A stretch of 64,000 nt of DNA from the sequence record PP813861.1. One strand, written 5' to 3'. Shown in pieces: positions 1-64,000 of the stretch. Both the position numbers and the translations under genes were made by a program. How positions within the stretch are numbered: position 1 is the first letter of the stretch; each line of letters begins with the position of its first letter. The notes under the pieces were generated by a model that was given only the letters and a program-made list of their open reading frames with translations, made no database searches and had not been told where the DNA came from.

Positions 1-367
1 CAGCTGTGATATAAACCTGATATTCTTTTGAAATAGATTCCATCAGTTCAATAGATACGGAATTTGAACTCTGAATAAGTTTATTTACTTTCTTTAGTTC
101 ATCAAATTCTAACCGACCGTAGATTACACCAACATCTCTGAAACTGATAACTGGATAGTGTTTCCAAATATAACAATTCAGTTTACCAAGATGAATTACT
201 TGAATTGTTTCATCGCACCATTGTTTCTTTTTCTTATTGTAGTATTCAACACGACGTTCGATGAAGACGCGAGTACCAGAAACAGAGGTGTACGCATTCA
301 GTTCATAACCATACTTATGGTCAACGTTATTTGGATCTTGGCGCCATTTTGGAATGAATGCTTTCAT
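1..367 (-). CDS. hypothetical protein, partial (runs off left edge; not in ORF track)
   Basis: Hand translation: ATG at 367 after AGGAAAA, open to base 1 (MKAFIPKWRQDPNN...). Confidence 0.75.
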   Translation of the reverse strand, partial: MKAFIPKWRQDPNNVDHKYGYELNAYTSVSGTRVFIERRVEYYNKKKKQWCDETIQVIHLGKLNCYIWKHYPVISFRDVGVIYGRLEFDELKKVNKLIQSSNSVSIELMESISKEYQVYITA

Positions 368-394
368 TTGTATTTTCCTTTTTACGAAATAGAA

Positions 395-412
395 GCCCTC
401 CCGAAGGAGGGC
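395..412 (-). terminator. intrinsic terminator, UUCG loop
   Basis: GCCCTCC-CGAA-GGAGGGC at the 3' end of 426..725. Confidence 0.8.
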
Positions 413-425
413 AATTATACCATTA

Positions 426-725
426 TTAAATTACGAGTCTATATACTTCTTTTAATTTTTCACCAGGGGTAGCTAGATAATCTACATTATATTTAATAGC
501 AATTACACCCACAAGTTCTTTTCTCAGTAGCTGTTCTACCTGATCGCATAATTTATCAATAGCTCCATCTTCTACATCCTCGTATAATGGATATTGACTA
601 TAAATATTATCAGGTGTAAGTACAGACAGTTTCAATTCCCCATCTTTACCAATGACTGGGTGATATGTCTGTTTAAGACCTTTACAATGATAGTGATAGG
701 TAATGCGCTGTTGTTTAGTGGTCAT
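426..725 (-). CDS. hypothetical protein
   Basis: 99-aa ORF in co-oriented gene array. Confidence 0.7.
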   Translation of the reverse strand: MTTKQQRITYHYHCKGLKQTYHPVIGKDGELKLSVLTPDNIYSQYPLYEDVEDGAIDKLCDQVEQLLRKELVGVIAIKYNVDYLATPGEKLKEVYRLVI

Positions 726-736
726 GTAAAGATACC

Positions 737-1258
737 TTAAATAAACCGTTGGGTAGTTCCGTCTTTAAAGACAGTTAGTTGATTAACATCTTTCAATGAA
801 TTATCTGCAATATTCTTAGCCAATAACAATAGATCATCGTGATATGTTTTAATGAGAACTTTAAGCCTCTCCCTTTGTTTATATCGGAAACCTTTATTAA
901 TCACAGTAACTCCATCTGGATTATTTTTATAATTCAGTACAGTGATTGGTGTATTCGGTACAAAGACGGCTAGTTCGTCATCGAATACAATGTAAACCAT
1001 CACTTTATAATTATTAACCGATTCTTGGAATTGTTGTGTGATTACATTATAGTCTTTTGTGCGATGGCTAAGAAACAGCTCACTATTAGCTCGGCAGAAA
1101 CTATGTCGCGCTTTTTTATCAGCACTCATAACAGCGATACCACGGATAATGAATTTATTATCTAAGGTATATTTTCTTTGAGACATCGCATAGTCGACTA
1201 CATCAACATCGCCGCCAAATAGCACGGCATTTTCACCGTATCCACAAATAAGAGCCAT
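737..1258 (-). CDS. hypothetical protein
   Basis: 173-aa ORF, tight operon spacing. Confidence 0.75.
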   Translation of the reverse strand: MALICGYGENAVLFGGDVDVVDYAMSQRKYTLDNKFIIRGIAVMSADKKARHSFCRANSELFLSHRTKDYNVITQQFQESVNNYKVMVYIVFDDELAVFVPNTPITVLNYKNNPDGVTVINKGFRYKQRERLKVLIKTYHDDLLLLAKNIADNSLKDVNQLTVFKDGTTQRFI

Positions 1259-1272
1259 TTATAATTACCTGT

Positions 1273-1632
1273 TTAAAAATTATATTCAATAAATTGAAGA
1301 GTGAATAGTTCACTACATTCCCATGTACGACTTGCTAATTTATATTTACCTTTAACAGGTAAGTCAAAATAACGTAATGCTTTTTCTACTGAACCAGCCT
1401 CATGATTAACCAATAGAACATTCCTAGCCTTCAGAATATTTGAACAATTTACAAGTTCATAATCATCTCGCTTAGGTGTCAACATAGCTACATTAGTGCC
1501 TGGTTTTCTAGCATACCAGAGCACCTCATGACCCTCTGGATTAATAATAGAGATATATAGCTGACGTTCAGCGGGTAACCACAAGTTACGTGGATCATAC
1601 TCTCCATTAACATCAAAGAATTTAAATATCAT
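1273..1632 (-). CDS. hypothetical protein
   Basis: 119-aa ORF, ATGA overlap with upstream gene. Confidence 0.7.
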   Translation of the reverse strand: MIFKFFDVNGEYDPRNLWLPAERQLYISIINPEGHEVLWYARKPGTNVAMLTPKRDDYELVNCSNILKARNVLLVNHEAGSVEKALRYFDLPVKGKYKLASRTWECSELFTLQFIEYNF

Positions 1633-1868
1633 AGAGTTGGAACCGGTTTTGATGGATCAGCAATTAGTGCAGATTCTTCTACATAAACCATTGCGAAGTT
1701 TTCACCTTCTTTACGAATACCAGTAGAAGGTGTTTTCGATGGATCATAAACGATAATTTGGCACTGCTGTCCAGCTGTTAAATAAGTTGGGCCAGTTAAT
1801 GCATTGGGTTTTGGATGAGGGATATCAATTTTAGTAATACAATATTGACCAGTACGAAACTCACGCAT
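1629..1868 (-). CDS. small beta-rich (SH3-like) protein
   Basis: 79 aa, GAGGT RBS, FRTGQYC...AGQQCQII pattern. Confidence 0.65.
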   Translation of the reverse strand: MREFRTGQYCITKIDIPHPKPNALTGPTYLTAGQQCQIIVYDPSKTPSTGIRKEGENFAMVYVEESALIADPSKPVPTL

Positions 1869-1880
1869 TATATTAACCTC

Positions 1881-2567
1881 TTAATGAATAACTGTTGCAG
1901 AAGGACGACATTTCATAGTTTTAAAAATGTCAGTAGGATAGATATTACCAGCTTGTCCGAAAGGTTTATCGGCTAGAAGAAACTGCGGGCAAACTGTTTG
2001 TAGATAACCACTATCGGTAGGTAGGAATCCTTCAATATCACTGATGAGGATTTGCCAGATTGGCAATTGGTTATAGTAGTCATCCATATTGTAGTATGCA
2101 TGGAGTTTGCCACCGAATCCATATACAAACTGATGGGTATCAATTAGACGAATACCAAATTTAGGCTGCCGTCCCATCCTTTGATCTTCTTCAAATGCAC
2201 TCAGCAAATCTGCAATCTCTACGCCACCCGTGATCTGTTTCACTTCTTTTAATTTTTCAAAAATGGCGTAAAAGGTATTTACTGCCGATTCCTTAGTAAT
2301 GCAGGCAGTGATCACCAGTTCAGGAAAGAGTGGATCTTCTTTATTACATCCACACGTGTAATAAACAACATTGGAACCAATATCACCTTCTCGCTCAACC
2401 ACGGCAAAAGGCTTTTTGGATAGTTTCATTTGCTTTTCAATTAACTGTCTGCTATTCTCACGAATAGATGCATATTCGTGACTGGCCTTAAAAATAGGCG
2501 CTTTGTAATCTATCTCTTTTGGTTCTACTAGATCACTTGCCGATTTGATAACTAATGGGTTACTCAT
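1881..2567 (-). CDS. hypothetical protein
   Basis: 228-aa ORF with AGGAAA RBS. Confidence 0.8.
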   Translation of the reverse strand: MSNPLVIKSASDLVEPKEIDYKAPIFKASHEYASIRENSRQLIEKQMKLSKKPFAVVEREGDIGSNVVYYTCGCNKEDPLFPELVITACITKESAVNTFYAIFEKLKEVKQITGGVEIADLLSAFEEDQRMGRQPKFGIRLIDTHQFVYGFGGKLHAYYNMDDYYNQLPIWQILISDIEGFLPTDSGYLQTVCPQFLLADKPFGQAGNIYPTDIFKTMKCRPSATVIH

Positions 2568-2595
2568 TGTATATTTCCTTTTCTCATATAAGAAA

Positions 2596-2615
2596 AGGGA
2601 GGTATTACCCTCCCT
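2596..2615 (-). terminator. intrinsic terminator
   Basis: AGGGAGG-TATTAC-CCTCCCT hairpin. Confidence 0.65.
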
Positions 2616-2949
2616 AATTAAGCATTAGATATTTAGGTTCAGTGGTGGCTCGGATCTTAGCAATAAGTGCTTTCTGATCACTAACCTTACTAATGGGGTA
2701 TTCTAATAAACGTAAATCCATGTCCCGATGTACTAAACCCAACATTGCCTTATTTTGATGACTATTATTACGTAATGCAGCGATATGTTTATCAACTTCA
2801 TTACTAACAGTCTTTGAAAGCCCTACTAAATACTTCCCAGTTGCAATGTGTTCAATAACATAAACACCTGCTCCAACTATTTCGCTTCTTTTCCCACGAC
2901 CGTGCGAAGTACTTGACCAACTATAACACTTATCATCAACTATAAACAT
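2614..2949 (-). CDS. GIY-YIG-like domain protein (degenerate)
   Basis: GVYVIEHIATGKYLVGLS...H.N..M pattern of GIY-YIG catalytic domains. Confidence 0.6.
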   Translation of the reverse strand: MFIVDDKCYSWSSTSHGRGKRSEIVGAGVYVIEHIATGKYLVGLSKTVSNEVDKHIAALRNNSHQNKAMLGLVHRDMDLRLLEYPISKVSDQKALIAKIRATTEPKYLMLN

Positions 2950-2992
2950 GGTTAATTCCCGTCCTATAACTATCTAATTGGACGGTCAAGTA

Positions 2993-3358
2993 TTAGCTAC
3001 CAGTCCATGAATACTTATCATAAACTAACCACATTGAATGGATCTTATTGATGATATTGAAAATAGGTTCTTGGACATCTTCAAAATCACCTAGATCAGC
3101 TGCCAGATTGGCCATATATTGGAATAGCCGCTCAGTTGATACATCCACCAGATTGGCAAATGGAATACTGGCATATGGGATTTGCTTTAACATACCAAAC
3201 TTATAAATTTTAGCAAACCATGCATCCAACATTGCAACATCTGCTTTAAACATCCAATAAGTTTCAGCTGGATATGTGCCGTCATGGATAGAGCAGAACA
3301 AATCACCAGTAATCGTTTCAACAAGCATTTCCACTTCAGCAGAATTAATTTCGATCAT
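2993..3358 (-). CDS. hypothetical protein
   Basis: 121-aa ORF. Confidence 0.7.
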   Translation of the reverse strand: MIEINSAEVEMLVETITGDLFCSIHDGTYPAETYWMFKADVAMLDAWFAKIYKFGMLKQIPYASIPFANLVDVSTERLFQYMANLAADLGDFEDVQEPIFNIINKIHSMWLVYDKYSWTGS

Positions 3359-3359
3359 C

Positions 3360-3737
3360 TCAACCCACCTTTAGTTTACTGCAATATAGTCTAAACTTAA
3401 GAATATCCTCTACTAAGTTAGACCATAGAGTATACCTATTTCGTGATGCATTTACTTCTTCAATCTTAGCATTTATATTTTGGCGAAGAACTTTGTAATG
3501 CTGATACGCATTAGTCGCATGTTTAGAGAATAAGATAATAATATCATCAGGACTTTTATTTAGCACATCAGCTAGTGAATCATCATCATATATTTCAATA
3601 AGCGCATTAACGATACGATGATGAAGATGGGTTAGTAATTGGTAAATATGATATTCGCTACCAATATAATTACCTTTTATAAAAGCTCTTTTACTGTAGA
3701 GGATCTGTGCAGTATCTCTTACGCATTCAAGTTTCAT
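3360..3737 (-). CDS. hypothetical protein
   Basis: 125-aa ORF, ATGA overlap. Confidence 0.7.
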   Translation of the reverse strand: MKLECVRDTAQILYSKRAFIKGNYIGSEYHIYQLLTHLHHRIVNALIEIYDDDSLADVLNKSPDDIIILFSKHATNAYQHYKVLRQNINAKIEEVNASRNRYTLWSNLVEDILKFRLYCSKLKVG

Positions 3738-3946
3738 TGTGCATTAACCTGATGTAGATGAACATAAAATCCATTACTAGGACCGCTATTAGATGGATAT
3801 ACTAACAGATGGTCTCCATTAACAGATTCGATTATAACTACAGTACCAGCTTTGCATAGTGTAAGATCATAGCCGCATTCACCAGTGCTATTAATAATAT
3901 CTGTGTTGACTACAACTTTGTCACCGGCTTTAAATGAATTTGACAT
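3734..3946 (-). CDS. small SH3-like protein
   Basis: 70 aa, FKAGDKVVV...AGTVVII motif, GAGGTGA RBS. Confidence 0.65.
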   Translation of the reverse strand: MSNSFKAGDKVVVNTDIINSTGECGYDLTLCKAGTVVIIESVNGDHLLVYPSNSGPSNGFYVHLHQVNAQ

Positions 3947-3954
3947 ATATCACC

Positions 3955-4257
3955 TCAGTTATAGGCGTGAAGAATATCATCCATATCTGTACATTGTACA
4001 GTTTCAATTTGATTATAATTGTCGGCATTTAAAACTCTAAAGCCGCCTTCGGGATTACCCTCATCAACACCTAATACGGTTAGGTCATCACCTTCATTAG
4101 CAAACTTCCATTCTAAATAACCATTCTTTTTACAAGTACGCATGATCCAAATATCCTGTGTTGCTTGTAGAATCATACCTACTTGAACTTTATTCTTAGC
4201 GATAAGACTAATACCATTAGCTAGCACGTTTGCTAGACAGCTCACTGTTGTACTCAT
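3955..4257 (-). CDS. SH3-like hypothetical protein
   Basis: 100 aa, QVGMILQATQDI...GDDLTVL pattern. Confidence 0.65.
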   Translation of the reverse strand: MSTTVSCLANVLANGISLIAKNKVQVGMILQATQDIWIMRTCKKNGYLEWKFANEGDDLTVLGVDEGNPEGGFRVLNADNYNQIETVQCTDMDDILHAYN

Positions 4258-4313
4258 TTCTTTTTACCTCTTTACCACTTTTATCTTCAGTTAACCATGA
4301 CTTGTTAAAGATA

Positions 4314-4466
4314 CTATTTATGATGGGATTGAATTTCGGTGATTCTTTCTTTTTCTGATCTATATCCATCGATATCACCTATACTAATAATTTTATTAAT
4401 ACCAACTAATGTACTACTTAAAATAGCTATAATCAAAAACAGTGCTACATATTTGATTCCTTCCAT
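4314..4466 (-). CDS. small membrane protein (50 aa; below ORF-track cutoff)
   Basis: MEGIKYVALFLIIAILSSTLVGINK..., GAGGT RBS. Confidence 0.55.
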   Translation of the reverse strand: MEGIKYVALFLIIAILSSTLVGINKIISIGDIDGYRSEKERITEIQSHHK

Positions 4467-4549
4467 TTTGAGTACCTCAAATAATGGTTATCTAACTTAG
4501 CATGGTTATTATATATTTTTAAATTTACTTATAATAAACCATTTATGCA

Positions 4550-4852
4550 TTATGGCAATAGTTCACTGTATTTAGAATAGTTGTCAATCACCCATTGATT
4601 AGACATATACTTAGGAGTATCACCTAGTAGTTTAGTATAGGTTAGAAGATAGATTATTTGTGCTTTATTAAAGTCTAATCCAGCCTCTTCCCAACCATTA
4701 CGGTACTGCTCCACCTTATCACCATGTGCGCTAATGAGCCCAGTACAGGACTCAATATACCGGTCTTCACCAGCGAATACAGTACTAATGAACTTATCGG
4801 TATTAGCCAACATATACGACGCCGAGTCAATTACCTTATTATTCATTTTCAT
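4550..4852 (-). CDS. hypothetical protein
   Basis: 100-aa ORF. Confidence 0.7.
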   Translation of the reverse strand: MKMNNKVIDSASYMLANTDKFISTVFAGEDRYIESCTGLISAHGDKVEQYRNGWEEAGLDFNKAQIIYLLTYTKLLGDTPKYMSNQWVIDNYSKYSELLP

Positions 4853-4886
4853 TTGAATATACCTGTTTATATAAAGGGATATAAAA

Positions 4887-4904
4887 GCCTCCCCGAAGGG
4901 AGGC
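4887..4904 (-). terminator. intrinsic terminator, UUCG loop
   Basis: GCCTCCC-CGAA-GGGAGGC. Confidence 0.8.
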
Positions 4905-4914
4905 CATTATGACG

Positions 4915-5346
4915 TTACATTGTGAAACGAATTGACACACCACAAATAGGACTATTAGAATCTGTCCAAATTTTAGCTGTACCATCATTTTTAATAGTTA
5001 CACAATAACCCCAGCGAAGGTTATTTATTTTAGTGGTATACCCACTTTTAAATACAGTCATGTCTTTATAAAGCTGTGGGATAGTTGGTACTTTTTTAGA
5101 CTGCATTTTACCAGATAAATCACGATAGTAGAGTTTATCTACAATCACATTATCGAATTTTTTATAATCACCAAAGACTTCAGATAGATTGAACTCTACC
5201 CCATCTGTTTTTAGTGGGGCAGTCATAAAACTACCTTGCTCAGTTGTAACCATGCTGATAGCAACATCATGGTCTAATAGAAATCGAGTTTCACCATTAG
5301 TTTTCTTATATACTGGGAAACTTCCTAGCTGTTGTAGAACACTCAT
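4915..5346 (-). CDS. hypothetical protein
   Basis: 143 aa, AGGAG RBS. Confidence 0.75.
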   Translation of the reverse strand: MSVLQQLGSFPVYKKTNGETRFLLDHDVAISMVTTEQGSFMTAPLKTDGVEFNLSEVFGDYKKFDNVIVDKLYYRDLSGKMQSKKVPTIPQLYKDMTVFKSGYTTKINNLRWGYCVTIKNDGTAKIWTDSNSPICGVSIRFTM

Positions 5347-5382
5347 TATTAACTCCTGATTGATGGTCTATAAAATTGACCA

Positions 5383-5829
5383 TTATAAACCTTTATAGCA
5401 TTCTACACTAATTTTCTTTATGACCATATCAAACTCACTATCAACATACTCATTGTCATGATAGTACTCATCTGAATAACCGATGAGTTTTTTCTGGTTA
5501 TGATAATTTAAAAAGAAAATAACACGCATTACAATACAAGCATGTTCGGGATGATTAAGATATAATTCTTTCTTATCTAGGTCTAAATAAAGTGTTTTTA
5601 TTTGAACTGGTTCATTAGTGAAAACTAGTTTTACAGGGTTATCCAGCTGTATTACTTTGGGTTCACTATTAAAAAATGTATCACCGGATTCACCTAAGTA
5701 ATACGTAATTGATTTAACATAATAGGCTATATCTTCGGTTTTCTCTAACCGGGTTATACAATAGCCGGTTATGACTGAAAGAACAAACAATGATAAAATA
5801 ACTAATATTATCTCAGTCACATTGACCAC
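5383..5829 (-). CDS. single-pass membrane protein
   Basis: N-terminal hydrophobic helix IILVILSLFVLSVITGYCI. Confidence 0.7.
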   Translation of the reverse strand: MVNVTEIILVILSLFVLSVITGYCITRLEKTEDIAYYVKSITYYLGESGDTFFNSEPKVIQLDNPVKLVFTNEPVQIKTLYLDLDKKELYLNHPEHACIVMRVIFFLNYHNQKKLIGYSDEYYHDNEYVDSEFDMVIKKISVECYKGL

Positions 5830-6109
5830 CTATGTAAAGTGTTGTTATATCGATACACTGTGAAACAGAATGTTTACGTGGAATAAATATTTCATCGATG
5901 GTTAAATCATCATCAATGGGTTGAATACTTTCTAATCTACCAAATCCATCACAGTTAAATTTAAGTGCTGGATAACCTTCAATACCCATGCTAACCCAGC
6001 TATTATTCTGTTTAGTTACATGGTTGAATTTAAAATTACGCATCTTTCCTAGAAATTCAATTGTCCATGTAGCATCCTTCTGTTTCTTCAAATGGTAATA
6101 TTTATTCAT
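5813..6109 (-). CDS. hypothetical protein
   Basis: 98-aa ORF. Confidence 0.65.
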   Translation of the reverse strand: MNKYYHLKKQKDATWTIEFLGKMRNFKFNHVTKQNNSWVSMGIEGYPALKFNCDGFGRLESIQPIDDDLTIDEIFIPRKHSVSQCIDITTLYIGGQCD

Positions 6110-6155
6110 TAGTATTCACCATTATTAAGATTAGTTTCATTCTATTAAATAGATA

Positions 6156-6173
6156 GGGGGTCTTTAGACCCCC
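6156..6173 (-). terminator. intrinsic terminator
   Basis: GGGGGTC-TTTA-GACCCCC. Confidence 0.7.
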
Positions 6174-6187
6174 ATTTTCATAATTAA

Positions 6188-6607
6188 TTAGAATGCAGAA
6201 ATGGCCAACTCATTGCATTTAACGGCAGCGAGTTTTTCCCAATCTTCTTCATGTTCCATCAAGCATTCAATTACAACATGCATGGACCATGACTCGCCAT
6301 CAATATTTGCAAATACAAAGAAACCATCATCAAGCTCAGTGATACCACTAATCAGATTATTTTTGATCAGGTAGACCAATTGATCATTAACGATTTTAAC
6401 TTCATTATCAATGAGATGGCTGACATATTTGCTAGTGATATCAAACACTTCTTTTGATGAAAGTGACCCATCCCGTTTGACAGCAGTTAGGCTCCAATTA
6501 ACCAAAGACGGTGAATACCAATGAAGACCATGTACATTCATCAAAACTGGATGTTTGTTATCCATAGCTTTTACAGAATAAGCCCAATACTTTTCATCAA
6601 GATACAT
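6188..6607 (-). CDS. hypothetical protein
   Basis: 139 aa, AGGAAA RBS. Confidence 0.75.
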   Translation of the reverse strand: MYLDEKYWAYSVKAMDNKHPVLMNVHGLHWYSPSLVNWSLTAVKRDGSLSSKEVFDITSKYVSHLIDNEVKIVNDQLVYLIKNNLISGITELDDGFFVFANIDGESWSMHVVIECLMEHEEDWEKLAAVKCNELAISAF

Positions 6608-6631
6608 TTATATTTCCTTTTTCCAGATTGA

Positions 6632-6910
6632 TTATTTTATTACAATGCCTTCAGCATTGCGTACTGCTTCTTTAGCAAATTGAACATCTCCAAATACATG
6701 TTCAATAAACTTTGATGCATCTGACCCAGCTACATCGCTTGATAGTAGTTTCACAGTCTTGGTAATCTTACCAGGATAATAGAGGATGATATCCCATCCA
6801 TCACTTTCTTTAACAGAGCGAATTTTTAGAATAGGCTCTTCTTTACCAAGGTGTTCAAGACTAACACCACTTTTAACGGCGGCTTCAAATACTACATCAG
6901 AGATAGACAT
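6632..6910 (-). CDS. hypothetical protein
   Basis: 92 aa, AAGGT RBS. Confidence 0.7.
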   Translation of the reverse strand: MSISDVVFEAAVKSGVSLEHLGKEEPILKIRSVKESDGWDIILYYPGKITKTVKLLSSDVAGSDASKFIEHVFGDVQFAKEAVRNAEGIVIK

Positions 6911-6933
6911 ATTAGTTACCTTCTTAAAAGAAA

Positions 6934-6949
6934 GCGGTCATGCGACCGC
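6934..6949 (-). terminator. intrinsic terminator
   Basis: GCGGTC-ATGC-GACCGC, with U-tract on the minus strand. Confidence 0.6.
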
Positions 6950-7171
6950 ATCTTTAATCAGCGAGATAATTCGCGCTGATGGTTCGCGCCAAAATTCAAT
7001 ACGTACATTATTGAACTGGCTATCGTGATGCATAAAAGCTGATGATTGCTTTGCTGCATCGTGATTCATAATAGAACGTAGCTGAATAATATTTTTGTCT
7101 TTGAGTCGGATACCATCCAGATCAATGACTTTCAGTCCAGAGTTCATAGTTTTTACAGTTACATGTTGCAT
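6938..7171 (-). CDS. hypothetical protein
   Basis: 77 aa, AGGAAA RBS. Confidence 0.6.
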   Translation of the reverse strand: MQHVTVKTMNSGLKVIDLDGIRLKDKNIIQLRSIMNHDAAKQSSAFMHHDSQFNNVRIEFWREPSARIISLIKDAVA

Positions 7172-7223
7172 TTACAGTTTCCTTTTAGTTGGATTAAAAA
7201 ATCTGTTAAACTTCTTTTATAAG

Positions 7224-7646
7224 TTATTTCGGTTTTGCGATGGCTTTGATGAGTTCCTGTTCAAGTTGTACGAGTTCATCATCTGTGATGTCGCGGGAAA
7301 CACACATACACCGTCTTGGTCTTTTATACCACGTAATACAGATATCACGCCAAACCAGAGCCCCTCCATCTGCACCTGGAAGCCTGAATGTTTCAAGTTC
7401 GTCAGTGTTAAGAGAAGGACCACCAAGATAAGGATAAAATCTTTCGTAATCAATTCCACTATATTTCATCACTAGGTCATATAGTGGTAGTTGGACCATT
7501 TTCCAATATGAAGCTAATTTAATATCCTCACTTGGTACAGATGCCCAATACTCTTTTACAGCATCATCCATTTCTTCTGGCTTGGGAAGCCCACCAACCA
7601 GAAAATAAGCGTATGCTGCTACTTCAACTAAGCGTGTATTTTTCAT
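7224..7646 (-). CDS. hypothetical protein
   Basis: 140-aa ORF, AGGA RBS. Confidence 0.7.
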   Translation of the reverse strand: MKNTRLVEVAAYAYFLVGGLPKPEEMDDAVKEYWASVPSEDIKLASYWKMVQLPLYDLVMKYSGIDYERFYPYLGGPSLNTDELETFRLPGADGGALVWRDICITWYKRPRRCMCVSRDITDDELVQLEQELIKAIAKPK

Positions 7647-7666
7647 AGCTTAATCCTAATTAAATT

Positions 7667-8197
7667 CTAGAACATCAAAATGCCTACATCAGTATCCTTA
7701 AGTGTTGGCAGGCTAGTAACGATGACTAATTTGATATTACGTTTGGTAATTCCTTCACTAGCATTAATGATAGCTGACATAACCCCATTACCACCTGTAC
7801 GTGCACGCACTGCTTTATCAACATCTTCGGTAATAATAACAGATCCATTTGGAAAACCTCTAATGAGATCAGCGAATTCAGGATGTTCTAAAATATCGGA
7901 CCGATCAGCTAAATAAATTTTATCATCCCAGCCTCGATGATTCAACATTTCTCTAGCGAAGTTTGACTCACTGGTATCGGGTTTACCAAAAATAATTAGT
8001 ACATTAGAACTAGATTCAAAAAATATATCCCAAAGTTCCGCTGGTGTAAAATTGAAGTAAGGATAGAACTTGTGGATATCACTAACTGGTTGATATTCTA
8101 GACATGTTTCTACAGTTGTAGCCAATGTACCATTTGCTGTAAGATGAATCCTCTTAAGATATTTGGATGGTTTATTATTTAAATAATCATTAGGCAT
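7667..8197 (-). CDS. truncated, Walker-A-degenerate AAA ATPase paralogue
   Basis: Aligns to 32678..33778 (IYLADRSDIL/VYLADQDDVL; IITEDVDK/IITEDSDK; LPTLKD/LPTLRD); P-loop reads GKPDTSES. Confidence 0.75.
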   Translation of the reverse strand: MPNDYLNNKPSKYLKRIHLTANGTLATTVETCLEYQPVSDIHKFYPYFNFTPAELWDIFFESSSNVLIIFGKPDTSESNFAREMLNHRGWDDKIYLADRSDILEHPEFADLIRGFPNGSVIITEDVDKAVRARTGGNGVMSAIINASEGITKRNIKLVIVTSLPTLKDTDVGILMF

Positions 8198-8242
8198 TAT
8201 ATTTTCCTTTTTAAATAAATAAGGAAATTAACTATAGTGTTA

Positions 8243-8602
8243 TTATTTACCAATAGATACAATTACCTCTTTTAATTTACCATGGTCATTAATTGCCATT
8301 TGACAAGTGGGACACGGATATGCATCTAATGGCCTACCATCAGAACCGACTCGCGCAACATAGATCCTATATCCTTTTCCCTTGGAGAGGATGATAGAAC
8401 GCAACTCACTATGCATCTCACAACGTAGATCGGACAATCCTGCTTTTAGAGAATAACGTTTCTGAGCAGGATGTGTTTTACCATACATATTTTGGCTTTC
8501 ACTAATGATCCTACCACGTTTATCAGTAATGACTGAATAAACACGTTGACGATGTTTTACATAAGGGATTTCACGACACTTTTCCAAAGCATAGTCCAAC
8601 AT
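8243..8602 (-). CDS. cytidine/dCMP deaminase-like Zn-binding protein
   Basis: HSE...PCPTC motifs; likely start MLDYALEK at 8602 (AGGT RBS) rather than 8704. Confidence 0.75.
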   Translation of the reverse strand: MLDYALEKCREIPYVKHRQRVYSVITDKRGRIISESQNMYGKTHPAQKRYSLKAGLSDLRCEMHSELRSIILSKGKGYRIYVARVGSDGRPLDAYPCPTCQMAINDHGKLKEVIVSIGK

Positions 8603-8645
8603 AATTGATTTACCTATTTGCAATTTAGATAGTAATATCACATTT

Positions 8646-8675
8646 GTAATATACTGTTTAAAATGCTTTAAATAC
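8646..8675 (-). promoter_or_regulatory. phiKZ-type early promoter (TTTAAACAG-TATATTAC subtype)
   Basis: GTAATATA at 8646-8653 on plus strand = TATATTAC on minus strand, directly after a terminator. Confidence 0.75.
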
Positions 8676-8692
8676 AAAAAAATAAAATATAA

Positions 8693-8713
8693 GCCCTCCC
8701 GCAATGGGAGGGC
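8693..8713 (-). terminator. intrinsic terminator
   Basis: GCCCTCCC-GCAAT-GGGAGGGC; 30-bp exact copy at 41358-41387. Confidence 0.8.
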
Positions 8714-8726
8714 ATTATAATAACTA

Positions 8727-9161
8727 TTACAACTTATTCACCATTTTACTTGGTGCTATAACCCAGTGTAAATTACATTTCATGCTTTTATTTTTAAGAG
8801 GTATTCCTGAGATACACACATCCTCTTTAGTTATGCTAATTTTAAATAAAGCTTCCCATTTATTAGCTGTGATGATTTCATCAACAGTGTGATGGAATTT
8901 AAGTGTGTTATCTAATACTGAAATATAAAAGTCTTTATTGGGTTGACCTTTAGTTAAATCAATTATTAACCTATTATTTAATTTAGGTGAAAAAGTTGTT
9001 AATGTACCGTCCTCATTATTTTCTGATATGTAAGTACAACCAGTAACAACAAAGACATTATCATTTATGGCATTAGTATAAATTACTTTCGATTGTTTAA
9101 AAATATTAATTAAGTAAACAATAATTGCTGACAGGATAAGTGCAATCACTACCTCAGTCAT
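8727..9161 (-). CDS. single-pass membrane protein
   Basis: N-terminal VVIALILSAIIVYLI helix. Confidence 0.7.
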   Translation of the reverse strand: MTEVVIALILSAIIVYLINIFKQSKVIYTNAINDNVFVVTGCTYISENNEDGTLTTFSPKLNNRLIIDLTKGQPNKDFYISVLDNTLKFHHTVDEIITANKWEALFKISITKEDVCISGIPLKNKSMKCNLHWVIAPSKMVNKL

Positions 9162-9163
9162 TA

Positions 9164-9538
9164 CTAACCCCTATTAACAAAGATAAAATAATCTCGTAGT
9201 TCACCAGCTAAATCTAATGGTTGATAATTATCACTACCATCATCATAAGGGATATAATCAGCACCTGCTTCTACAGCCGCTAAATATTCTTCCTCACCAA
9301 CTGCTGGAATTAAATGAAACGCTGGGCAATCGTCATTATTGCCATCTAGTATATCTAGCATGCCTGTAATGACACTATCTGCTACAGCCCTGTCCCGATC
9401 AGCTGGCTCTGTAAATTGATCAAGTTTAGAGTTATTGATAGCATTATCACGCATATTGACAACACTACTAATAAATAGTTCTTTAACTTGTTCCTGTGTT
9501 ACAGGTTTAACATTACCATCGCCTTCAAAATAGATCAT
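9164..9538 (-). CDS. hypothetical protein, paralogue of 9583..10269
   Basis: LDGN...P.F.LIP...DL.G.LR motif shared. Confidence 0.75.
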   Translation of the reverse strand: MIYFEGDGNVKPVTQEQVKELFISSVVNMRDNAINNSKLDQFTEPADRDRAVADSVITGMLDILDGNNDDCPAFHLIPAVGEEEYLAAVEAGADYIPYDDGSDNYQPLDLAGELRDYFIFVNRG

Positions 9539-9582
9539 AATTACATACCTTGTTATCAGTAGCTTATAAATTTATTAGTTCA

Positions 9583-10269
9583 TTAACGCATTATTCGACT
9601 GATATCATCAGCTATTTGTGATTGTATCTTTTCCGCTTTTTCTTTAGCTTTTTCTACTAACATAGCAAGTTGCTCTTGCGTAAAATTACCCGAGTAATAC
9701 TTAACAGGTTTCTCACCTGCTAAACTAAGGAAATGGTTCAATAGTGCATGTGGTCCTTTGAAAGGTTCCGTAAATGTCTTAGAAACTTGATAACGTAGAT
9801 TACCAGAAATATCAACTGCATCACACTTTGCACGGATATTATCTTTTAAATTTTCAACTGGGTTTACTGGCCAATAATTCTCACCAATACTTATTAGGTA
9901 GTCAATATCCTCTTGAGTAACATTAGGTATAAGTTTGAATCCGGGTATATTTGGATCATTGCCATCTAGGCCAGCTGCGATACTATATATAAATCCATCA
10001 AGCATATCTCTGATAGACAGTGCCTTATCTGTATTTTGAGTATCAGTATACTGTTTATGCCAGTAATTACGTGTGCTTTGAAGCCAATTTACAAAGAGAG
10101 AAGTTTGTTCCTCTTTTGTATATTCTCTCGGATCATCTACTTTCTCCCATTCTTTTTGTTTATTTATCTTAGGAGTCTTAGTTTTCTTTACAGGTTGTTC
10201 AATCGGTGAATCTGAAACCTTTGTTTCAAATCCTATACCAACTATAGTTTTATCGGTTGTATTGATCAT
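9583..10269 (-). CDS. hypothetical protein
   Basis: 228 aa; LDGNDPNIPGFKLIP...GENYWP motif. Confidence 0.8.
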   Translation of the reverse strand: MINTTDKTIVGIGFETKVSDSPIEQPVKKTKTPKINKQKEWEKVDDPREYTKEEQTSLFVNWLQSTRNYWHKQYTDTQNTDKALSIRDMLDGFIYSIAAGLDGNDPNIPGFKLIPNVTQEDIDYLISIGENYWPVNPVENLKDNIRAKCDAVDISGNLRYQVSKTFTEPFKGPHALLNHFLSLAGEKPVKYYSGNFTQEQLAMLVEKAKEKAEKIQSQIADDISRIMR

Positions 10270-10496
10270 AGAACATGAAACCTTTGTATATAGTTTGGTT
10301 TTATGCGTTTAGTAAATTGCGCTGAATGCTCAATGTAATAAATGCATTTATCATTAAGTGAATACACTGTATAATAGGTTTTAGCACATATATGTCGTAT
10401 GCCAATAGTAACACATATTTCCCAACCGATCTTTGTAAATACATAACCTAACTGATTAGGCTCTATTTCTAAACATCTTTTGTCGAAGTTAACCAT
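10266..10496 (-). CDS. hypothetical protein
   Basis: 76-aa ORF filling the operon gap. Confidence 0.5.
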   Translation of the reverse strand: MVNFDKRCLEIEPNQLGYVFTKIGWEICVTIGIRHICAKTYYTVYSLNDKCIYYIEHSAQFTKRIKPNYIQRFHVL

Positions 10497-10936
10497 TGTG
10501 GCTTCCTCGGAATAGTTCGCAAGTACTGAACAATAAGTCGCGCGAATTCATCCATATCGTCTTCAACTAGAATTAACTCATCCAATGTATACCAGCCATC
10601 ATCAGTTGTTTCAATTAGATTAGAATCATCTTTGATTTCTCTATCTAAGATGGCGTATAATCTAGTTGGTCCAAAATCAGGCTCTTCTATAACCCCAAGA
10701 TGTATCAAAGAATTTCTATTATTAGTATCATCTGTGATAGTTGGCTGAACACTAATATTGGAAGTTTCCTCTGGGAAGTTATAACTATCTAAAATAGCAA
10801 AATCAGTTAATTGTCTAATAGCCTTTCTAGTGAAATCATAAACCTTCACTATGGGATGAATCACATAGGTTAGTTTATCATTAACTAAACGTTGCCTTAA
10901 ATTAATAAATGCGCAGTTATTCATCGACATACTCAT
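10469..10936 (-). CDS. hypothetical protein
   Basis: 155-aa ORF. Confidence 0.7.
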   Translation of the reverse strand: MSMSMNNCAFINLRQRLVNDKLTYVIHPIVKVYDFTRKAIRQLTDFAILDSYNFPEETSNISVQPTITDDTNNRNSLIHLGVIEEPDFGPTRLYAILDREIKDDSNLIETTDDGWYTLDELILVEDDMDEFARLIVQYLRTIPRKPQWLTSTKDV

Positions 10937-11291
10937 GTACCATTTTAATAGTTTTCAAAAATACTTCTTGATTATTACTATCATCTGCTTTTAGAATAAC
11001 AGGATGACACATAAATTCATTTTCCAATGATACTCGATAATATTCATTAATTGTCTGAATGAAATCAAGCGGGGGATAAATAATAATATCCTTATCTGTT
11101 TCGGCGTAATTAACTACATTTGGTTCATGTTTAAATTTGGATTTATTTAATTTATAAACAAAGTATTTTATATCATTTTTATCTACTTGTGATACAAATA
11201 CAATTCGTTCATACATTGATAAATCAATATCTTTACCAATATTGATAGACAGTGGCATACCAATAAATGAGCGTTTAATATTTTCATTCAT
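10917..11291 (-). CDS. hypothetical protein
   Basis: 124 aa, first gene after early promoter, AGGT RBS. Confidence 0.7.
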   Translation of the reverse strand: MNENIKRSFIGMPLSINIGKDIDLSMYERIVFVSQVDKNDIKYFVYKLNKSKFKHEPNVVNYAETDKDIIIYPPLDFIQTINEYYRVSLENEFMCHPVILKADDSNNQEVFLKTIKMVHEYVDE

Positions 11292-11330
11292 TTTTTAATT
11301 ACCTATTTAATAGTTTAATGTTGTATTAGT

Positions 11331-11359
11331 GTAATATAGATTTCAAAAAAAATTTAATG
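11331..11359 (-). promoter_or_regulatory. phiKZ-type early promoter
   Basis: Minus strand CATTAAATTTTTTTTGAAATCTATATTAC; exact 29-bp copy at 20968-20996. Confidence 0.85.
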
Positions 11360-11364
11360 TAAAA

Positions 11365-11386
11365 GCCCTCTCCTTTGGGAGAGGGT
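11365..11386 (-). terminator. intrinsic terminator
   Basis: GCCCTCTCC-TTTG-GGAGAGGGT. Confidence 0.8.
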
Positions 11387-11394
11387 TTATGACT

Positions 11395-11736
11395 TTATTT
11401 ATATTTTTTCTTATGAGTGTGATAAATATAGCTAAATAGCATACCGATTGACATTGATACAGCTACCATACCCACATAGAAAAGTTCATTACTAAGTTTT
11501 TCAATGACGGATGTAATTGTACGTAGATCAATTGCTAGTGAAAGTGATTTAAAGATATTATTAATTGGTGTATCAGATAGCTTTGAAATAGCTATTAGTA
11601 GATTATCTAATTCATCATTAGTAATTTTCAGTTCTTTCACAATATCATTATATTCAATTAGTTTACCATCAATAATATTACAGATTAGAAGTTTATGTAA
11701 TTCTTTAATAGTGGTATTAACTTGTAGATTATTCAT
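11395..11736 (-). CDS. membrane protein (C-terminal TM helix)
   Basis: [21 protein letters not shown] followed by a basic tail. Confidence 0.7.
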
Positions 11737-11756
11737 TTTTTTACCTTTTAGTTAAT

Positions 11757-12194
11757 TTAAAATTTATTTACAGCTCTAAGAAAATATTCAGATGGATCAT
11801 CGAAGAAGACAATACTATCAACAACACTATTTTGTCGAGTACACCTTACTTTGATAAGATTATATTCTCTGAATTTATTAAGCCCCCAAGCTTCTTTAGC
11901 ACGATGGCGTAACCCACTACCAACAATAGCCCCATACCTAGTTTGTTCAACAAATAAATAAACATCCCAGCCATGATGATTATCATGGTATTTTGCGTAG
12001 TATTTATTGTCTTTAGTTTTGTTTAAACTAAGACTATACCTTTCTGTCTGTAGTTGATTAATATTCGATTTAATCATTTCATTTAATTTGGGTTCCACTG
12101 TATGAATGACATCGCCAGCAGTAGTGGCCATTACCTTTAGTTTGTGGTGCACGTTCGTAAGAACGTCCTCCCAAATGTTAGTAACTACGTCCAT
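11757..12194 (-). CDS. hypothetical early protein
   Basis: 145 aa, GAGGT RBS, follows promoter at 12240. Confidence 0.75.
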   Translation of the reverse strand: MDVVTNIWEDVLTNVHHKLKVMATTAGDVIHTVEPKLNEMIKSNINQLQTERYSLSLNKTKDNKYYAKYHDNHHGWDVYLFVEQTRYGAIVGSGLRHRAKEAWGLNKFREYNLIKVRCTRQNSVVDSIVFFDDPSEYFLRAVNKF

Positions 12195-12239
12195 CTATTA
12201 AAACCTCGACACATTAATTTGATTTTGTAATACACACAT

Positions 12240-12269
12240 GTAATATAGATCTCAAATAAAATTTAGTGC
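12240..12269 (-). promoter_or_regulatory. phiKZ-type early promoter
   Basis: Minus strand ...TTTATTTGAGATCTATATTAC. Confidence 0.85.
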
Positions 12270-12299
12270 AATAGCCCTCCCCGAAGGGAGGGCTTTATG
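12246..12299. repeat. 54-bp exact direct repeat (terminator plus promoter junction), copy 1
   Basis: TAGATCTCAAATAAAATTTAGTGCAATAGCCCTCCCCGAAGGGAGGGCTTTATG, identical at 27718-27771. Confidence 0.9.
12273..12294 (-). terminator. intrinsic terminator, UUCG loop
   Basis: AGCCCTCCC-CGAA-GGGAGGGCT. Confidence 0.85.
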
Positions 12300-12305
12300 C
12301 TCTTA

Positions 12306-12635
12306 TTATCTGTTAACTACACGGTAATTATCAATAATAAAATCGATATGTTGTTCAACCTCAGCTAGGAAACACCCATAGGTGAATCGATCTAGTTTAT
12401 TAAGGGCCTCAGTTAGTAGAGGTTCGATATAAATATTTACTTCAGCTGTTGAGGGTACTTCTACATATTTGTTTTCATATTCGGTGAGTTTCTCTTTTAC
12501 TTTTGTCAATTGCTTTTTATAATAGATTTCCATAGCCAGTTCTTTATAAACTGAATGCACACCATTGCAAATGCTATAACCAAATGCCAGTCCGCCCAGC
12601 ACCAGAATACCAGTAGAAATAGTGGACATATTCAT
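12306..12635 (-). CDS. single-pass membrane early protein (monocistronic cassette)
   Basis: N-terminal TM ISTGILVLGGLAFGYSIC; GGAG RBS; own promoter and terminator. Confidence 0.75.
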   Translation of the reverse strand: MNMSTISTGILVLGGLAFGYSICNGVHSVYKELAMEIYYKKQLTKVKEKLTEYENKYVEVPSTAEVNIYIEPLLTEALNKLDRFTYGCFLAEVEQHIDFIIDNYRVVNR

Positions 12636-12671
12636 GGTATATCTCCTTTTTTCAAGATTGAATTCACTGTT

Positions 12672-12701
12672 GTAATATACTGTTTAAATATGTTTGAATA
12701 C
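12672..12701 (-). promoter_or_regulatory. phiKZ-type early promoter (TTTAAACAG-TATATTAC subtype)
   Basis: GTAATATACTGTTTAAA on plus strand. Confidence 0.8.
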
Positions 12702-12719
12702 AAAAAAACACAATATAAA

Positions 12720-12737
12720 ACCTCCCCGAAGGGAGGT
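12720..12737 (-). terminator. intrinsic terminator, UUCG loop
   Basis: ACCTCCC-CGAA-GGGAGGT. Confidence 0.8.
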
Positions 12738-12764
12738 ATTTATGGTAACTTTGTAAAATACTTA

Positions 12765-13250
12765 TTATAGTTGAAAGTCTTTATCTTCTTCAATGATTTT
12801 ATAACCTGGTGAATTAACTATATTTTTATTTAAACGAACTCGTTCATCTACTAAGTATTTAACTACTTTAAGTAATTGACTTATCGACAGGTCATTATTT
12901 CCATCAGTATCTGATTTAAAGATACGACCACTGGTAGGTGAAGAATTTGTAAAACAAATACTACTTTCATCATCTACATAAATATCGTAATACCATACTG
13001 CATGTGGCTTTTCAGTATTACTTATGACGAATACTAAAAATAGATCTTCATCATCACCTTGACCACACAGGATCCCGATATTTTTTCGATGCGTTATACC
13101 ACCTGTAATTACCAGGCCATTAACATCATCACTGAATTTAAATATACTATAACCACCTTCAAGTTTACCATTTTCAAAATACTGTAATAGTGCACCACCT
13201 ACTACAGCACCCCATGAAAAGAAGTTATCTTTATTTAAAATATCAGTCAT
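12765..13250 (-). CDS. hypothetical protein
   Basis: ORF 12765..13295; likely start MTDILNK at 13250 (GAGG RBS). Confidence 0.7.
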   Translation of the reverse strand: MTDILNKDNFFSWGAVVGGALLQYFENGKLEGGYSIFKFSDDVNGLVITGGITHRKNIGILCGQGDDEDLFLVFVISNTEKPHAVWYYDIYVDDESSICFTNSSPTSGRIFKSDTDGNNDLSISQLLKVVKYLVDERVRLNKNIVNSPGYKIIEEDKDFQL

Positions 13251-13370
13251 TTTAAAAATCCTCTTTGGGTTCAATAAGTCAAGAATAAAGAACAAACATA
13301 TCAGTTAGGATATTTTTTGTTTATTCCATAATTATCTTTTAGACTAAATATAAGTTATAAAACAACATAA

Positions 13371-13399
13371 AAAGAGAGAGGAATTTATCCTCTCTCTTT
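13371..13399 (-). terminator. intrinsic terminator
   Basis: AAAGAGAGAGGA...TCCTCTCTCTTT hairpin. Confidence 0.7.
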
Positions 13400-13415
13400 A
13401 TGCAATCAAATAGTT

Positions 13416-13538
13416 TTATTCTTTTTGCTTTTCTTTAGCTTCCCGCTTAGCTTTAAGCTCTGCGTTATTTAAACGCCATGCGGCTTGCATAGTAGCTAGA
13501 TTGACAAATTTAGGCTGTTGCTTATTTTTAACTTTCAT
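13416..13538 (-). CDS. small basic peptide (40 aa)
   Basis: MKVKNKQQPKFVNLATMQAAWRLNNAELKAKREAKEKQKE; ends just before a terminator. Confidence 0.45.
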   Translation of the reverse strand: MKVKNKQQPKFVNLATMQAAWRLNNAELKAKREAKEKQKE

Positions 13539-13609
13539 TTAATTATTCCAAATTTATTTCGAATGGTTAATCTAAACTATTAAATTGCTTCGTACTCTTC
13601 ATACATTGT

Positions 13610-13903
13610 TCAATCCTCATTTAGCTCAGCAATGTCTCTACTAATTTCAGTTAATTGTTCTTTTAATGAAATATTAATTTTAATCTCATTAAGAGTAAGT
13701 CTATTCCAACGCTTACGGGGATTACCACATAGCATACAACGAGACCTACCACAATTAAATGGATTATGTTTACGCCATTTACCTTTAGCTTTTGCTGAAG
13801 GATTGGTGTCGCCATAACGACTTGCGGCTAGTGAGACATAATAATTAACTATACGAGTATTGTGATGATGATTGAGTTGTGCAGATAGTTTGTTGCTTGA
13901 CAT
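13610..13903 (-). CDS. basic Cys-motif protein
   Basis: GKWRKHNPFNCGRSRCMLCGNPRK motif. Confidence 0.7.
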   Translation of the reverse strand: MSSNKLSAQLNHHHNTRIVNYYVSLAASRYGDTNPSAKAKGKWRKHNPFNCGRSRCMLCGNPRKRWNRLTLNEIKINISLKEQLTEISRDIAELNED

Positions 13904-13922
13904 ATTTATACCCCACCTTAAT

Positions 13923-13948
13923 ACCCCTACCCCAATATGGAGTAGGGT
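13923..13948 (-). terminator. intrinsic terminator
   Basis: Minus strand ACCCUACUCCA-UAU-UGGGGUAGGGG, G-U pair favours minus strand. Confidence 0.6.
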
Positions 13949-13992
13949 AACGTATGTAATGGAGTATATTAGATGAATATGTTTTTAACATA

Positions 13993-14487
13993 TTAACTTT
14001 CCATGATATCAAGAATATCTAGTAAACGGCCATGCACCGTCTTTAAGAAATTATAATCTTGATTATTTGTCCATCTAAAATGTTTTAATGCTTTGGTAGT
14101 ATTTTCTAGGCAGTCGACATACTTATAAAGATTGATGGTATATGATCGATTATTAAGATTAGGATGAGTAGTAACTGGAATAATATAATTCAAGATAGTG
14201 TATTCATTAACAATACGACTATTATCGTGTTCTACAATAATAGGCATTTTATCAATGTATTCTTGAGCTTCTTTTTCTTTTAGAATATAATCTTCCCGTT
14301 CAACAATCTCATGTAATAATGGACCTAAGAAGTCCATTGGAATTTTACCATAGGTTTTGGTAAATTTCTTAATATCTTCATAAGTTACCTCTGGATTAGG
14401 ATAGATATTATCCTTACGATTAGTAACCATGTATAGTTTTTCTAGTACTAGGATATTCTCAATACATACTTCTTTTTTAAATAACAT
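13993..14487 (-). CDS. hypothetical protein
   Basis: 164 aa, AGGAAA RBS. Confidence 0.75.
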   Translation of the reverse strand: MLFKKEVCIENILVLEKLYMVTNRKDNIYPNPEVTYEDIKKFTKTYGKIPMDFLGPLLHEIVEREDYILKEKEAQEYIDKMPIIVEHDNSRIVNEYTILNYIIPVTTHPNLNNRSYTINLYKYVDCLENTTKALKHFRWTNNQDYNFLKTVHGRLLDILDIMES

Positions 14488-14547
14488 AGTATATTTCCTT
14501 TTAATAAGATGGTATTAGACTTTTTTCTTTATTGACTAATATTTTCT

Positions 14548-14976
14548 TCATTCGGTACCAGGTAGTTTTACGAATGTGTCGAGCTTGTACTGGTCAACAA
14601 AATGCCAGGCTAGGTCGGTAAGTGCATAGATGTCCGGACGTTTATATTTACCGAAGTTGGGTTTCTCTTTAGCCAGATGGAAGTCAATGAACCGATCCAG
14701 AACTGGGCAACGATCAATCAGATCCTATTCAGTAGCTCCAACCTTAGCGTTAACCAATTCTTGGATACGTTTATACAAGATAGGATCTGACAGGATAGGT
14801 AACAGTTCATGGAAAACCATGGGCGGATGTTCATGGCTAGTCTCAACCCACAATGCTGCAAGGAGAGGACGCAATGAATAGAAGTATTTCTTCATCCGAA
14901 CCTTCTCATCTGACAACCAACGCATTTTGTTTTGTTTGGCCATCGAGATATAATGCATGTAACTCGATACAATGGA
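14548..14976 (-). pseudogene. C-terminal remnant of a YcgL/RlaP-like (Pol-beta family) nucleotidyltransferase
   Basis: HYISMAKQN...KKYFYSLRPLLAALWVE...PPMVFHELL; in-frame TAG at 14725-14727 followed by DLIDRCPVLDRFIDFHL to TGA at 14548; no N-terminal catalytic motif upstream. Confidence 0.7.
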
Positions 14977-15270
14977 TCACCGAGTTCTGCCAAGCGCTCG
15001 TTGACCTTATCGAGGAAGTAAGGTGAGATCGGGTTGATAGCCTTACCAGCAGTATCCATCAGTAGATTGTCGATAAGGAATGCCGTGGTATATTTCCTGA
15101 CAGCTGCTTCAAAATCAGCCATTGATTGATGGTAACCGAGAGCTGGAAGATCATCCAAATAGAGCTTCTTCATCTCAGTATAATTGGGTAAAGCGAACCA
15201 TTGGGAGATAACTTTCTCACCAACTTTGATATTTTCAATATTACTGGGTAGATCACTTTTTTACAAACAT
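14892..15270 (-). pseudogene. frameshifted hypothetical gene
   Basis: GAGGT RBS plus ATG at 15270; a 6-A run gives a stop at codon 6; removing one A joins it in frame to ORF 14892..15173. Confidence 0.6.
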
Positions 15271-15298
15271 TTGGACCTCACATGTTTACGATATAAAA

Positions 15299-15318
15299 GG
15301 GAGTCCAAATGGACTCCC
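15299..15318 (-). terminator. intrinsic terminator
   Basis: GGGAGTCC-AAAT-GGACTCCC. Confidence 0.75.
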
Positions 15319-15328
15319 GATATACTGT

Positions 15329-15841
15329 TTAACGACTCTGGTTTTCCGTAGTGGTGTGAACAATATAACCAGATCCCGTCTTGACAACAATGTCACCTGG
15401 ATAAAGAGTAATATACTTTCCATCAGTATCTGGATCATTGATCTGGAATACAGCATAATCGTGCTCGCTGGTCAGATCAGAGATCTTGAAGCCCGCAGTT
15501 TGAATCAGATCACGAACAAAGACGATGTTGTCATCATGGTCACTCAGTACCCGAATAGGTTTACCGTCAAGTTCACCATTACCACAACGTTCAGCGAAGT
15601 CAATCTTGAAACCGATCAGTTCTTTATGGTTGACAATGTGATCACCAACAACAGAACCCAATAGAGTCAACTCAATGCCGGAACCATCCGGGAAGTAATC
15701 AATCAGTCGAAGCTGTTCAAGATCGACGGCGCCAGCTTTAGATGGGATCTCACCTGGTTCACGGAAACCATGACGAACTAGTTGATATAGCGTGTCCAGA
15801 GCACCGCCATTTAAATCCCAACCAAGAGTAGACATAGTCAT
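15329..15841 (-). CDS. hypothetical protein
   Basis: 170 aa; G.REPGEIPSKAG..L N-terminal motif. Confidence 0.75.
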   Translation of the reverse strand: MTMSTLGWDLNGGALDTLYQLVRHGFREPGEIPSKAGAVDLEQLRLIDYFPDGSGIELTLLGSVVGDHIVNHKELIGFKIDFAERCGNGELDGKPIRVLSDHDDNIVFVRDLIQTAGFKISDLTSEHDYAVFQINDPDTDGKYITLYPGDIVVKTGSGYIVHTTTENQSR

Positions 15842-15852
15842 TTCATTTTTCC

Positions 15853-16242
15853 TTATTTAAGTTTTTCTGTTTTACCAGCATCAAGCCACATGAATATCGG
15901 TGTCCTGAGAATATTGTAGACCAACCATCCTTCCGAGATCAGTTCTTCCTCGAATTCAAGAGAAGTAGGCATGTCGTAGATAGCTTTGTATGGGATGACA
16001 ATAGGCTCTTTCTCGGGCTTATTGAGAATCAATGCATCGTCAGTGTGTTCAAGCAATTGCTTTCGGCTAACAATTCCAAGACTGATACTGAATTCCCTAC
16101 CTGGATCTTTCCCATTGAAAATACTGCATCGAGTTGCAGTATCAACTCGATCACCAGCGATACCGATTTTAAGTGGAGCAGGGTCTATACCCATCAGTTC
16201 CTCGGCGAGTTAAAGTTGACGTTTAAGTTCGATAATGTTCAT
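15853..16242 (-). pseudogene. hypothetical gene with premature TAA at codon 11 (or restart at 16194)
   Basis: GGAGGT RBS plus ATG at 16242: MNIIELKRQL*LAEELMGIDP, in frame with ORF 15853..16194. Confidence 0.6.
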
Positions 16243-16270
16243 AAGAAGTATACCTCCAAAGGAAAATAAA

Positions 16271-16288
16271 GCCTCCCCGAAGGGAGGC
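16271..16288 (-). terminator. intrinsic terminator, UUCG loop
   Basis: GCCTCCC-CGAA-GGGAGGC downstream of thyA. Confidence 0.85.
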
Positions 16289-16296
16289 GTTTTATG

Positions 16297-17763
16297 TTAA
16301 ACAGCAACTTTACCAGCAATGTGTGGATGATATTCGTAGTTCTCGATAACAAAATCATCTACACCAATTTCCCGAATATCTTTACCAATAGCTTCTTCTT
16401 TAAAACGGATGGTAGGTAGAACCTTCGGTTCACGAGTTAATTGAAGATCAGTTTGTTCTTGGTGGTTAGAGTAAATATGTACATCACCACCAGTCCAGAT
16501 AAACTCTTCAGCAATCATATTCATTTGGTTAGCTAACATATGGGTCAGCAGACTGTAGAACGTGATATTAAAGGGTTTTCCTAAGAAAGTATCACAAGAT
16601 CTTTGATAGAGTTGGCAACTCAATGCACGTTTAGGAACACCATGTTGATCCAGCCATTCTACTACTGCTTCATCTGTAGCCTTTTCATAACCACGACAGA
16701 CACGCAGAAGTGCTTTAACCTGCTCAGCACTATCGAATGGAGGTTGACCACGAGTAATCTCACCACTAATCTTATCATGATAAGCATCAGCTTCGAACTG
16801 GGTTTGGTCTAGAGCTTGCACTCGTTCATCTACGGTCAGTTCACGGGTCCAGAACTGAATAAATGCGTGGCAAGGTGGGAGTGCCTGCTCATCAATAAGA
16901 TGTGGCGCCCATGCACAAACAATGATCCGACGAGAATCCGGGTTGGTGCGAAGTTGATCGATGATGTCTTGGATTTGGTCGATACGTCGAGTAACCACGC
17001 ATCGATCGGTTTCCATGGTTGTACCTGGGATATCCGCCACGAAGTCAAAACCACGCTTCTCATAATCAAACCACTCATATTTAGGGATTACACGAGTGTC
17101 TTCAAGATTACGCCATGTCTTACCGTAAACAGCACCTAGATCGCCGCCGACCAGACGCTCTGGTTCTTTATGCATCAAAGCACGATACAGTCGCTTGTTA
17201 TATTCAGCACGAATACCTTCAGGATTTTTGGCTTCATCGAACCCTTCAGTAGCGAACCTATTCCACGACGTTACGCTAACTCCAATGATGTATTGGATTT
17301 CTTCACGGTTAACTGGATATTCATCCCAGAAGGCCTGAATAGTCTCTGGAGTCATACCCGACTCGAATTCCGCTACAGTCTCAATGAATGGAGTAGAGTC
17401 ATCGTTCATACAATGTAAGTACATTACGAATGGGGCACCAATGAGGGCAGTTACTGCTTTAAGAACGGCCTCATCGGTCATCGGCTCATATACTGCGGTT
17501 TCAGGTTTAACCCACTCGTTCCAGATGCGTACACCATTAGCGATCAGGTAATCCACCTTAGTATCACCTGACAGCATCCAGAACAATTCATGAATTACAG
17601 AAGCTAGATGAATCTTCTTGGTGGTTACAACTGGTAGCCGATTATTACGCAGACTATAACGTTCTTGTTGACCAAACATGCTCTGAGTACCAGTACCAGT
17701 ACGGTCACCTTTATGTACACCGTGTTCTTTAACTAAACGGATTGAATTAAGATATTGTTCCAT
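16297..17763 (-). CDS. thyA: thymidylate synthase with large insertions
   Basis: GDRTGTGT, IHELFWMLSG, IWNEW, LGAVYGKTWR, ALPPCH (catalytic Cys), LYQRSCD, PFNI, GDVHIY motifs. Confidence 0.97.
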   Translation of the reverse strand: MEQYLNSIRLVKEHGVHKGDRTGTGTQSMFGQQERYSLRNNRLPVVTTKKIHLASVIHELFWMLSGDTKVDYLIANGVRIWNEWVKPETAVYEPMTDEAVLKAVTALIGAPFVMYLHCMNDDSTPFIETVAEFESGMTPETIQAFWDEYPVNREEIQYIIGVSVTSWNRFATEGFDEAKNPEGIRAEYNKRLYRALMHKEPERLVGGDLGAVYGKTWRNLEDTRVIPKYEWFDYEKRGFDFVADIPGTTMETDRCVVTRRIDQIQDIIDQLRTNPDSRRIIVCAWAPHLIDEQALPPCHAFIQFWTRELTVDERVQALDQTQFEADAYHDKISGEITRGQPPFDSAEQVKALLRVCRGYEKATDEAVVEWLDQHGVPKRALSCQLYQRSCDTFLGKPFNITFYSLLTHMLANQMNMIAEEFIWTGGDVHIYSNHQEQTDLQLTREPKVLPTIRFKEEAIGKDIREIGVDDFVIENYEYHPHIAGKVAV

Positions 17764-17963
17764 TACTTGATCCTCGGATTGTCTACTAGTCCACAGTTGA
17801 ACCAGAGATGTTTATCATGGCGGCGATCATCACTAATAGATACGATCGTACCCTTACCATCTTTAAAGTTAATAATCAATGCCCGAACTCGGCCATGGGA
17901 GAGAGCATTGAAAATTTTGTACGACTTTACACTGAATGCGATTCTTTCATCAAGACGATCCAT
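17763..17963 (-). CDS. hypothetical protein
   Basis: 66 aa; TAATG overlap with thyA start. Confidence 0.6.
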   Translation of the reverse strand: MDRLDERIAFSVKSYKIFNALSHGRVRALIINFKDGKGTIVSISDDRRHDKHLWFNCGLVDNPRIK

Positions 17964-17990
17964 ACTTCATTCCTCTAACCTTACTGGTAA

Positions 17991-18284
17991 TCATAGATCA
18001 ACCTCTATCCGTTTGTATTTGATATTAACTGGAATACCTAATTCATTTTTTACAAGATTAAATGAGTTTTTCGATGGAGTGTATGTAGCGACTATAACTG
18101 CTTGACTATCAGCTACAACTACATCTCGCCATTCCATGTGCATGTTATCGAAATCATCTTTACCCATAATCAAGTAATAAGACGTATCATTATGCGTAAT
18201 GGTATTTTCAAACGGTCTAATTACAAAAGCACTTAAACTAGACTGTATACGGTGTCCTACTTGTTCAAGTGTAACTGTATACAT
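17991..18284 (-). CDS. hypothetical protein
   Basis: 97 aa, GGAGGT RBS. Confidence 0.7.
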   Translation of the reverse strand: MYTVTLEQVGHRIQSSLSAFVIRPFENTITHNDTSYYLIMGKDDFDNMHMEWRDVVVADSQAVIVATYTPSKNSFNLVKNELGIPVNIKYKRIEVDL

Positions 18285-18305
18285 AAAACCTCCTAGACGG
18301 TATAC

Positions 18306-18325
18306 GGGAGTCCCGAAGGACTCCC
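18306..18325 (-). terminator. intrinsic terminator, UUCG loop
   Basis: GGGAGTCC-CGAA-GGACTCCC. Confidence 0.8.
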
Positions 18326-18389
18326 TAAGCGCAACTAACCAATCGGCTAGTATCTTGCCTATAATATTAATCTATTAAAAGTATTTTTA

Positions 18390-19097
18390 TTACAGACCAA
18401 TACGTGTCAAAATTTCAGCCCAACCTTTCTCTTTAGCATATCGCAATAGGCTATTTTCAATATGGGTCTCACTATAGACAATAGGTTCATGGCCACCTTG
18501 CACATGATACATTGTTAATGGTTCCACCACATGTTGACTAGACCAAGCATCGTATAAACGATCATTGATTTTAATCACCACATATACCATCAATTTATCG
18601 TCGATGTCAAGATCAATACCTGCTACAAATGCATTAACATTGGAACGCACTTGGTCAGCAGTTAGTTGCACTTGCAGCCCGCCATGTACTTCAAATTCGA
18701 TATCACAGATATTCTTATTTAACCAAGTATACACTGCCTGATTAGCATATGTCTCAATTGGATCACTACTACGTAAATCTATTAATGGACCATATGTTTC
18801 TAATGATGAGACACTGGTATCAACTAAGTCATTCAATGAGTATTCGGTACTAGAACAACTATCTAAAACACAGATAGTGTTATCCTCGATATGGATAGGT
18901 AATACCTTGAATACCACATTAGCAACATTAGGTAATGAGGTACCTGGTTCAGAACTATTGAATGGAGTATAAAATAATCGATCAGCCACTTCATTATCAA
19001 TAGTTGATACATCCATTGGAACAAATCCATTAAGATCTTGTTTGATTACATCATTGTGTCCAATTCCAGAAAAAGATAAATACATTTTCTCAGACAT
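18390..19097 (-). CDS. hypothetical protein
   Basis: 235-aa ORF. Confidence 0.75.
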   Translation of the reverse strand: MSEKMYLSFSGIGHNDVIKQDLNGFVPMDVSTIDNEVADRLFYTPFNSSEPGTSLPNVANVVFKVLPIHIEDNTICVLDSCSSTEYSLNDLVDTSVSSLETYGPLIDLRSSDPIETYANQAVYTWLNKNICDIEFEVHGGLQVQLTADQVRSNVNAFVAGIDLDIDDKLMVYVVIKINDRLYDAWSSQHVVEPLTMYHVQGGHEPIVYSETHIENSLLRYAKEKGWAEILTRIGL

Positions 19098-19105
19098 ATC
19101 CGTAC

Positions 19106-19363
19106 CTATTTATTTACACAGATTAGAGTATGTTCTACTTTACTAGTACTAGAAGAAAAATAACGTAATAGAACACCATCACTGATTTTTACAGTCTCTA
19201 CATTATTACGAATAGCACTTGCTTTAGCTAGTTTTTGAATGCGCTCAATCGCGCTAAAACAAGTAGCCATGTCAGAGAACTCAGCGGTTGACTGCGATAC
19301 ACCATTGGCTTGATAACCGGCAATACTAATACTACTAAAAAGAATTGCTAAAGTTGCATTCAT
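19106..19363 (-). CDS. small secreted/periplasmic protein
   Basis: Signal-peptide-like N-terminus, two Cys. Confidence 0.65.
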   Translation of the reverse strand: MNATLAILFSSISIAGYQANGVSQSTAEFSDMATCFSAIERIQKLAKASAIRNNVETVKISDGVLLRYFSSSTSKVEHTLICVNK

Positions 19364-20268
19364 TTCTTACCACCTTTAATAACAGTGAGTTTTGGTGGAC
19401 CGGTAGGACGAGAAGGTTTATTAATAATAACCTGCGAATTGGAAGAATTATTGAAATCCTCAACCATCTTATTTACATCATTGTCAAATGAATTAGATGT
19501 ATTATCACCCGAGTCCACAGTTGATTCACTAACCACATTTGAAATAGGGTAACTGAGGAGTTCCATCATAAGTACATTGATGTTATCCTGATAGTTTTCA
19601 TTACGTGTACAATTAATAACCCGCTCACACCAATCCATAATTAATTCTGGTGCATTCTGTTTAATTACAGTTACCGCTACTCTAATATGTGCATCTAATT
19701 CTGGATTACTAAATTCAGTTACTCTGTTAATGGCGCTTTCAATCATCTGATCATGCTCATTCTCAGATGTATTCCTTACAACTAACTTACCATTAGTGGT
19801 ATCGGCTTTATTTTTAAAATTAACCTCAGTGACATTACCTACGGTAGTTAATACTGGGTTTTTGTCAACTACATTATTAACAGTTCCTTCTAATGTTGCA
19901 CGAATAGTATCTGCATTTAGATATCTATCTACTAGTGGCATTTCAAAGAATGCGTTAGAATTATCATCAATAGGTGTAACTACACCCAATACTGCATAAA
20001 GAGGAAGTTTAATACTGACCCCAACTCCATTTACTGTTACATTGAAAGAGATATATTCGTCACTGATATAAAAATTCTTTGCACAGCGTGGATGGATATT
20101 GAAAGTGATAGTGTGATCTTCTTTCGCATGCTTTAGAGCTACCTCAGATAAATCAGGTACTAATTGAGTATGTGCTACAATTAGAATATCTCTGAAGTTA
20201 TTCTCAAGAAACCAATCATAGGTAGCTCGAAGAATATGGCCAGTGAGTAATGATTTTACCTTTAGCAT
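19360..20268 (-). CDS. sspB: SspB-like ClpXP adaptor protein
   Basis: HILRATYDWFLEN, ITFNIHPR, ISFN, LPLYAVLGV match SspB; C-terminal PKLTVIK resembles the ClpX-binding tail. Confidence 0.85.
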   Translation of the reverse strand: MLKVKSLLTGHILRATYDWFLENNFRDILIVAHTQLVPDLSEVALKHAKEDHTITFNIHPRCAKNFYISDEYISFNVTVNGVGVSIKLPLYAVLGVVTPIDDNSNAFFEMPLVDRYLNADTIRATLEGTVNNVVDKNPVLTTVGNVTEVNFKNKADTTNGKLVVRNTSENEHDQMIESAINRVTEFSNPELDAHIRVAVTVIKQNAPELIMDWCERVINCTRNENYQDNINVLMMELLSYPISNVVSESTVDSGDNTSNSFDNDVNKMVEDFNNSSNSQVIINKPSRPTGPPKLTVIKGGKK

Positions 20269-20290
20269 ATTTGTATTACCTTTAAATAAA

Positions 20291-20758
20291 TTATAGGAAG
20301 ATATCTTCTACTGAGGGCACTATATTCTTTTCTTTTACAAGTTCAGTAGATTTGGTATAATGTGCATTAAATAGTTTCTTTAAATCTGCTTTTTCATATT
20401 TTACAGTATCTGCTAATTTCCAAATAGTAAGACCTAGATGAATACTAACTGAATTAACATGTTTTACGCATAGATCAATTAATTTGTTAAACTCTTCTAA
20501 TTCATTTTTAATCAACGTTGCATCTAAAGCTTGGTGCAAACGATTAGATAATTTAACTTTATCTTTGTCAATTGTAAAGTTATTTTCAATATCCTTAGCA
20601 CTCATCGGTGGTTCAACTTTATACCACACATTGGTTAGTTTACCGTCCACACGCGTCGTGATGGGATGTTTATAATCAGTCCAACTTCTATGTAGATTAT
20701 GTTTATCATCAAGAACATCTACAGTAACTTTCTCATTACCTGTAAAGAATGGATACAT
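20291..20758 (-). CDS. hypothetical protein
   Basis: 155-aa ORF. Confidence 0.7.
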   Translation of the reverse strand: MYPFFTGNEKVTVDVLDDKHNLHRSWTDYKHPITTRVDGKLTNVWYKVEPPMSAKDIENNFTIDKDKVKLSNRLHQALDATLIKNELEEFNKLIDLCVKHVNSVSIHLGLTIWKLADTVKYEKADLKKLFNAHYTKSTELVKEKNIVPSVEDIFL

Positions 20759-20931
20759 TAGGTTGCCTTTATTTTATCAATGAGTAATTTTAATAGTTCA
20801 TCATTAGTTAAATTGTCTTTATTTTTAATAATGTCTTTTAGTTTAAACATATTGAAAGTATACCACAACCACTTATGAATTATATAACAAATCACTATAA
20901 CTAATAATAGTAGTGAATGTAATGCTAGCAT
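20758..20931 (-). CDS. small membrane protein (57 aa)
   Basis: MLALHSLLLLVIVICYIIHKWLW...; AGGT RBS; TAATG overlap with next gene; first gene after promoter. Confidence 0.6.
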   Translation of the reverse strand: MLALHSLLLLVIVICYIIHKWLWYTFNMFKLKDIIKNKDNLTNDELLKLLIDKIKAT

Positions 20932-20967
20932 TATAACTACCTATTTTGATATGACTTGACCAAATAT

Positions 20968-20996
20968 GTAATATAGATTTCAAAAAAAATTTAATG
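20968..20996 (-). promoter_or_regulatory. phiKZ-type early promoter
   Basis: Exact copy of 11331-11359 containing TATATTAC. Confidence 0.85.
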
Positions 20997-21002
20997 CAAT
21001 AA

Positions 21003-21024
21003 AGGAGAGCTAAATAGCTCTCCT
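21003..21024 (-). terminator. intrinsic terminator
   Basis: AGGAGAGCT-AAAT-AGCTCTCCT. Confidence 0.8.
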
Positions 21025-21032
21025 ATTTATGC

Positions 21033-21323
21033 TTATTTATTTTTCTTTCTTGACTTATCTTTAATAACTAAGTCTAATGCTTCAAACATTTTAACAGCAG
21101 TTAAATGGTCGATAGAGTATGCCTTTTTACGTAAACGTCCAATAGCTACTGTATACTGGTATTCAGATAAACCATCACTCATATTGTCAATAATTGATAG
21201 TGCTTCTTTATAAAGCCTGTTACACTTTATCGTGTGTTTGATGGCATAATAACCCCAGTTAATTAAAGCCATCATTATAATCAGAAACAAAATACCTATA
21301 ATTACTGTCATGATATCATTCAT
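21033..21323 (-). CDS. single-pass membrane protein
   Basis: N-terminal TM IMTVIIGILFLIIMMALINW. Confidence 0.75.
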   Translation of the reverse strand: MNDIMTVIIGILFLIIMMALINWGYYAIKHTIKCNRLYKEALSIIDNMSDGLSEYQYTVAIGRLRKKAYSIDHLTAVKMFEALDLVIKDKSRKKNK

Positions 21324-21633
21324 TTGCTGTTTCCCTATTATTACATTTTAATATAATCAATGAGTTGATATCGTAAATAAAAGATGTAAAAATATGTTGA
21401 TTTGTTATTTTAGATGATTCTTTATCTATAATGTCTTGGACAGCATTTTGATAGAAAAAATAACTTATGCCATTGGGCATTTTATCTAATACATATCTAA
21501 CCTTATAAACACCCATCCAGTGAATATAATGATTTTTTATATTAATAATGAAAGTTACACATGTTGATATAGCCGTTAGTGTTATCATTGATATAACAAA
21601 TACTTTATACATTTGCAACCCACAGATTCTCAT
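21316..21633 (-). CDS. single-pass membrane protein, paralogue of 21033..21323
   Basis: TM plus VLDKMPNGISYFFY vs IIDNMSDGLSEYQY. Confidence 0.7.
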   Translation of the reverse strand: MRICGLQMYKVFVISMITLTAISTCVTFIINIKNHYIHWMGVYKVRYVLDKMPNGISYFFYQNAVQDIIDKESSKITNQHIFTSFIYDINSLIILKCNNRETANE

Positions 21634-21646
21634 CTAGATGAAATAA

Positions 21647-21666
21647 ACCAGCCCCGAAGGGCTGGT
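21647..21666 (-). terminator. intrinsic terminator, UUCG loop
   Basis: ACCAGCCC-CGAA-GGGCTGGT. Confidence 0.8.
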
Positions 21667-21668
21667 AT

Positions 21669-22037
21669 TTATTTTACAACCACAGCTTTACCGTAGTTGT
21701 TATCCATACAGGTTTTAAATGATGTAACGTATGCATCACGTGGGCTTTGTCTACGTGAATACACAACGTGCACCTCTTTAATTGCTGCTGGGAGAACATT
21801 GTAAAGAACGTTATCTTTGTTCTTCACGCCGTACCCTTTTAGGGATCGTAGGTTTTCTTCCCATTGTAAAATGGGTGTTTTACGCTGACGTGCTTCTGCT
21901 GTGGCATGTGCTATAAGTGCAACACCATTACAGTAATTCTCGTCAACTACCAACGATGCAGCTAGTGGGTTTGATACGTATAACAACGTACTTAATACGG
22001 CCACTAACTTCATTACGTGTGTTAAACATTGCATCAC
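21669..22037 (-). CDS. secreted/periplasmic protein
   Basis: Signal peptide ending PLAA, Cys pair in mature part. Confidence 0.7.
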   Translation of the reverse strand: MMQCLTHVMKLVAVLSTLLYVSNPLAASLVVDENYCNGVALIAHATAEARQRKTPILQWEENLRSLKGYGVKNKDNVLYNVLPAAIKEVHVVYSRRQSPRDAYVTSFKTCMDNNYGKAVVVK

Positions 22038-22090
22038 GTTGTACCTAGGTTGCTAAGATCAGAATATAAAGCTACTAAAATAGCCTTAAA

Positions 22091-22690
22091 TCATTCTACA
22101 ACCTTAACGTTACCATCTTCAATAACTAGATCTTTACCTACAACATCGGCAAGATCTAACTTATCTTTTACTTCCAGTTTCTTGATACTGTGTACAAAAC
22201 GGAATACAGATAGACGAAGAATTAGTTCTTCTGGTACATCAACAACATCAATAAAGTATTCTGATGGGTTGATATCACAATTGACATATTCCCAACTTTG
22301 TCTTAGTTCAGTTTCATTCTCAGTTACTTGTGCATCAAGAACTTCTTCAAAGTTAATATTGGCAATATTAGTATCATTATCATTCAGATAAGTAAATTGA
22401 AGACTAGCATTATTAATGAATTCTTCTTCAACTACAGTTAGTGCACGTTGAGCGTGAATGGGTAGATGATATCGAATACACCCATTAATAATAACCTCAT
22501 TTGCCTTTTCAATATAACGTTCTTCTTTGAATTTTACATTAGATACGACGTAATCTAGGATTGCCTTGTAATATTCTTTATGATCTGGGTGGCTCTTTTC
22601 AATCCACTGTCGGCTACTTACGCTAATTTTTTTCTCGGCTAGAAAATCTCGGAATTTAGCACGATCGATATAAGCGGTACGTTTTTTCAT
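22091..22690 (-). CDS. hypothetical protein
   Basis: 199 aa, AGGAA RBS. Confidence 0.8.
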   Translation of the reverse strand: MKKRTAYIDRAKFRDFLAEKKISVSSRQWIEKSHPDHKEYYKAILDYVVSNVKFKEERYIEKANEVIINGCIRYHLPIHAQRALTVVEEEFINNASLQFTYLNDNDTNIANINFEEVLDAQVTENETELRQSWEYVNCDINPSEYFIDVVDVPEELILRLSVFRFVHSIKKLEVKDKLDLADVVGKDLVIEDGNVKVVE

Positions 22691-22702
22691 CAGTAGTTCC
22701 TA

Positions 22703-23218
22703 TTATTTAACATTTCTAGGTGTTAGTTCGATATGTGAACAGATCACATAAGATGCACATGCCAGTACATCTAAACCATAATACTCATCATAATGGAAAT
22801 ATCCTCTGAGATTACCTTGTTTAGTAAAGGTGTATTCATCAGCTAAATCTAACTCGTTACTTGTCTCTAGCACATTGATTAATTTATCATATTCAACTTT
22901 TAGTGCTATATCAGTACAGATTATTTGCTTGATATATTTATCAGAGTTTGGATCATTTTTATAATCTAAAGTATCAGTTAATACAGTGGTTAATGCTAGA
23001 ATAACATAGTCATGGTAACTTTCCGGTTGTTTAATCTCACCTTCAGGTATTTCAATCCATTCCCAACCATGTCGTAATATATTTAGCATTACATGCCACT
23101 TACTGGTTTCATTACTAACCACAGCTATTGGTGAATCATTATAAGGTTTATACAAACCTGTTGTTTTTAAAAGATCTTTTTTAATAGCAGCTATATATAA
23201 CGGGCGGTTTTCTGACAT
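22703..23218 (-). CDS. hypothetical protein
   Basis: 171-aa ORF. Confidence 0.75.
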   Translation of the reverse strand: MSENRPLYIAAIKKDLLKTTGLYKPYNDSPIAVVSNETSKWHVMLNILRHGWEWIEIPEGEIKQPESYHDYVILALTTVLTDTLDYKNDPNSDKYIKQIICTDIALKVEYDKLINVLETSNELDLADEYTFTKQGNLRGYFHYDEYYGLDVLACASYVICSHIELTPRNVK

Positions 23219-23227
23219 TTTTATAAC

Positions 23228-23557
23228 TCACATATATTTCAAATGTTTGCCAATTGGTCTGTTAGGGTTATACATATAACCACGACCTGCTGCTGCCCTA
23301 ATTACTAATTTCTGCATATCTGTTAATTTTCTATAATTATCACCAATTAATTTAAGTATAATACTTTCTATAGAATCATTAGTTAATTCAGAAGGATCTG
23401 TTACTTTGAAATAATTATATACTAATTCTCTTTTAACTAGAAAATCAACTCTTCGTTTTTCTTTAATTCGTTTATAACGTTGCGATACATGGATAAATGA
23501 AAATAAAACAACTATCCAGAATAAGGTCAAAAGTAGGTACTCATCAACTACATTCAT
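23228..23557 (-). CDS. single-pass membrane protein
   Basis: YLLLTLFWIVVLFSFIHV helix. Confidence 0.7.
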   Translation of the reverse strand: MNVVDEYLLLTLFWIVVLFSFIHVSQRYKRIKEKRRVDFLVKRELVYNYFKVTDPSELTNDSIESIILKLIGDNYRKLTDMQKLVIRAAAGRGYMYNPNRPIGKHLKYM

Positions 23558-23559
23558 TT

Positions 23560-23883
23560 TTAATCCCTATCTTTTTTTTTCAAATTATCTTGTAACTCAA
23601 CTAGTGTTCTGTTTAATAAACTAATTTGTTTCTGTTGTTCACATACAAGTTCACTTAACGTATTAATCTGTGCCTGTAGTTCTTTAGTATTAGTATCAAT
23701 AACATCAAGAATATATTCTTTATTTTTCTTAGGCATTCTTTGCTTCCTCAACGTTAATTCACCAAACGGCAGAAAAGATGACTGGGCAGCCAACACTCTT
23801 TTAGAATGTCTTTTGCCCAGTCTTTTAAATGTCTTACGAAGTTTAATTGGTATAAGCATTAAATAATATCTCTTGATGCCCAT
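23560..23883 (-). CDS. hypothetical coiled-coil protein
   Basis: 107 aa with C-terminal heptads. Confidence 0.6.
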   Translation of the reverse strand: MGIKRYYLMLIPIKLRKTFKRLGKRHSKRVLAAQSSFLPFGELTLRKQRMPKKNKEYILDVIDTNTKELQAQINTLSELVCEQQKQISLLNRTLVELQDNLKKKDRD

Positions 23884-24293
23884 GTACCATCTACAGAGTC
23901 ATTTACAAATGGTGCACGGTCACCAGGTATTACTTGAGCCCATAAATCCACTTCAAGTAATATCCGACGACATGCATAAAAAGGCTCTACTTCTACCCTG
24001 TATGAATTATCTTTAGGATCAATATACACAGTAGCAACTAGCTTAGGCTGGGCTCTTCGCCATTTATCCCATACTTTAAGAATTACTTCGCCTTCCATTC
24101 TGGCTATACGTGGAGTTATCTTTACCTCACTAATGATTAGTCCATCTGGACCTACCACTCGTTTAGGGGATAGCCATTTATGATAACCAATATCATTAAT
24201 CCCATTCTTTGAAAATACCGAGTCTTCAAGATATCCTCTCACACCAGGGTATAACGGAACCATTGTAAGCATATGACACCTATAGTGATCCAT
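23859..24293 (-). CDS. hypothetical protein
   Basis: 144-aa ORF. Confidence 0.7.
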   Translation of the reverse strand: MDHYRCHMLTMVPLYPGVRGYLEDSVFSKNGINDIGYHKWLSPKRVVGPDGLIISEVKITPRIARMEGEVILKVWDKWRRAQPKLVATVYIDPKDNSYRVEVEPFYACRRILLEVDLWAQVIPGDRAPFVNDSVDGTWASRDII

Positions 24294-24678
24294 TGGATGC
24301 CCATAAAACTGAATAAGGATTTTGAGTTAATTGGAATCTAATTGCAAAGTTTTCGATTTCCCAAAAACGATCAGTCTTATTCCACTCTAATTCCTTTTTC
24401 GCCAGATCAACATTAATTGTTGATATAATACGATTACGCTCTTCTTCAAATACAGTAAACCTGACGATTGCTGGAAATAAGCAATCTCTTTCTTTATAAA
24501 AGTTTAGAGTATTCTTATCGATATAACCTGGTCCTGGAATAATTTCAAGGATATTAAAATCAGTCCATCCTAAGTCTGGTGTACCTAGATCAGGTAAATG
24601 TTTTAAAACCCCATTGCGTATAAAGGGTTTTCCATATTCTAGTGTGACTTCATGAAAAGAAGAACCATAAATTTTCAT
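24280..24678 (-). CDS. hypothetical protein
   Basis: 132-aa ORF. Confidence 0.7.
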   Translation of the reverse strand: MKIYGSSFHEVTLEYGKPFIRNGVLKHLPDLGTPDLGWTDFNILEIIPGPGYIDKNTLNFYKERDCLFPAIVRFTVFEEERNRIISTINVDLAKKELEWNKTDRFWEIENFAIRFQLTQNPYSVLWASNGSL

Positions 24679-24838
24679 ACAACCACCATGCGTTTTAATT
24701 CATAGGGTTAGTATGTTTAGTACTGTTTGAATTTTATTTCATTACAGATAATCGCTTTGTTATATTTGGTGTTTGAATATTTTAGGCTAGTTTCAATAAA
24801 TGCTTTCTTTTTCATACATGTATTTACGCAAAATAAAT

Positions 24839-24862
24839 AGGGACTCTTAATGAGAGTCCCTT
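24839..24862 (-). terminator. intrinsic terminator
   Basis: AGGGACTCT...AGAGTCCCT hairpin. Confidence 0.75.
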
Positions 24863-24866
24863 AATG

Positions 24867-25199
24867 TTAAACAAATAATAATTCCAGTACTAATACTGGA
24901 AATTTATGCCGATATTGTGGATGTACATACGTATGAAATTTATGTGTACCTAAATGGAATTCAACGTATAGTACAATAAAATCTTTAGCTGCATTTCGAT
25001 CATGTACGTAAATAGTGAGTATTTCACCATCATCATCTTTCTTACGTCCATAATCAAAATAGTAATTTTTATTATCAGCTATCCCTTCAGCATTTAATTG
25101 AATGCCTCTTACATCGACAACATTTAAACTAGAATCTTCATCAAATAAAGATCTAGTGCTGCCATGGTAAACCATTAATGGATCTAATTGAATCTGCAT
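24867..25199 (-). CDS. hypothetical protein
   Basis: 110 aa, GAGGA RBS. Confidence 0.7.
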   Translation of the reverse strand: MQIQLDPLMVYHGSTRSLFDEDSSLNVVDVRGIQLNAEGIADNKNYYFDYGRKKDDDGEILTIYVHDRNAAKDFIVLYVEFHLGTHKFHTYVHPQYRHKFPVLVLELLFV

Positions 25200-25267
25200 G
25201 TGTCAGTCCTCTACTATGTAGTGAGGCACATGCCTCACTTATATTGTTTTAATTTTCATATTAATGA

Positions 25268-25615
25268 TCAATTAAAGTTAACAGTGCTATAAGCTTTGCC
25301 TAAAGCTGTAAATAGTTCTTCATTAAGTTCATCAAATTCTAACCAACCATTCATTTCACCTAAGATAGTTTTAACAATCGTAAGATTAACAATCTCAGAG
25401 CTAGGAATGATATCTCGAATTCGCTCATGGAAATTAACTACTTGTTGAATACTTACTTTAGTATCATTGACTGAGATATCATCATCAGTTAACTTATTAA
25501 TAGCCATCATCGCTATACGTGAGAATAGATCAGTATGTTCTTCCTTAACAATTTCCCATGCTGCATTAAAGGAGTCAAGAACATCTAGATCATCAGAATT
25601 TAGTTGCTTTTGCAT
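25268..25615 (-). CDS. hypothetical protein
   Basis: 115 aa, GAGGT RBS. Confidence 0.75.
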   Translation of the reverse strand: MQKQLNSDDLDVLDSFNAAWEIVKEEHTDLFSRIAMMAINKLTDDDISVNDTKVSIQQVVNFHERIRDIIPSSEIVNLTIVKTILGEMNGWLEFDELNEELFTALGKAYSTVNFN

Positions 25616-25717
25616 TTTAACCTCTTAAACATTATAACACATATACCCCACAACATAAGTCATGGAGTATATGCCTCGAAAGGTACGTAATAGAAATACT
25701 ACTACATAGTATTGTAT

Positions 25718-26188
25718 TTACTCATTAATAACAGATACTTTGTTATTCTCAGCTTTACTTTTAGCCGATAGCGCTAAATAGAGACAACTATACCAAGTGA
25801 AGTAGTCTCTTGGGAAATAGCCCTTTAAAAAAGTAGCCATATTTTTAGCACACGCTTTATTAATATTCTTATTAATGATTTTCCTCTCATTCATTATTTT
25901 ACAAGCTAACAATGAATAATGTAGTTGATTATTAGTACTTAGGTCTTCAAGGAATAGTTCTTTCACTGCTTGTGGCTTAGAACTTAGACACATTATAATT
26001 TCTTGAACAATATAGTCATTCGTCACTGAATGAATAAGTTCAAGATAGAGTGAAAGATTAATCGAATACAGATCTTGTTTATTATTGAAAATGTATCCAT
26101 TTCTATCTAATGTAACTAATTTCTTATATGTGGGTGACATCTTTTCATTAACTATTTTATAAAAAAGACTAATCACTAATTTAATCAT
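25718..26188 (-). CDS. hypothetical protein
   Basis: 156-aa ORF, overlap with upstream gene. Confidence 0.65.
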   Translation of the reverse strand: MIKLVISLFYKIVNEKMSPTYKKLVTLDRNGYIFNNKQDLYSINLSLYLELIHSVTNDYIVQEIIMCLSSKPQAVKELFLEDLSTNNQLHYSLLACKIMNERKIINKNINKACAKNMATFLKGYFPRDYFTWYSCLYLALSAKSKAENNKVSVINE

Positions 26189-27318
26189 TTTAATAAACTT
26201 CCATCTACTCTATAAAAACCATGGACATCACGTTTACCATTTAGACTAGGTATCTCATATGGATCAGTTGATGGATTTATCAGTTTGATTTTGCATTTAT
26301 CTAAACGATCACGCAAGCTGATATTACCAGATAATGTTAAACCACGATACTGAATATCGATATTATCTAAATCAACAATGAGCGTACTAAGCTCCCCATT
26401 TGTTAAGTATGGTACCACAACCGAGTCAATTACTTTTGCAATTGTCTTAGCTTCAATATGTATCCAGTTTCCAATATGATTAGCAATCTCTGGAAACTTA
26501 TCTAGATCTAATATGATACTATAGTCACACCTAATTTTGATAATTCCATTACTTGACCAATAATGCATTGCACTATTTATACCACCTAAATGATTCTCCA
26601 TAGGTGTGAACTTTAGCCGTCCATTGAAATCTATAAGCACTTTTGAGTTATTACATGTATCAACTATTCTTGACTGATACATAAACATATTAAGTAGTTT
26701 TCTATTGATGGCCACAGTTGTACCATTAGTTAGTTCAACTACGACGATATCACCATCTGCTTCATAAGACTCTACAATTAGAGTTATTGGGTTACTATCA
26801 AATTTGGAATTATTAGATAACCCACCCATCACAATCTTGTAATTACTATTAACTGATTTAACTTGATCTATTAAAGATGGATCAATGAAATCCTTAGTGA
26901 GTGGTTTTGATGTGAAAATTACAGCCACATTTAGATCACTATTGATTGGTGTATTTACAGGTATGTATTGTTCATTAGAGAAATAGAATAATTTAAGATC
27001 TTCTATATCAGTTAGATTAATAATATCTAATGAATTATTAGTTACTTTATACATGAATGAATCAAAATTTTGTTCAACAAAATAAATCATCCATGTCTTA
27101 GTTTCTTTGGTATAATAACCCCATACTAAACTTCGATCATGTAATTTCCCAGATAGCATTCCTGTGAAATAACCTGACAGAATATCAATTTGATCAACAT
27201 CTACATTTTCTCTGATGTATTTATCATTTAGATCAGCTATCTTTTGTTCTAATGTATCTACCTTTTTTGGTTTGTTAAAAATATCAATAACATTTTTTAA
27301 GTACTTAAACATAATCAT
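26185..27318 (-). CDS. hypothetical protein
   Basis: 377-aa ORF. Confidence 0.8.
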   Translation of the reverse strand: MIMFKYLKNVIDIFNKPKKVDTLEQKIADLNDKYIRENVDVDQIDILSGYFTGMLSGKLHDRSLVWGYYTKETKTWMIYFVEQNFDSFMYKVTNNSLDIINLTDIEDLKLFYFSNEQYIPVNTPINSDLNVAVIFTSKPLTKDFIDPSLIDQVKSVNSNYKIVMGGLSNNSKFDSNPITLIVESYEADGDIVVVELTNGTTVAINRKLLNMFMYQSRIVDTCNNSKVLIDFNGRLKFTPMENHLGGINSAMHYWSSNGIIKIRCDYSIILDLDKFPEIANHIGNWIHIEAKTIAKVIDSVVVPYLTNGELSTLIVDLDNIDIQYRGLTLSGNISLRDRLDKCKIKLINPSTDPYEIPSLNGKRDVHGFYRVDGSLLK

Positions 27319-27350
27319 AAATTACCTTTTGAGTATAAACACGGAATAAA

Positions 27351-27368
27351 AGCGGTGTACACACCGCT
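27351..27368 (-). terminator. intrinsic terminator
   Basis: AGCGGTGT-AC-ACACCGCT, with U-tract on minus strand. Confidence 0.6.
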
Positions 27369-27667
27369 TATTGTTCAAATTTGATTTTGATATATCCACC
27401 ACCAACATTAGGCTGCTTAGGTCTTAGCCATCCTAGATTAAGATCCATATTCAAAACAAACGTATATGCTGTTACTCCATTTTCATCATCAACACTAATG
27501 GAGTGCCATCCATCATGATTTTGATCTTTAAGAGAATGGATTTTGGGATATAGTTGATTATGATTCAAATCAAATACTGTAACATCTCCAATTGATCTAA
27601 TTGGATAACCGCGAGATCCTAAATGATGGGCTCCTCTGCGGTCCAGTGAAATAATAGCTTCGTTCAC
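27368..27667 (-). CDS. hypothetical early protein
   Basis: 99 aa, GAGGT RBS, GTG start. Confidence 0.65.
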   Translation of the reverse strand: MNEAIISLDRRGAHHLGSRGYPIRSIGDVTVFDLNHNQLYPKIHSLKDQNHDGWHSISVDDENGVTAYTFVLNMDLNLGWLRPKQPNVGGGYIKIKFEQ

Positions 27668-27711
27668 GATAATTACCTCATGTAGATGTTTCCATTAGTA
27701 TATGCTAATCT

Positions 27712-27741
27712 ATAATGTAGATCTCAAATAAAATTTAGTGC
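27712..27741 (-). promoter_or_regulatory. phiKZ-type early promoter variant (TACATTAT core)
   Basis: Upstream part identical to promoter at 12240; core differs at two positions. Confidence 0.6.
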
Positions 27742-27771
27742 AATAGCCCTCCCCGAAGGGAGGGCTTTATG
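27718..27771. repeat. 54-bp exact direct repeat, copy 2
   Basis: Identical to 12246-12299; includes the UUCG terminator at 27745-27766. Confidence 0.9.
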
Positions 27772-27777
27772 ACAACA

Positions 27778-28008
27778 TTACCGCTTACTCATTATCGCAG
27801 CTAGTTCAACTTTAAATAATGCTTCTTCGACTTTACGAGAAATAGCATTTATTTGAACACGTTTATTATTTTCACGATCTAATGCAATTGTATTTTTTCG
27901 TGTACAATAATCGTGTAAACCCAGTTGTCGCCTAACATAGAAAATAACAATTAATTTCAAAACACGAATATATCTCATAACGCGCTTGAACATTTTATAA
28001 ATCCTCAA
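27778..28008 (-). CDS. hypothetical basic protein
   Basis: 76-aa ORF. Confidence 0.55.
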   Translation of the reverse strand: MRIYKMFKRVMRYIRVLKLIVIFYVRRQLGLHDYCTRKNTIALDRENNKRVQINAISRKVEEALFKVELAAIMSKR

Positions 28009-28012
28009 TAAT

Positions 28013-28297
28013 TTAAGGAATTGCTTTTAAAGCTTCTTCGCGTTCAGCTAAAAGCTTATCATATTGTATTTGTAATCGGTTAATTTCCGCACGAGTTAAT
28101 TTTGTCTTAGCATTAGGTTTCAACTTATGGTTAATATCAACGGTAATACCATGGTACCTAAATAGAGCTTCCATTTTGGCTATTTTCTTTTCAATATCAT
28201 CCATAGCTAAAATCCAAAAAAAAATAATAATGACTAAGGGGACCAGAAGGTCCCCTATATCGTTAGGCAGTAATAGCGCGGCGGAAGACTGAATCAA
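28013..28297 (-). CDS. hypothetical protein (start uncertain)
   Basis: 94-aa ORF; may start at MDDIEKK. Confidence 0.55.
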   Translation of the reverse strand: MIQSSAALLLPNDIGDLLVPLVIIIFFWILAMDDIEKKIAKMEALFRYHGITVDINHKLKPNAKTKLTRAEINRLQIQYDKLLAEREEALKAIP

Positions 28298-28739
28298 ACT
28301 CTTCCTGGTATGCTTTAATCAGCTTTGCAGTTTCTTCACAAATGGTATTATTACCATAAAATGCATCTGCAAAAGATTCTTGCTTACGTACTTCACAACC
28401 GAATAGCTCAAGACCATTTTTTGCTAGCTCAACTTTGAACTTAGCTAATTCGGTCATACCAATTGGTTTGGCCCGCCCTTCTTCGATACCATTTTCTTTT
28501 AGTTTAATATTATCACATACACTGCAATGACGAACATCTTTTTGTTTGTTCTTACGGAAGTTAGGACTTGATTTAGTTTGTTTTGCAGCAATGTCCATAA
28601 AGGTTTCCCTAGAATTTTTACGAACCGCAGCTTCATGATTCTTTTTAGCTCGATTTTTCTGTTTCTTCTGAACCGGCTTCGGCTGTACACCCAGCATTGA
28701 ACCAAGTTCACTCCAGGAAGAAATAGTATTGCGTGACAT
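28263..28739 (-). CDS. hypothetical basic protein
   Basis: 158 aa, AGGAG RBS, CSVC motif. Confidence 0.75.
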   Translation of the reverse strand: MSRNTISSWSELGSMLGVQPKPVQKKQKNRAKKNHEAAVRKNSRETFMDIAAKQTKSSPNFRKNKQKDVRHCSVCDNIKLKENGIEEGRAKPIGMTELAKFKVELAKNGLELFGCEVRKQESFADAFYGNNTICEETAKLIKAYQEEFDSVFRRAITA

Positions 28740-28766
28740 GTATTAGAATCTCCTATATATGTTGAT

Positions 28767-28808
28767 TATATCACATTTGTGATATACTGTTTAAAATGCT
28801 TTGAATGT
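28767..28808 (-). promoter_or_regulatory. early-promoter variant (TTTAAACAG-TATATCAC) overlapping a perfect inverted repeat
   Basis: TATATCACA-TT-TGTGATATA at 28767-28786; near copy at about 8634-8670. Confidence 0.6.
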
Positions 28809-28829
28809 ATAAACCACTATGTTGGTCAA

Positions 28830-29066
28830 TCATAGATAGAATGGTTCATGAATAACAACCCGATAACGAGTGTTATATTGGTTAATTGGAAACATATGAA
28901 CAATCTTAAAATGCAGTTCAGCAACCAAATTAAAGAATTCAGCATGCATGTTATCAGTTGAAATATCAAATGAGATTGTATCATTAACTGCACAAAGTTC
29001 TGAATCAGATGCCTTTGTAATTTCAGTTAGCCGACTGACAAACTTTTCTTGGTTAGGACTAAGCAT
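28830..29066 (-). CDS. hypothetical protein
   Basis: 78 aa, coupled to dcd. Confidence 0.65.
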   Translation of the reverse strand: MLSPNQEKFVSRLTEITKASDSELCAVNDTISFDISTDNMHAEFFNLVAELHFKIVHMFPINQYNTRYRVVIHEPFYL

Positions 29067-29068
29067 TA

Positions 29069-29638
29069 TTAAAGTCTCGCTGTTGTGATACCAATTTGAT
29101 TTTGATATTTACCATTACGTTTTGCATAACTAACTTCACATGGGGCATCACCTCTAAAGAACATAAACTGAGCAATACCCATATCAGCATAAATTTTTAG
29201 AGGTAGTGTAGTGCAGTTTGCAATCTCAATAACGACTTGTCCTTTGAAACCTGGTTCAATAGGAGTGACATTAACAATTGCACCTAGTCGTGCATAGGTT
29301 GATTTACCTGTGCAAATAGCTAGGACATCATCTGGAATATTAAACGATTCTACAGTATGACCAAGAATATAACTGTTAGGTGGAATAATACAATAATCAC
29401 CAGTCCAATCTACTAAGAATCCATCACTAGGGTCTAATGGGTCAATAACTGCACTTGTTACATTAGAAAAGATCTTAAAATTACGGGCTAGCCTTACATC
29501 GTACCCATATGAACTAAGCCCATAACTAATAATCTTTTTACCATCTTTTTCACGGACCTGGTGACCAATGAAATCCGTAATCATTGGTTCACGACCTTTA
29601 GATAAGTCAGTGATTGTTTTATCAGATAGAATAGCCAT
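29069..29638 (-). CDS. dcd: dCTP deaminase
   Basis: ISYGLSSYGYDVRL, GKSTYARLG, VTPIEPGFKG, YQNQ.GIT motifs. Confidence 0.95.
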   Translation of the reverse strand: MAILSDKTITDLSKGREPMITDFIGHQVREKDGKKIISYGLSSYGYDVRLARNFKIFSNVTSAVIDPLDPSDGFLVDWTGDYCIIPPNSYILGHTVESFNIPDDVLAICTGKSTYARLGAIVNVTPIEPGFKGQVVIEIANCTTLPLKIYADMGIAQFMFFRGDAPCEVSYAKRNGKYQNQIGITTARL

Positions 29639-29661
29639 TTTTAACTTTTCCTGTTAAGTAA

Positions 29662-30246
29662 TCATCCCCAGAATCGGGCGATGAAGTGAACACACTCCAT
29701 CTTTTTAGTTTCTTCCAGGAACTTGAAATAACCATCATCCACACCATTGCTCAAAAATAGCTGGCGATAGGTTTTTTCCGAAATGACTTCACCATTAACA
29801 TCTTGATCGAACATCGTTGGCTTCTGATCATAATCGAAGTTCCAGAGGTCTTCCATATTGAAGATCATTGTAAGTGGGTACCAACCATCTTCACTATAAT
29901 AGGCGTACGGTGTTAGATTGTCCTGTTTGGAATTGACAATTTGTGAAAGGCGACCTTCAAAGTTGTTCCATACTGGATGCGAGTCATCACTGACGAGTGT
30001 ACCAAATCCACAGCCTTTAAGAGTCGGTCGACAGAATCGGTTGGTATACTCATTATTATCGGTTAACCAATCCCAAAGATAATAGCAACGGCTAAAGTTA
30101 AGAGCCTCGCATGTATGCATGTCAATGAATTTAAGTACACGTGCACCATCTGAAGAACGTGTGGAACGTTTGGTAACTACAGGGAAAACATCAATACCCA
30201 TTTTAATCATCCATTTAACAGAATTTTTCTTGACCAGGGATTTCAC
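29662..30246 (-). CDS. hypothetical protein
   Basis: 194-aa ORF. Confidence 0.75.
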   Translation of the reverse strand: MKSLVKKNSVKWMIKMGIDVFPVVTKRSTRSSDGARVLKFIDMHTCEALNFSRCYYLWDWLTDNNEYTNRFCRPTLKGCGFGTLVSDDSHPVWNNFEGRLSQIVNSKQDNLTPYAYYSEDGWYPLTMIFNMEDLWNFDYDQKPTMFDQDVNGEVISEKTYRQLFLSNGVDDGYFKFLEETKKMECVHFIARFWG

Positions 30247-30559
30247 CGTCCATAACCTCTAGTACCCAACGGCCAGTCATCAACTCACGTGCAACATCAC
30301 ATGCCGCCCCGCCAATCTTCTCAGCTACTTTGTCCAGCAGAATTGGATGATAGTTGTGATCACCCATTACTGCGAACTTGCTTTCCCGTTCTATTTCAGC
30401 AAGTAAATCAGTGTCAACCCATTCAACACGCCCATCTGGATAGACAATATTAAGACCATACCACTTACAATAGTTTTCGATGGTTACAACTGGAATGTCA
30501 TAAACACCTTTAAAACACAGCGGTAACTTACGATCTGAGTAATGAATACGTTCAGTCAT
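30215..30559 (-). CDS. hypothetical protein
   Basis: 114-aa ORF. Confidence 0.7.
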   Translation of the reverse strand: MTERIHYSDRKLPLCFKGVYDIPVVTIENYCKWYGLNIVYPDGRVEWVDTDLLAEIERESKFAVMGDHNYHPILLDKVAEKIGGAACDVARELMTGRWVLEVMDGEIPGQEKFC

Positions 30560-30975
30560 TTGCCATTCACCAATTCAAAATAATTTTTTAGTAGATCTTC
30601 AGTTATTGGACGAGTATGTTCTTTAATCGATAATTCCTTACTGTCCATTTCAATTTCATATTCAGAAATTTGAAATTGCTTATGTGGCACTGAACCATCT
30701 AACATAATGATCACATCTGCTAAGACTTGATCCACTGCACATTGCAACAAATTATTAACTTGTTGATTATCAGTAAGTGAGTAATCATTGATGGCTTTAT
30801 TACGAATGTCATATAGCCTTTTACTTAAAGGAGTATTACGTTCAATATGTTCTGTTCGCCACTCTTCTAAAATCTGTTCTGTACTTAGTTTGGATAATGA
30901 CGATCCGCCAAGTTTCTTCCTAACTTCATTTTCTGAAAATGGTTTATCATGCCAGAATTGATGATCTTGTTTCAT
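30556..30975 (-). CDS. hypothetical protein
   Basis: 139 aa, AGGA RBS. Confidence 0.7.
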   Translation of the reverse strand: MKQDHQFWHDKPFSENEVRKKLGGSSLSKLSTEQILEEWRTEHIERNTPLSKRLYDIRNKAINDYSLTDNQQVNNLLQCAVDQVLADVIIMLDGSVPHKQFQISEYEIEMDSKELSIKEHTRPITEDLLKNYFELVNGK

Positions 30976-30987
30976 AGTAAATCCTTT

Positions 30988-31245
30988 TTATAATTTAGAA
31001 ATAGGTTTTAATACCGTATCTTTTTCATTGAATGGATTATAAACTTTATGCGGATTAATCATCTTTAGTTGCTCATTCTTTCTTTCTAAATAAGCATCTG
31101 ATGGTTTAATTGTTTTAGTTTTCCAAAAGTCATCGATTGGTTTTAACTTATCCATTTCTGACTGTTCGTTATCAAAAGGAGTTTCCCGATTTCTTAGTCG
31201 GGTCGAATTGAATAGGAGTCGTAAACTCCCGTCGTAATTCCTCAT
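30988..31245 (-). CDS. hypothetical protein
   Basis: 85-aa ORF. Confidence 0.55.
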   Translation of the reverse strand: MRNYDGSLRLLFNSTRLRNRETPFDNEQSEMDKLKPIDDFWKTKTIKPSDAYLERKNEQLKMINPHKVYNPFNEKDTVLKPISKL

Positions 31246-31361
31246 CTAAATTCTTCTCTTGAATTAATTTAGGAAAATGTTTTCTAACTGTTTTAATTGA
31301 AGCTATTAAATTGGAATAGGCTTTTTCTATGGACATTTTTATAACTCAAAATACATTATAA

Positions 31362-31385
31362 AGACAGTGGCTAAAACCACTGTCT
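31362..31385 (-). terminator. intrinsic terminator
   Basis: AGACAGTGG-CTAAAA-CCACTGTCT. Confidence 0.7.
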
Positions 31386-31507
31386 AATTATTTCCCATAA
31401 TGATCCACCTATAACTGCACTTAGAAAAAGCATTTTGAATATGGGTGGTTCTTCTTGTTCATGTTGCATGTCTGATTTATTATTTTCGCTAGCCATTTTC
31501 TTTTACT

Positions 31508-31876
31508 CTAATGCCCACCATATTCTCTAATTTTCTCACCATCCCAAAACTCATAACCAGTCATATTGTGATTAAATGGCTTTATTTTAGTAAACCCACT
31601 ACGATAGATCCAGAAATGACCAGTGCCTCTTTTTAAGCGGCACTTATACATTGCTTTTTTCTCATATTCCGTGGGAGGGCTAATTTCTAGAACTTCAAGT
31701 TCATCACCCCGTATACAGAATAGCGCTGGTGGATGCTCACAGGATGCTTTCATACCGAGAACACCTGTTGACCAAACTGTATCACCTGGCTTAATAACAG
31801 TGATGTCATTTGATACAGGTATTACAGGAATTGCACACATATTAGATGCTCCAGAGTAATTACCTCCAAAGAGCAA
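31508..31876 (-). CDS. SH3-like hypothetical protein
   Basis: IKPGDTVW...IRGDELEVLE pattern; start uncertain. Confidence 0.65.
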   Translation of the reverse strand: MLFGGNYSGASNMCAIPVIPVSNDITVIKPGDTVWSTGVLGMKASCEHPPALFCIRGDELEVLEISPPTEYEKKAMYKCRLKRGTGHFWIYRSGFTKIKPFNHNMTGYEFWDGEKIREYGGH

Positions 31877-31967
31877 ACACTGATATATTCATAGTCTGCT
31901 CTTTAGTAATATTTAAGAAGTTGGAATACTCATACTGGAGATAAACTAATGTCCATTTATACTAATC

Positions 31968-32570
31968 TCATTGTGTATAATAATTCTTTTTGAGATTATC
32001 CATATCGTAAGAATCATGTTTGAACTCAAACTTCTTAGCTATCTCACTCGAAAAAGCTTGTTTACGTTTTTCTTCTTGTTCACGGATATCGTAAGGACCA
32101 TTCTCTTTAACAAGATATTTTTTATACGGCCCAGTTCCTTGGATATATCCATCAGGAATAATGGTTGTGAGATATTTAGCCTCTACCAACCGGATGCACC
32201 GTCCATAACCAACTTCATTGGCATGACGAACTTGGATTAGTTGTCTATTCTTGGCAATACGTTCAGATATGCATGGGAAGTAAACCGGATCATCTCCTTT
32301 TTTACAGTTACCCATATCAACCTTTGCGTACAGAATTTTTCTATGATTGGCTTCGAAGAAAGCCCGAGCTTCACGAATACGTTGGGACCGAATAGCTTCC
32401 TTAGTTCTGACATTCTTTAGATGTGCAGGTTGTAAAAAAGGATTCATCTTTCGCACGTGACGTTGGATAAGTTTTGTCGTGTAATGAGGTGAATCATTAG
32501 CCATAGCCAGTAGGCTATTGTACATCTCAATCGACATGATTACTTGCTGCGGGTCATTATTGCGCTGCAT
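31968..32570 (-). CDS. hypothetical protein
   Basis: 200 aa, GGAG RBS. Confidence 0.75.
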   Translation of the reverse strand: MQRNNDPQQVIMSIEMYNSLLAMANDSPHYTTKLIQRHVRKMNPFLQPAHLKNVRTKEAIRSQRIREARAFFEANHRKILYAKVDMGNCKKGDDPVYFPCISERIAKNRQLIQVRHANEVGYGRCIRLVEAKYLTTIIPDGYIQGTGPYKKYLVKENGPYDIREQEEKRKQAFSSEIAKKFEFKHDSYDMDNLKKNYYTQ

Positions 32571-32677
32571 GCTGATCTCCGTATGTGAAATAATGCTTTA
32601 CTTTAAGGTCATCAGGATTATAAATAACACGTTGGAATTCATGTTTCTTCGCTAGTTTAAAAGCAGCTTACTTTTCC

Positions 32678-33778
32678 TTAGAAACCTACACGACTTGCTT
32701 TGCGTGGGCTACTGCAAGAACTAGTATTCAATGCTTCAGCTAAAGTAAGATTATTACCGACAAACTCAACTGGATCTAGACCATTAGCTAAACGAGCTGC
32801 ATTCGCTTGTTCAGCAGTAAGTGTTTTGAAGGTAAGAATATCGAAAGCACGGCCAGGTCGAACTAAAGCTTCATCAACATCACGAAGAGTCGGAAGATTA
32901 GTAGAAATGATAATCTTGGTCTTAGTAGATACTAGACCAGCTGTAGCATTTAATAGCCCTGACATATTACTATTACCATCTACACGTTTAGCCACCATTT
33001 TATCAGAGTCTTCTGTAATAATGAGTGAATTATCCTCAACACCACGAATAAAATTAGTCAAACCGGCGTGGCCAAGTACATCATCTTGATCAGCTAGATA
33101 CACATTACGATCATTATAACCACGAGCCCGAATAATCTCATTGATATAATTAGACTTACCAGTACCAGGAGGACCAATCAATAGTAGAACATTAGATTCA
33201 GATGCAGCGAATTCAGTCCAGATTTCAGCTGGAGATCGATCTAGGAATGGATACATTTCCATCATATTTGGATTGTAGTTACGAACAGAAATAACTTCAC
33301 TAAAGCTATATAGTTCATTATTTTGATAGTTAACCCGAATTCTTTTAATACTAGGTGGACGAGTCTGATCAAATACTTCTTCAAAACGTAATTTAAATAC
33401 TTTGATCAGTTCTTCATTGGAGTATAATCTAAAGTTCTGACTAGTGGTACCTTCCATTCCATTCATTAGGAAACCAATGATTCCTTCATCATCTAGTAAT
33501 GCAAAACCACCACTAATTCTGAATGCTTTCAGATTTAAAGGGCTTATAACTTCATCACATAGTTTGTAAATTTGTTCTTTGATGAATTCTTTTCTATCAA
33601 CTCCAAAAGGATAGTGAATACGTAGATCTTCACTATCTGAACTAATTCCCTGTTCATTAAGAGTATAGCGATATGCATTGGAAATTGCACGGCCATTATC
33701 AACCTCCATAGCAATGGAGATAAAACGATCAATCCACTTCTGCTGGACTAACGTAAGTTTGCTATTACGATAATTCAT
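32678..33778 (-). CDS. AAA+ ATPase
   Basis: Walker A GPPGTGKS, Walker B IITED, sensor STN, DEALVRPGR arginine finger. Confidence 0.9.
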   Translation of the reverse strand: MNYRNSKLTLVQQKWIDRFISIAMEVDNGRAISNAYRYTLNEQGISSDSEDLRIHYPFGVDRKEFIKEQIYKLCDEVISPLNLKAFRISGGFALLDDEGIIGFLMNGMEGTTSQNFRLYSNEELIKVFKLRFEEVFDQTRPPSIKRIRVNYQNNELYSFSEVISVRNYNPNMMEMYPFLDRSPAEIWTEFAASESNVLLLIGPPGTGKSNYINEIIRARGYNDRNVYLADQDDVLGHAGLTNFIRGVEDNSLIITEDSDKMVAKRVDGNSNMSGLLNATAGLVSTKTKIIISTNLPTLRDVDEALVRPGRAFDILTFKTLTAEQANAARLANGLDPVEFVGNNLTLAEALNTSSCSSPRKASRVGF

Positions 33779-33820
33779 TTGATGTTCCTTTTCTAATTGA
33801 TAATCTAATTTGAGACGATA

Positions 33821-33848
33821 TAAACCCTCCTACTAAGAGGAGGGTTTA
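33821..33848 (-). terminator. intrinsic terminator
   Basis: TAAACCCTCCT-ACTAAG-AGGAGGGTTTA. Confidence 0.8.
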
Positions 33849-33881
33849 TTTTGGCTATTATAACTAATTCATTTGAGAAAA

Positions 33882-34535
33882 TTAATTATTATATTCATCC
33901 ATCAATTCAGGTAGACGGCTATCTCTAGGATCTAAGATTTCAGACCAATCAATTGGCATATATGGCTCATCAGATTCATTTTTACTTAACCATTCTTCTA
34001 GTCTCTTTACATCATCTGACCAGTATAGGTTATACATAGTTGGCACATTTGCATCCAATGCCAACTGCCACGCTGTATTAGTACCACCACTAATTACAGA
34101 GGTTGGTGTCTTTTGTTCGCCATAAGCAATAATAGTTGAAACAGGTTCACGTAAAGTATGGCCATGAATTTGAAATACATTACGAGTATGTAGTTCAATA
34201 CCTGTTCTACCTAAACCATTGAAACTTCCCCGAGCTGCACAGGCCATTGCCATAGCTGTGGGAATGGTATCAGTATATACGGAGGCATCATGAAACCACG
34301 CTAGATTCTCAATTCGTCTTCCAAGAAATCCATTTCGAATAATGTAAATACGACTTTCTACTGTATCCCATTTATCAGACTGAATTGCACCATACCAACC
34401 AGCTCTATCTGATCCATATGCATCGCCTGATGAAATACCTATACCTAGATCAACAAATGTTCTTCCTGCGCGTATCATCAATTCTAGGGCCCATGTAGGG
34501 GCATAGCGACTACCGACAATAGCTGTCATTGCCAT
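33882..34535 (-). CDS. SLOG-superfamily (DprA/Smf-like) protein
   Basis: AIVGSR, SSGDAYGSD, HTRNVFQI, SGGTNTAWQLA motifs. Confidence 0.8.
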   Translation of the reverse strand: MAMTAIVGSRYAPTWALELMIRAGRTFVDLGIGISSGDAYGSDRAGWYGAIQSDKWDTVESRIYIIRNGFLGRRIENLAWFHDASVYTDTIPTAMAMACAARGSFNGLGRTGIELHTRNVFQIHGHTLREPVSTIIAYGEQKTPTSVISGGTNTAWQLALDANVPTMYNLYWSDDVKRLEEWLSKNESDEPYMPIDWSEILDPRDSRLPELMDEYNN

Positions 34536-35245
34536 TATCTAACCCTCATTAGAAGACGGATATCACCGTACTTAAGAACGGCATTTCGGACTTGATAAAT
34601 AAAAGGTTTAAATTCTTTTCGCTGTTGATCAGCCGTGAGTGTATAAGTTACTTTGATAGGTTCATTAGGAACATTGCAGAAAGATAGATAACGCGATACT
34701 CGACGTAGATTACGTAGGTGATTCTTACCACATTTAGGCCCGACTCGTTGTAACCGACCGTCGATAACCTTCCAATCATAATTAGCTTTAAGGTTTAGAG
34801 AATAAAAACTTTCAGTTAAATTCTTATAATACTGTAATTGTTTTTGAGAGATTTTATTAATTTTTGGTTCATCTGTTACAAGACGTGGGCTATACCGTGA
34901 ATAGCAATCTGGTTCTGACATACGATCCCAGGACATATAAGTATATAGACTCATATATACTGTTTTAGTAACTGGTTTAAGCTCACTCATACCTTTTAGA
35001 ATAGCTTCACCACTAATCCATGCATCACAGCGTGGATCATCATCATAACTACTCCACCATTCTGGTTTCTTTTTCAGATCATCAGGAACACCATTATGGT
35101 AAGCAAATGGTTTTACATCCCAATAATTGCGAATATCAAGTAGATATGCATAAAGATCATAATTCTGTGTTAGTTCAATATCTTCGATACCAATCCATTC
35201 ATTATTTACTTTAGCTTGAGTTTCTAAATATACATAATCACCCAT
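34535..35245 (-). CDS. hypothetical phage protein
   Basis: 236 aa; NYDLYAYLLDIRN...GVPDD motif. Confidence 0.75.
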   Translation of the reverse strand: MGDYVYLETQAKVNNEWIGIEDIELTQNYDLYAYLLDIRNYWDVKPFAYHNGVPDDLKKKPEWWSSYDDDPRCDAWISGEAILKGMSELKPVTKTVYMSLYTYMSWDRMSEPDCYSRYSPRLVTDEPKINKISQKQLQYYKNLTESFYSLNLKANYDWKVIDGRLQRVGPKCGKNHLRNLRRVSRYLSFCNVPNEPIKVTYTLTADQQRKEFKPFIYQVRNAVLKYGDIRLLMRVR

Positions 35246-35449
35246 TTTCTTTATTTCCTGTATTAGATTAATATAAATGTTTTATAACAACTATTTCAAT
35301 ATTGAATAACGTATTATTGGTTGTTTTAATTTACTACTCAACCTGATAATGTGTAATACGTCTATCTATATATCTCTTTTCTCTGGTGAAGAGCATTAGC
35401 ATTATTCCAAGGTAGAGTCCTTATTCTATTAAACATATAAGTAAATAAT

Positions 35450-35471
35450 CCCTCCCCAATAAAGGGGAGGG
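35450..35471 (-). terminator. intrinsic terminator
   Basis: CCCTCCCC-AATAAA-GGGGAGGG. Confidence 0.75.
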
Positions 35472-35487
35472 TATATGTTATCTTAAT

Positions 35488-35889
35488 TCATGCTTTTGAA
35501 AGATCATATTTAATAGCTTCATCTTTCATAGGAGTTAATACAATAGTCACTTTTTCAAAACCATGTATATCCCTACCATTATAAGAAATATCAATACTCT
35601 CCCAATCCTGGTTAACTACTTCAGCATGAAGAATATTTTTAATATTGATAGCATCTGTTTTATCAAACCATTTAAAAACCTTTGGGTTAAATACAAGTTC
35701 GAAAGTAGTTTGATATGGATAGCTTTTCTGTTTAACAAGCCTACTAGATGCTAGTGATGTATTCTCAATATTTCGAATAACATCAATCATTGCTTTACGG
35801 ATAGTAAGTAATTTACTTTTCAGAACCAAATCAATAAATGCTGGATCAGTTGTCATTACTTCTTTTACAGATGGAAATGTGATTTCCAT
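35488..35889 (-). CDS. hypothetical protein
   Basis: 133 aa, GAGGA RBS. Confidence 0.75.
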   Translation of the reverse strand: MEITFPSVKEVMTTDPAFIDLVLKSKLLTIRKAMIDVIRNIENTSLASSRLVKQKSYPYQTTFELVFNPKVFKWFDKTDAINIKNILHAEVVNQDWESIDISYNGRDIHGFEKVTIVLTPMKDEAIKYDLSKA

Positions 35890-35905
35890 AGCATCCTCTT
35901 ATAGG

Positions 35906-36082
35906 TTAATTATTAAAAGATAAATCATAATCACTTTGTCTGCGATTCGGATTAACAGGATCAGGATATTTTCCAGTTTTGATAACTTCTTTTATAGCTC
36001 TAAAATCACGTTCTAGAAAATCTAGTTTTTTAACTAACTCTTTTTCTAATTCTTTATTGAGTAGTCTTCTTAATTTGCTCAT
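35906..36082 (-). CDS. small protein (58 aa; below ORF-track cutoff)
   Basis: MSKLRRLLNKELEKELVKKLDFLERDFRAIKEVIKTGKYP...; fills the operon gap. Confidence 0.55.
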   Translation of the reverse strand: MSKLRRLLNKELEKELVKKLDFLERDFRAIKEVIKTGKYPDPVNPNRRQSDYDLSFNN

Positions 36083-36449
36083 CTACGTATACTCTTACAA
36101 TGAACCAATTGATTAGGCCAAAACCTTTTGGTGTGATGGTAATGTCATCTTTATATCCATTTTTAGTGATTACATTACGTAATACTTTAATTGCTTCAGG
36201 TGGAATAAGATTAGCATTACCGGTAACACTATACTCGAAATAATAACCTACACCTGGTAAATAACCTGATGCAATCTGGTTAGTACCTGTGATATTACTA
36301 ACGTGTTGGAAGTCACTAAAAGCATTCTTGTAGAATAACAAAATATTAGGAATTACTTCATCCCTAATAGTAGAACTAGTAATGGCATCCGCCGATGGAA
36401 AATAAGGTACTAATTCATCTGTTACATTGGTGCTATTAATATCGGACAT
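36054..36449 (-). CDS. hypothetical early protein
   Basis: 131 aa, GAGGA RBS, follows TATATTAC promoter. Confidence 0.75.
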   Translation of the reverse strand: MSDINSTNVTDELVPYFPSADAITSSTIRDEVIPNILLFYKNAFSDFQHVSNITGTNQIASGYLPGVGYYFEYSVTGNANLIPPEAIKVLRNVITKNGYKDDITITPKGFGLINWFIVRVYVDEQIKKTTQ

Positions 36450-36495
36450 AATCTTTTCCTCATTATAAAAGGATAAATATCTTTATGGTAATCCT

Positions 36496-36525
36496 GTAAT
36501 ATAGATTTAAATTAATTTATAATGA
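36496..36525 (-). promoter_or_regulatory. phiKZ-type early promoter
   Basis: Minus strand ...AATTTAAATCTATATTAC. Confidence 0.75.
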
Positions 36526-36531
36526 ATGGCA

Positions 36532-36558
36532 TAAAGGAGCCCCTGGTGGGCTCCTTTA
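36532..36558 (-). terminator. intrinsic terminator
   Basis: TAAAGGAGCCC-CTGGT-GGGCTCCTTTA. Confidence 0.8.
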
Positions 36559-36564
36559 ATGTAA

Positions 36565-36735
36565 TAGGTCCGACCCCTATCTAGAGGTCGGTGAGTAGCA
36601 AGGCACCGTAGTTGGGGTTCGTGTCGTTCCTGACGATACTTTAGTACCCCGGTTTATTTACGACTGGATCACCCCCTTAAAGTGCAGTGCGTTTTACGCA
36701 AACTGCCTTGCTCTATATCATTGCACTGTGCGTAT
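36565..36735. ncRNA. candidate structured non-coding RNA (family unassigned; minus strand slightly favoured)
   Basis: GC-rich ORF-free interval with nested helices: 36597-36605/36704-36712, 36570-75/36586-91, 36688-92/36696-700, 36614-18/36646-50. Confidence 0.4.
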
Positions 36736-36799
36736 TTTTATTCGTTAGCTAATCTTATGACTTAGAGTTATATTTACATACCCCTTAAGGAAAAATGCA

Positions 36800-38911
36800 A
36801 TGATAGACTCATTTAGGAAGCTAATGGGCTCGCTATCAATTACTGAAACTGATCAAGAAATTATCATCAGTGGTTTTGATGGTGCTGCATTCATTAGAGA
36901 TATTAACAAGTATTGGCGAACCACTAAATTAGCTACGCAGTTATTTAACACGGTTAGTCGTCGTAGTATTTCATTTTATAAATTCTTTGCTCCTGAAATA
37001 TATTACATGCTAGAAGCAGTAAAGAATTATAGAAGTAGATACATCTCTATTAAAACTGTTAATGCCATCCGTGAAGCAATGCTTCAATATACCTGGTTAA
37101 AAAATACTCGTCCTGTAGATACCAACTCTGTACCAGGTAGACTCAATTTCAAGATGTTAGACAAATTGACATTTACACCAGATGAGTCTCAAAAAGCTTA
37201 TTTTGAAAATTATAATTATCGAATTGACCAGTATGGTTTACGTGGTGATATTGTTGCAGGTAAACCTGGTACTGGTAAGACATTCATGACGATGGCTATT
37301 GCTGAAATGGTTGAGTCGGATATCATTATAGTTGTTTGTGAAAAGAAGTCTATTGATCTAATATGGAAGCCATCTATTATTGAGATGTATAAGGAAAGAC
37401 AAAAAGTATGGTCGACCATTGATGATAAAGCCTACAACGGTCAAAGAATACTTATATCCCATTACCAGGCGCAAGATAAAATAATTGATCTATTAAGAAG
37501 CGGTATATTCAAAGGTAAGAACATTACGGTGATTCTGGATGAATCACACAATATGAACGATCCTAATTCTGCACAATCTCTTAAGTTCCAGCAAATATGT
37601 TTTATGTCTAACTCTAATAACAGATTATTAGCGTCAGGTACCCCTGTTAAAGCACTTGGTTCTGAATTAGTAAGTGCATTAAGAGTATTAGACGATCTCT
37701 TCACCAATGAGGTTGAAGAACGTTTTAAGAAAGCATTTGGAAAAGAGACACAGAAAGGATTAGATATTGTCCAACATCGCTTTGGGTTAATTGCGTACGT
37801 CATTGAAAAGAAAGATACTGAGGTTTTACCACCGAGGATAAAAGCGTATCGTATCAAGATACCAAATGGATCACAGTATACTCTTAATGCCATTAAACGT
37901 GATTGTGAAGCTTTTATTAGAGAACGTGTAAAGTTCTATGCTGCGCGCCGACCAGAAGATGAGAAGTATTGGGCTAAACTAATGGCGATACACGAGAACT
38001 CTCTTAAGACCCAGGCGCAGAAAGATGGTTTCGCTCGCTATAAGAATTTGATTAAAATAATTCAGAAGAATCAAGACCCGCGATACATTGGTGAAGAAAT
38101 TAAAGAATCTAACCAATATGAAAAAATGTTTATAGAGCCAACTTTACCTCGTAATGAAATAGCTGCTTTTAGAGATATTAAATCAGTTATAAAATACGTT
38201 ATGCTAAAGATACAAGGTGAATGTTTGGGAAGGGTTTTAGGTGCTAAACGCATTCAGTGCCATGTGGACATGGTACCGTATATTGACTGGGTTGGTATCA
38301 CTGAATCAACTATGAAGAAAACGATTGCATTTACATCGTTTGTTGAGGTTGTTGATACTGTTGATAAGTACACCAATAAATTAGGTATGCATCCGGCGGT
38401 GGTGTATGGTAAAACCAATGACAATTTACCTCAAATAATCAGTAGATTTGAGAAAGACCCTAAATTAAATCCATTGGTAGCTACATATGCTTCCCTTTCA
38501 ACAGCGGTCCGTATGACGATGGCTGATACTATGGTGACAATTAATTCACCGTTTAGGCATTACATTCTAGAACAAGCTATTGCTCGAATTTACCGTAAAG
38601 GTCAGGATTCACAAACAGTCGTATATCAATGTACTCTCGATACAGAAGATGAACCGAATATCTCAACAAGGTCAGATGACATTCTAAAATGGAGTCAGGC
38701 AATGGTTGAAGCTATTATGGGTATTAAATCTCCATTTGAGATCACAGAGTCATTAGAAAGTTATGTTGATAAAAATAATAATTTTGATGAAAATAAAATC
38801 ATTTATCAGATGCTAAAAGAATCATTTGAGAAGTATGATATCGCAATTGATTTTAATGACTTTGATACACGTATGTATAAACCATATCAGCCCGCATATA
38901 TGCGGTTTTAA
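36800..38911 (+). CDS. SF2 (DExH) helicase, phiKZ gp203-like
   Basis: GKPGTGKT, LDESH, SGTP, QAIARIYRKGQ motifs. Confidence 0.9.
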   Translation: MIDSFRKLMGSLSITETDQEIIISGFDGAAFIRDINKYWRTTKLATQLFNTVSRRSISFYKFFAPEIYYMLEAVKNYRSRYISIKTVNAIREAMLQYTWLKNTRPVDTNSVPGRLNFKMLDKLTFTPDESQKAYFENYNYRIDQYGLRGDIVAGKPGTGKTFMTMAIAEMVESDIIIVVCEKKSIDLIWKPSIIEMYKERQKVWSTIDDKAYNGQRILISHYQAQDKIIDLLRSGIFKGKNITVILDESHNMNDPNSAQSLKFQQICFMSNSNNRLLASGTPVKALGSELVSALRVLDDLFTNEVEERFKKAFGKETQKGLDIVQHRFGLIAYVIEKKDTEVLPPRIKAYRIKIPNGSQYTLNAIKRDCEAFIRERVKFYAARRPEDEKYWAKLMAIHENSLKTQAQKDGFARYKNLIKIIQKNQDPRYIGEEIKESNQYEKMFIEPTLPRNEIAAFRDIKSVIKYVMLKIQGECLGRVLGAKRIQCHVDMVPYIDWVGITESTMKKTIAFTSFVEVVDTVDKYTNKLGMHPAVVYGKTNDNLPQIISRFEKDPKLNPLVATYASLSTAVRMTMADTMVTINSPFRHYILEQAIARIYRKGQDSQTVVYQCTLDTEDEPNISTRSDDILKWSQAMVEAIMGIKSPFEITESLESYVDKNNNFDENKIIYQMLKESFEKYDIAIDFNDFDTRMYKPYQPAYMRF

Positions 38912-38922
38912 AGGAGACAGAA

Positions 38923-39393
38923 ATGTCTGATCCACATTCATCTAATACTGGTGAAGATCTTATTCTTGGGCCTGAAGCCACCAGTGAAGAAATGTATAAT
39001 GCGATTTTAAGGTGGGTTGACAAAGTAACAACCATCCTAGAATCTGGTGGTGGCCCTGGTCCAGGTCCTAGTACTGGTTTAAAACCAATTCTATTTCAAA
39101 CTGGTACATTAAACCCAGGAGATGTAGTTACTTATGATCTTTCCAAAGTTATTACTTCTATGGGTGATTATACTCTGGCTACATCCATCGTTGATCTCAA
39201 GATTATCGACCCTGAAACTACTAGTCCTACTAGTGGTAAGCTTATTAGCGCTTCTGCTAGTATTGGTTGGGATCTCGATTCATCTACAGGGATTTTAAAT
39301 ATCCGTGGGTATAGCCTGTCTGTACCAATCACTTATTATATTCGAGTTGACTCACCTATTAAGACGGCTGATATTCCCGTGTATACCCCGTAA
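38923..39393 (+). CDS. putative virion protein
   Basis: 156 aa, AAGGAG RBS, co-transcribed with helicase; virion role inferred from synteny. Confidence 0.65.
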   Translation: MSDPHSSNTGEDLILGPEATSEEMYNAILRWVDKVTTILESGGGPGPGPSTGLKPILFQTGTLNPGDVVTYDLSKVITSMGDYTLATSIVDLKIIDPETTSPTSGKLISASASIGWDLDSSTGILNIRGYSLSVPITYYIRVDSPIKTADIPVYTP

Positions 39394-39403
39394 GGAGTGA
39401 GAA

Positions 39404-41353
39404 ATGCCTTCTATTGTCCCGTCGCAAGTGCCGGGTCCTGTGGCACTAAACTCTAAAGTTAAATTTAACTTTAGTTCAGATATTCAGAAGGTGTATTATA
39501 CAGTGAGCCCGGAGTTACCTCCGGTGCTCTCTGAATACATTGCTTATGATGGTGACCCTGCAACAGGTGGTAGTCCATTTATTGCTGTTGTGCAAGATGG
39601 CACTGGTAATGTTCTTTATGATTGTAGTTTTCCAAAATTCTATAATTTAAACTATGATACTTACCAAATTCCGGCTAATACAACAAACCCTCAAGATCTA
39701 TGGGGATGGGTAAGATATTTTTATAATGCTATTGGGTTTATTAGGAATGGTAGTAAGTACGAATCAACTGGAAAGAAATTCTTAGTAATCACAGATAGTA
39801 ATCCTAGTGAACCTTATTCAGTCCTCAATACGTCAGGTAATGGTTTTAAAAAGATACTAGATACGGCTGCTCGTGTACAAGATTCTACCTATGATGTTTA
39901 TTACCCAGAAATGATGGGTGGCACAGTAGACCTTACTTTAACAGATCTTAATAAGTATTATGCATGTATTCTATTCTCTACTAAAGATCATAATACTGGT
40001 GCATTAACTCCTGAAAGAGTGAGTCAGGCGACTATTGATAATCTAGCTACTTGGCGTAAATCGGGTAATGGTATCTTTGTTATAACTGATTCTGCTTCAA
40101 GAGATTACACTAATATTGAAGATGCTAAAGAAAATAATGGTAGTTTTGCATTTACCGCTAATAGACTAGCCTTTAATTTTGGTTCTTATTTCTCTGGTGT
40201 TGTTGATAGGTCAGATGTTCAATATACTGTAAATCAGATGCTAAGCTGGTCACCAAAAGCTGCATCATCTGGTTTGTTTACAGGTATGAATAAATCTATT
40301 GGTAATGGTCAAGTAACTGACTTTGTTATCAAAGGTGATTCAAGTGAAAGTGAGATTAAGCTTGTTACTTTCCCAGCGTATAACAAAGAAGATATTCCTG
40401 AATTTACCTTCGATCATACTGGCGAGTACATTTACAATTTTCTTTGTACGACATCTGAAAATCCTAATAAACCGTATGCTATTTCATTTAGATTCCAAGT
40501 TGGTGTAGATGATGGTATCTTTGTTGCACGTGATAATGGCCAAGCTATTGATACTACTCAGATACTAACAGCTAAGCGTTATTTTGATCTTAATCTAGGT
40601 TACTCAAATGGTACTGACCATCAGGATTATCTAGGCGATATTCAAATAAATGGCTATTTAGTTGGATCATTCTTATTTAGTCAGGGCATTACTCAGTGGG
40701 ATCTGATAACTCATGGATCAACTCTTTTAATCCATGATAATGATCAGATACGTATTAACGTACGTGTACCTTATACTTACACAATGCAGCATCAAGTGGT
40801 ACTTAGTTCAAAACCTGCTTCTCTTTATAATGAAGCATCCCTTATAGGTACAATGGCATGGGATGATTATAAAGGGATAAGTAAAGCTAAAATTTATGAA
40901 TATATTAATCTTAGCATGACCAAGTATATGTATCGTGTAGCGAATGCATATAAGAATAACATTAATATAAAACCAATAGTATTGACTGCATTACGCCGTA
41001 CATTCCTTGGTGAGACATTAAATACAGCTAATGTATATGTTTATGATAATAACTCCACATGGGGTAAACTATCACAACGTGTCCAGAACGGACGACATGG
41101 TGATATTGTTATCTTTGCAGATACTTCTAAAGTTGTCCAGTATGATGAACTGGCTTCAACACCTGGCTGGTATGTAATGAAAGATCCAGGATTAGCTGAT
41201 GTAACAGTAGCTAAACTAGTTCCATTCTTTGGAAATAACCGAGCTATTAAAAATAGGTTAAAGACTGGTGACATTCTTGATGAGACCACTGGTCAACCAA
41301 TTTCTTTCCATGCTAATTGGAAAATAGAAAATGATAAACTTGTAAAAGTTTAA
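39404..41353 (+). CDS. putative virion structural protein
   Basis: 649 aa, beta-rich N/G/T/S composition, AAGGAG RBS. Confidence 0.7.
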   Translation: MPSIVPSQVPGPVALNSKVKFNFSSDIQKVYYTVSPELPPVLSEYIAYDGDPATGGSPFIAVVQDGTGNVLYDCSFPKFYNLNYDTYQIPANTTNPQDLWGWVRYFYNAIGFIRNGSKYESTGKKFLVITDSNPSEPYSVLNTSGNGFKKILDTAARVQDSTYDVYYPEMMGGTVDLTLTDLNKYYACILFSTKDHNTGALTPERVSQATIDNLATWRKSGNGIFVITDSASRDYTNIEDAKENNGSFAFTANRLAFNFGSYFSGVVDRSDVQYTVNQMLSWSPKAASSGLFTGMNKSIGNGQVTDFVIKGDSSESEIKLVTFPAYNKEDIPEFTFDHTGEYIYNFLCTTSENPNKPYAISFRFQVGVDDGIFVARDNGQAIDTTQILTAKRYFDLNLGYSNGTDHQDYLGDIQINGYLVGSFLFSQGITQWDLITHGSTLLIHDNDQIRINVRVPYTYTMQHQVVLSSKPASLYNEASLIGTMAWDDYKGISKAKIYEYINLSMTKYMYRVANAYKNNINIKPIVLTALRRTFLGETLNTANVYVYDNNSTWGKLSQRVQNGRHGDIVIFADTSKVVQYDELASTPGWYVMKDPGLADVTVAKLVPFFGNNRAIKNRLKTGDILDETTGQPISFHANWKIENDKLVKV

Positions 41354-41361
41354 CGGCATAA

Positions 41362-41382
41362 GCCCTCCCGCAATGGGAGGGC
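41362..41382. terminator. bidirectional terminator between convergent genes
   Basis: GCCCTCCC-GCAAT-GGGAGGGC. Confidence 0.8.
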
Positions 41383-41393
41383 ATTATGTTGTT

Positions 41394-42053
41394 TTAACCA
41401 CGCGTTATATTAAATAACCGTCTTTTCTGATCAAGTAATAAAATAGCGCTTGTGGTAATTTTAATGTTAAACCTACGTTTAGCTAAACTCTGAGCTACTA
41501 GTTCAATAGCATCAACTAGATCGATTGATTCTATATCACCTGTATTTTTAGATTTACTAATTGGTTTACTAAGAATTTTCCATCCCTTAGTAAAATTACT
41601 AGCTGATGGCTTTTGACCTATCTTGCTACGAAAAAATAGTCCAACTAATTTACTAGCCAGTTCACGTGGATCATTAAAATCTGCTTCTGGTGAATGTAAG
41701 GTAATATTACTGTTTGCCAGGAATTCATGGTTCTCCGCACGATCCTCGATAGTTTTAGCACGTGGATCAAAATCCCAACAATTAACAGTTATATTTACGT
41801 CATTACCATTACGACGTAGATCAATACATCTAACGAAATCAGTCATGTCAAACTTACGTTCAACATCACGCATGTCATTAGCAATCTTCTCTAATTCATC
41901 GTTATCAGTAATACCAACTTGCTTAGTAATATCAAAAGTCAAATCGGCTAAAACGGATTGAGGAAAACTGGTTGCGATCAGCAAACGCAGTACGATTTCT
42001 GGACGACTTTTTCTATATTTGTCGCCTGACATCTTCTCAAAGGTGTTAGTCAT
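41394..42053 (-). CDS. hypothetical protein
   Basis: 219-aa ORF. Confidence 0.75.
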   Translation of the reverse strand: MTNTFEKMSGDKYRKSRPEIVLRLLIATSFPQSVLADLTFDITKQVGITDNDELEKIANDMRDVERKFDMTDFVRCIDLRRNGNDVNITVNCWDFDPRAKTIEDRAENHEFLANSNITLHSPEADFNDPRELASKLVGLFFRSKIGQKPSASNFTKGWKILSKPISKSKNTGDIESIDLVDAIELVAQSLAKRRFNIKITTSAILLLDQKRRLFNITRG

Positions 42054-42072
42054 GATGGCTATCCCAAAAAGG

Positions 42073-42504
42073 TTAGTTCACACCATTTAAACGCTCCCAG
42101 TCATCTAGAGTTGCACGAGCATCAAATAGTGCGTTGTGAAGCATTTTAGAACCTTTTCCACTTAGCTCATGATTTAATTCAAATATAGTTGGTAACTCAA
42201 CAACTTGTTTACCTTTACCCATATCCATAGCTTTACCAGTGTAAACCATATCGTTAACATGATTAGCTATAAAATGTAATCGAGCAAACTGACCAAGAAA
42301 CTTGGCTAGTCTATCATGGAATTCTTCTAAAGAGATTGGTTCTTTTTGAAGAATAGGAATAACGTTTTCTTTAACCCATTCATCTTCAATATTGTCATAT
42401 GGTAGAACTTCGTAGAATTCACAACGTCGATCTTCACTAACAATACCGAGTGAAATAAGAGTACCAGTAGGCGTATCAAATTCTGTATCAACAAAAAGTA
42501 ACAT
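42073..42504 (-). CDS. DEDDh 3'-5' exonuclease/exoribonuclease
   Basis: FVDTEF (Exo I), NHVND, HNALFDAR (Exo III). Confidence 0.85.
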   Translation of the reverse strand: MLLFVDTEFDTPTGTLISLGIVSEDRRCEFYEVLPYDNIEDEWVKENVIPILQKEPISLEEFHDRLAKFLGQFARLHFIANHVNDMVYTGKAMDMGKGKQVVELPTIFELNHELSGKGSKMLHNALFDARATLDDWERLNGVN

Positions 42505-42560
42505 AGTAGTTTTCCTTATACGAAAGTCTTATCATAACAATAATGCACTTACGTCAAAAA

Positions 42561-42583
42561 GAGAGAACCATGGCGGTTCTCTC
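42561..42583 (-). terminator. intrinsic terminator
   Basis: GAGAGAACC-ATGGC-GGTTCTCTC. Confidence 0.7.
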
Positions 42584-42594
42584 CTATAAAAGTA

Positions 42595-43083
42595 TTAGAC
42601 TTTTAGTCCACGAATATTGAAGATTATTTGACAAGCTGCAATTATTCTATTTCTAGAAATCTTTACAGGAATTTTATAGTGATTGAGTACAGCTTTAGGA
42701 TTCTCAACACTCATCAATTCTTTAAGTAATTCGTCGCTAATTTTATTATGTGTCAGGACAAAGGTTGCGACATCGTGGTCCCAGCATCGTTTTATTGCAC
42801 TACAAGCACGAATATACTTCTCAGCTAATTCGGGGCTAAAATCTAATGCTTCTAGCCATTTCTTACGACCAGCAGTGTAAATCACTCGTGTACGAGTATT
42901 CGATGGGACAGCTACAATATAACCTGTACCTGGTGTCCTACGCTCTTCAATGGGTCTGATGTTCCAATCACCAATCATCCTAATTAATGTAGATAGATCA
43001 TCATTAGCACCATAGTAACCAATAGGTAAACCTAAACTCACTTGTGTATCTATCTGGTCTACAGTTTGATGTGTAATAACCAT
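42595..43083 (-). CDS. hypothetical protein
   Basis: 162-aa ORF. Confidence 0.75.
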   Translation of the reverse strand: MVITHQTVDQIDTQVSLGLPIGYYGANDDLSTLIRMIGDWNIRPIEERRTPGTGYIVAVPSNTRTRVIYTAGRKKWLEALDFSPELAEKYIRACSAIKRCWDHDVATFVLTHNKISDELLKELMSVENPKAVLNHYKIPVKISRNRIIAACQIIFNIRGLKV

Positions 43084-43191
43084 TGTAGTTCTCTTCCCAA
43101 TAGGGTTTTATAAACTTCCACAAGACTAAACTCCATTATAGCCCTATCAGATTGGGTAATAAAACTTAACAAAAAAAATATTAAACATAAA

Positions 43192-43213
43192 ACCCTCTCC
43201 CGAAGGAGAGGGT
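43192..43213 (-). terminator. intrinsic terminator, UUCG loop
   Basis: ACCCTCTCC-CGAA-GGAGAGGGT. Confidence 0.85.
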
Positions 43214-43224
43214 AATATATAACT

Positions 43225-43587
43225 TTATCCATACATTACGAAAGGTACTTCGTAAACAATTAGATAAGTATACATCAGTTTAAAACCAATGTGTAACCAC
43301 TGATCTTGATTAAATGTAATTTTATTATCACATTTTAAATAATCAATAATGCAATGAGCAATTGCTTCAATAAGTCCTAAAACTAATGAACCAGTGATGA
43401 AATAAACTGCACCGCCATGCATAAAACTATGCGCGGGTAATACCCATTTCCAGTATAGCGAACCTAGTTCAGTAGTATGATTTTTAGCCTTTGCAATGAA
43501 ATCATTTTGCAATGAAAAATCAAAGATGAAGTGTGCCACAATTAAACCAAAGAATAATGCCATTGAGCTGACACTGATTAATTCCAT
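43225..43587 (-). CDS. DUF3307-family integral membrane protein
   Basis: AHFIFDFSLQ, HSFMH, HCIID, DQWLH motifs. Confidence 0.8.
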   Translation of the reverse strand: MELISVSSMALFFGLIVAHFIFDFSLQNDFIAKAKNHTTELGSLYWKWVLPAHSFMHGGAVYFITGSLVLGLIEAIAHCIIDYLKCDNKITFNQDQWLHIGFKLMYTYLIVYEVPFVMYG

Positions 43588-43598
43588 TTTATTTCCGC

Positions 43599-43961
43599 CT
43601 AGAAAGGTATTTCATCTTCAACAATGTGTGAATAGTCGATATTATGTTTTTTACATAATTCTTTAAACTTATTTAATTTAGTTTCAGTTTCTAATAGATC
43701 AGAATGTAACTTTGTCTTATAGTTTTTTCCGAAGTCAGCTGGGTTGAATACGGAATTGTAATAAGCATGTATCTCAGAATATTCTTTCTTTATAAAATCA
43801 ATAAATTTTGGATCATTGCCGTCGCCAAGATAACTAATTAAATGACCTAGATCATAATTCTGTCGTCTAGCTGCTTTTAATATAAGTTCATTAATCTCAA
43901 TTAATTCAGACGTATTACACCGCCTTCTTTTAAAATATCGGATAACTTTATTAAATAGCAT
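43599..43961 (-). CDS. hypothetical protein
   Basis: 120-aa ORF. Confidence 0.7.
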   Translation of the reverse strand: MLFNKVIRYFKRRRCNTSELIEINELILKAARRQNYDLGHLISYLGDGNDPKFIDFIKKEYSEIHAYYNSVFNPADFGKNYKTKLHSDLLETETKLNKFKELCKKHNIDYSHIVEDEIPF

Positions 43962-43962
43962 A

Positions 43963-44337
43963 TTAAGTAATCCCTAGCCATTGTAAATATCCACTATCAC
44001 TTAATCCACGATAATAATCATCTTTATTTTTACGTAAATAACAATAAACTATTTTACCCATTAATTGATAACTAGTTTCATTATCAAAGATAAATTCTTT
44101 TTCTAATCTATTATTACTATCCACTAATGAGATTACTACATTACCGTAACGTACTGTTAATTTCACAGTTCTAGTGGAATCAGCATCATGAAAGATATAA
44201 GTCAACCCATAATTCAATTCATTATTTAATACTTGAATACTAGTAGACCTATCAGATTTAATCTGAAGTGGATGTTCGACAATCGCCTTGAATGCTTTAT
44301 TGCATAAGAGAATGTTTTGTATTTTTAATGAATCCAT
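43963..44337 (-). CDS. hypothetical protein
   Basis: 124-aa ORF. Confidence 0.7.
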   Translation of the reverse strand: MDSLKIQNILLCNKAFKAIVEHPLQIKSDRSTSIQVLNNELNYGLTYIFHDADSTRTVKLTVRYGNVVISLVDSNNRLEKEFIFDNETSYQLMGKIVYCYLRKNKDDYYRGLSDSGYLQWLGIT

Positions 44338-44486
44338 GACATTACCTGATTTAGTATTTATAATTTACCTATATCGAATTAGAATTAGGTAATAGTGGGT
44401 TGACTCAGTAGTCTTCAATCTAATCAGATCAGTGTTTAGACTGAGATTGAGTATTAAGCTGTAGTGACACTTTAATCAATGACGTA

Positions 44487-44843
44487 TTATGGATTCCCGG
44501 CAAGCCAGTTTACTGCACATGTTGCTGCTTCATCAAATTGATTCAATGAGAATTTGGTTATCCGAACAGCCTGTGCCATATTAAGAACTTTAAATTCACT
44601 ATCACCAGACTCAATATAAGATATCATGGCATGATGATCATTACTAGTATCATAAACTGCAATGCGGATATCCTTGCCCCTTTCAACCACATATGCGATA
44701 GATCGTTTTGTTACAGGGTTATCGATGACATTAACTGTTTCACGTAATGTAGCGTCAATCTGGGATGCATTAATATGGGTACTAATAGCATTCAGCAAAT
44801 AATGTTCAATCTGTCGCCCTGTTTCAAGAGTTAGAGAACCCAT
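44487..44843 (-). CDS. hypothetical protein
   Basis: 118 aa, AGGAG RBS. Confidence 0.75.
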   Translation of the reverse strand: MGSLTLETGRQIEHYLLNAISTHINASQIDATLRETVNVIDNPVTKRSIAYVVERGKDIRIAVYDTSNDHHAMISYIESGDSEFKVLNMAQAVRITKFSLNQFDEAATCAVNWLAGNP

Positions 44844-44855
44844 TGTAATCTCCTT

Positions 44856-45218
44856 TTAGAATCCAATATAATCTAGGAACCCATGGTAATCGAATGTTCG
44901 TGTTGGGATACTTGTATCCGAAAAGAACGTATTTATTTGTTTAGCTAATTCAGTATGGTGATGTGAATTATCTTTGTTGATCTTAGTAACCACTTTCTCA
45001 TCAAAGAAATAGGTTACGCACATATTTAGTGGTTTATCTATATTGATTTCAACAACTACCTTACGAACCGTATCCTCAGACAAGAGTGTACACTTAGCGC
45101 CCCACGGTGAAACCTCTATTTTAATGTCTACATGAGGCTTGAGGTTATCATGATATTTCGTGAGTTCCTTCAATACATCATCCATCGTTTGGATGAGCTT
45201 TATATTGGTAATATTCAT
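44856..45218 (-). CDS. hypothetical protein
   Basis: 120 aa, TAATG coupling. Confidence 0.7.
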   Translation of the reverse strand: MNITNIKLIQTMDDVLKELTKYHDNLKPHVDIKIEVSPWGAKCTLLSEDTVRKVVVEINIDKPLNMCVTYFFDEKVVTKINKDNSHHHTELAKQINTFFSDTSIPTRTFDYHGFLDYIGF

Positions 45219-45955
45219 TATAACCCCTCGTAAATATCCTTTCGTTTTGGATTTATGCCTGCAACCTTGCCTTTACTGTTATCGATGTAACAAAGGTATT
45301 CATCACAAATGGTAGTCTTTACAAAAGGAATCAATTGGTTTAGTTCCAATAGAGTGTACTCTTTACCCAAATATTTACACATCTGGGTCAATGGACTACA
45401 CATCACATTATAAATTCCCTTAGTATTTTTTAGAGAGAGGTATTCACCATCAATATCTCTATCATTATTTATCATGTAAATATCACGAATAGGATAATTA
45501 TCTTTTAATGGTCCGTTACCAAACTTAACACCATGTACACCATTGGGTCCATTTAGTAAATAATAACCAGTTGGCACAGACCAATATGTGGTGCCTTTAA
45601 ATCCTGAGAGTAAACCATACGGCTCATGATAATCAGAAGTAAAGCATTGTTCATCATTACAGATGACTTCTTGATACATCGAATAATTAACAAGAATCTG
45701 TTTAGTTGGATCACTTGGTTTAACTAATGGAATAACTGAATATTCTGGATAACTAGTCCATCCGCAACTACCAAGTCCAGATTGTTGGTCGAAGTTACAT
45801 GGAGCAATTCGCGGAGTATGATTAGAGTAGAATAAGGGTACTCCATAAAAAGCAAGTGGTTCGTAATTAACACTAGCTTTAGTACACATGCCAATACTAA
45901 TCAGAAATACCGCACAAAATACACGCATCGATAATTTAAACATCAGTGCATCCAC
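45218..45955 (-). CDS. Cys-rich exported protein
   Basis: Signal/TM N-terminus, multiple Cys pairs. Confidence 0.7.
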   Translation of the reverse strand: MDALMFKLSMRVFCAVFLISIGMCTKASVNYEPLAFYGVPLFYSNHTPRIAPCNFDQQSGLGSCGWTSYPEYSVIPLVKPSDPTKQILVNYSMYQEVICNDEQCFTSDYHEPYGLLSGFKGTTYWSVPTGYYLLNGPNGVHGVKFGNGPLKDNYPIRDIYMINNDRDIDGEYLSLKNTKGIYNVMCSPLTQMCKYLGKEYTLLELNQLIPFVKTTICDEYLCYIDNSKGKVAGINPKRKDIYEGL

Positions 45956-46727
45956 CCTCGGTTTCCTTAATTGCTAATTTTACTAATACATTAACCCATG
46001 CACCTTCATCGAGTAGCCAACCGGCCGCGCCTGTACCATGCTCGGCAAATCCAAGACTATCTAGATAATGTAGCATGAATGTAGTCGGACCAAATCCATA
46101 TTTCTTATCACATTCATTACGTTTAGAAGTATTCCAACCTTGGCGATATATATCCAATACGTCATCAATATAACGCAACTCTGCTTCTGGATGACCACAG
46201 CCACACAGGTTAAATAATTTGCGTGTAATGGTGTTGTATGTATCACTATATTCTTTTTCATTATAATCAATGAAAGAGCCTTCTCGTTTGAATAGTTGCT
46301 TATCGGATGCTAAATCATTAAAATGACCAGGGTAATCTTGAGATGGAAGTGCACCTAGCGCCATTAGTATAATAACGCGCGGGTCTTTACGTTCAACTGA
46401 TTCAATGAGTACTTCAAAGTTAAGTTCTCGTTGCACCACATTGTTATTGCTGTTGATATTATTCAGCAGAATGTCCATAGCTTCTTGACCATGCCAACTA
46501 CGGATGTTAGGTTGGTTATTAGTATAACCAGTAATGGTCAATTGGTTAGCTGTATTTGATTCACCAACAGTAACATGTAGGTAATAAGGACATTGTTCTA
46601 ATTTCTTAGTAATATCAGTTGAAAATTTATTACCCTCAAGTAGTCCAATATCGCCATGACCGATATACAAACAGATACCTTCAGTAGAAGGTTGAGTGGT
46701 GTAGTTAAAGTTCAAGGATTTAAACAT
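45936..46727 (-). CDS. hypothetical protein with CGCG...EHG C-terminal domain
   Basis: 263 aa; LCGCGHPE and LDSLGFAEHGTG motifs. Confidence 0.75.
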   Translation of the reverse strand: MFKSLNFNYTTQPSTEGICLYIGHGDIGLLEGNKFSTDITKKLEQCPYYLHVTVGESNTANQLTITGYTNNQPNIRSWHGQEAMDILLNNINSNNNVVQRELNFEVLIESVERKDPRVIILMALGALPSQDYPGHFNDLASDKQLFKREGSFIDYNEKEYSDTYNTITRKLFNLCGCGHPEAELRYIDDVLDIYRQGWNTSKRNECDKKYGFGPTTFMLHYLDSLGFAEHGTGAAGWLLDEGAWVNVLVKLAIKETEGGCTDV

Positions 46728-46754
46728 ACTCTTTCCTCTATTATAAATGATTAG

Positions 46755-47195
46755 CTATTTACCGTTTATATAAAGATTAAATGGACATTGACACATGAAT
46801 TCCGCATTTAGAATACTTTCGATATTGTAACTAATTGATTTATCAGTGATGATGTTGATATCTAAATGCCATGTCTTAGTATTTTGAGTAACTAACCTGT
46901 ATTCAATGTCAATACTAAAACCTGGTGCATCAACTGGATCATCATCTCCTTCATTCTGATGGATAAAGTATGAAGATAAAGTATACCTGGCTTTAATATA
47001 TTCATCTGGTTTTATAACTTTTAAAGGGGCATTGATATGTGAAATAAAACCATGATAATTAAATTCTTTATCCCTAATATCGATAACTTTAGGAGTAACC
47101 GATACATAGGCTGGCCATTGTGGTAGATCTAGTTCACCATGTTTAGATTGGTCTTTATCGATAATGTGAAAAGCTCTAACAATTCTATTGAACAC
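46755..47195 (-). CDS. hypothetical protein
   Basis: 146-aa ORF. Confidence 0.7.
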   Translation of the reverse strand: MFNRIVRAFHIIDKDQSKHGELDLPQWPAYVSVTPKVIDIRDKEFNYHGFISHINAPLKVIKPDEYIKARYTLSSYFIHQNEGDDDPVDAPGFSIDIEYRLVTQNTKTWHLDINIITDKSISYNIESILNAEFMCQCPFNLYINGK

Positions 47196-47227
47196 TTGAT
47201 ATACCTTTTAACAAAAAATTATAAAGA

Positions 47228-47250
47228 AGAGTCCCCGTAATGGGGACTCT
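47228..47250 (-). terminator. intrinsic terminator
   Basis: AGAGTCCCC-GTAAT-GGGGACTCT. Confidence 0.8.
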
Positions 47251-47263
47251 ATTATATCGTATT

Positions 47264-47515
47264 TTATTTTTTATCGCGATTAGATGGTGCTAGTTTATAA
47301 AACTTCCGGAATTTATTAATAGACAATGTAAATGAATCTTCCCTACCATCCGGATAACCAAGATAAACATCTCGGCGAGAGAGTTTAATTAGCTTATGCG
47401 CTGTAGACACGCCATTTCGTTCGACTAGAAAAGTACGACCAATATAATCTTCTAGGTTATCTAGATTAGTTGCAGGGATGTATTTAGATTCTTTCAGAGT
47501 CAGGGTAGTGCTCAT
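47264..47515 (-). CDS. hypothetical protein
   Basis: 83-aa ORF. Confidence 0.65.
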   Translation of the reverse strand: MSTTLTLKESKYIPATNLDNLEDYIGRTFLVERNGVSTAHKLIKLSRRDVYLGYPDGREDSFTLSINKFRKFYKLAPSNRDKK

Positions 47516-47552
47516 TTAATTTCTTCACCAATTACGAAATAATAAATTAATT

Positions 47553-48611
47553 TTATTTCCAGAGTGTTTTACCAATTAGATCATTTTCTGCAATGAATGC
47601 ATCTAATTGATGTCCATAGTAAAGTAAACTATGAATTTGTTGATTTAGACGTTCTTTATTTGAACCTAAGAACATCTTGTGCTTTTCACTATCAGGTAGC
47701 TGATCGTAAACTCGTTGGCAGTACTTCTGTGCCACAACCTTACCAGATGCAAGGAAACGATCATCACCTTCGAATAACTGAGGGATAATATTTTCATCAA
47801 GATACTTACTGATTTCAGCATCTAGATCAAAATTAATAGTGTCATCGGTTGTTGCGACAGTATCTTCTTGCTGTTCATCATTCCATGGTATTTCAGAACT
47901 TACACTATCATCAAACTGATCACTAGTTGTAGTTTTAGCTAGTTGTTCATCAAATGATGATTGTTTATTTTTCTGTTTATCACGCAGGAAAATAATTGAT
48001 TCAACAATCTCATTAACAATGATGTCTAGATCGCGATTGGTATCTACAACAATTGAACTAGGTTGATTAATTAAGCGTCCATAACCTTCATCTACTTTAT
48101 TAAAGTAACTGGAACCCTTAGACTCATAATAGTCAAGACCTCGGTCGCGCATTTCAATTCGTTTTTTACGAACTTCTTCAGGAGCAGTTAAAAAGAAAGT
48201 AGCCGGTTCTGGAATAGAATGTAGTGTTCCTTGAAGAATATCCATAAATAGTTTTGATAGGTATGGATTAGTTTCTTCAAAAGGTACTACATTAAGAGCA
48301 TAAGTAGATGCAATGAAACGTTCAGTGATAACGATTTTATCATCTTTTAAAGCAGGTCGAATAATGTTTTCTACATTAAGCATCCTACCTGCACTATGCA
48401 TCAATACATCGAATTCTGGCGGACGAACTTCATCTTTAAATTCTGGCCAAATTAACATTTGTCGAATCTTTTCCGATGTAGCTGTACCACCTGGTTCACG
48501 CATTGCTACTACATCGTAATTGCGCTTACGTAGTTCCTCAACAACCATCTTTGTAACAGTTGTTTTACCAACACCTTCAGTTCCTTCGATACATACAAAT
48601 AAACCATTCAT
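47553..48611 (-). CDS. tmk: thymidylate kinase with C-terminal extension
   Basis: IEGTEGVGKTT, REPGG, ITERF motifs in the first ~205 aa. Confidence 0.92.
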   Translation of the reverse strand: MNGLFVCIEGTEGVGKTTVTKMVVEELRKRNYDVVAMREPGGTATSEKIRQMLIWPEFKDEVRPPEFDVLMHSAGRMLNVENIIRPALKDDKIVITERFIASTYALNVVPFEETNPYLSKLFMDILQGTLHSIPEPATFFLTAPEEVRKKRIEMRDRGLDYYESKGSSYFNKVDEGYGRLINQPSSIVVDTNRDLDIIVNEIVESIIFLRDKQKNKQSSFDEQLAKTTTSDQFDDSVSSEIPWNDEQQEDTVATTDDTINFDLDAEISKYLDENIIPQLFEGDDRFLASGKVVAQKYCQRVYDQLPDSEKHKMFLGSNKERLNQQIHSLLYYGHQLDAFIAENDLIGKTLWK

Positions 48612-48613
48612 TA

Positions 48614-48943
48614 CTAATCCCTCATCTTAAGTTTAATTACTGCTTCAACATTATCTTCTAAATCTTGTTGCGATAATTCTAATGAAGCTCTATAACCTAA
48701 GCTATATAGAACATCAACTAATACATCAATGCTTAAAGCTGGTAAATTAAACATTTTAATATTCTCACTAAGTTCATCAGAGATGCCTAGTTTAGTGAAA
48801 ACATCATCAATCAATACTTTTTGAGAAATGGCTTTTTGACGGGCAGTTTGTACAATTGCAATAACTAGATTATATTTGATATTGTCAGAATGTGATTTTT
48901 TATTATCACCATGAACTTCTTTAAATAAATTCTGATCCGCCAT
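48614..48943 (-). CDS. XRE/HigA-like helix-turn-helix protein
   Basis: ISQKVL...LGIS...LSIDVLVDVLYSLGY pattern. Confidence 0.55.
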   Translation of the reverse strand: MADQNLFKEVHGDNKKSHSDNIKYNLVIAIVQTARQKAISQKVLIDDVFTKLGISDELSENIKMFNLPALSIDVLVDVLYSLGYRASLELSQQDLEDNVEAVIKLKMRD

Positions 48944-49012
48944 AATACTCAGTTCCTTAAATTATTAAAATGTACTATTTAGCCATTAAACTTTTTTAAT
49001 ATAAAAAATGAC

Positions 49013-49033
49013 CAGTGGGCAATGCACCCACTG
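49013..49033 (-). terminator. intrinsic terminator
   Basis: CAGTGGG-CAATGCA-CCCACTG. Confidence 0.6.
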
Positions 49034-49063
49034 ATCTTATTATATTGAAATAGCTAGTATATA

Positions 49064-49468
49064 TTAGCTATTGACATCTTCAAAGAAGCTGGCTACACTT
49101 TCAACAACGTCAGTCATAGCGCTACTCTTATATTTGGTATCTACAACTGTTACAAGAGCACCACTGCGATCAATGATACCAGAAACAGTTGCACCGCCTG
49201 CATTATAAGAATAACCAAGCTCAGCAATGCTTTCATTTTCTTTCATGTACGGTGCGGCTTTTTCAGCAAATACATAACTTACAGCCGCTGCTAGTTGACC
49301 TGCACCTTCATGTACCTGCGCATACTGCTCGGCAGTAACGCCTGCTGGTTGAAGAACAACTTCTTCAAATAGACCGTCAGGGATCTCAAATACCCCGGCA
49401 TCAGACATGCTTACTTTTTCATTTAGGTTGTGGGTTTCGATAAACTTCTTGGTGGTTTCGATGGACAT
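49064..49468 (-). CDS. hypothetical acidic protein
   Basis: 134 aa. Confidence 0.8.
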   Translation of the reverse strand: MSIETTKKFIETHNLNEKVSMSDAGVFEIPDGLFEEVVLQPAGVTAEQYAQVHEGAGQLAAAVSYVFAEKAAPYMKENESIAELGYSYNAGGATVSGIIDRSGALVTVVDTKYKSSAMTDVVESVASFFEDVNS

Positions 49469-49498
49469 TTTAGTACTCTCTCTATTTACGGTGGTGGT

Positions 49499-49792
49499 TT
49501 AATTTACATCTTTTATCACAAAGCAACTACCATCATTAAAGACAACCTTAATTAGATTATCAGTTAATGGTCGTTTATATACAACACATTTTACATCGGG
49601 GAGTTTAACTACTTCTTTTAAAGCATCTGGCATACCAATTAGATTAATGGTAGTTAATACTTTATTCAGTGGGCCAAGATGTGAAGTCAGTTCTTGCGCT
49701 GACTTAATCAAATCTACCATTGTTTTGTCTTTATCTACCATGCTAGTTACTCGATTTGATATATGAAGTACATACGTCACCCAGGTCTTCAC
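49499..49792 (-). CDS. hypothetical protein
   Basis: 97-aa ORF overlapping upstream gene. Confidence 0.6.
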   Translation of the reverse strand: MKTWVTYVLHISNRVTSMVDKDKTMVDLIKSAQELTSHLGPLNKVLTTINLIGMPDALKEVVKLPDVKCVVYKRPLTDNLIKVVFNDGSCFVIKDVN

Positions 49793-50297
49793 CAGAGTCG
49801 ATCATCTCACGAGCATCACCGATGGGAGTACCAGGGTGCTCACGCTCGGTTGCTTTAGCCACGTGTTCAATTGCAACTGGAGACCATCGAGCGGCGACAG
49901 CCTCACATACACCGATCGAATTCACTCTACGGATCATATGTGCACCAGTATCAATTACACTGAAACTGAGTTCACTAATAATTTCCACTCCTTTTAGTTT
50001 ATCGATACTATCAATAACCTGCGTACTAATTAGATAATTAGCTGTATCGTTATTATACGCAAGCACTAGTTTGAAACTCATTAGGGAGTTATCTTTATCG
50101 GTGTCCCCAGCGATTAACTCATGATTTGAAGTGAGTGTATAGATACAACTACTCTCCTGAGCAGTAATTGGTGATCCTGGTGAAGAACTATATACACTAG
50201 GTGCATTAGCTGTATTTAGTGCAAACTTATTTACAGTGGAATTAGCGCCAGGAACTTTATAACCAATAGGTCTGGCAGTGAAAATTACAACGCTCAT
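49743..50297 (-). CDS. hypothetical early protein
   Basis: 184 aa, GAGGA RBS, after TATATTAC promoter. Confidence 0.75.
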   Translation of the reverse strand: MSVVIFTARPIGYKVPGANSTVNKFALNTANAPSVYSSSPGSPITAQESSCIYTLTSNHELIAGDTDKDNSLMSFKLVLAYNNDTANYLISTQVIDSIDKLKGVEIISELSFSVIDTGAHMIRRVNSIGVCEAVAARWSPVAIEHVAKATEREHPGTPIGDAREMIDSGEDLGDVCTSYIKSSN

Positions 50298-50342
50298 TGT
50301 GATTCCTCTTTACTAGATAGATGGTTTCCTAATTACACACTA

Positions 50343-50372
50343 GTAATATAAATCTCAAATTTTTTTTAATAC
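50343..50372 (-). promoter_or_regulatory. phiKZ-type early promoter
   Basis: Minus strand ATTAAAAAAAATTTGAGATTTATATTAC. Confidence 0.8.
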
Positions 50373-50380
50373 GAAATAAA

Positions 50381-50398
50381 GCCTCCCCGAAGGGAGGC
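50381..50398 (-). terminator. intrinsic terminator, UUCG loop
   Basis: GCCTCCC-CGAA-GGGAGGC. Confidence 0.85.
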
Positions 50399-50405
50399 AT
50401 TTATG

Positions 50406-51098
50406 TCAATTACCACTATAGGTACCTTCAGTACCTTGTTCTTTACGTCTTACGAGGCGTTGATGAATTGCACTAAGAGCACGGTCCATTGAATTAATCA
50501 CTACCTGATTCTCTTCACATGCAAATGGGCCTGCTTGATAACCTTCAAATAAATCTTTAACGATTTTAAGTAGACAGTCAGCAGTTAGGCCATTTACACC
50601 AACTTCTGGAACAAGTCCATTCTGCATTAGGATAACACATTCAGTCAGATTATCACCAGGCATAGCAGCTGGGTTAGTCTGAGCATTATAACCAGTTACC
50701 ACATAACGTTTAGTTGCACCTGATTTCTGATCAATACCACTTGCTTCAATATTTAGACCATTTTCATCAAAATGTTCATGGCCATAAATACCTTGCATAG
50801 TTACCCATCCACCATCTTCTTGATAAATCCAATCTACCCCATTTACATGATAAGTATCACCTGGTTCAGGGTCAGTTGGAAGATCTTTAGTAGTGGTTAA
50901 TGCACGGATACGCGCATATTCTTCAATTGCAATTTGTACATCAGTTGCAGTAATTTTCTTCTCAGGTTCAGTAGCTTCATCTTGTTGAGACTTATCGCTA
51001 CCTTCCTTTTGATCATTATCCATATCGGAAGAATCTACTGTACTTTTAGCTTCTTTACTTTCTAAGGAAGCTAACCACTCAAGATTAGGTTTAGACAT
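50406..51098 (-). CDS. tad1: Tad1-like (Acb2/Tad1 family) immune-signal sponge with acidic N-terminal extension
   Basis: GATKRYVV...ILMQNG...GLTADCLLKIVKDLFEGYQAGPFACEEN...ALSAIHQRLVRRKEQGTEGT matches the recalled Tad1 pattern (FQAGPF..REN...AL.W...R..R..R.V.GT); start at 51098 has GAGGT RBS. Confidence 0.8.
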   Translation of the reverse strand: MSKPNLEWLASLESKEAKSTVDSSDMDNDQKEGSDKSQQDEATEPEKKITATDVQIAIEEYARIRALTTTKDLPTDPEPGDTYHVNGVDWIYQEDGGWVTMQGIYGHEHFDENGLNIEASGIDQKSGATKRYVVTGYNAQTNPAAMPGDNLTECVILMQNGLVPEVGVNGLTADCLLKIVKDLFEGYQAGPFACEENQVVINSMDRALSAIHQRLVRRKEQGTEGTYSGN

Positions 51099-51105
51099 AC
51101 TTACC

Positions 51106-51411
51106 TCAATAAATGAAACCACCAATGTAAAGTGACACTACTACATCGGCAACCCGAGGGTCTTGTGAATATTTAGATTTGACTAGTTTAATAAGTTCGG
51201 CTCGATTTTTAATGAAGCCTAGTTTCTTATTATCAATTTCTTCAGCTTTAATTAGGAAGTCATCTAACTTCTTCTTACTACCCAGTAAATTAATCACCAT
51301 TTGATCAATAACTGCATTAGAATTTGATAGTTTAGTTAATTCTTGTTCAAAAACTTCCTTACGTCCTTCTGATCCAATTAAAGCTAGACCGATCTTTTTA
51401 AGTAGAGACAT
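51106..51411 (-). CDS. hypothetical protein
   Basis: 101 aa, AGGT RBS. Confidence 0.7.
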   Translation of the reverse strand: MSLLKKIGLALIGSEGRKEVFEQELTKLSNSNAVIDQMVINLLGSKKKLDDFLIKAEEIDNKKLGFIKNRAELIKLVKSKYSQDPRVADVVVSLYIGGFIY

Positions 51412-51469
51412 GTTAATTACCTATTACATTGGTTTAAGAATGGTTACAATAAATAACTATTCCAAGTAT

Positions 51470-60245
<8,776 letters not shown>

Positions 60246-60308
60246 TGACGATTAGTAAAGTATCATATCGTTGTTTAACTTAGTATTACCAAAATAGGAA
60301 AATAGAAA

Positions 60309-61961
60309 ATGAAGAAGGCATTAGTTCCTTTTAATATTTCTTTACTTATTCCCACTAAAGAACAATTAAAGTTCTTAGGTCAAGTAAAGAGTCATGAGAT
60401 ATTTGAAGGTTTAGGTGGTAACTTTCATGAAGATGGTTTGTTCTCTGTTTCCATTTTTGGAAGAGTTGGATCAACTGATCGTGAGAGTTTATTTGGATAT
60501 ATTCATTTAGGTTTAGAACTTATCCATCCAGCTGTATATCGAAACTTAATTAAATTAAAAGCTTTCTATGAAGAAATTATTCTTGGTAAGGCATTTGCAG
60601 TATTTGACGAATCTATTAAAGATTTTATCCGCGCCGATGAACTAACTGGTAAAACTGGTTATACATTCTTTTTTGATAACTGGAAACGAATTGACTTTGG
60701 GTCCACTAAGTCAGGGGTTCGGCTATCAAGGTTACAATTAATCGAAAAATATAAAGATAACTGTATTTTTAAAGACATGCTTGTAACACCAGCCGCTTAT
60801 CGTGATGCAGAGATTGATGAGAATAATCGTGTTGAGATGGATGAGATCAATGAACACTATAGGTATCTATTAAATCAGTCGTTTGGTGTACCTGATAGCT
60901 TTGGACCAAATGATGACTTGAGTATCTATGATCGCAAACGAGTAGCAATGCAAAACACCGTATTAGCTATTTATGAACATTATGAACGACTGCTATCCGG
61001 TAAACGTGGATACATTCAATCTAAATGGGCATCCCGTCGTATTGCCAATGGTACACGTAACGTCATTAGTTCGCTAGATACTAATGCTGCTGATCTTGAT
61101 TCACCTAATCGACCAACATTCAAAGATGCCGTAGTTGGCTTACATCAAGCAGCTCGTTCAGTTGCACCGCGTACAATCTTTGCACTAAGGCAAGGTGTAG
61201 TTGGTGAAGTGTTTGATACAGTTACTAACACTGTACAGCTCATCAATAAGAAAACACTACGTTTAGAATGGGTCGATATCTCTAACGAAGATATGGATTT
61301 ATGGGGAACTCCTGAAGGGCAAGAACAAATCATCAATGAGTTAGATGTCATTGAAAAACGTTCACGTGCAATTGAAATTGCTGATCATTATCTAGCCCTT
61401 ATTTACGTTGATGATAAACAGAATTTTAAAATATTCCGCAACATCGATGAGTTACCTACTAATCTAAATAAGAAATTTGTTAGACCTATTACTTATGCCG
61501 AATTAGTTTACCTTAGTGGATTAAGTATGTGGCGAACAAACTCAGCGTTTGTTACACGATATCCTGTAGAAAACTACAATAGCTCTATCCCCTGTAAGAT
61601 GTATGTTAAAACAACCGTAGTGGGTGAATTACGTTATCCGTTAAATGATCAATGGGAACGTGATGATACGTTGGAACCAGCCTTAGAATTCCCTGTGTTT
61701 GAATTAAATAAACCAGCCCAGTGGCATGACTCAGTATCCATCTCTCCTTCTATTCTCGCGCCATTGGGGGCGGATTTCGACGGGGACACTGTATCATTTA
61801 ACGCAGTTTATTCAGAGGAAGCTATCGCTGAAACAGATGCTTTCTTTAAGAAACGTATTGCATATATACATGCCGATGGTCGACTGGCATTTAGTGTTGG
61901 TGTCCATACACTCAATTTAACTCTTCGGTACATGACTGGGGAACCCAAACAAAGGGATTAA
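60309..61961 (+). CDS. virion RNA polymerase beta' subunit (catalytic part), phiKZ gp180-like
   Basis: GADFDGD Mg-binding motif; FHEDGLFSVSIFG and LLSGKRGYIQ...RNVIS beta' motifs. Confidence 0.93.
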   Translation: MKKALVPFNISLLIPTKEQLKFLGQVKSHEIFEGLGGNFHEDGLFSVSIFGRVGSTDRESLFGYIHLGLELIHPAVYRNLIKLKAFYEEIILGKAFAVFDESIKDFIRADELTGKTGYTFFFDNWKRIDFGSTKSGVRLSRLQLIEKYKDNCIFKDMLVTPAAYRDAEIDENNRVEMDEINEHYRYLLNQSFGVPDSFGPNDDLSIYDRKRVAMQNTVLAIYEHYERLLSGKRGYIQSKWASRRIANGTRNVISSLDTNAADLDSPNRPTFKDAVVGLHQAARSVAPRTIFALRQGVVGEVFDTVTNTVQLINKKTLRLEWVDISNEDMDLWGTPEGQEQIINELDVIEKRSRAIEIADHYLALIYVDDKQNFKIFRNIDELPTNLNKKFVRPITYAELVYLSGLSMWRTNSAFVTRYPVENYNSSIPCKMYVKTTVVGELRYPLNDQWERDDTLEPALEFPVFELNKPAQWHDSVSISPSILAPLGADFDGDTVSFNAVYSEEAIAETDAFFKKRIAYIHADGRLAFSVGVHTLNLTLRYMTGEPKQRD

Positions 61962-61963
61962 TC

Positions 61964-64000
61964 ATGCGCTTAAATATTACACAGTTTCTGAAAAATTATA
62001 GTGTACGCGAATATGCTAAACTTCAGTCACCTAAGTTGCATGCTCTAAATAAACTTGATCTACCTTTCGAATCCATTTATCAGTTCTTCGATGGTAATAA
62101 TGCAGTAATGGGTCCTAGTCAAACAGACCCATTATTCTCCAAACATCAAGGTAAAGTATATATTGAGCATGTTACTGATATGCTTACATTTGAAGGTAAT
62201 CCACGTAGGACTTCAAATATCCCAGCAACAATGATTCAAGAGTTTCGCCGCCAGAACCGTTTCTTTAAACCTTTACGCAGTGATACCGGTTTTAAATTAT
62301 CAAACCAGAACATTCTGGTAATGAATTATAATTTAATTAACCCTCAATGGAATTATATGGCTTCTTATAAAGCTACATGGTTCCGTTGGTCAAATGACAT
62401 GCGTACATTCTGGAGTGGCGTAGCGGCTGCATGTGAACGTTTTCCTGGTTGGAACCAGTTCATTGATGTACACTTACCTGAGTTAGTTCCACCTCCTTCT
62501 TCTTTTAATAAACTACGAGGGGGTTTAACTCAAGATCTAGCTAATCAATTCAATACACCTGATATTCTAAATATATTTGATTTAGTTCGCTGGGTTTCTG
62601 ATGATCGTGAAAGTTCTTTCATGAATGTCATCGATGCTAAGTATTACGGTAACATTAATCTTTTATTCCGTGTACAAAGTTCATTCTTTGTTATTAACTT
62701 AGGGATGCTTGATCAATGGCGTCGTGATCCAGAAATTAAAGATGATAAAGGTTATGATACCCAGCAAATAGCTAGGCGCCTTATTTCACTAGTATCAGCG
62801 ATGGTTGAATATAACCAAGGTAATACTTCATTAATTAAAGAAGATACGCCTATCTTTAATGAAGATATTATTGTTGATGAAGAAACTCCGGTTAGTTATG
62901 AAGAAGGTGAAGCAGAAGAGGTTGAGGATGTTGAGTCTAATAACGTTGAAGAAGAAGTAACTGAAGTTGATGTTATTGATGATGTTCAATTTGACCCAAC
63001 CAACTTAACTAACTTAATTGATATTGGCGCAATTGAGGTAACATATACCCCACCACCAGAAAGTGATCTTGAGGTAACAAAGCTTATCATTGAAAAAGAT
63101 CCACTGGAATCTTCACCTTCTCGCCAAATTAAAGAAGAGAAGGAACTCATTGTAACAGATGTACCAGAAGATGAGTTATTCATCAATACTGAAGTTGATG
63201 AAGAAGATAAACTAATCGATGCCATTAGAGCTAAAGCATACGACATGTATCGCGTGAATATGATTTCTGCGAATACATTCGAGCAAGCTCAAGAAGATTC
63301 GATTATGTATCGTCGTCTACCTGATCCATTTACCGATCCTAATGATGAATCAGTAGAACCTATGACGATCGCTGAGGCGATGGAATATCATCCAGATGAT
63401 CTTAAGATTCCAGAAGACACCACTTTTGAAGATAAGCCAACCATTGTTGATAAATCAATGTTGGGTAGTAAGTTAAAAGCCATCCAACGCAAATACAACA
63501 AGGTCTTATTAAAGAAAGATATTTTAAACAGTGTGTTATCTGTTCAGAAACAAGGCGTATCAGTAACTAATTACAAAATTGAAACTGTACGCGATTCTGG
63601 TAACCATTACCAAATCCACAAAGTTACATTAAAGCCTATTCGTGGTAGAAGTTCACAAGTAATGTTCCGTATCCCTGTCATTGATAATGACGGTAGGTTC
63701 ATGTCTAATGGGGTAACATATCGCCAACGTTTACAACGTGCTGATATTCCAATTCGTAAAGTTAATCCACGTAAAGTTGCATTGACCTCTTATTATAATA
63801 AGACCTTTGTGACCAGATCTGAACGTGCTGAAAACAACTTTGATAATTGGTTAATCAGAGCGATTACCAACCGTGCATTAGATGGAAGTGATATGTCTGT
63901 ACATTCAGTTACCTATGCTGAATTAGATCAATCCAACTATGTTCTACCAAGGGTGTACACTACTTTAGGAACAGCTTTTAAAGGCTTCCATAATCACCGT
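61964..64000 (+). CDS. virion RNA polymerase beta subunit, phiKZ gp178-like, partial (runs off right edge; not in ORF track)
   Basis: ATG 2 nt after the beta' stop (MRLNITQFLKNYS...); near the edge QRADIPIRK...VALTSYYNK beta-like motif; I did not verify every intervening codon. Confidence 0.85.
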   Translation, partial: MRLNITQFLKNYSVREYAKLQSPKLHALNKLDLPFESIYQFFDGNNAVMGPSQTDPLFSKHQGKVYIEHVTDMLTFEGNPRRTSNIPATMIQEFRRQNRFFKPLRSDTGFKLSNQNILVMNYNLINPQWNYMASYKATWFRWSNDMRTFWSGVAAACERFPGWNQFIDVHLPELVPPPSSFNKLRGGLTQDLANQFNTPDILNIFDLVRWVSDDRESSFMNVIDAKYYGNINLLFRVQSSFFVINLGMLDQWRRDPEIKDDKGYDTQQIARRLISLVSAMVEYNQGNTSLIKEDTPIFNEDIIVDEETPVSYEEGEAEEVEDVESNNVEEEVTEVDVIDDVQFDPTNLTNLIDIGAIEVTYTPPPESDLEVTKLIIEKDPLESSPSRQIKEEKELIVTDVPEDELFINTEVDEEDKLIDAIRAKAYDMYRVNMISANTFEQAQEDSIMYRRLPDPFTDPNDESVEPMTIAEAMEYHPDDLKIPEDTTFEDKPTIVDKSMLGSKLKAIQRKYNKVLLKKDILNSVLSVQKQGVSVTNYKIETVRDSGNHYQIHKVTLKPIRGRSSQVMFRIPVIDNDGRFMSNGVTYRQRLQRADIPIRKVNPRKVALTSYYNKTFVTRSERAENNFDNWLIRAITNRALDGSDMSVHSVTYAELDQSNYVLPRVYTTLGTAFKGFHNHR

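Follow-up and report, generated by a model that had tools for sequence, protein, structure and literature searches.

Does the last gene of a virion structural operon in a jumbo phage encode a sponge for immune signals that is packaged in the head, matured by protease and delivered with the DNA? The original prediction proposed as much for a minus-strand open reading frame in a window of 64,000 nt (the whole stretch of DNA that was analysed). The window is that of the Pseudomonas jumbo phage phiKZ, with DNA 100% identical to AF399011/NC_004629, and the frame is PHIKZ184.

50406..51098, minus strand: PHIKZ184/gp184 coding sequence, 230 aa plus stop, from the list of open reading frames, the sequence and GenBank.

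Read from the sequence, the gene starts with ATG at 51098 and ends with a stop codon at 50406-50408. It is annotated as 'structural protein' in the phiKZ GenBank record, and its product is 100% identical to chain I ('gp184') of the phiKZ capsid structure, PDB 8Y6V, which bears out the predicted packaging in the virion. The strings quoted in the prediction were all found in gp184, namely YQAGPFACEEN at residues 187-197, HQRLVRRKEQGTEGT at 212-226 and DLPTDPEPGDTYHVNGVDWIYQEDGGW at 72-98.

The frame is thus phiKZ gp184, a head protein whose role as a Tad1 sponge is already in print: it was named phiKZ's Tad1 by Chan 2025, by a 2026 jumbo-phage review and in the AntiDefenseFinder paper. Both Chan 2025 and the 2026 review state that gp184 acts against Thoeris and CBASS, with Li et al. 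(Nature 2024) as their source; the 2023 preprint of Li et al. does not mention phiKZ. Delivery with the DNA had also been predicted, and gp184 has been validated as an injected protein by western blot of a C-terminally tagged form (Fossati 2023). The reading of gp184 as a packaged, protease-cut and injected Tad1 is supported, yet it is already in the literature and not new. The analysis itself shows the protein's identity, its fold, the conservation of its pocket, its capsid-bound wedge and the boundaries of its modules. With the phiKZ case known, the value added here lies in confirmation, the limits of the modules, the cut that would free the sponge and the ligands to be expected; new observations are the E195/N202 substitutions, the G-x-E junction, the wedge in PhiPA3 gp096 and the common N-terminal motif.

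Searches by sequence and by structure, the latter matching Tad1 structures only, agreed with the predicted likeness of the C-terminal part.

50409..50774, minus strand: Tad1 sponge domain, residues ~109-230, a three-stranded beta sheet plus a two-helix hairpin, from phmmer, AF2 and Foldseek.

Against the PDB, phmmer aligned residues 117-226 with CmTad1 (8kbb, E 2e-6) and CbTad1 (7uav/8kbh/8kbg/8kbe, E 3e-6 to 4e-6), with an identity to the solved Tad1 proteins of only about 19-28%. With tblastn, the 'anti-thoeris viral protein' of Bacillus phage Atlee was matched, as was the SBSphiJ7 Tad1 gene (H87; E 4e-4 for this gene), and 2136 relatives were found at E<=1e-3 among 1.84 billion representative proteins. 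A full-length AF2 model built with 20 sequences was too poor for a fold argument (mean pLDDT 55.8; Tad1 match at TM ~0.4, rmsd ~16 A) and was replaced by a model of residues 111-230 built with 67 sequences (pLDDT 95.5, pTM 0.83). In the latter, strands occupy domain positions 6-12, 19-25 and 43-48, and helices 63-79 and 85-110. Its best 20 Foldseek matches were all Tad1 (E 2e-8 to 3e-6, TM 0.70-0.78), with the next at E ~0.1. The fold is that of Tad1 of Bacillus phage SBSphiJ7 and of the solved CbTad1 and CmTad1 (7UAV/7UAW, 8SMD, 8KBB-8KBH).

Profile libraries were less informative. Even at E<=10, local hmmscan matched neither gp184 nor its C-terminal domain to PF24729 (Acb2_Tad1_hairpin). The family is listed in the precomputed annotation of a 96%-identical relative (P0001) and of most clade members, and relatives P0058 and P0142 have PF24729 matches below the cut-off. 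Pfam and NCBIfam scans of gp184 and the C-terminal domain returned only a chance WASH-7_C match (E 0.2), and a PHROGs search of gp184 returned families of unknown function only. The helical hairpin of PF24729 is common to gp184 and to Acb2 (anti-CBASS 2), another cyclic-nucleotide sponge of phages. However, Acb2 is without the Tad1 beta sheet and absent among the Foldseek matches of the gp184 model, and its ligands include cyclic trinucleotides, whereas gp184 is predicted not to bind these.

That prediction follows from the ligand-binding positions, which were mapped onto CbTad1.

50445..50540, minus strand: predicted gcADPR/cyclic-dinucleotide pocket span, with Y187 at 50538-50540, N197 at 50508-50510, R214 at 50457-50459 and R218 at 50445-50447.
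50514-50516 (E195) and 50493-50495 (N202), minus strand: non-conserved cyclic-trinucleotide positions, in the same span as the pocket.

The roles of these residues in CbTad1 and CmTad1 are taken from sections 6-7 of the preprint of Li et al. In the phmmer alignment columns, CbTad1 F82, N92, R109 and R113 correspond to gp184 Y187, N197, R214 and R218. Residue frequencies were computed across 132 Tad1-domain sequences: N197, R214 and R218 were invariant in the gp184 clade, where position 187 was F or Y, and all four positions were nearly invariant in the 108 other relatives. gp184 has in common with the solved Tad1 proteins the FQxGxFxxxEN and RxxxR pocket residues, as well as the published role of nucleotide-signal sponge. 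The cyclic-trinucleotide residues, R90 and T97 in CbTad1 (R88 and T95 in CmTad1, at the trimer interface), are replaced by E195 and N202. Because R90 and T97 are not conserved, gp184 is probably without cyclic-trinucleotide binding. The claim that several CBASS cyclic nucleotides are sequestered thus probably does not extend to the trinucleotides. The first of the two positions was E, D, P or A in the gp184 clade and R in only 11 of the 108 other relatives; the cyclic-trinucleotide site characterises the solved homologues and is not shared throughout the family. A phiKZ nlp1 mutant still carrying gp184 needed Acb2 for rescue on cA3 CBASS. The residues that make the contacts of the hexamer, a trimer of dimers, in CbTad1 and CmTad1 also differ in gp184, the CmTad1 interface positions K96, Q98, E99, M102, W103 and K106 aligning with S203, D205, R206, S209, A210 and Q213.

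Compared with the solved Tad1 proteins, gp184 has a 108-residue N-terminal extension, and this carries a capsid-docking wedge.

50778..50909, minus strand: capsid 'wedge', residues 64-107 (IRALTTTKDLP...WVTMQGIYGH), a small beta module bound to the inner side of the capsid.

Chain I of the capsid structure (8y6v_I), of which only 34 residues are modelled, matched the beta module of the gp184 model in Foldseek with 100% identity and TM 0.82; judged from the model, these ordered residues probably correspond to about residues 71-104. The wedge strands in the full-length AF2 model are at 82-85, 88-92 and 98-100. Within the vertex-binding complex of the capsid, gp184 has gp86 on one side and the major capsid protein (MCP) of hexamer 1 on the other, and the cleavage product is longer than what could be modelled, as the capsid authors noted (Yang 2024). 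The wedge persists after maturation and is a minor capsid protein of that complex. The N-terminus had been described as propeptide-like, and it is acidic and does carry S/A/G-x-E sites, but it is not merely discarded, since the beta wedge stays behind in the mature capsid. Between the wedge and the last 44 aa of Psa21 gp249, identity is 41%.

Two further segments precede the wedge.

51057..51083, minus strand: motif LEWLASLES, residues 6-14, with a Trp and, after it, an [S/G]-x-E site, from the 20-sequence alignment.
50910..51056, minus strand: acidic, poorly conserved, predicted-disordered linker, residues 15-63, from composition, pLDDT and alignment.

In the 20-sequence alignment, E13 is nearly invariant and the sequence after it is not conserved. 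The W...[S/G]-x-E motif recurs in 201phi2-1 gp280, PhiPA3 gp217, Psa21 gp249, RVTF4 and Noxifer_200, and LEWLASLES is a candidate head-targeting or first-cleavage motif. A general head-targeting role for W...[SAG]-x-E was considered and rejected: no other open reading frame of at least 80 aa in the window carries the motif, so we claim it for the gp184 family only. The predicted acidity of the N-terminal part was confirmed, with 23% D+E and a net charge of -7 over residues 1-70, and pLDDT is <50 for residues 1-69 of the full-length AF2 model. Both the length and the sequence of the linker differ among homologues.

The S/A/G-x-E sites listed earlier, SLE(11), SKE(14), ATE(42) and AIE(57), are all present, and there are three more, GHE(106), ACE(193) and GTE(222). 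As the original prediction had warned, such trimers are common by chance. Enrichment was not significant, with seven in the whole of gp184 against 4.6 +/- 1.8 in shuffled sequences (p=0.14) and five in the N-terminal 110 aa against 2.4 (p=0.06). Among the seven, SLE11-13 and GHE106-108 are conserved, and the second of these lies exactly between the wedge and the Tad1 domain.

50775..50783, minus strand: G106-H107-E108 junction, a candidate gp175 site that fits the S/A/G-x-E rule.

G106 is nearly invariant in the 20-sequence alignment. The junction reads GFE in one relative (P0003), GIE in another (P0004) and GFE in PhiPA3 gp096, and the wedge-only open reading frames of Psa21 and RVTF4 end ...GLYGH, at the aligned H107 or one residue beyond it. 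A cut after E108 is the likeliest to free the cargo, and at this candidate site it would give a 122-aa Tad1. If the protein were cut only upstream of the wedge, say after E59, wedge and Tad1 domain would remain joined. As to the suggested maturation by protease, gp175 cleavage sites in gp184 are reported at second hand, by Yang 2024, to have been verified by Thomas 2012.

The prediction placed gp184 after a gp182-like gene; it does not follow gp182 directly, as the immediate upstream neighbour is gp183 (101 aa).

51104..51107, minus strand: GAGG ribosome-binding site, overlapping the gp183 stop and 5 nt upstream of the gp184 ATG, read from the sequence.
50381..50398, minus strand: intrinsic terminator hairpin after gp184, GCCTCCCTTCGGGGAGGC then TTTATTTCGT, from a terminator scan.
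50343..50350, minus strand: promoter consensus TATATTAC, in the context TTTGAGATTTATATTACTAGTG, past the terminator and before gp185; the copy nearest to gp184 in a pattern search.

Only 7 nt separate the gp183 stop (TGA 51106-51108) from the gp184 ATG, which suggests that the two genes are co-transcribed. The terminator placed behind the gene by the prediction is there, and its hairpin fits the terminator motif that ONT-cappable-seq work reported as conserved in phiKZ. A second terminator-like hairpin was found by the same scan between gp181 and gp182 (53485-53512, minus strand), and therefore the transcription unit may be gp182-gp184. Equally in line with the prediction, the pattern search found no copy of TATATTAC, the predicted phiKZ promoter consensus (PMC7058600), upstream of gp184 as far as the end of the window. 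By its position, the copy at 50343-50350 belongs to gp185 and marks the unit boundary, and the Psa21 locus has the same arrangement of stop, terminator and TATATTAC. The late-promoter motif TATG occurs at the starts of gp182 and gp184 and was set aside as too short to inform. As gp184 is situated behind baseplate and tail genes and its product is incorporated into the head, it is likely to be expressed late.

Taken together, we consider it highly probable that phiKZ's Tad1 is built as a head protein of three parts: a motif with linker, a wedge and a releasable sponge. Residues 1-63, with the motif and the acidic disordered linker, would bring gp184 into the prohead, and the wedge (~64-107) would dock at the inner capsid surface between gp86 and the MCP of the penton-adjacent hexamer. 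Docking at the vertices would allow up to ~60 copies of gp184 per capsid. Protease gp175 would then cut the protein, the freeing cut falling most likely after E108, and the C-terminal part would exit the capsid with the DNA. Residues 109-230 would keep a pocket for Thoeris gcADPR and CBASS cyclic dinucleotides, as in the solved Tad1 proteins. A ready-made sponge could thereby be present in the cell before phage gene expression and absorb second messengers that are not kept out by the phage nucleus. A nucleus-forming phage shields its DNA from nucleases but not from defences that use diffusible second messengers, and a sponge arriving with the DNA would close this gap. Against this reading stands the dose: by our own arithmetic, ~60 copies per virion would supply no more than roughly 100 nM of sites in a 1-fL cell, which is little.

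Delivery of this kind has parallels. In phiKZ gp93 and gp162 (PF12699 inner-body/ejection proteins), as in gp184, an N-terminal segment is capsid-bound, gp175 cuts, and a C-terminal domain is ejected. They are unrelated to gp184 in sequence, what they carry is a helix-rich domain whose activity is unknown, and their capsid-bound parts are fibre-like, unlike the beta wedge of gp184. IPI* of phage T4 is, like gp184, a small head-borne protein that counters a host defence; it enters the cell with the DNA and blocks GmrS/GmrD before gene expression, its short N-terminal targeting sequence having been cleaved off after Glu by the prohead protease. In contrast to gp184, IPI* is a direct nuclease inhibitor and sequesters no signal; its fold is unrelated, and nothing in it corresponds to the capsid-docked wedge.

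Ordinary Tad1 is expressed only after infection, whereas gp184 is packaged and injected. In the proposed reading, protection would come from the injected rather than the newly made protein. The sponge could instead act mainly as a newly synthesised cytoplasmic protein, as a stand-alone Tad1 does, its presence in the virion being incidental or a minor head start. Most relatives are indeed stand-alone proteins of ~130 aa (86 of the 166 sequences examined), Noxifer has a nearly bare Tad1 at the same locus (Noxifer_200), and ~60 copies would be few against the amount of signal that an activated TIR or CD-NTase makes. However, injection was demonstrated experimentally, and the conserved N-terminal motif, the wedge and the G-x-E junction make sense only for head incorporation. 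Moreover, a gene behind baseplate and tail genes and without an early-promoter consensus would probably yield new protein late, after the signalling decision. On balance, we regard predominant action by new synthesis as improbable.

Slightly less probable again is that gp184 serves mainly as capsid cement, with a Tad1-like domain that stays in the head in a structural or DNA-related role and natural anti-defence marginal or absent: its place in the vertex-binding complex, the small dose per virion and a cleavage product longer than the 34 ordered residues, which may still carry the Tad1 domain, would all suit such a role, but gp184 is non-essential, transposon insertions being tolerated with no competitive defect (Chan 2025), the Goslar vertex-binding complex is without a homologue, the C-terminally tagged protein was validated as injected, a purely structural role would not require ligand-pocket residues invariant in the clade, and the wedge and Tad1 functions are separable because relatives carry either one alone.

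The preferred reading, a sponge docked in the head and released with the DNA, can be extended to those relatives. Somewhat tentatively, and with the odds a little against it, gp184 could exemplify a portable head-delivery cassette of phiKZ-like phages, in a clade whose ligand range would be narrower than that of CbTad1 and exclude cyclic trinucleotides. Such a cassette may comprise the N-terminal W...[S/G]-x-E motif, an optional acidic linker, an optional vertex-docking wedge, a G-x-E junction and an exchangeable cargo. If this is true, further cargos behind such cassettes would be candidate pre-loaded anti-defence proteins, and the cassette would be usable to load chosen proteins into jumbo-phage heads. 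The module limits, the cut that would free the sponge, the expected ligands and the capsid-docking piece as a movable module with other cargos offer constructs for loading and a route to further packaged anti-defence proteins of jumbo phages. We also considered whether long, N-terminally extended relatives enter heads by means of a piece of MCP; that piece aligns to the region of the MCP insertion (I) domain, which gives no obvious indication of internal packaging, and the idea was dropped. Versions of the proposed cassette were found in several combinations. At the syntenic locus, Psa21 and RVTF4 have the wedge without Tad1. Motif and cargo occur together, with no wedge, in Noxifer_200, PhiPA3 gp217 and 201phi2-1 gp280, the last of which was detected by mass spectrometry. 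In PhiPA3 gp096, a different virion protein, the wedge is followed by GFE and then by another cargo.

Around gp184, 4.5 kb of the window matched Pseudomonas phage phiKZ (AF399011 / NC_004629, 196067–200567) at 100% identity in the opposite orientation; the RefSeq entry names the ORF PHIKZ184 and notes it as a 'structural protein'. The gene order is gp181 (tail-associated lysin), gp182, gp183, gp184, gp185 ... gp188 (thymidylate kinase). Immediately preceding gp184 is gp183: 7 nt lie between the gp183 stop and the gp184 ATG, and the GAGG ribosome-binding site of gp184 overlaps the gp183 stop codon. The ORF was recovered as originally predicted, with every quoted protein string at its place. It and two hairpins were located as follows:

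50406–51098, minus strand: gp184 ORF, 230 aa, ATG at 51098, stop at 50406–50408
50381–50398, minus strand: terminator hairpin, G+C-rich with a T-rich tail, directly 3′ of gp184
53485–53512, minus strand: terminator-like hairpin with a 12-bp stem, between gp181 and gp182, ~20 nt ahead of the start of gp182

The hairpin after gp184 matches the motif seen at 61 phiKZ terminators by ONT-cappable-seq, confirming the terminator proposed there. No copy of TATATTAC, the predicted phiKZ promoter consensus (PMC7058600), was found by pattern search upstream of gp184 as far as the window end, in agreement with the original failure to find such a promoter in front of the gene; the closest copy lies past the gp184 terminator, before gp185. 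The window holds 11 copies (8646 ... 50343), ten of them on the minus strand, a total not above chance (8.1 ± 2.9). Because the hairpin at 53485–53512 separates gp181 from gp182, the tail lysin gene and the gp182–184 group may be separate or attenuated transcription units. The copy at 50343–50350 has the extended context TTTGAGATT-TATATTAC-TAGTG, similar to the 201phi2-1 consensus. The gp188 ORF (47553–48611, minus strand) encodes 352 aa, which seems longer than usual for a thymidylate kinase, with an acidic low-complexity stretch beyond about residue 210.

The C-terminal domain of gp184 was identified as Tad1, as predicted, by both sequence and structure searches. A phmmer search of all PDB sequences matched gp184 residues 117–226 to solved Tad1 proteins (CmTad1 8kbb; CbTad1 7uav, 8kbe, 8kbg and 8kbh) at E 2e-6 to 4e-6, and tblastn against phage genomes matched the 'Tad1' gene of Bacillus phage SBSphiJ7 and the 'anti-thoeris viral protein' of phage Atlee. 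The AlphaFold2 model of the domain, built on an alignment of 67 relatives, had pLDDT 95.5 and pTM 0.83; the best 20 Foldseek matches to it in the PDB were all Tad1 chains (E 2e-8 to 3e-6, TM 0.70–0.78), and the first match after these had an E of about 0.1. The Pfam family PF24729 (Acb2_Tad1_hairpin) is given for near-identical gp184 homologues in a precomputed domain table, but direct hmmscan found no match to it in gp184, its C-terminal domain or its close homologues, even at E≤10; the match of these homologues is thus probably faint and sub-threshold. Exhaustive phmmer with residues 111–230 gave 2136 representative relatives at E≤1e-3. Among relatives P0020–P0166, an N-terminal extension of at least 50 aa ahead of a Tad1 domain that ends the protein was present in 64/166 examined, a C-terminal extension instead in 15/166 (for example P0115, 320 aa) and both in one; the extensions mostly had no Pfam match. 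Three relatives of 346–484 aa with a C-terminal Tad1 domain (P0156, at 8001–9455 of locus L005 from a 252-kb metagenomic contig, P0072 and P0103) had a Pfam PhiKZ_MCP match in their N-terminal part, which aligns with the insertion-domain region in the major capsid protein of a jumbo phage (RP12 ~219–432).

In CbTad1, gcADPR and cyclic dinucleotides are bound by F82, N92, R109 and R113, and cyclic trinucleotides at a site with R90 and T97 (Li et al. preprint 10.1101/2023.11.15.567273). The phmmer alignment placed the four pocket residues at gp184 Y187, N197, R214 and R218. Within the gp184 clade these positions are invariant or F/Y, and they are nearly so across all relatives examined. The trinucleotide-site residues are replaced by E195 and N202, and the hexamer-contact residues of solved Tad1 also differ. 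Since the pocket is kept and R90 and T97 are not, gp184 would be expected to bind gcADPR and dinucleotides, without cA3 or cAAG at the canonical site. A CBASS that signals through cA3 restricts a phiKZ nlp1 mutant in which gp184 is retained, and Acb2 rescues this mutant; its sensitivity is consistent with a lack of cA3 binding by gp184 without proving it.

Virion packaging, also predicted, is shown by structure: the gp184 sequence matches chain I of the phiKZ capsid (PDB 8Y6V) at 100% identity. Just 34 residues of that chain are modelled, and they superpose on a small beta module, the wedge, of the full-length model (100% identity, TM 0.82), which would place them at about residues 71–104. In the capsid, gp184 fills the space that separates gp86 from one subunit of the major capsid protein in the adjacent hexamer, with a large part of gp184 not resolved (Yang et al. 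2024, PMC11297242). AlphaFold gives pLDDT below 50 to residues 1–70, and 23% of these are D+E, so the proposed propeptide-like N-terminus was right as to acidity. It is more than a propeptide, however: with its module resolved in the capsid, the N-terminal half serves to dock the protein there.

The locus between the gp182-like and thymidylate kinase genes had four architectures among related phages.

Proteins at the gp184 locus
phiKZ gp184, 230 aa: N-terminal motif, acidic linker, wedge, Tad1
201phi2-1 gp280, 199 aa: no wedge; GenBank note 'identified using mass spectrometry'
PhiPA3 gp217, 189 aa: no wedge
Noxifer_200, 134 aa: just a short N-terminal stretch ahead of Tad1
Psa21 gp249 (L004 3357–3632) and RVTF4 counterpart (L010 1357–1635), 91–92 aa: N-terminal motif, linker and wedge only, no Tad1

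A terminator and TATATTAC lie behind Psa21 gp249. When the Psa21 and RVTF4 records were searched by tblastn with gp184, neither gave a Tad1 match. Common to gp184 and its counterparts is an N-terminal Trp with [S/G]-x-E a few residues further on (LEWLASLES in phiKZ), a motif in no other ORF of at least 80 aa in the window; conservation does not extend into the linker that comes next. Because the wedge-less 201phi2-1 gp280 was still detected by mass spectrometry, we infer that this motif, rather than the wedge, carries the protein into the head. A wedge module 58% identical to that of gp184, followed by YGFE, also occurs at about residues 187–235 of PhiPA3 gp096 (L009 1943–2908), a 'virion structural protein' of 321 aa encoded in the cluster of inner-body genes; its C-terminal part of ~85 aa is unrelated and could be a second packaged cargo.

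S/A/G-x-E trimers, the cleavage motif of the head protease gp175, start at gp184 residues 11, 14, 42, 57, 106, 193 and 222. The first four are those originally listed, but a total of seven is not above chance (shuffled sequence gives 4.6 ± 1.8; p=0.14) and is uninformative by itself. Maturation by the protease is published: Yang et al. 2024 (PMC11297242) state that the gp175 sites in gp184 were verified by Thomas et al. 2012. The Psa21 and RVTF4 proteins terminate in ...GLYGH(V), aligning with gp184 H107, one residue before E108 of the G-H-E site, or one later, and a G-x-E after the wedge recurs in metagenomic homologues P0003 and P0004 and in PhiPA3 gp096. We infer a gp175 cut after E108, perhaps after E13 too; from the sequence, the former would leave a 122-aa product, the size of a stand-alone Tad1.

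The original prediction of a packaged, delivered sponge is correct and had been published earlier, since capsid wedging, cleavage, injection and Tad1 identity are all in the literature. That gp184 is injected was validated by Fossati et al. 2023. Chan et al. 2025 named it Tad1, described its N-terminus as wedged in the capsid and its C-terminus as cut loose by the head protease for injection, and found transposon insertions tolerated without fitness cost; a 2026 jumbo-phage review and the AntiDefenseFinder paper agree. Our modest additions would be the modular reading ('targeting motif – wedge – G-x-E – cargo') and the prediction that cyclic trinucleotides are not bound, of which no statement was found in the literature examined (for Li et al., the preprint). 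By its position, gp184 would be expressed from the gp182–184 unit, presumably late, and incorporated into the prohead through a putative targeting signal; the structure shows it in the capsid. Its wedge would dock at capsid vertices, as in the structure, in at most 60 copies by arithmetic. After the reported gp175 cut, at the likely sites E108 and perhaps E13, the Tad1 part would be ejected (reported, Fossati et al. 2023) and bind gcADPR and cyclic dinucleotides in its conserved predicted pocket, an activity reported second-hand. About 60 molecules in a ~1 fL cell would give roughly 100 nM binding sites, a dose that could absorb no more than the earliest signal molecules.
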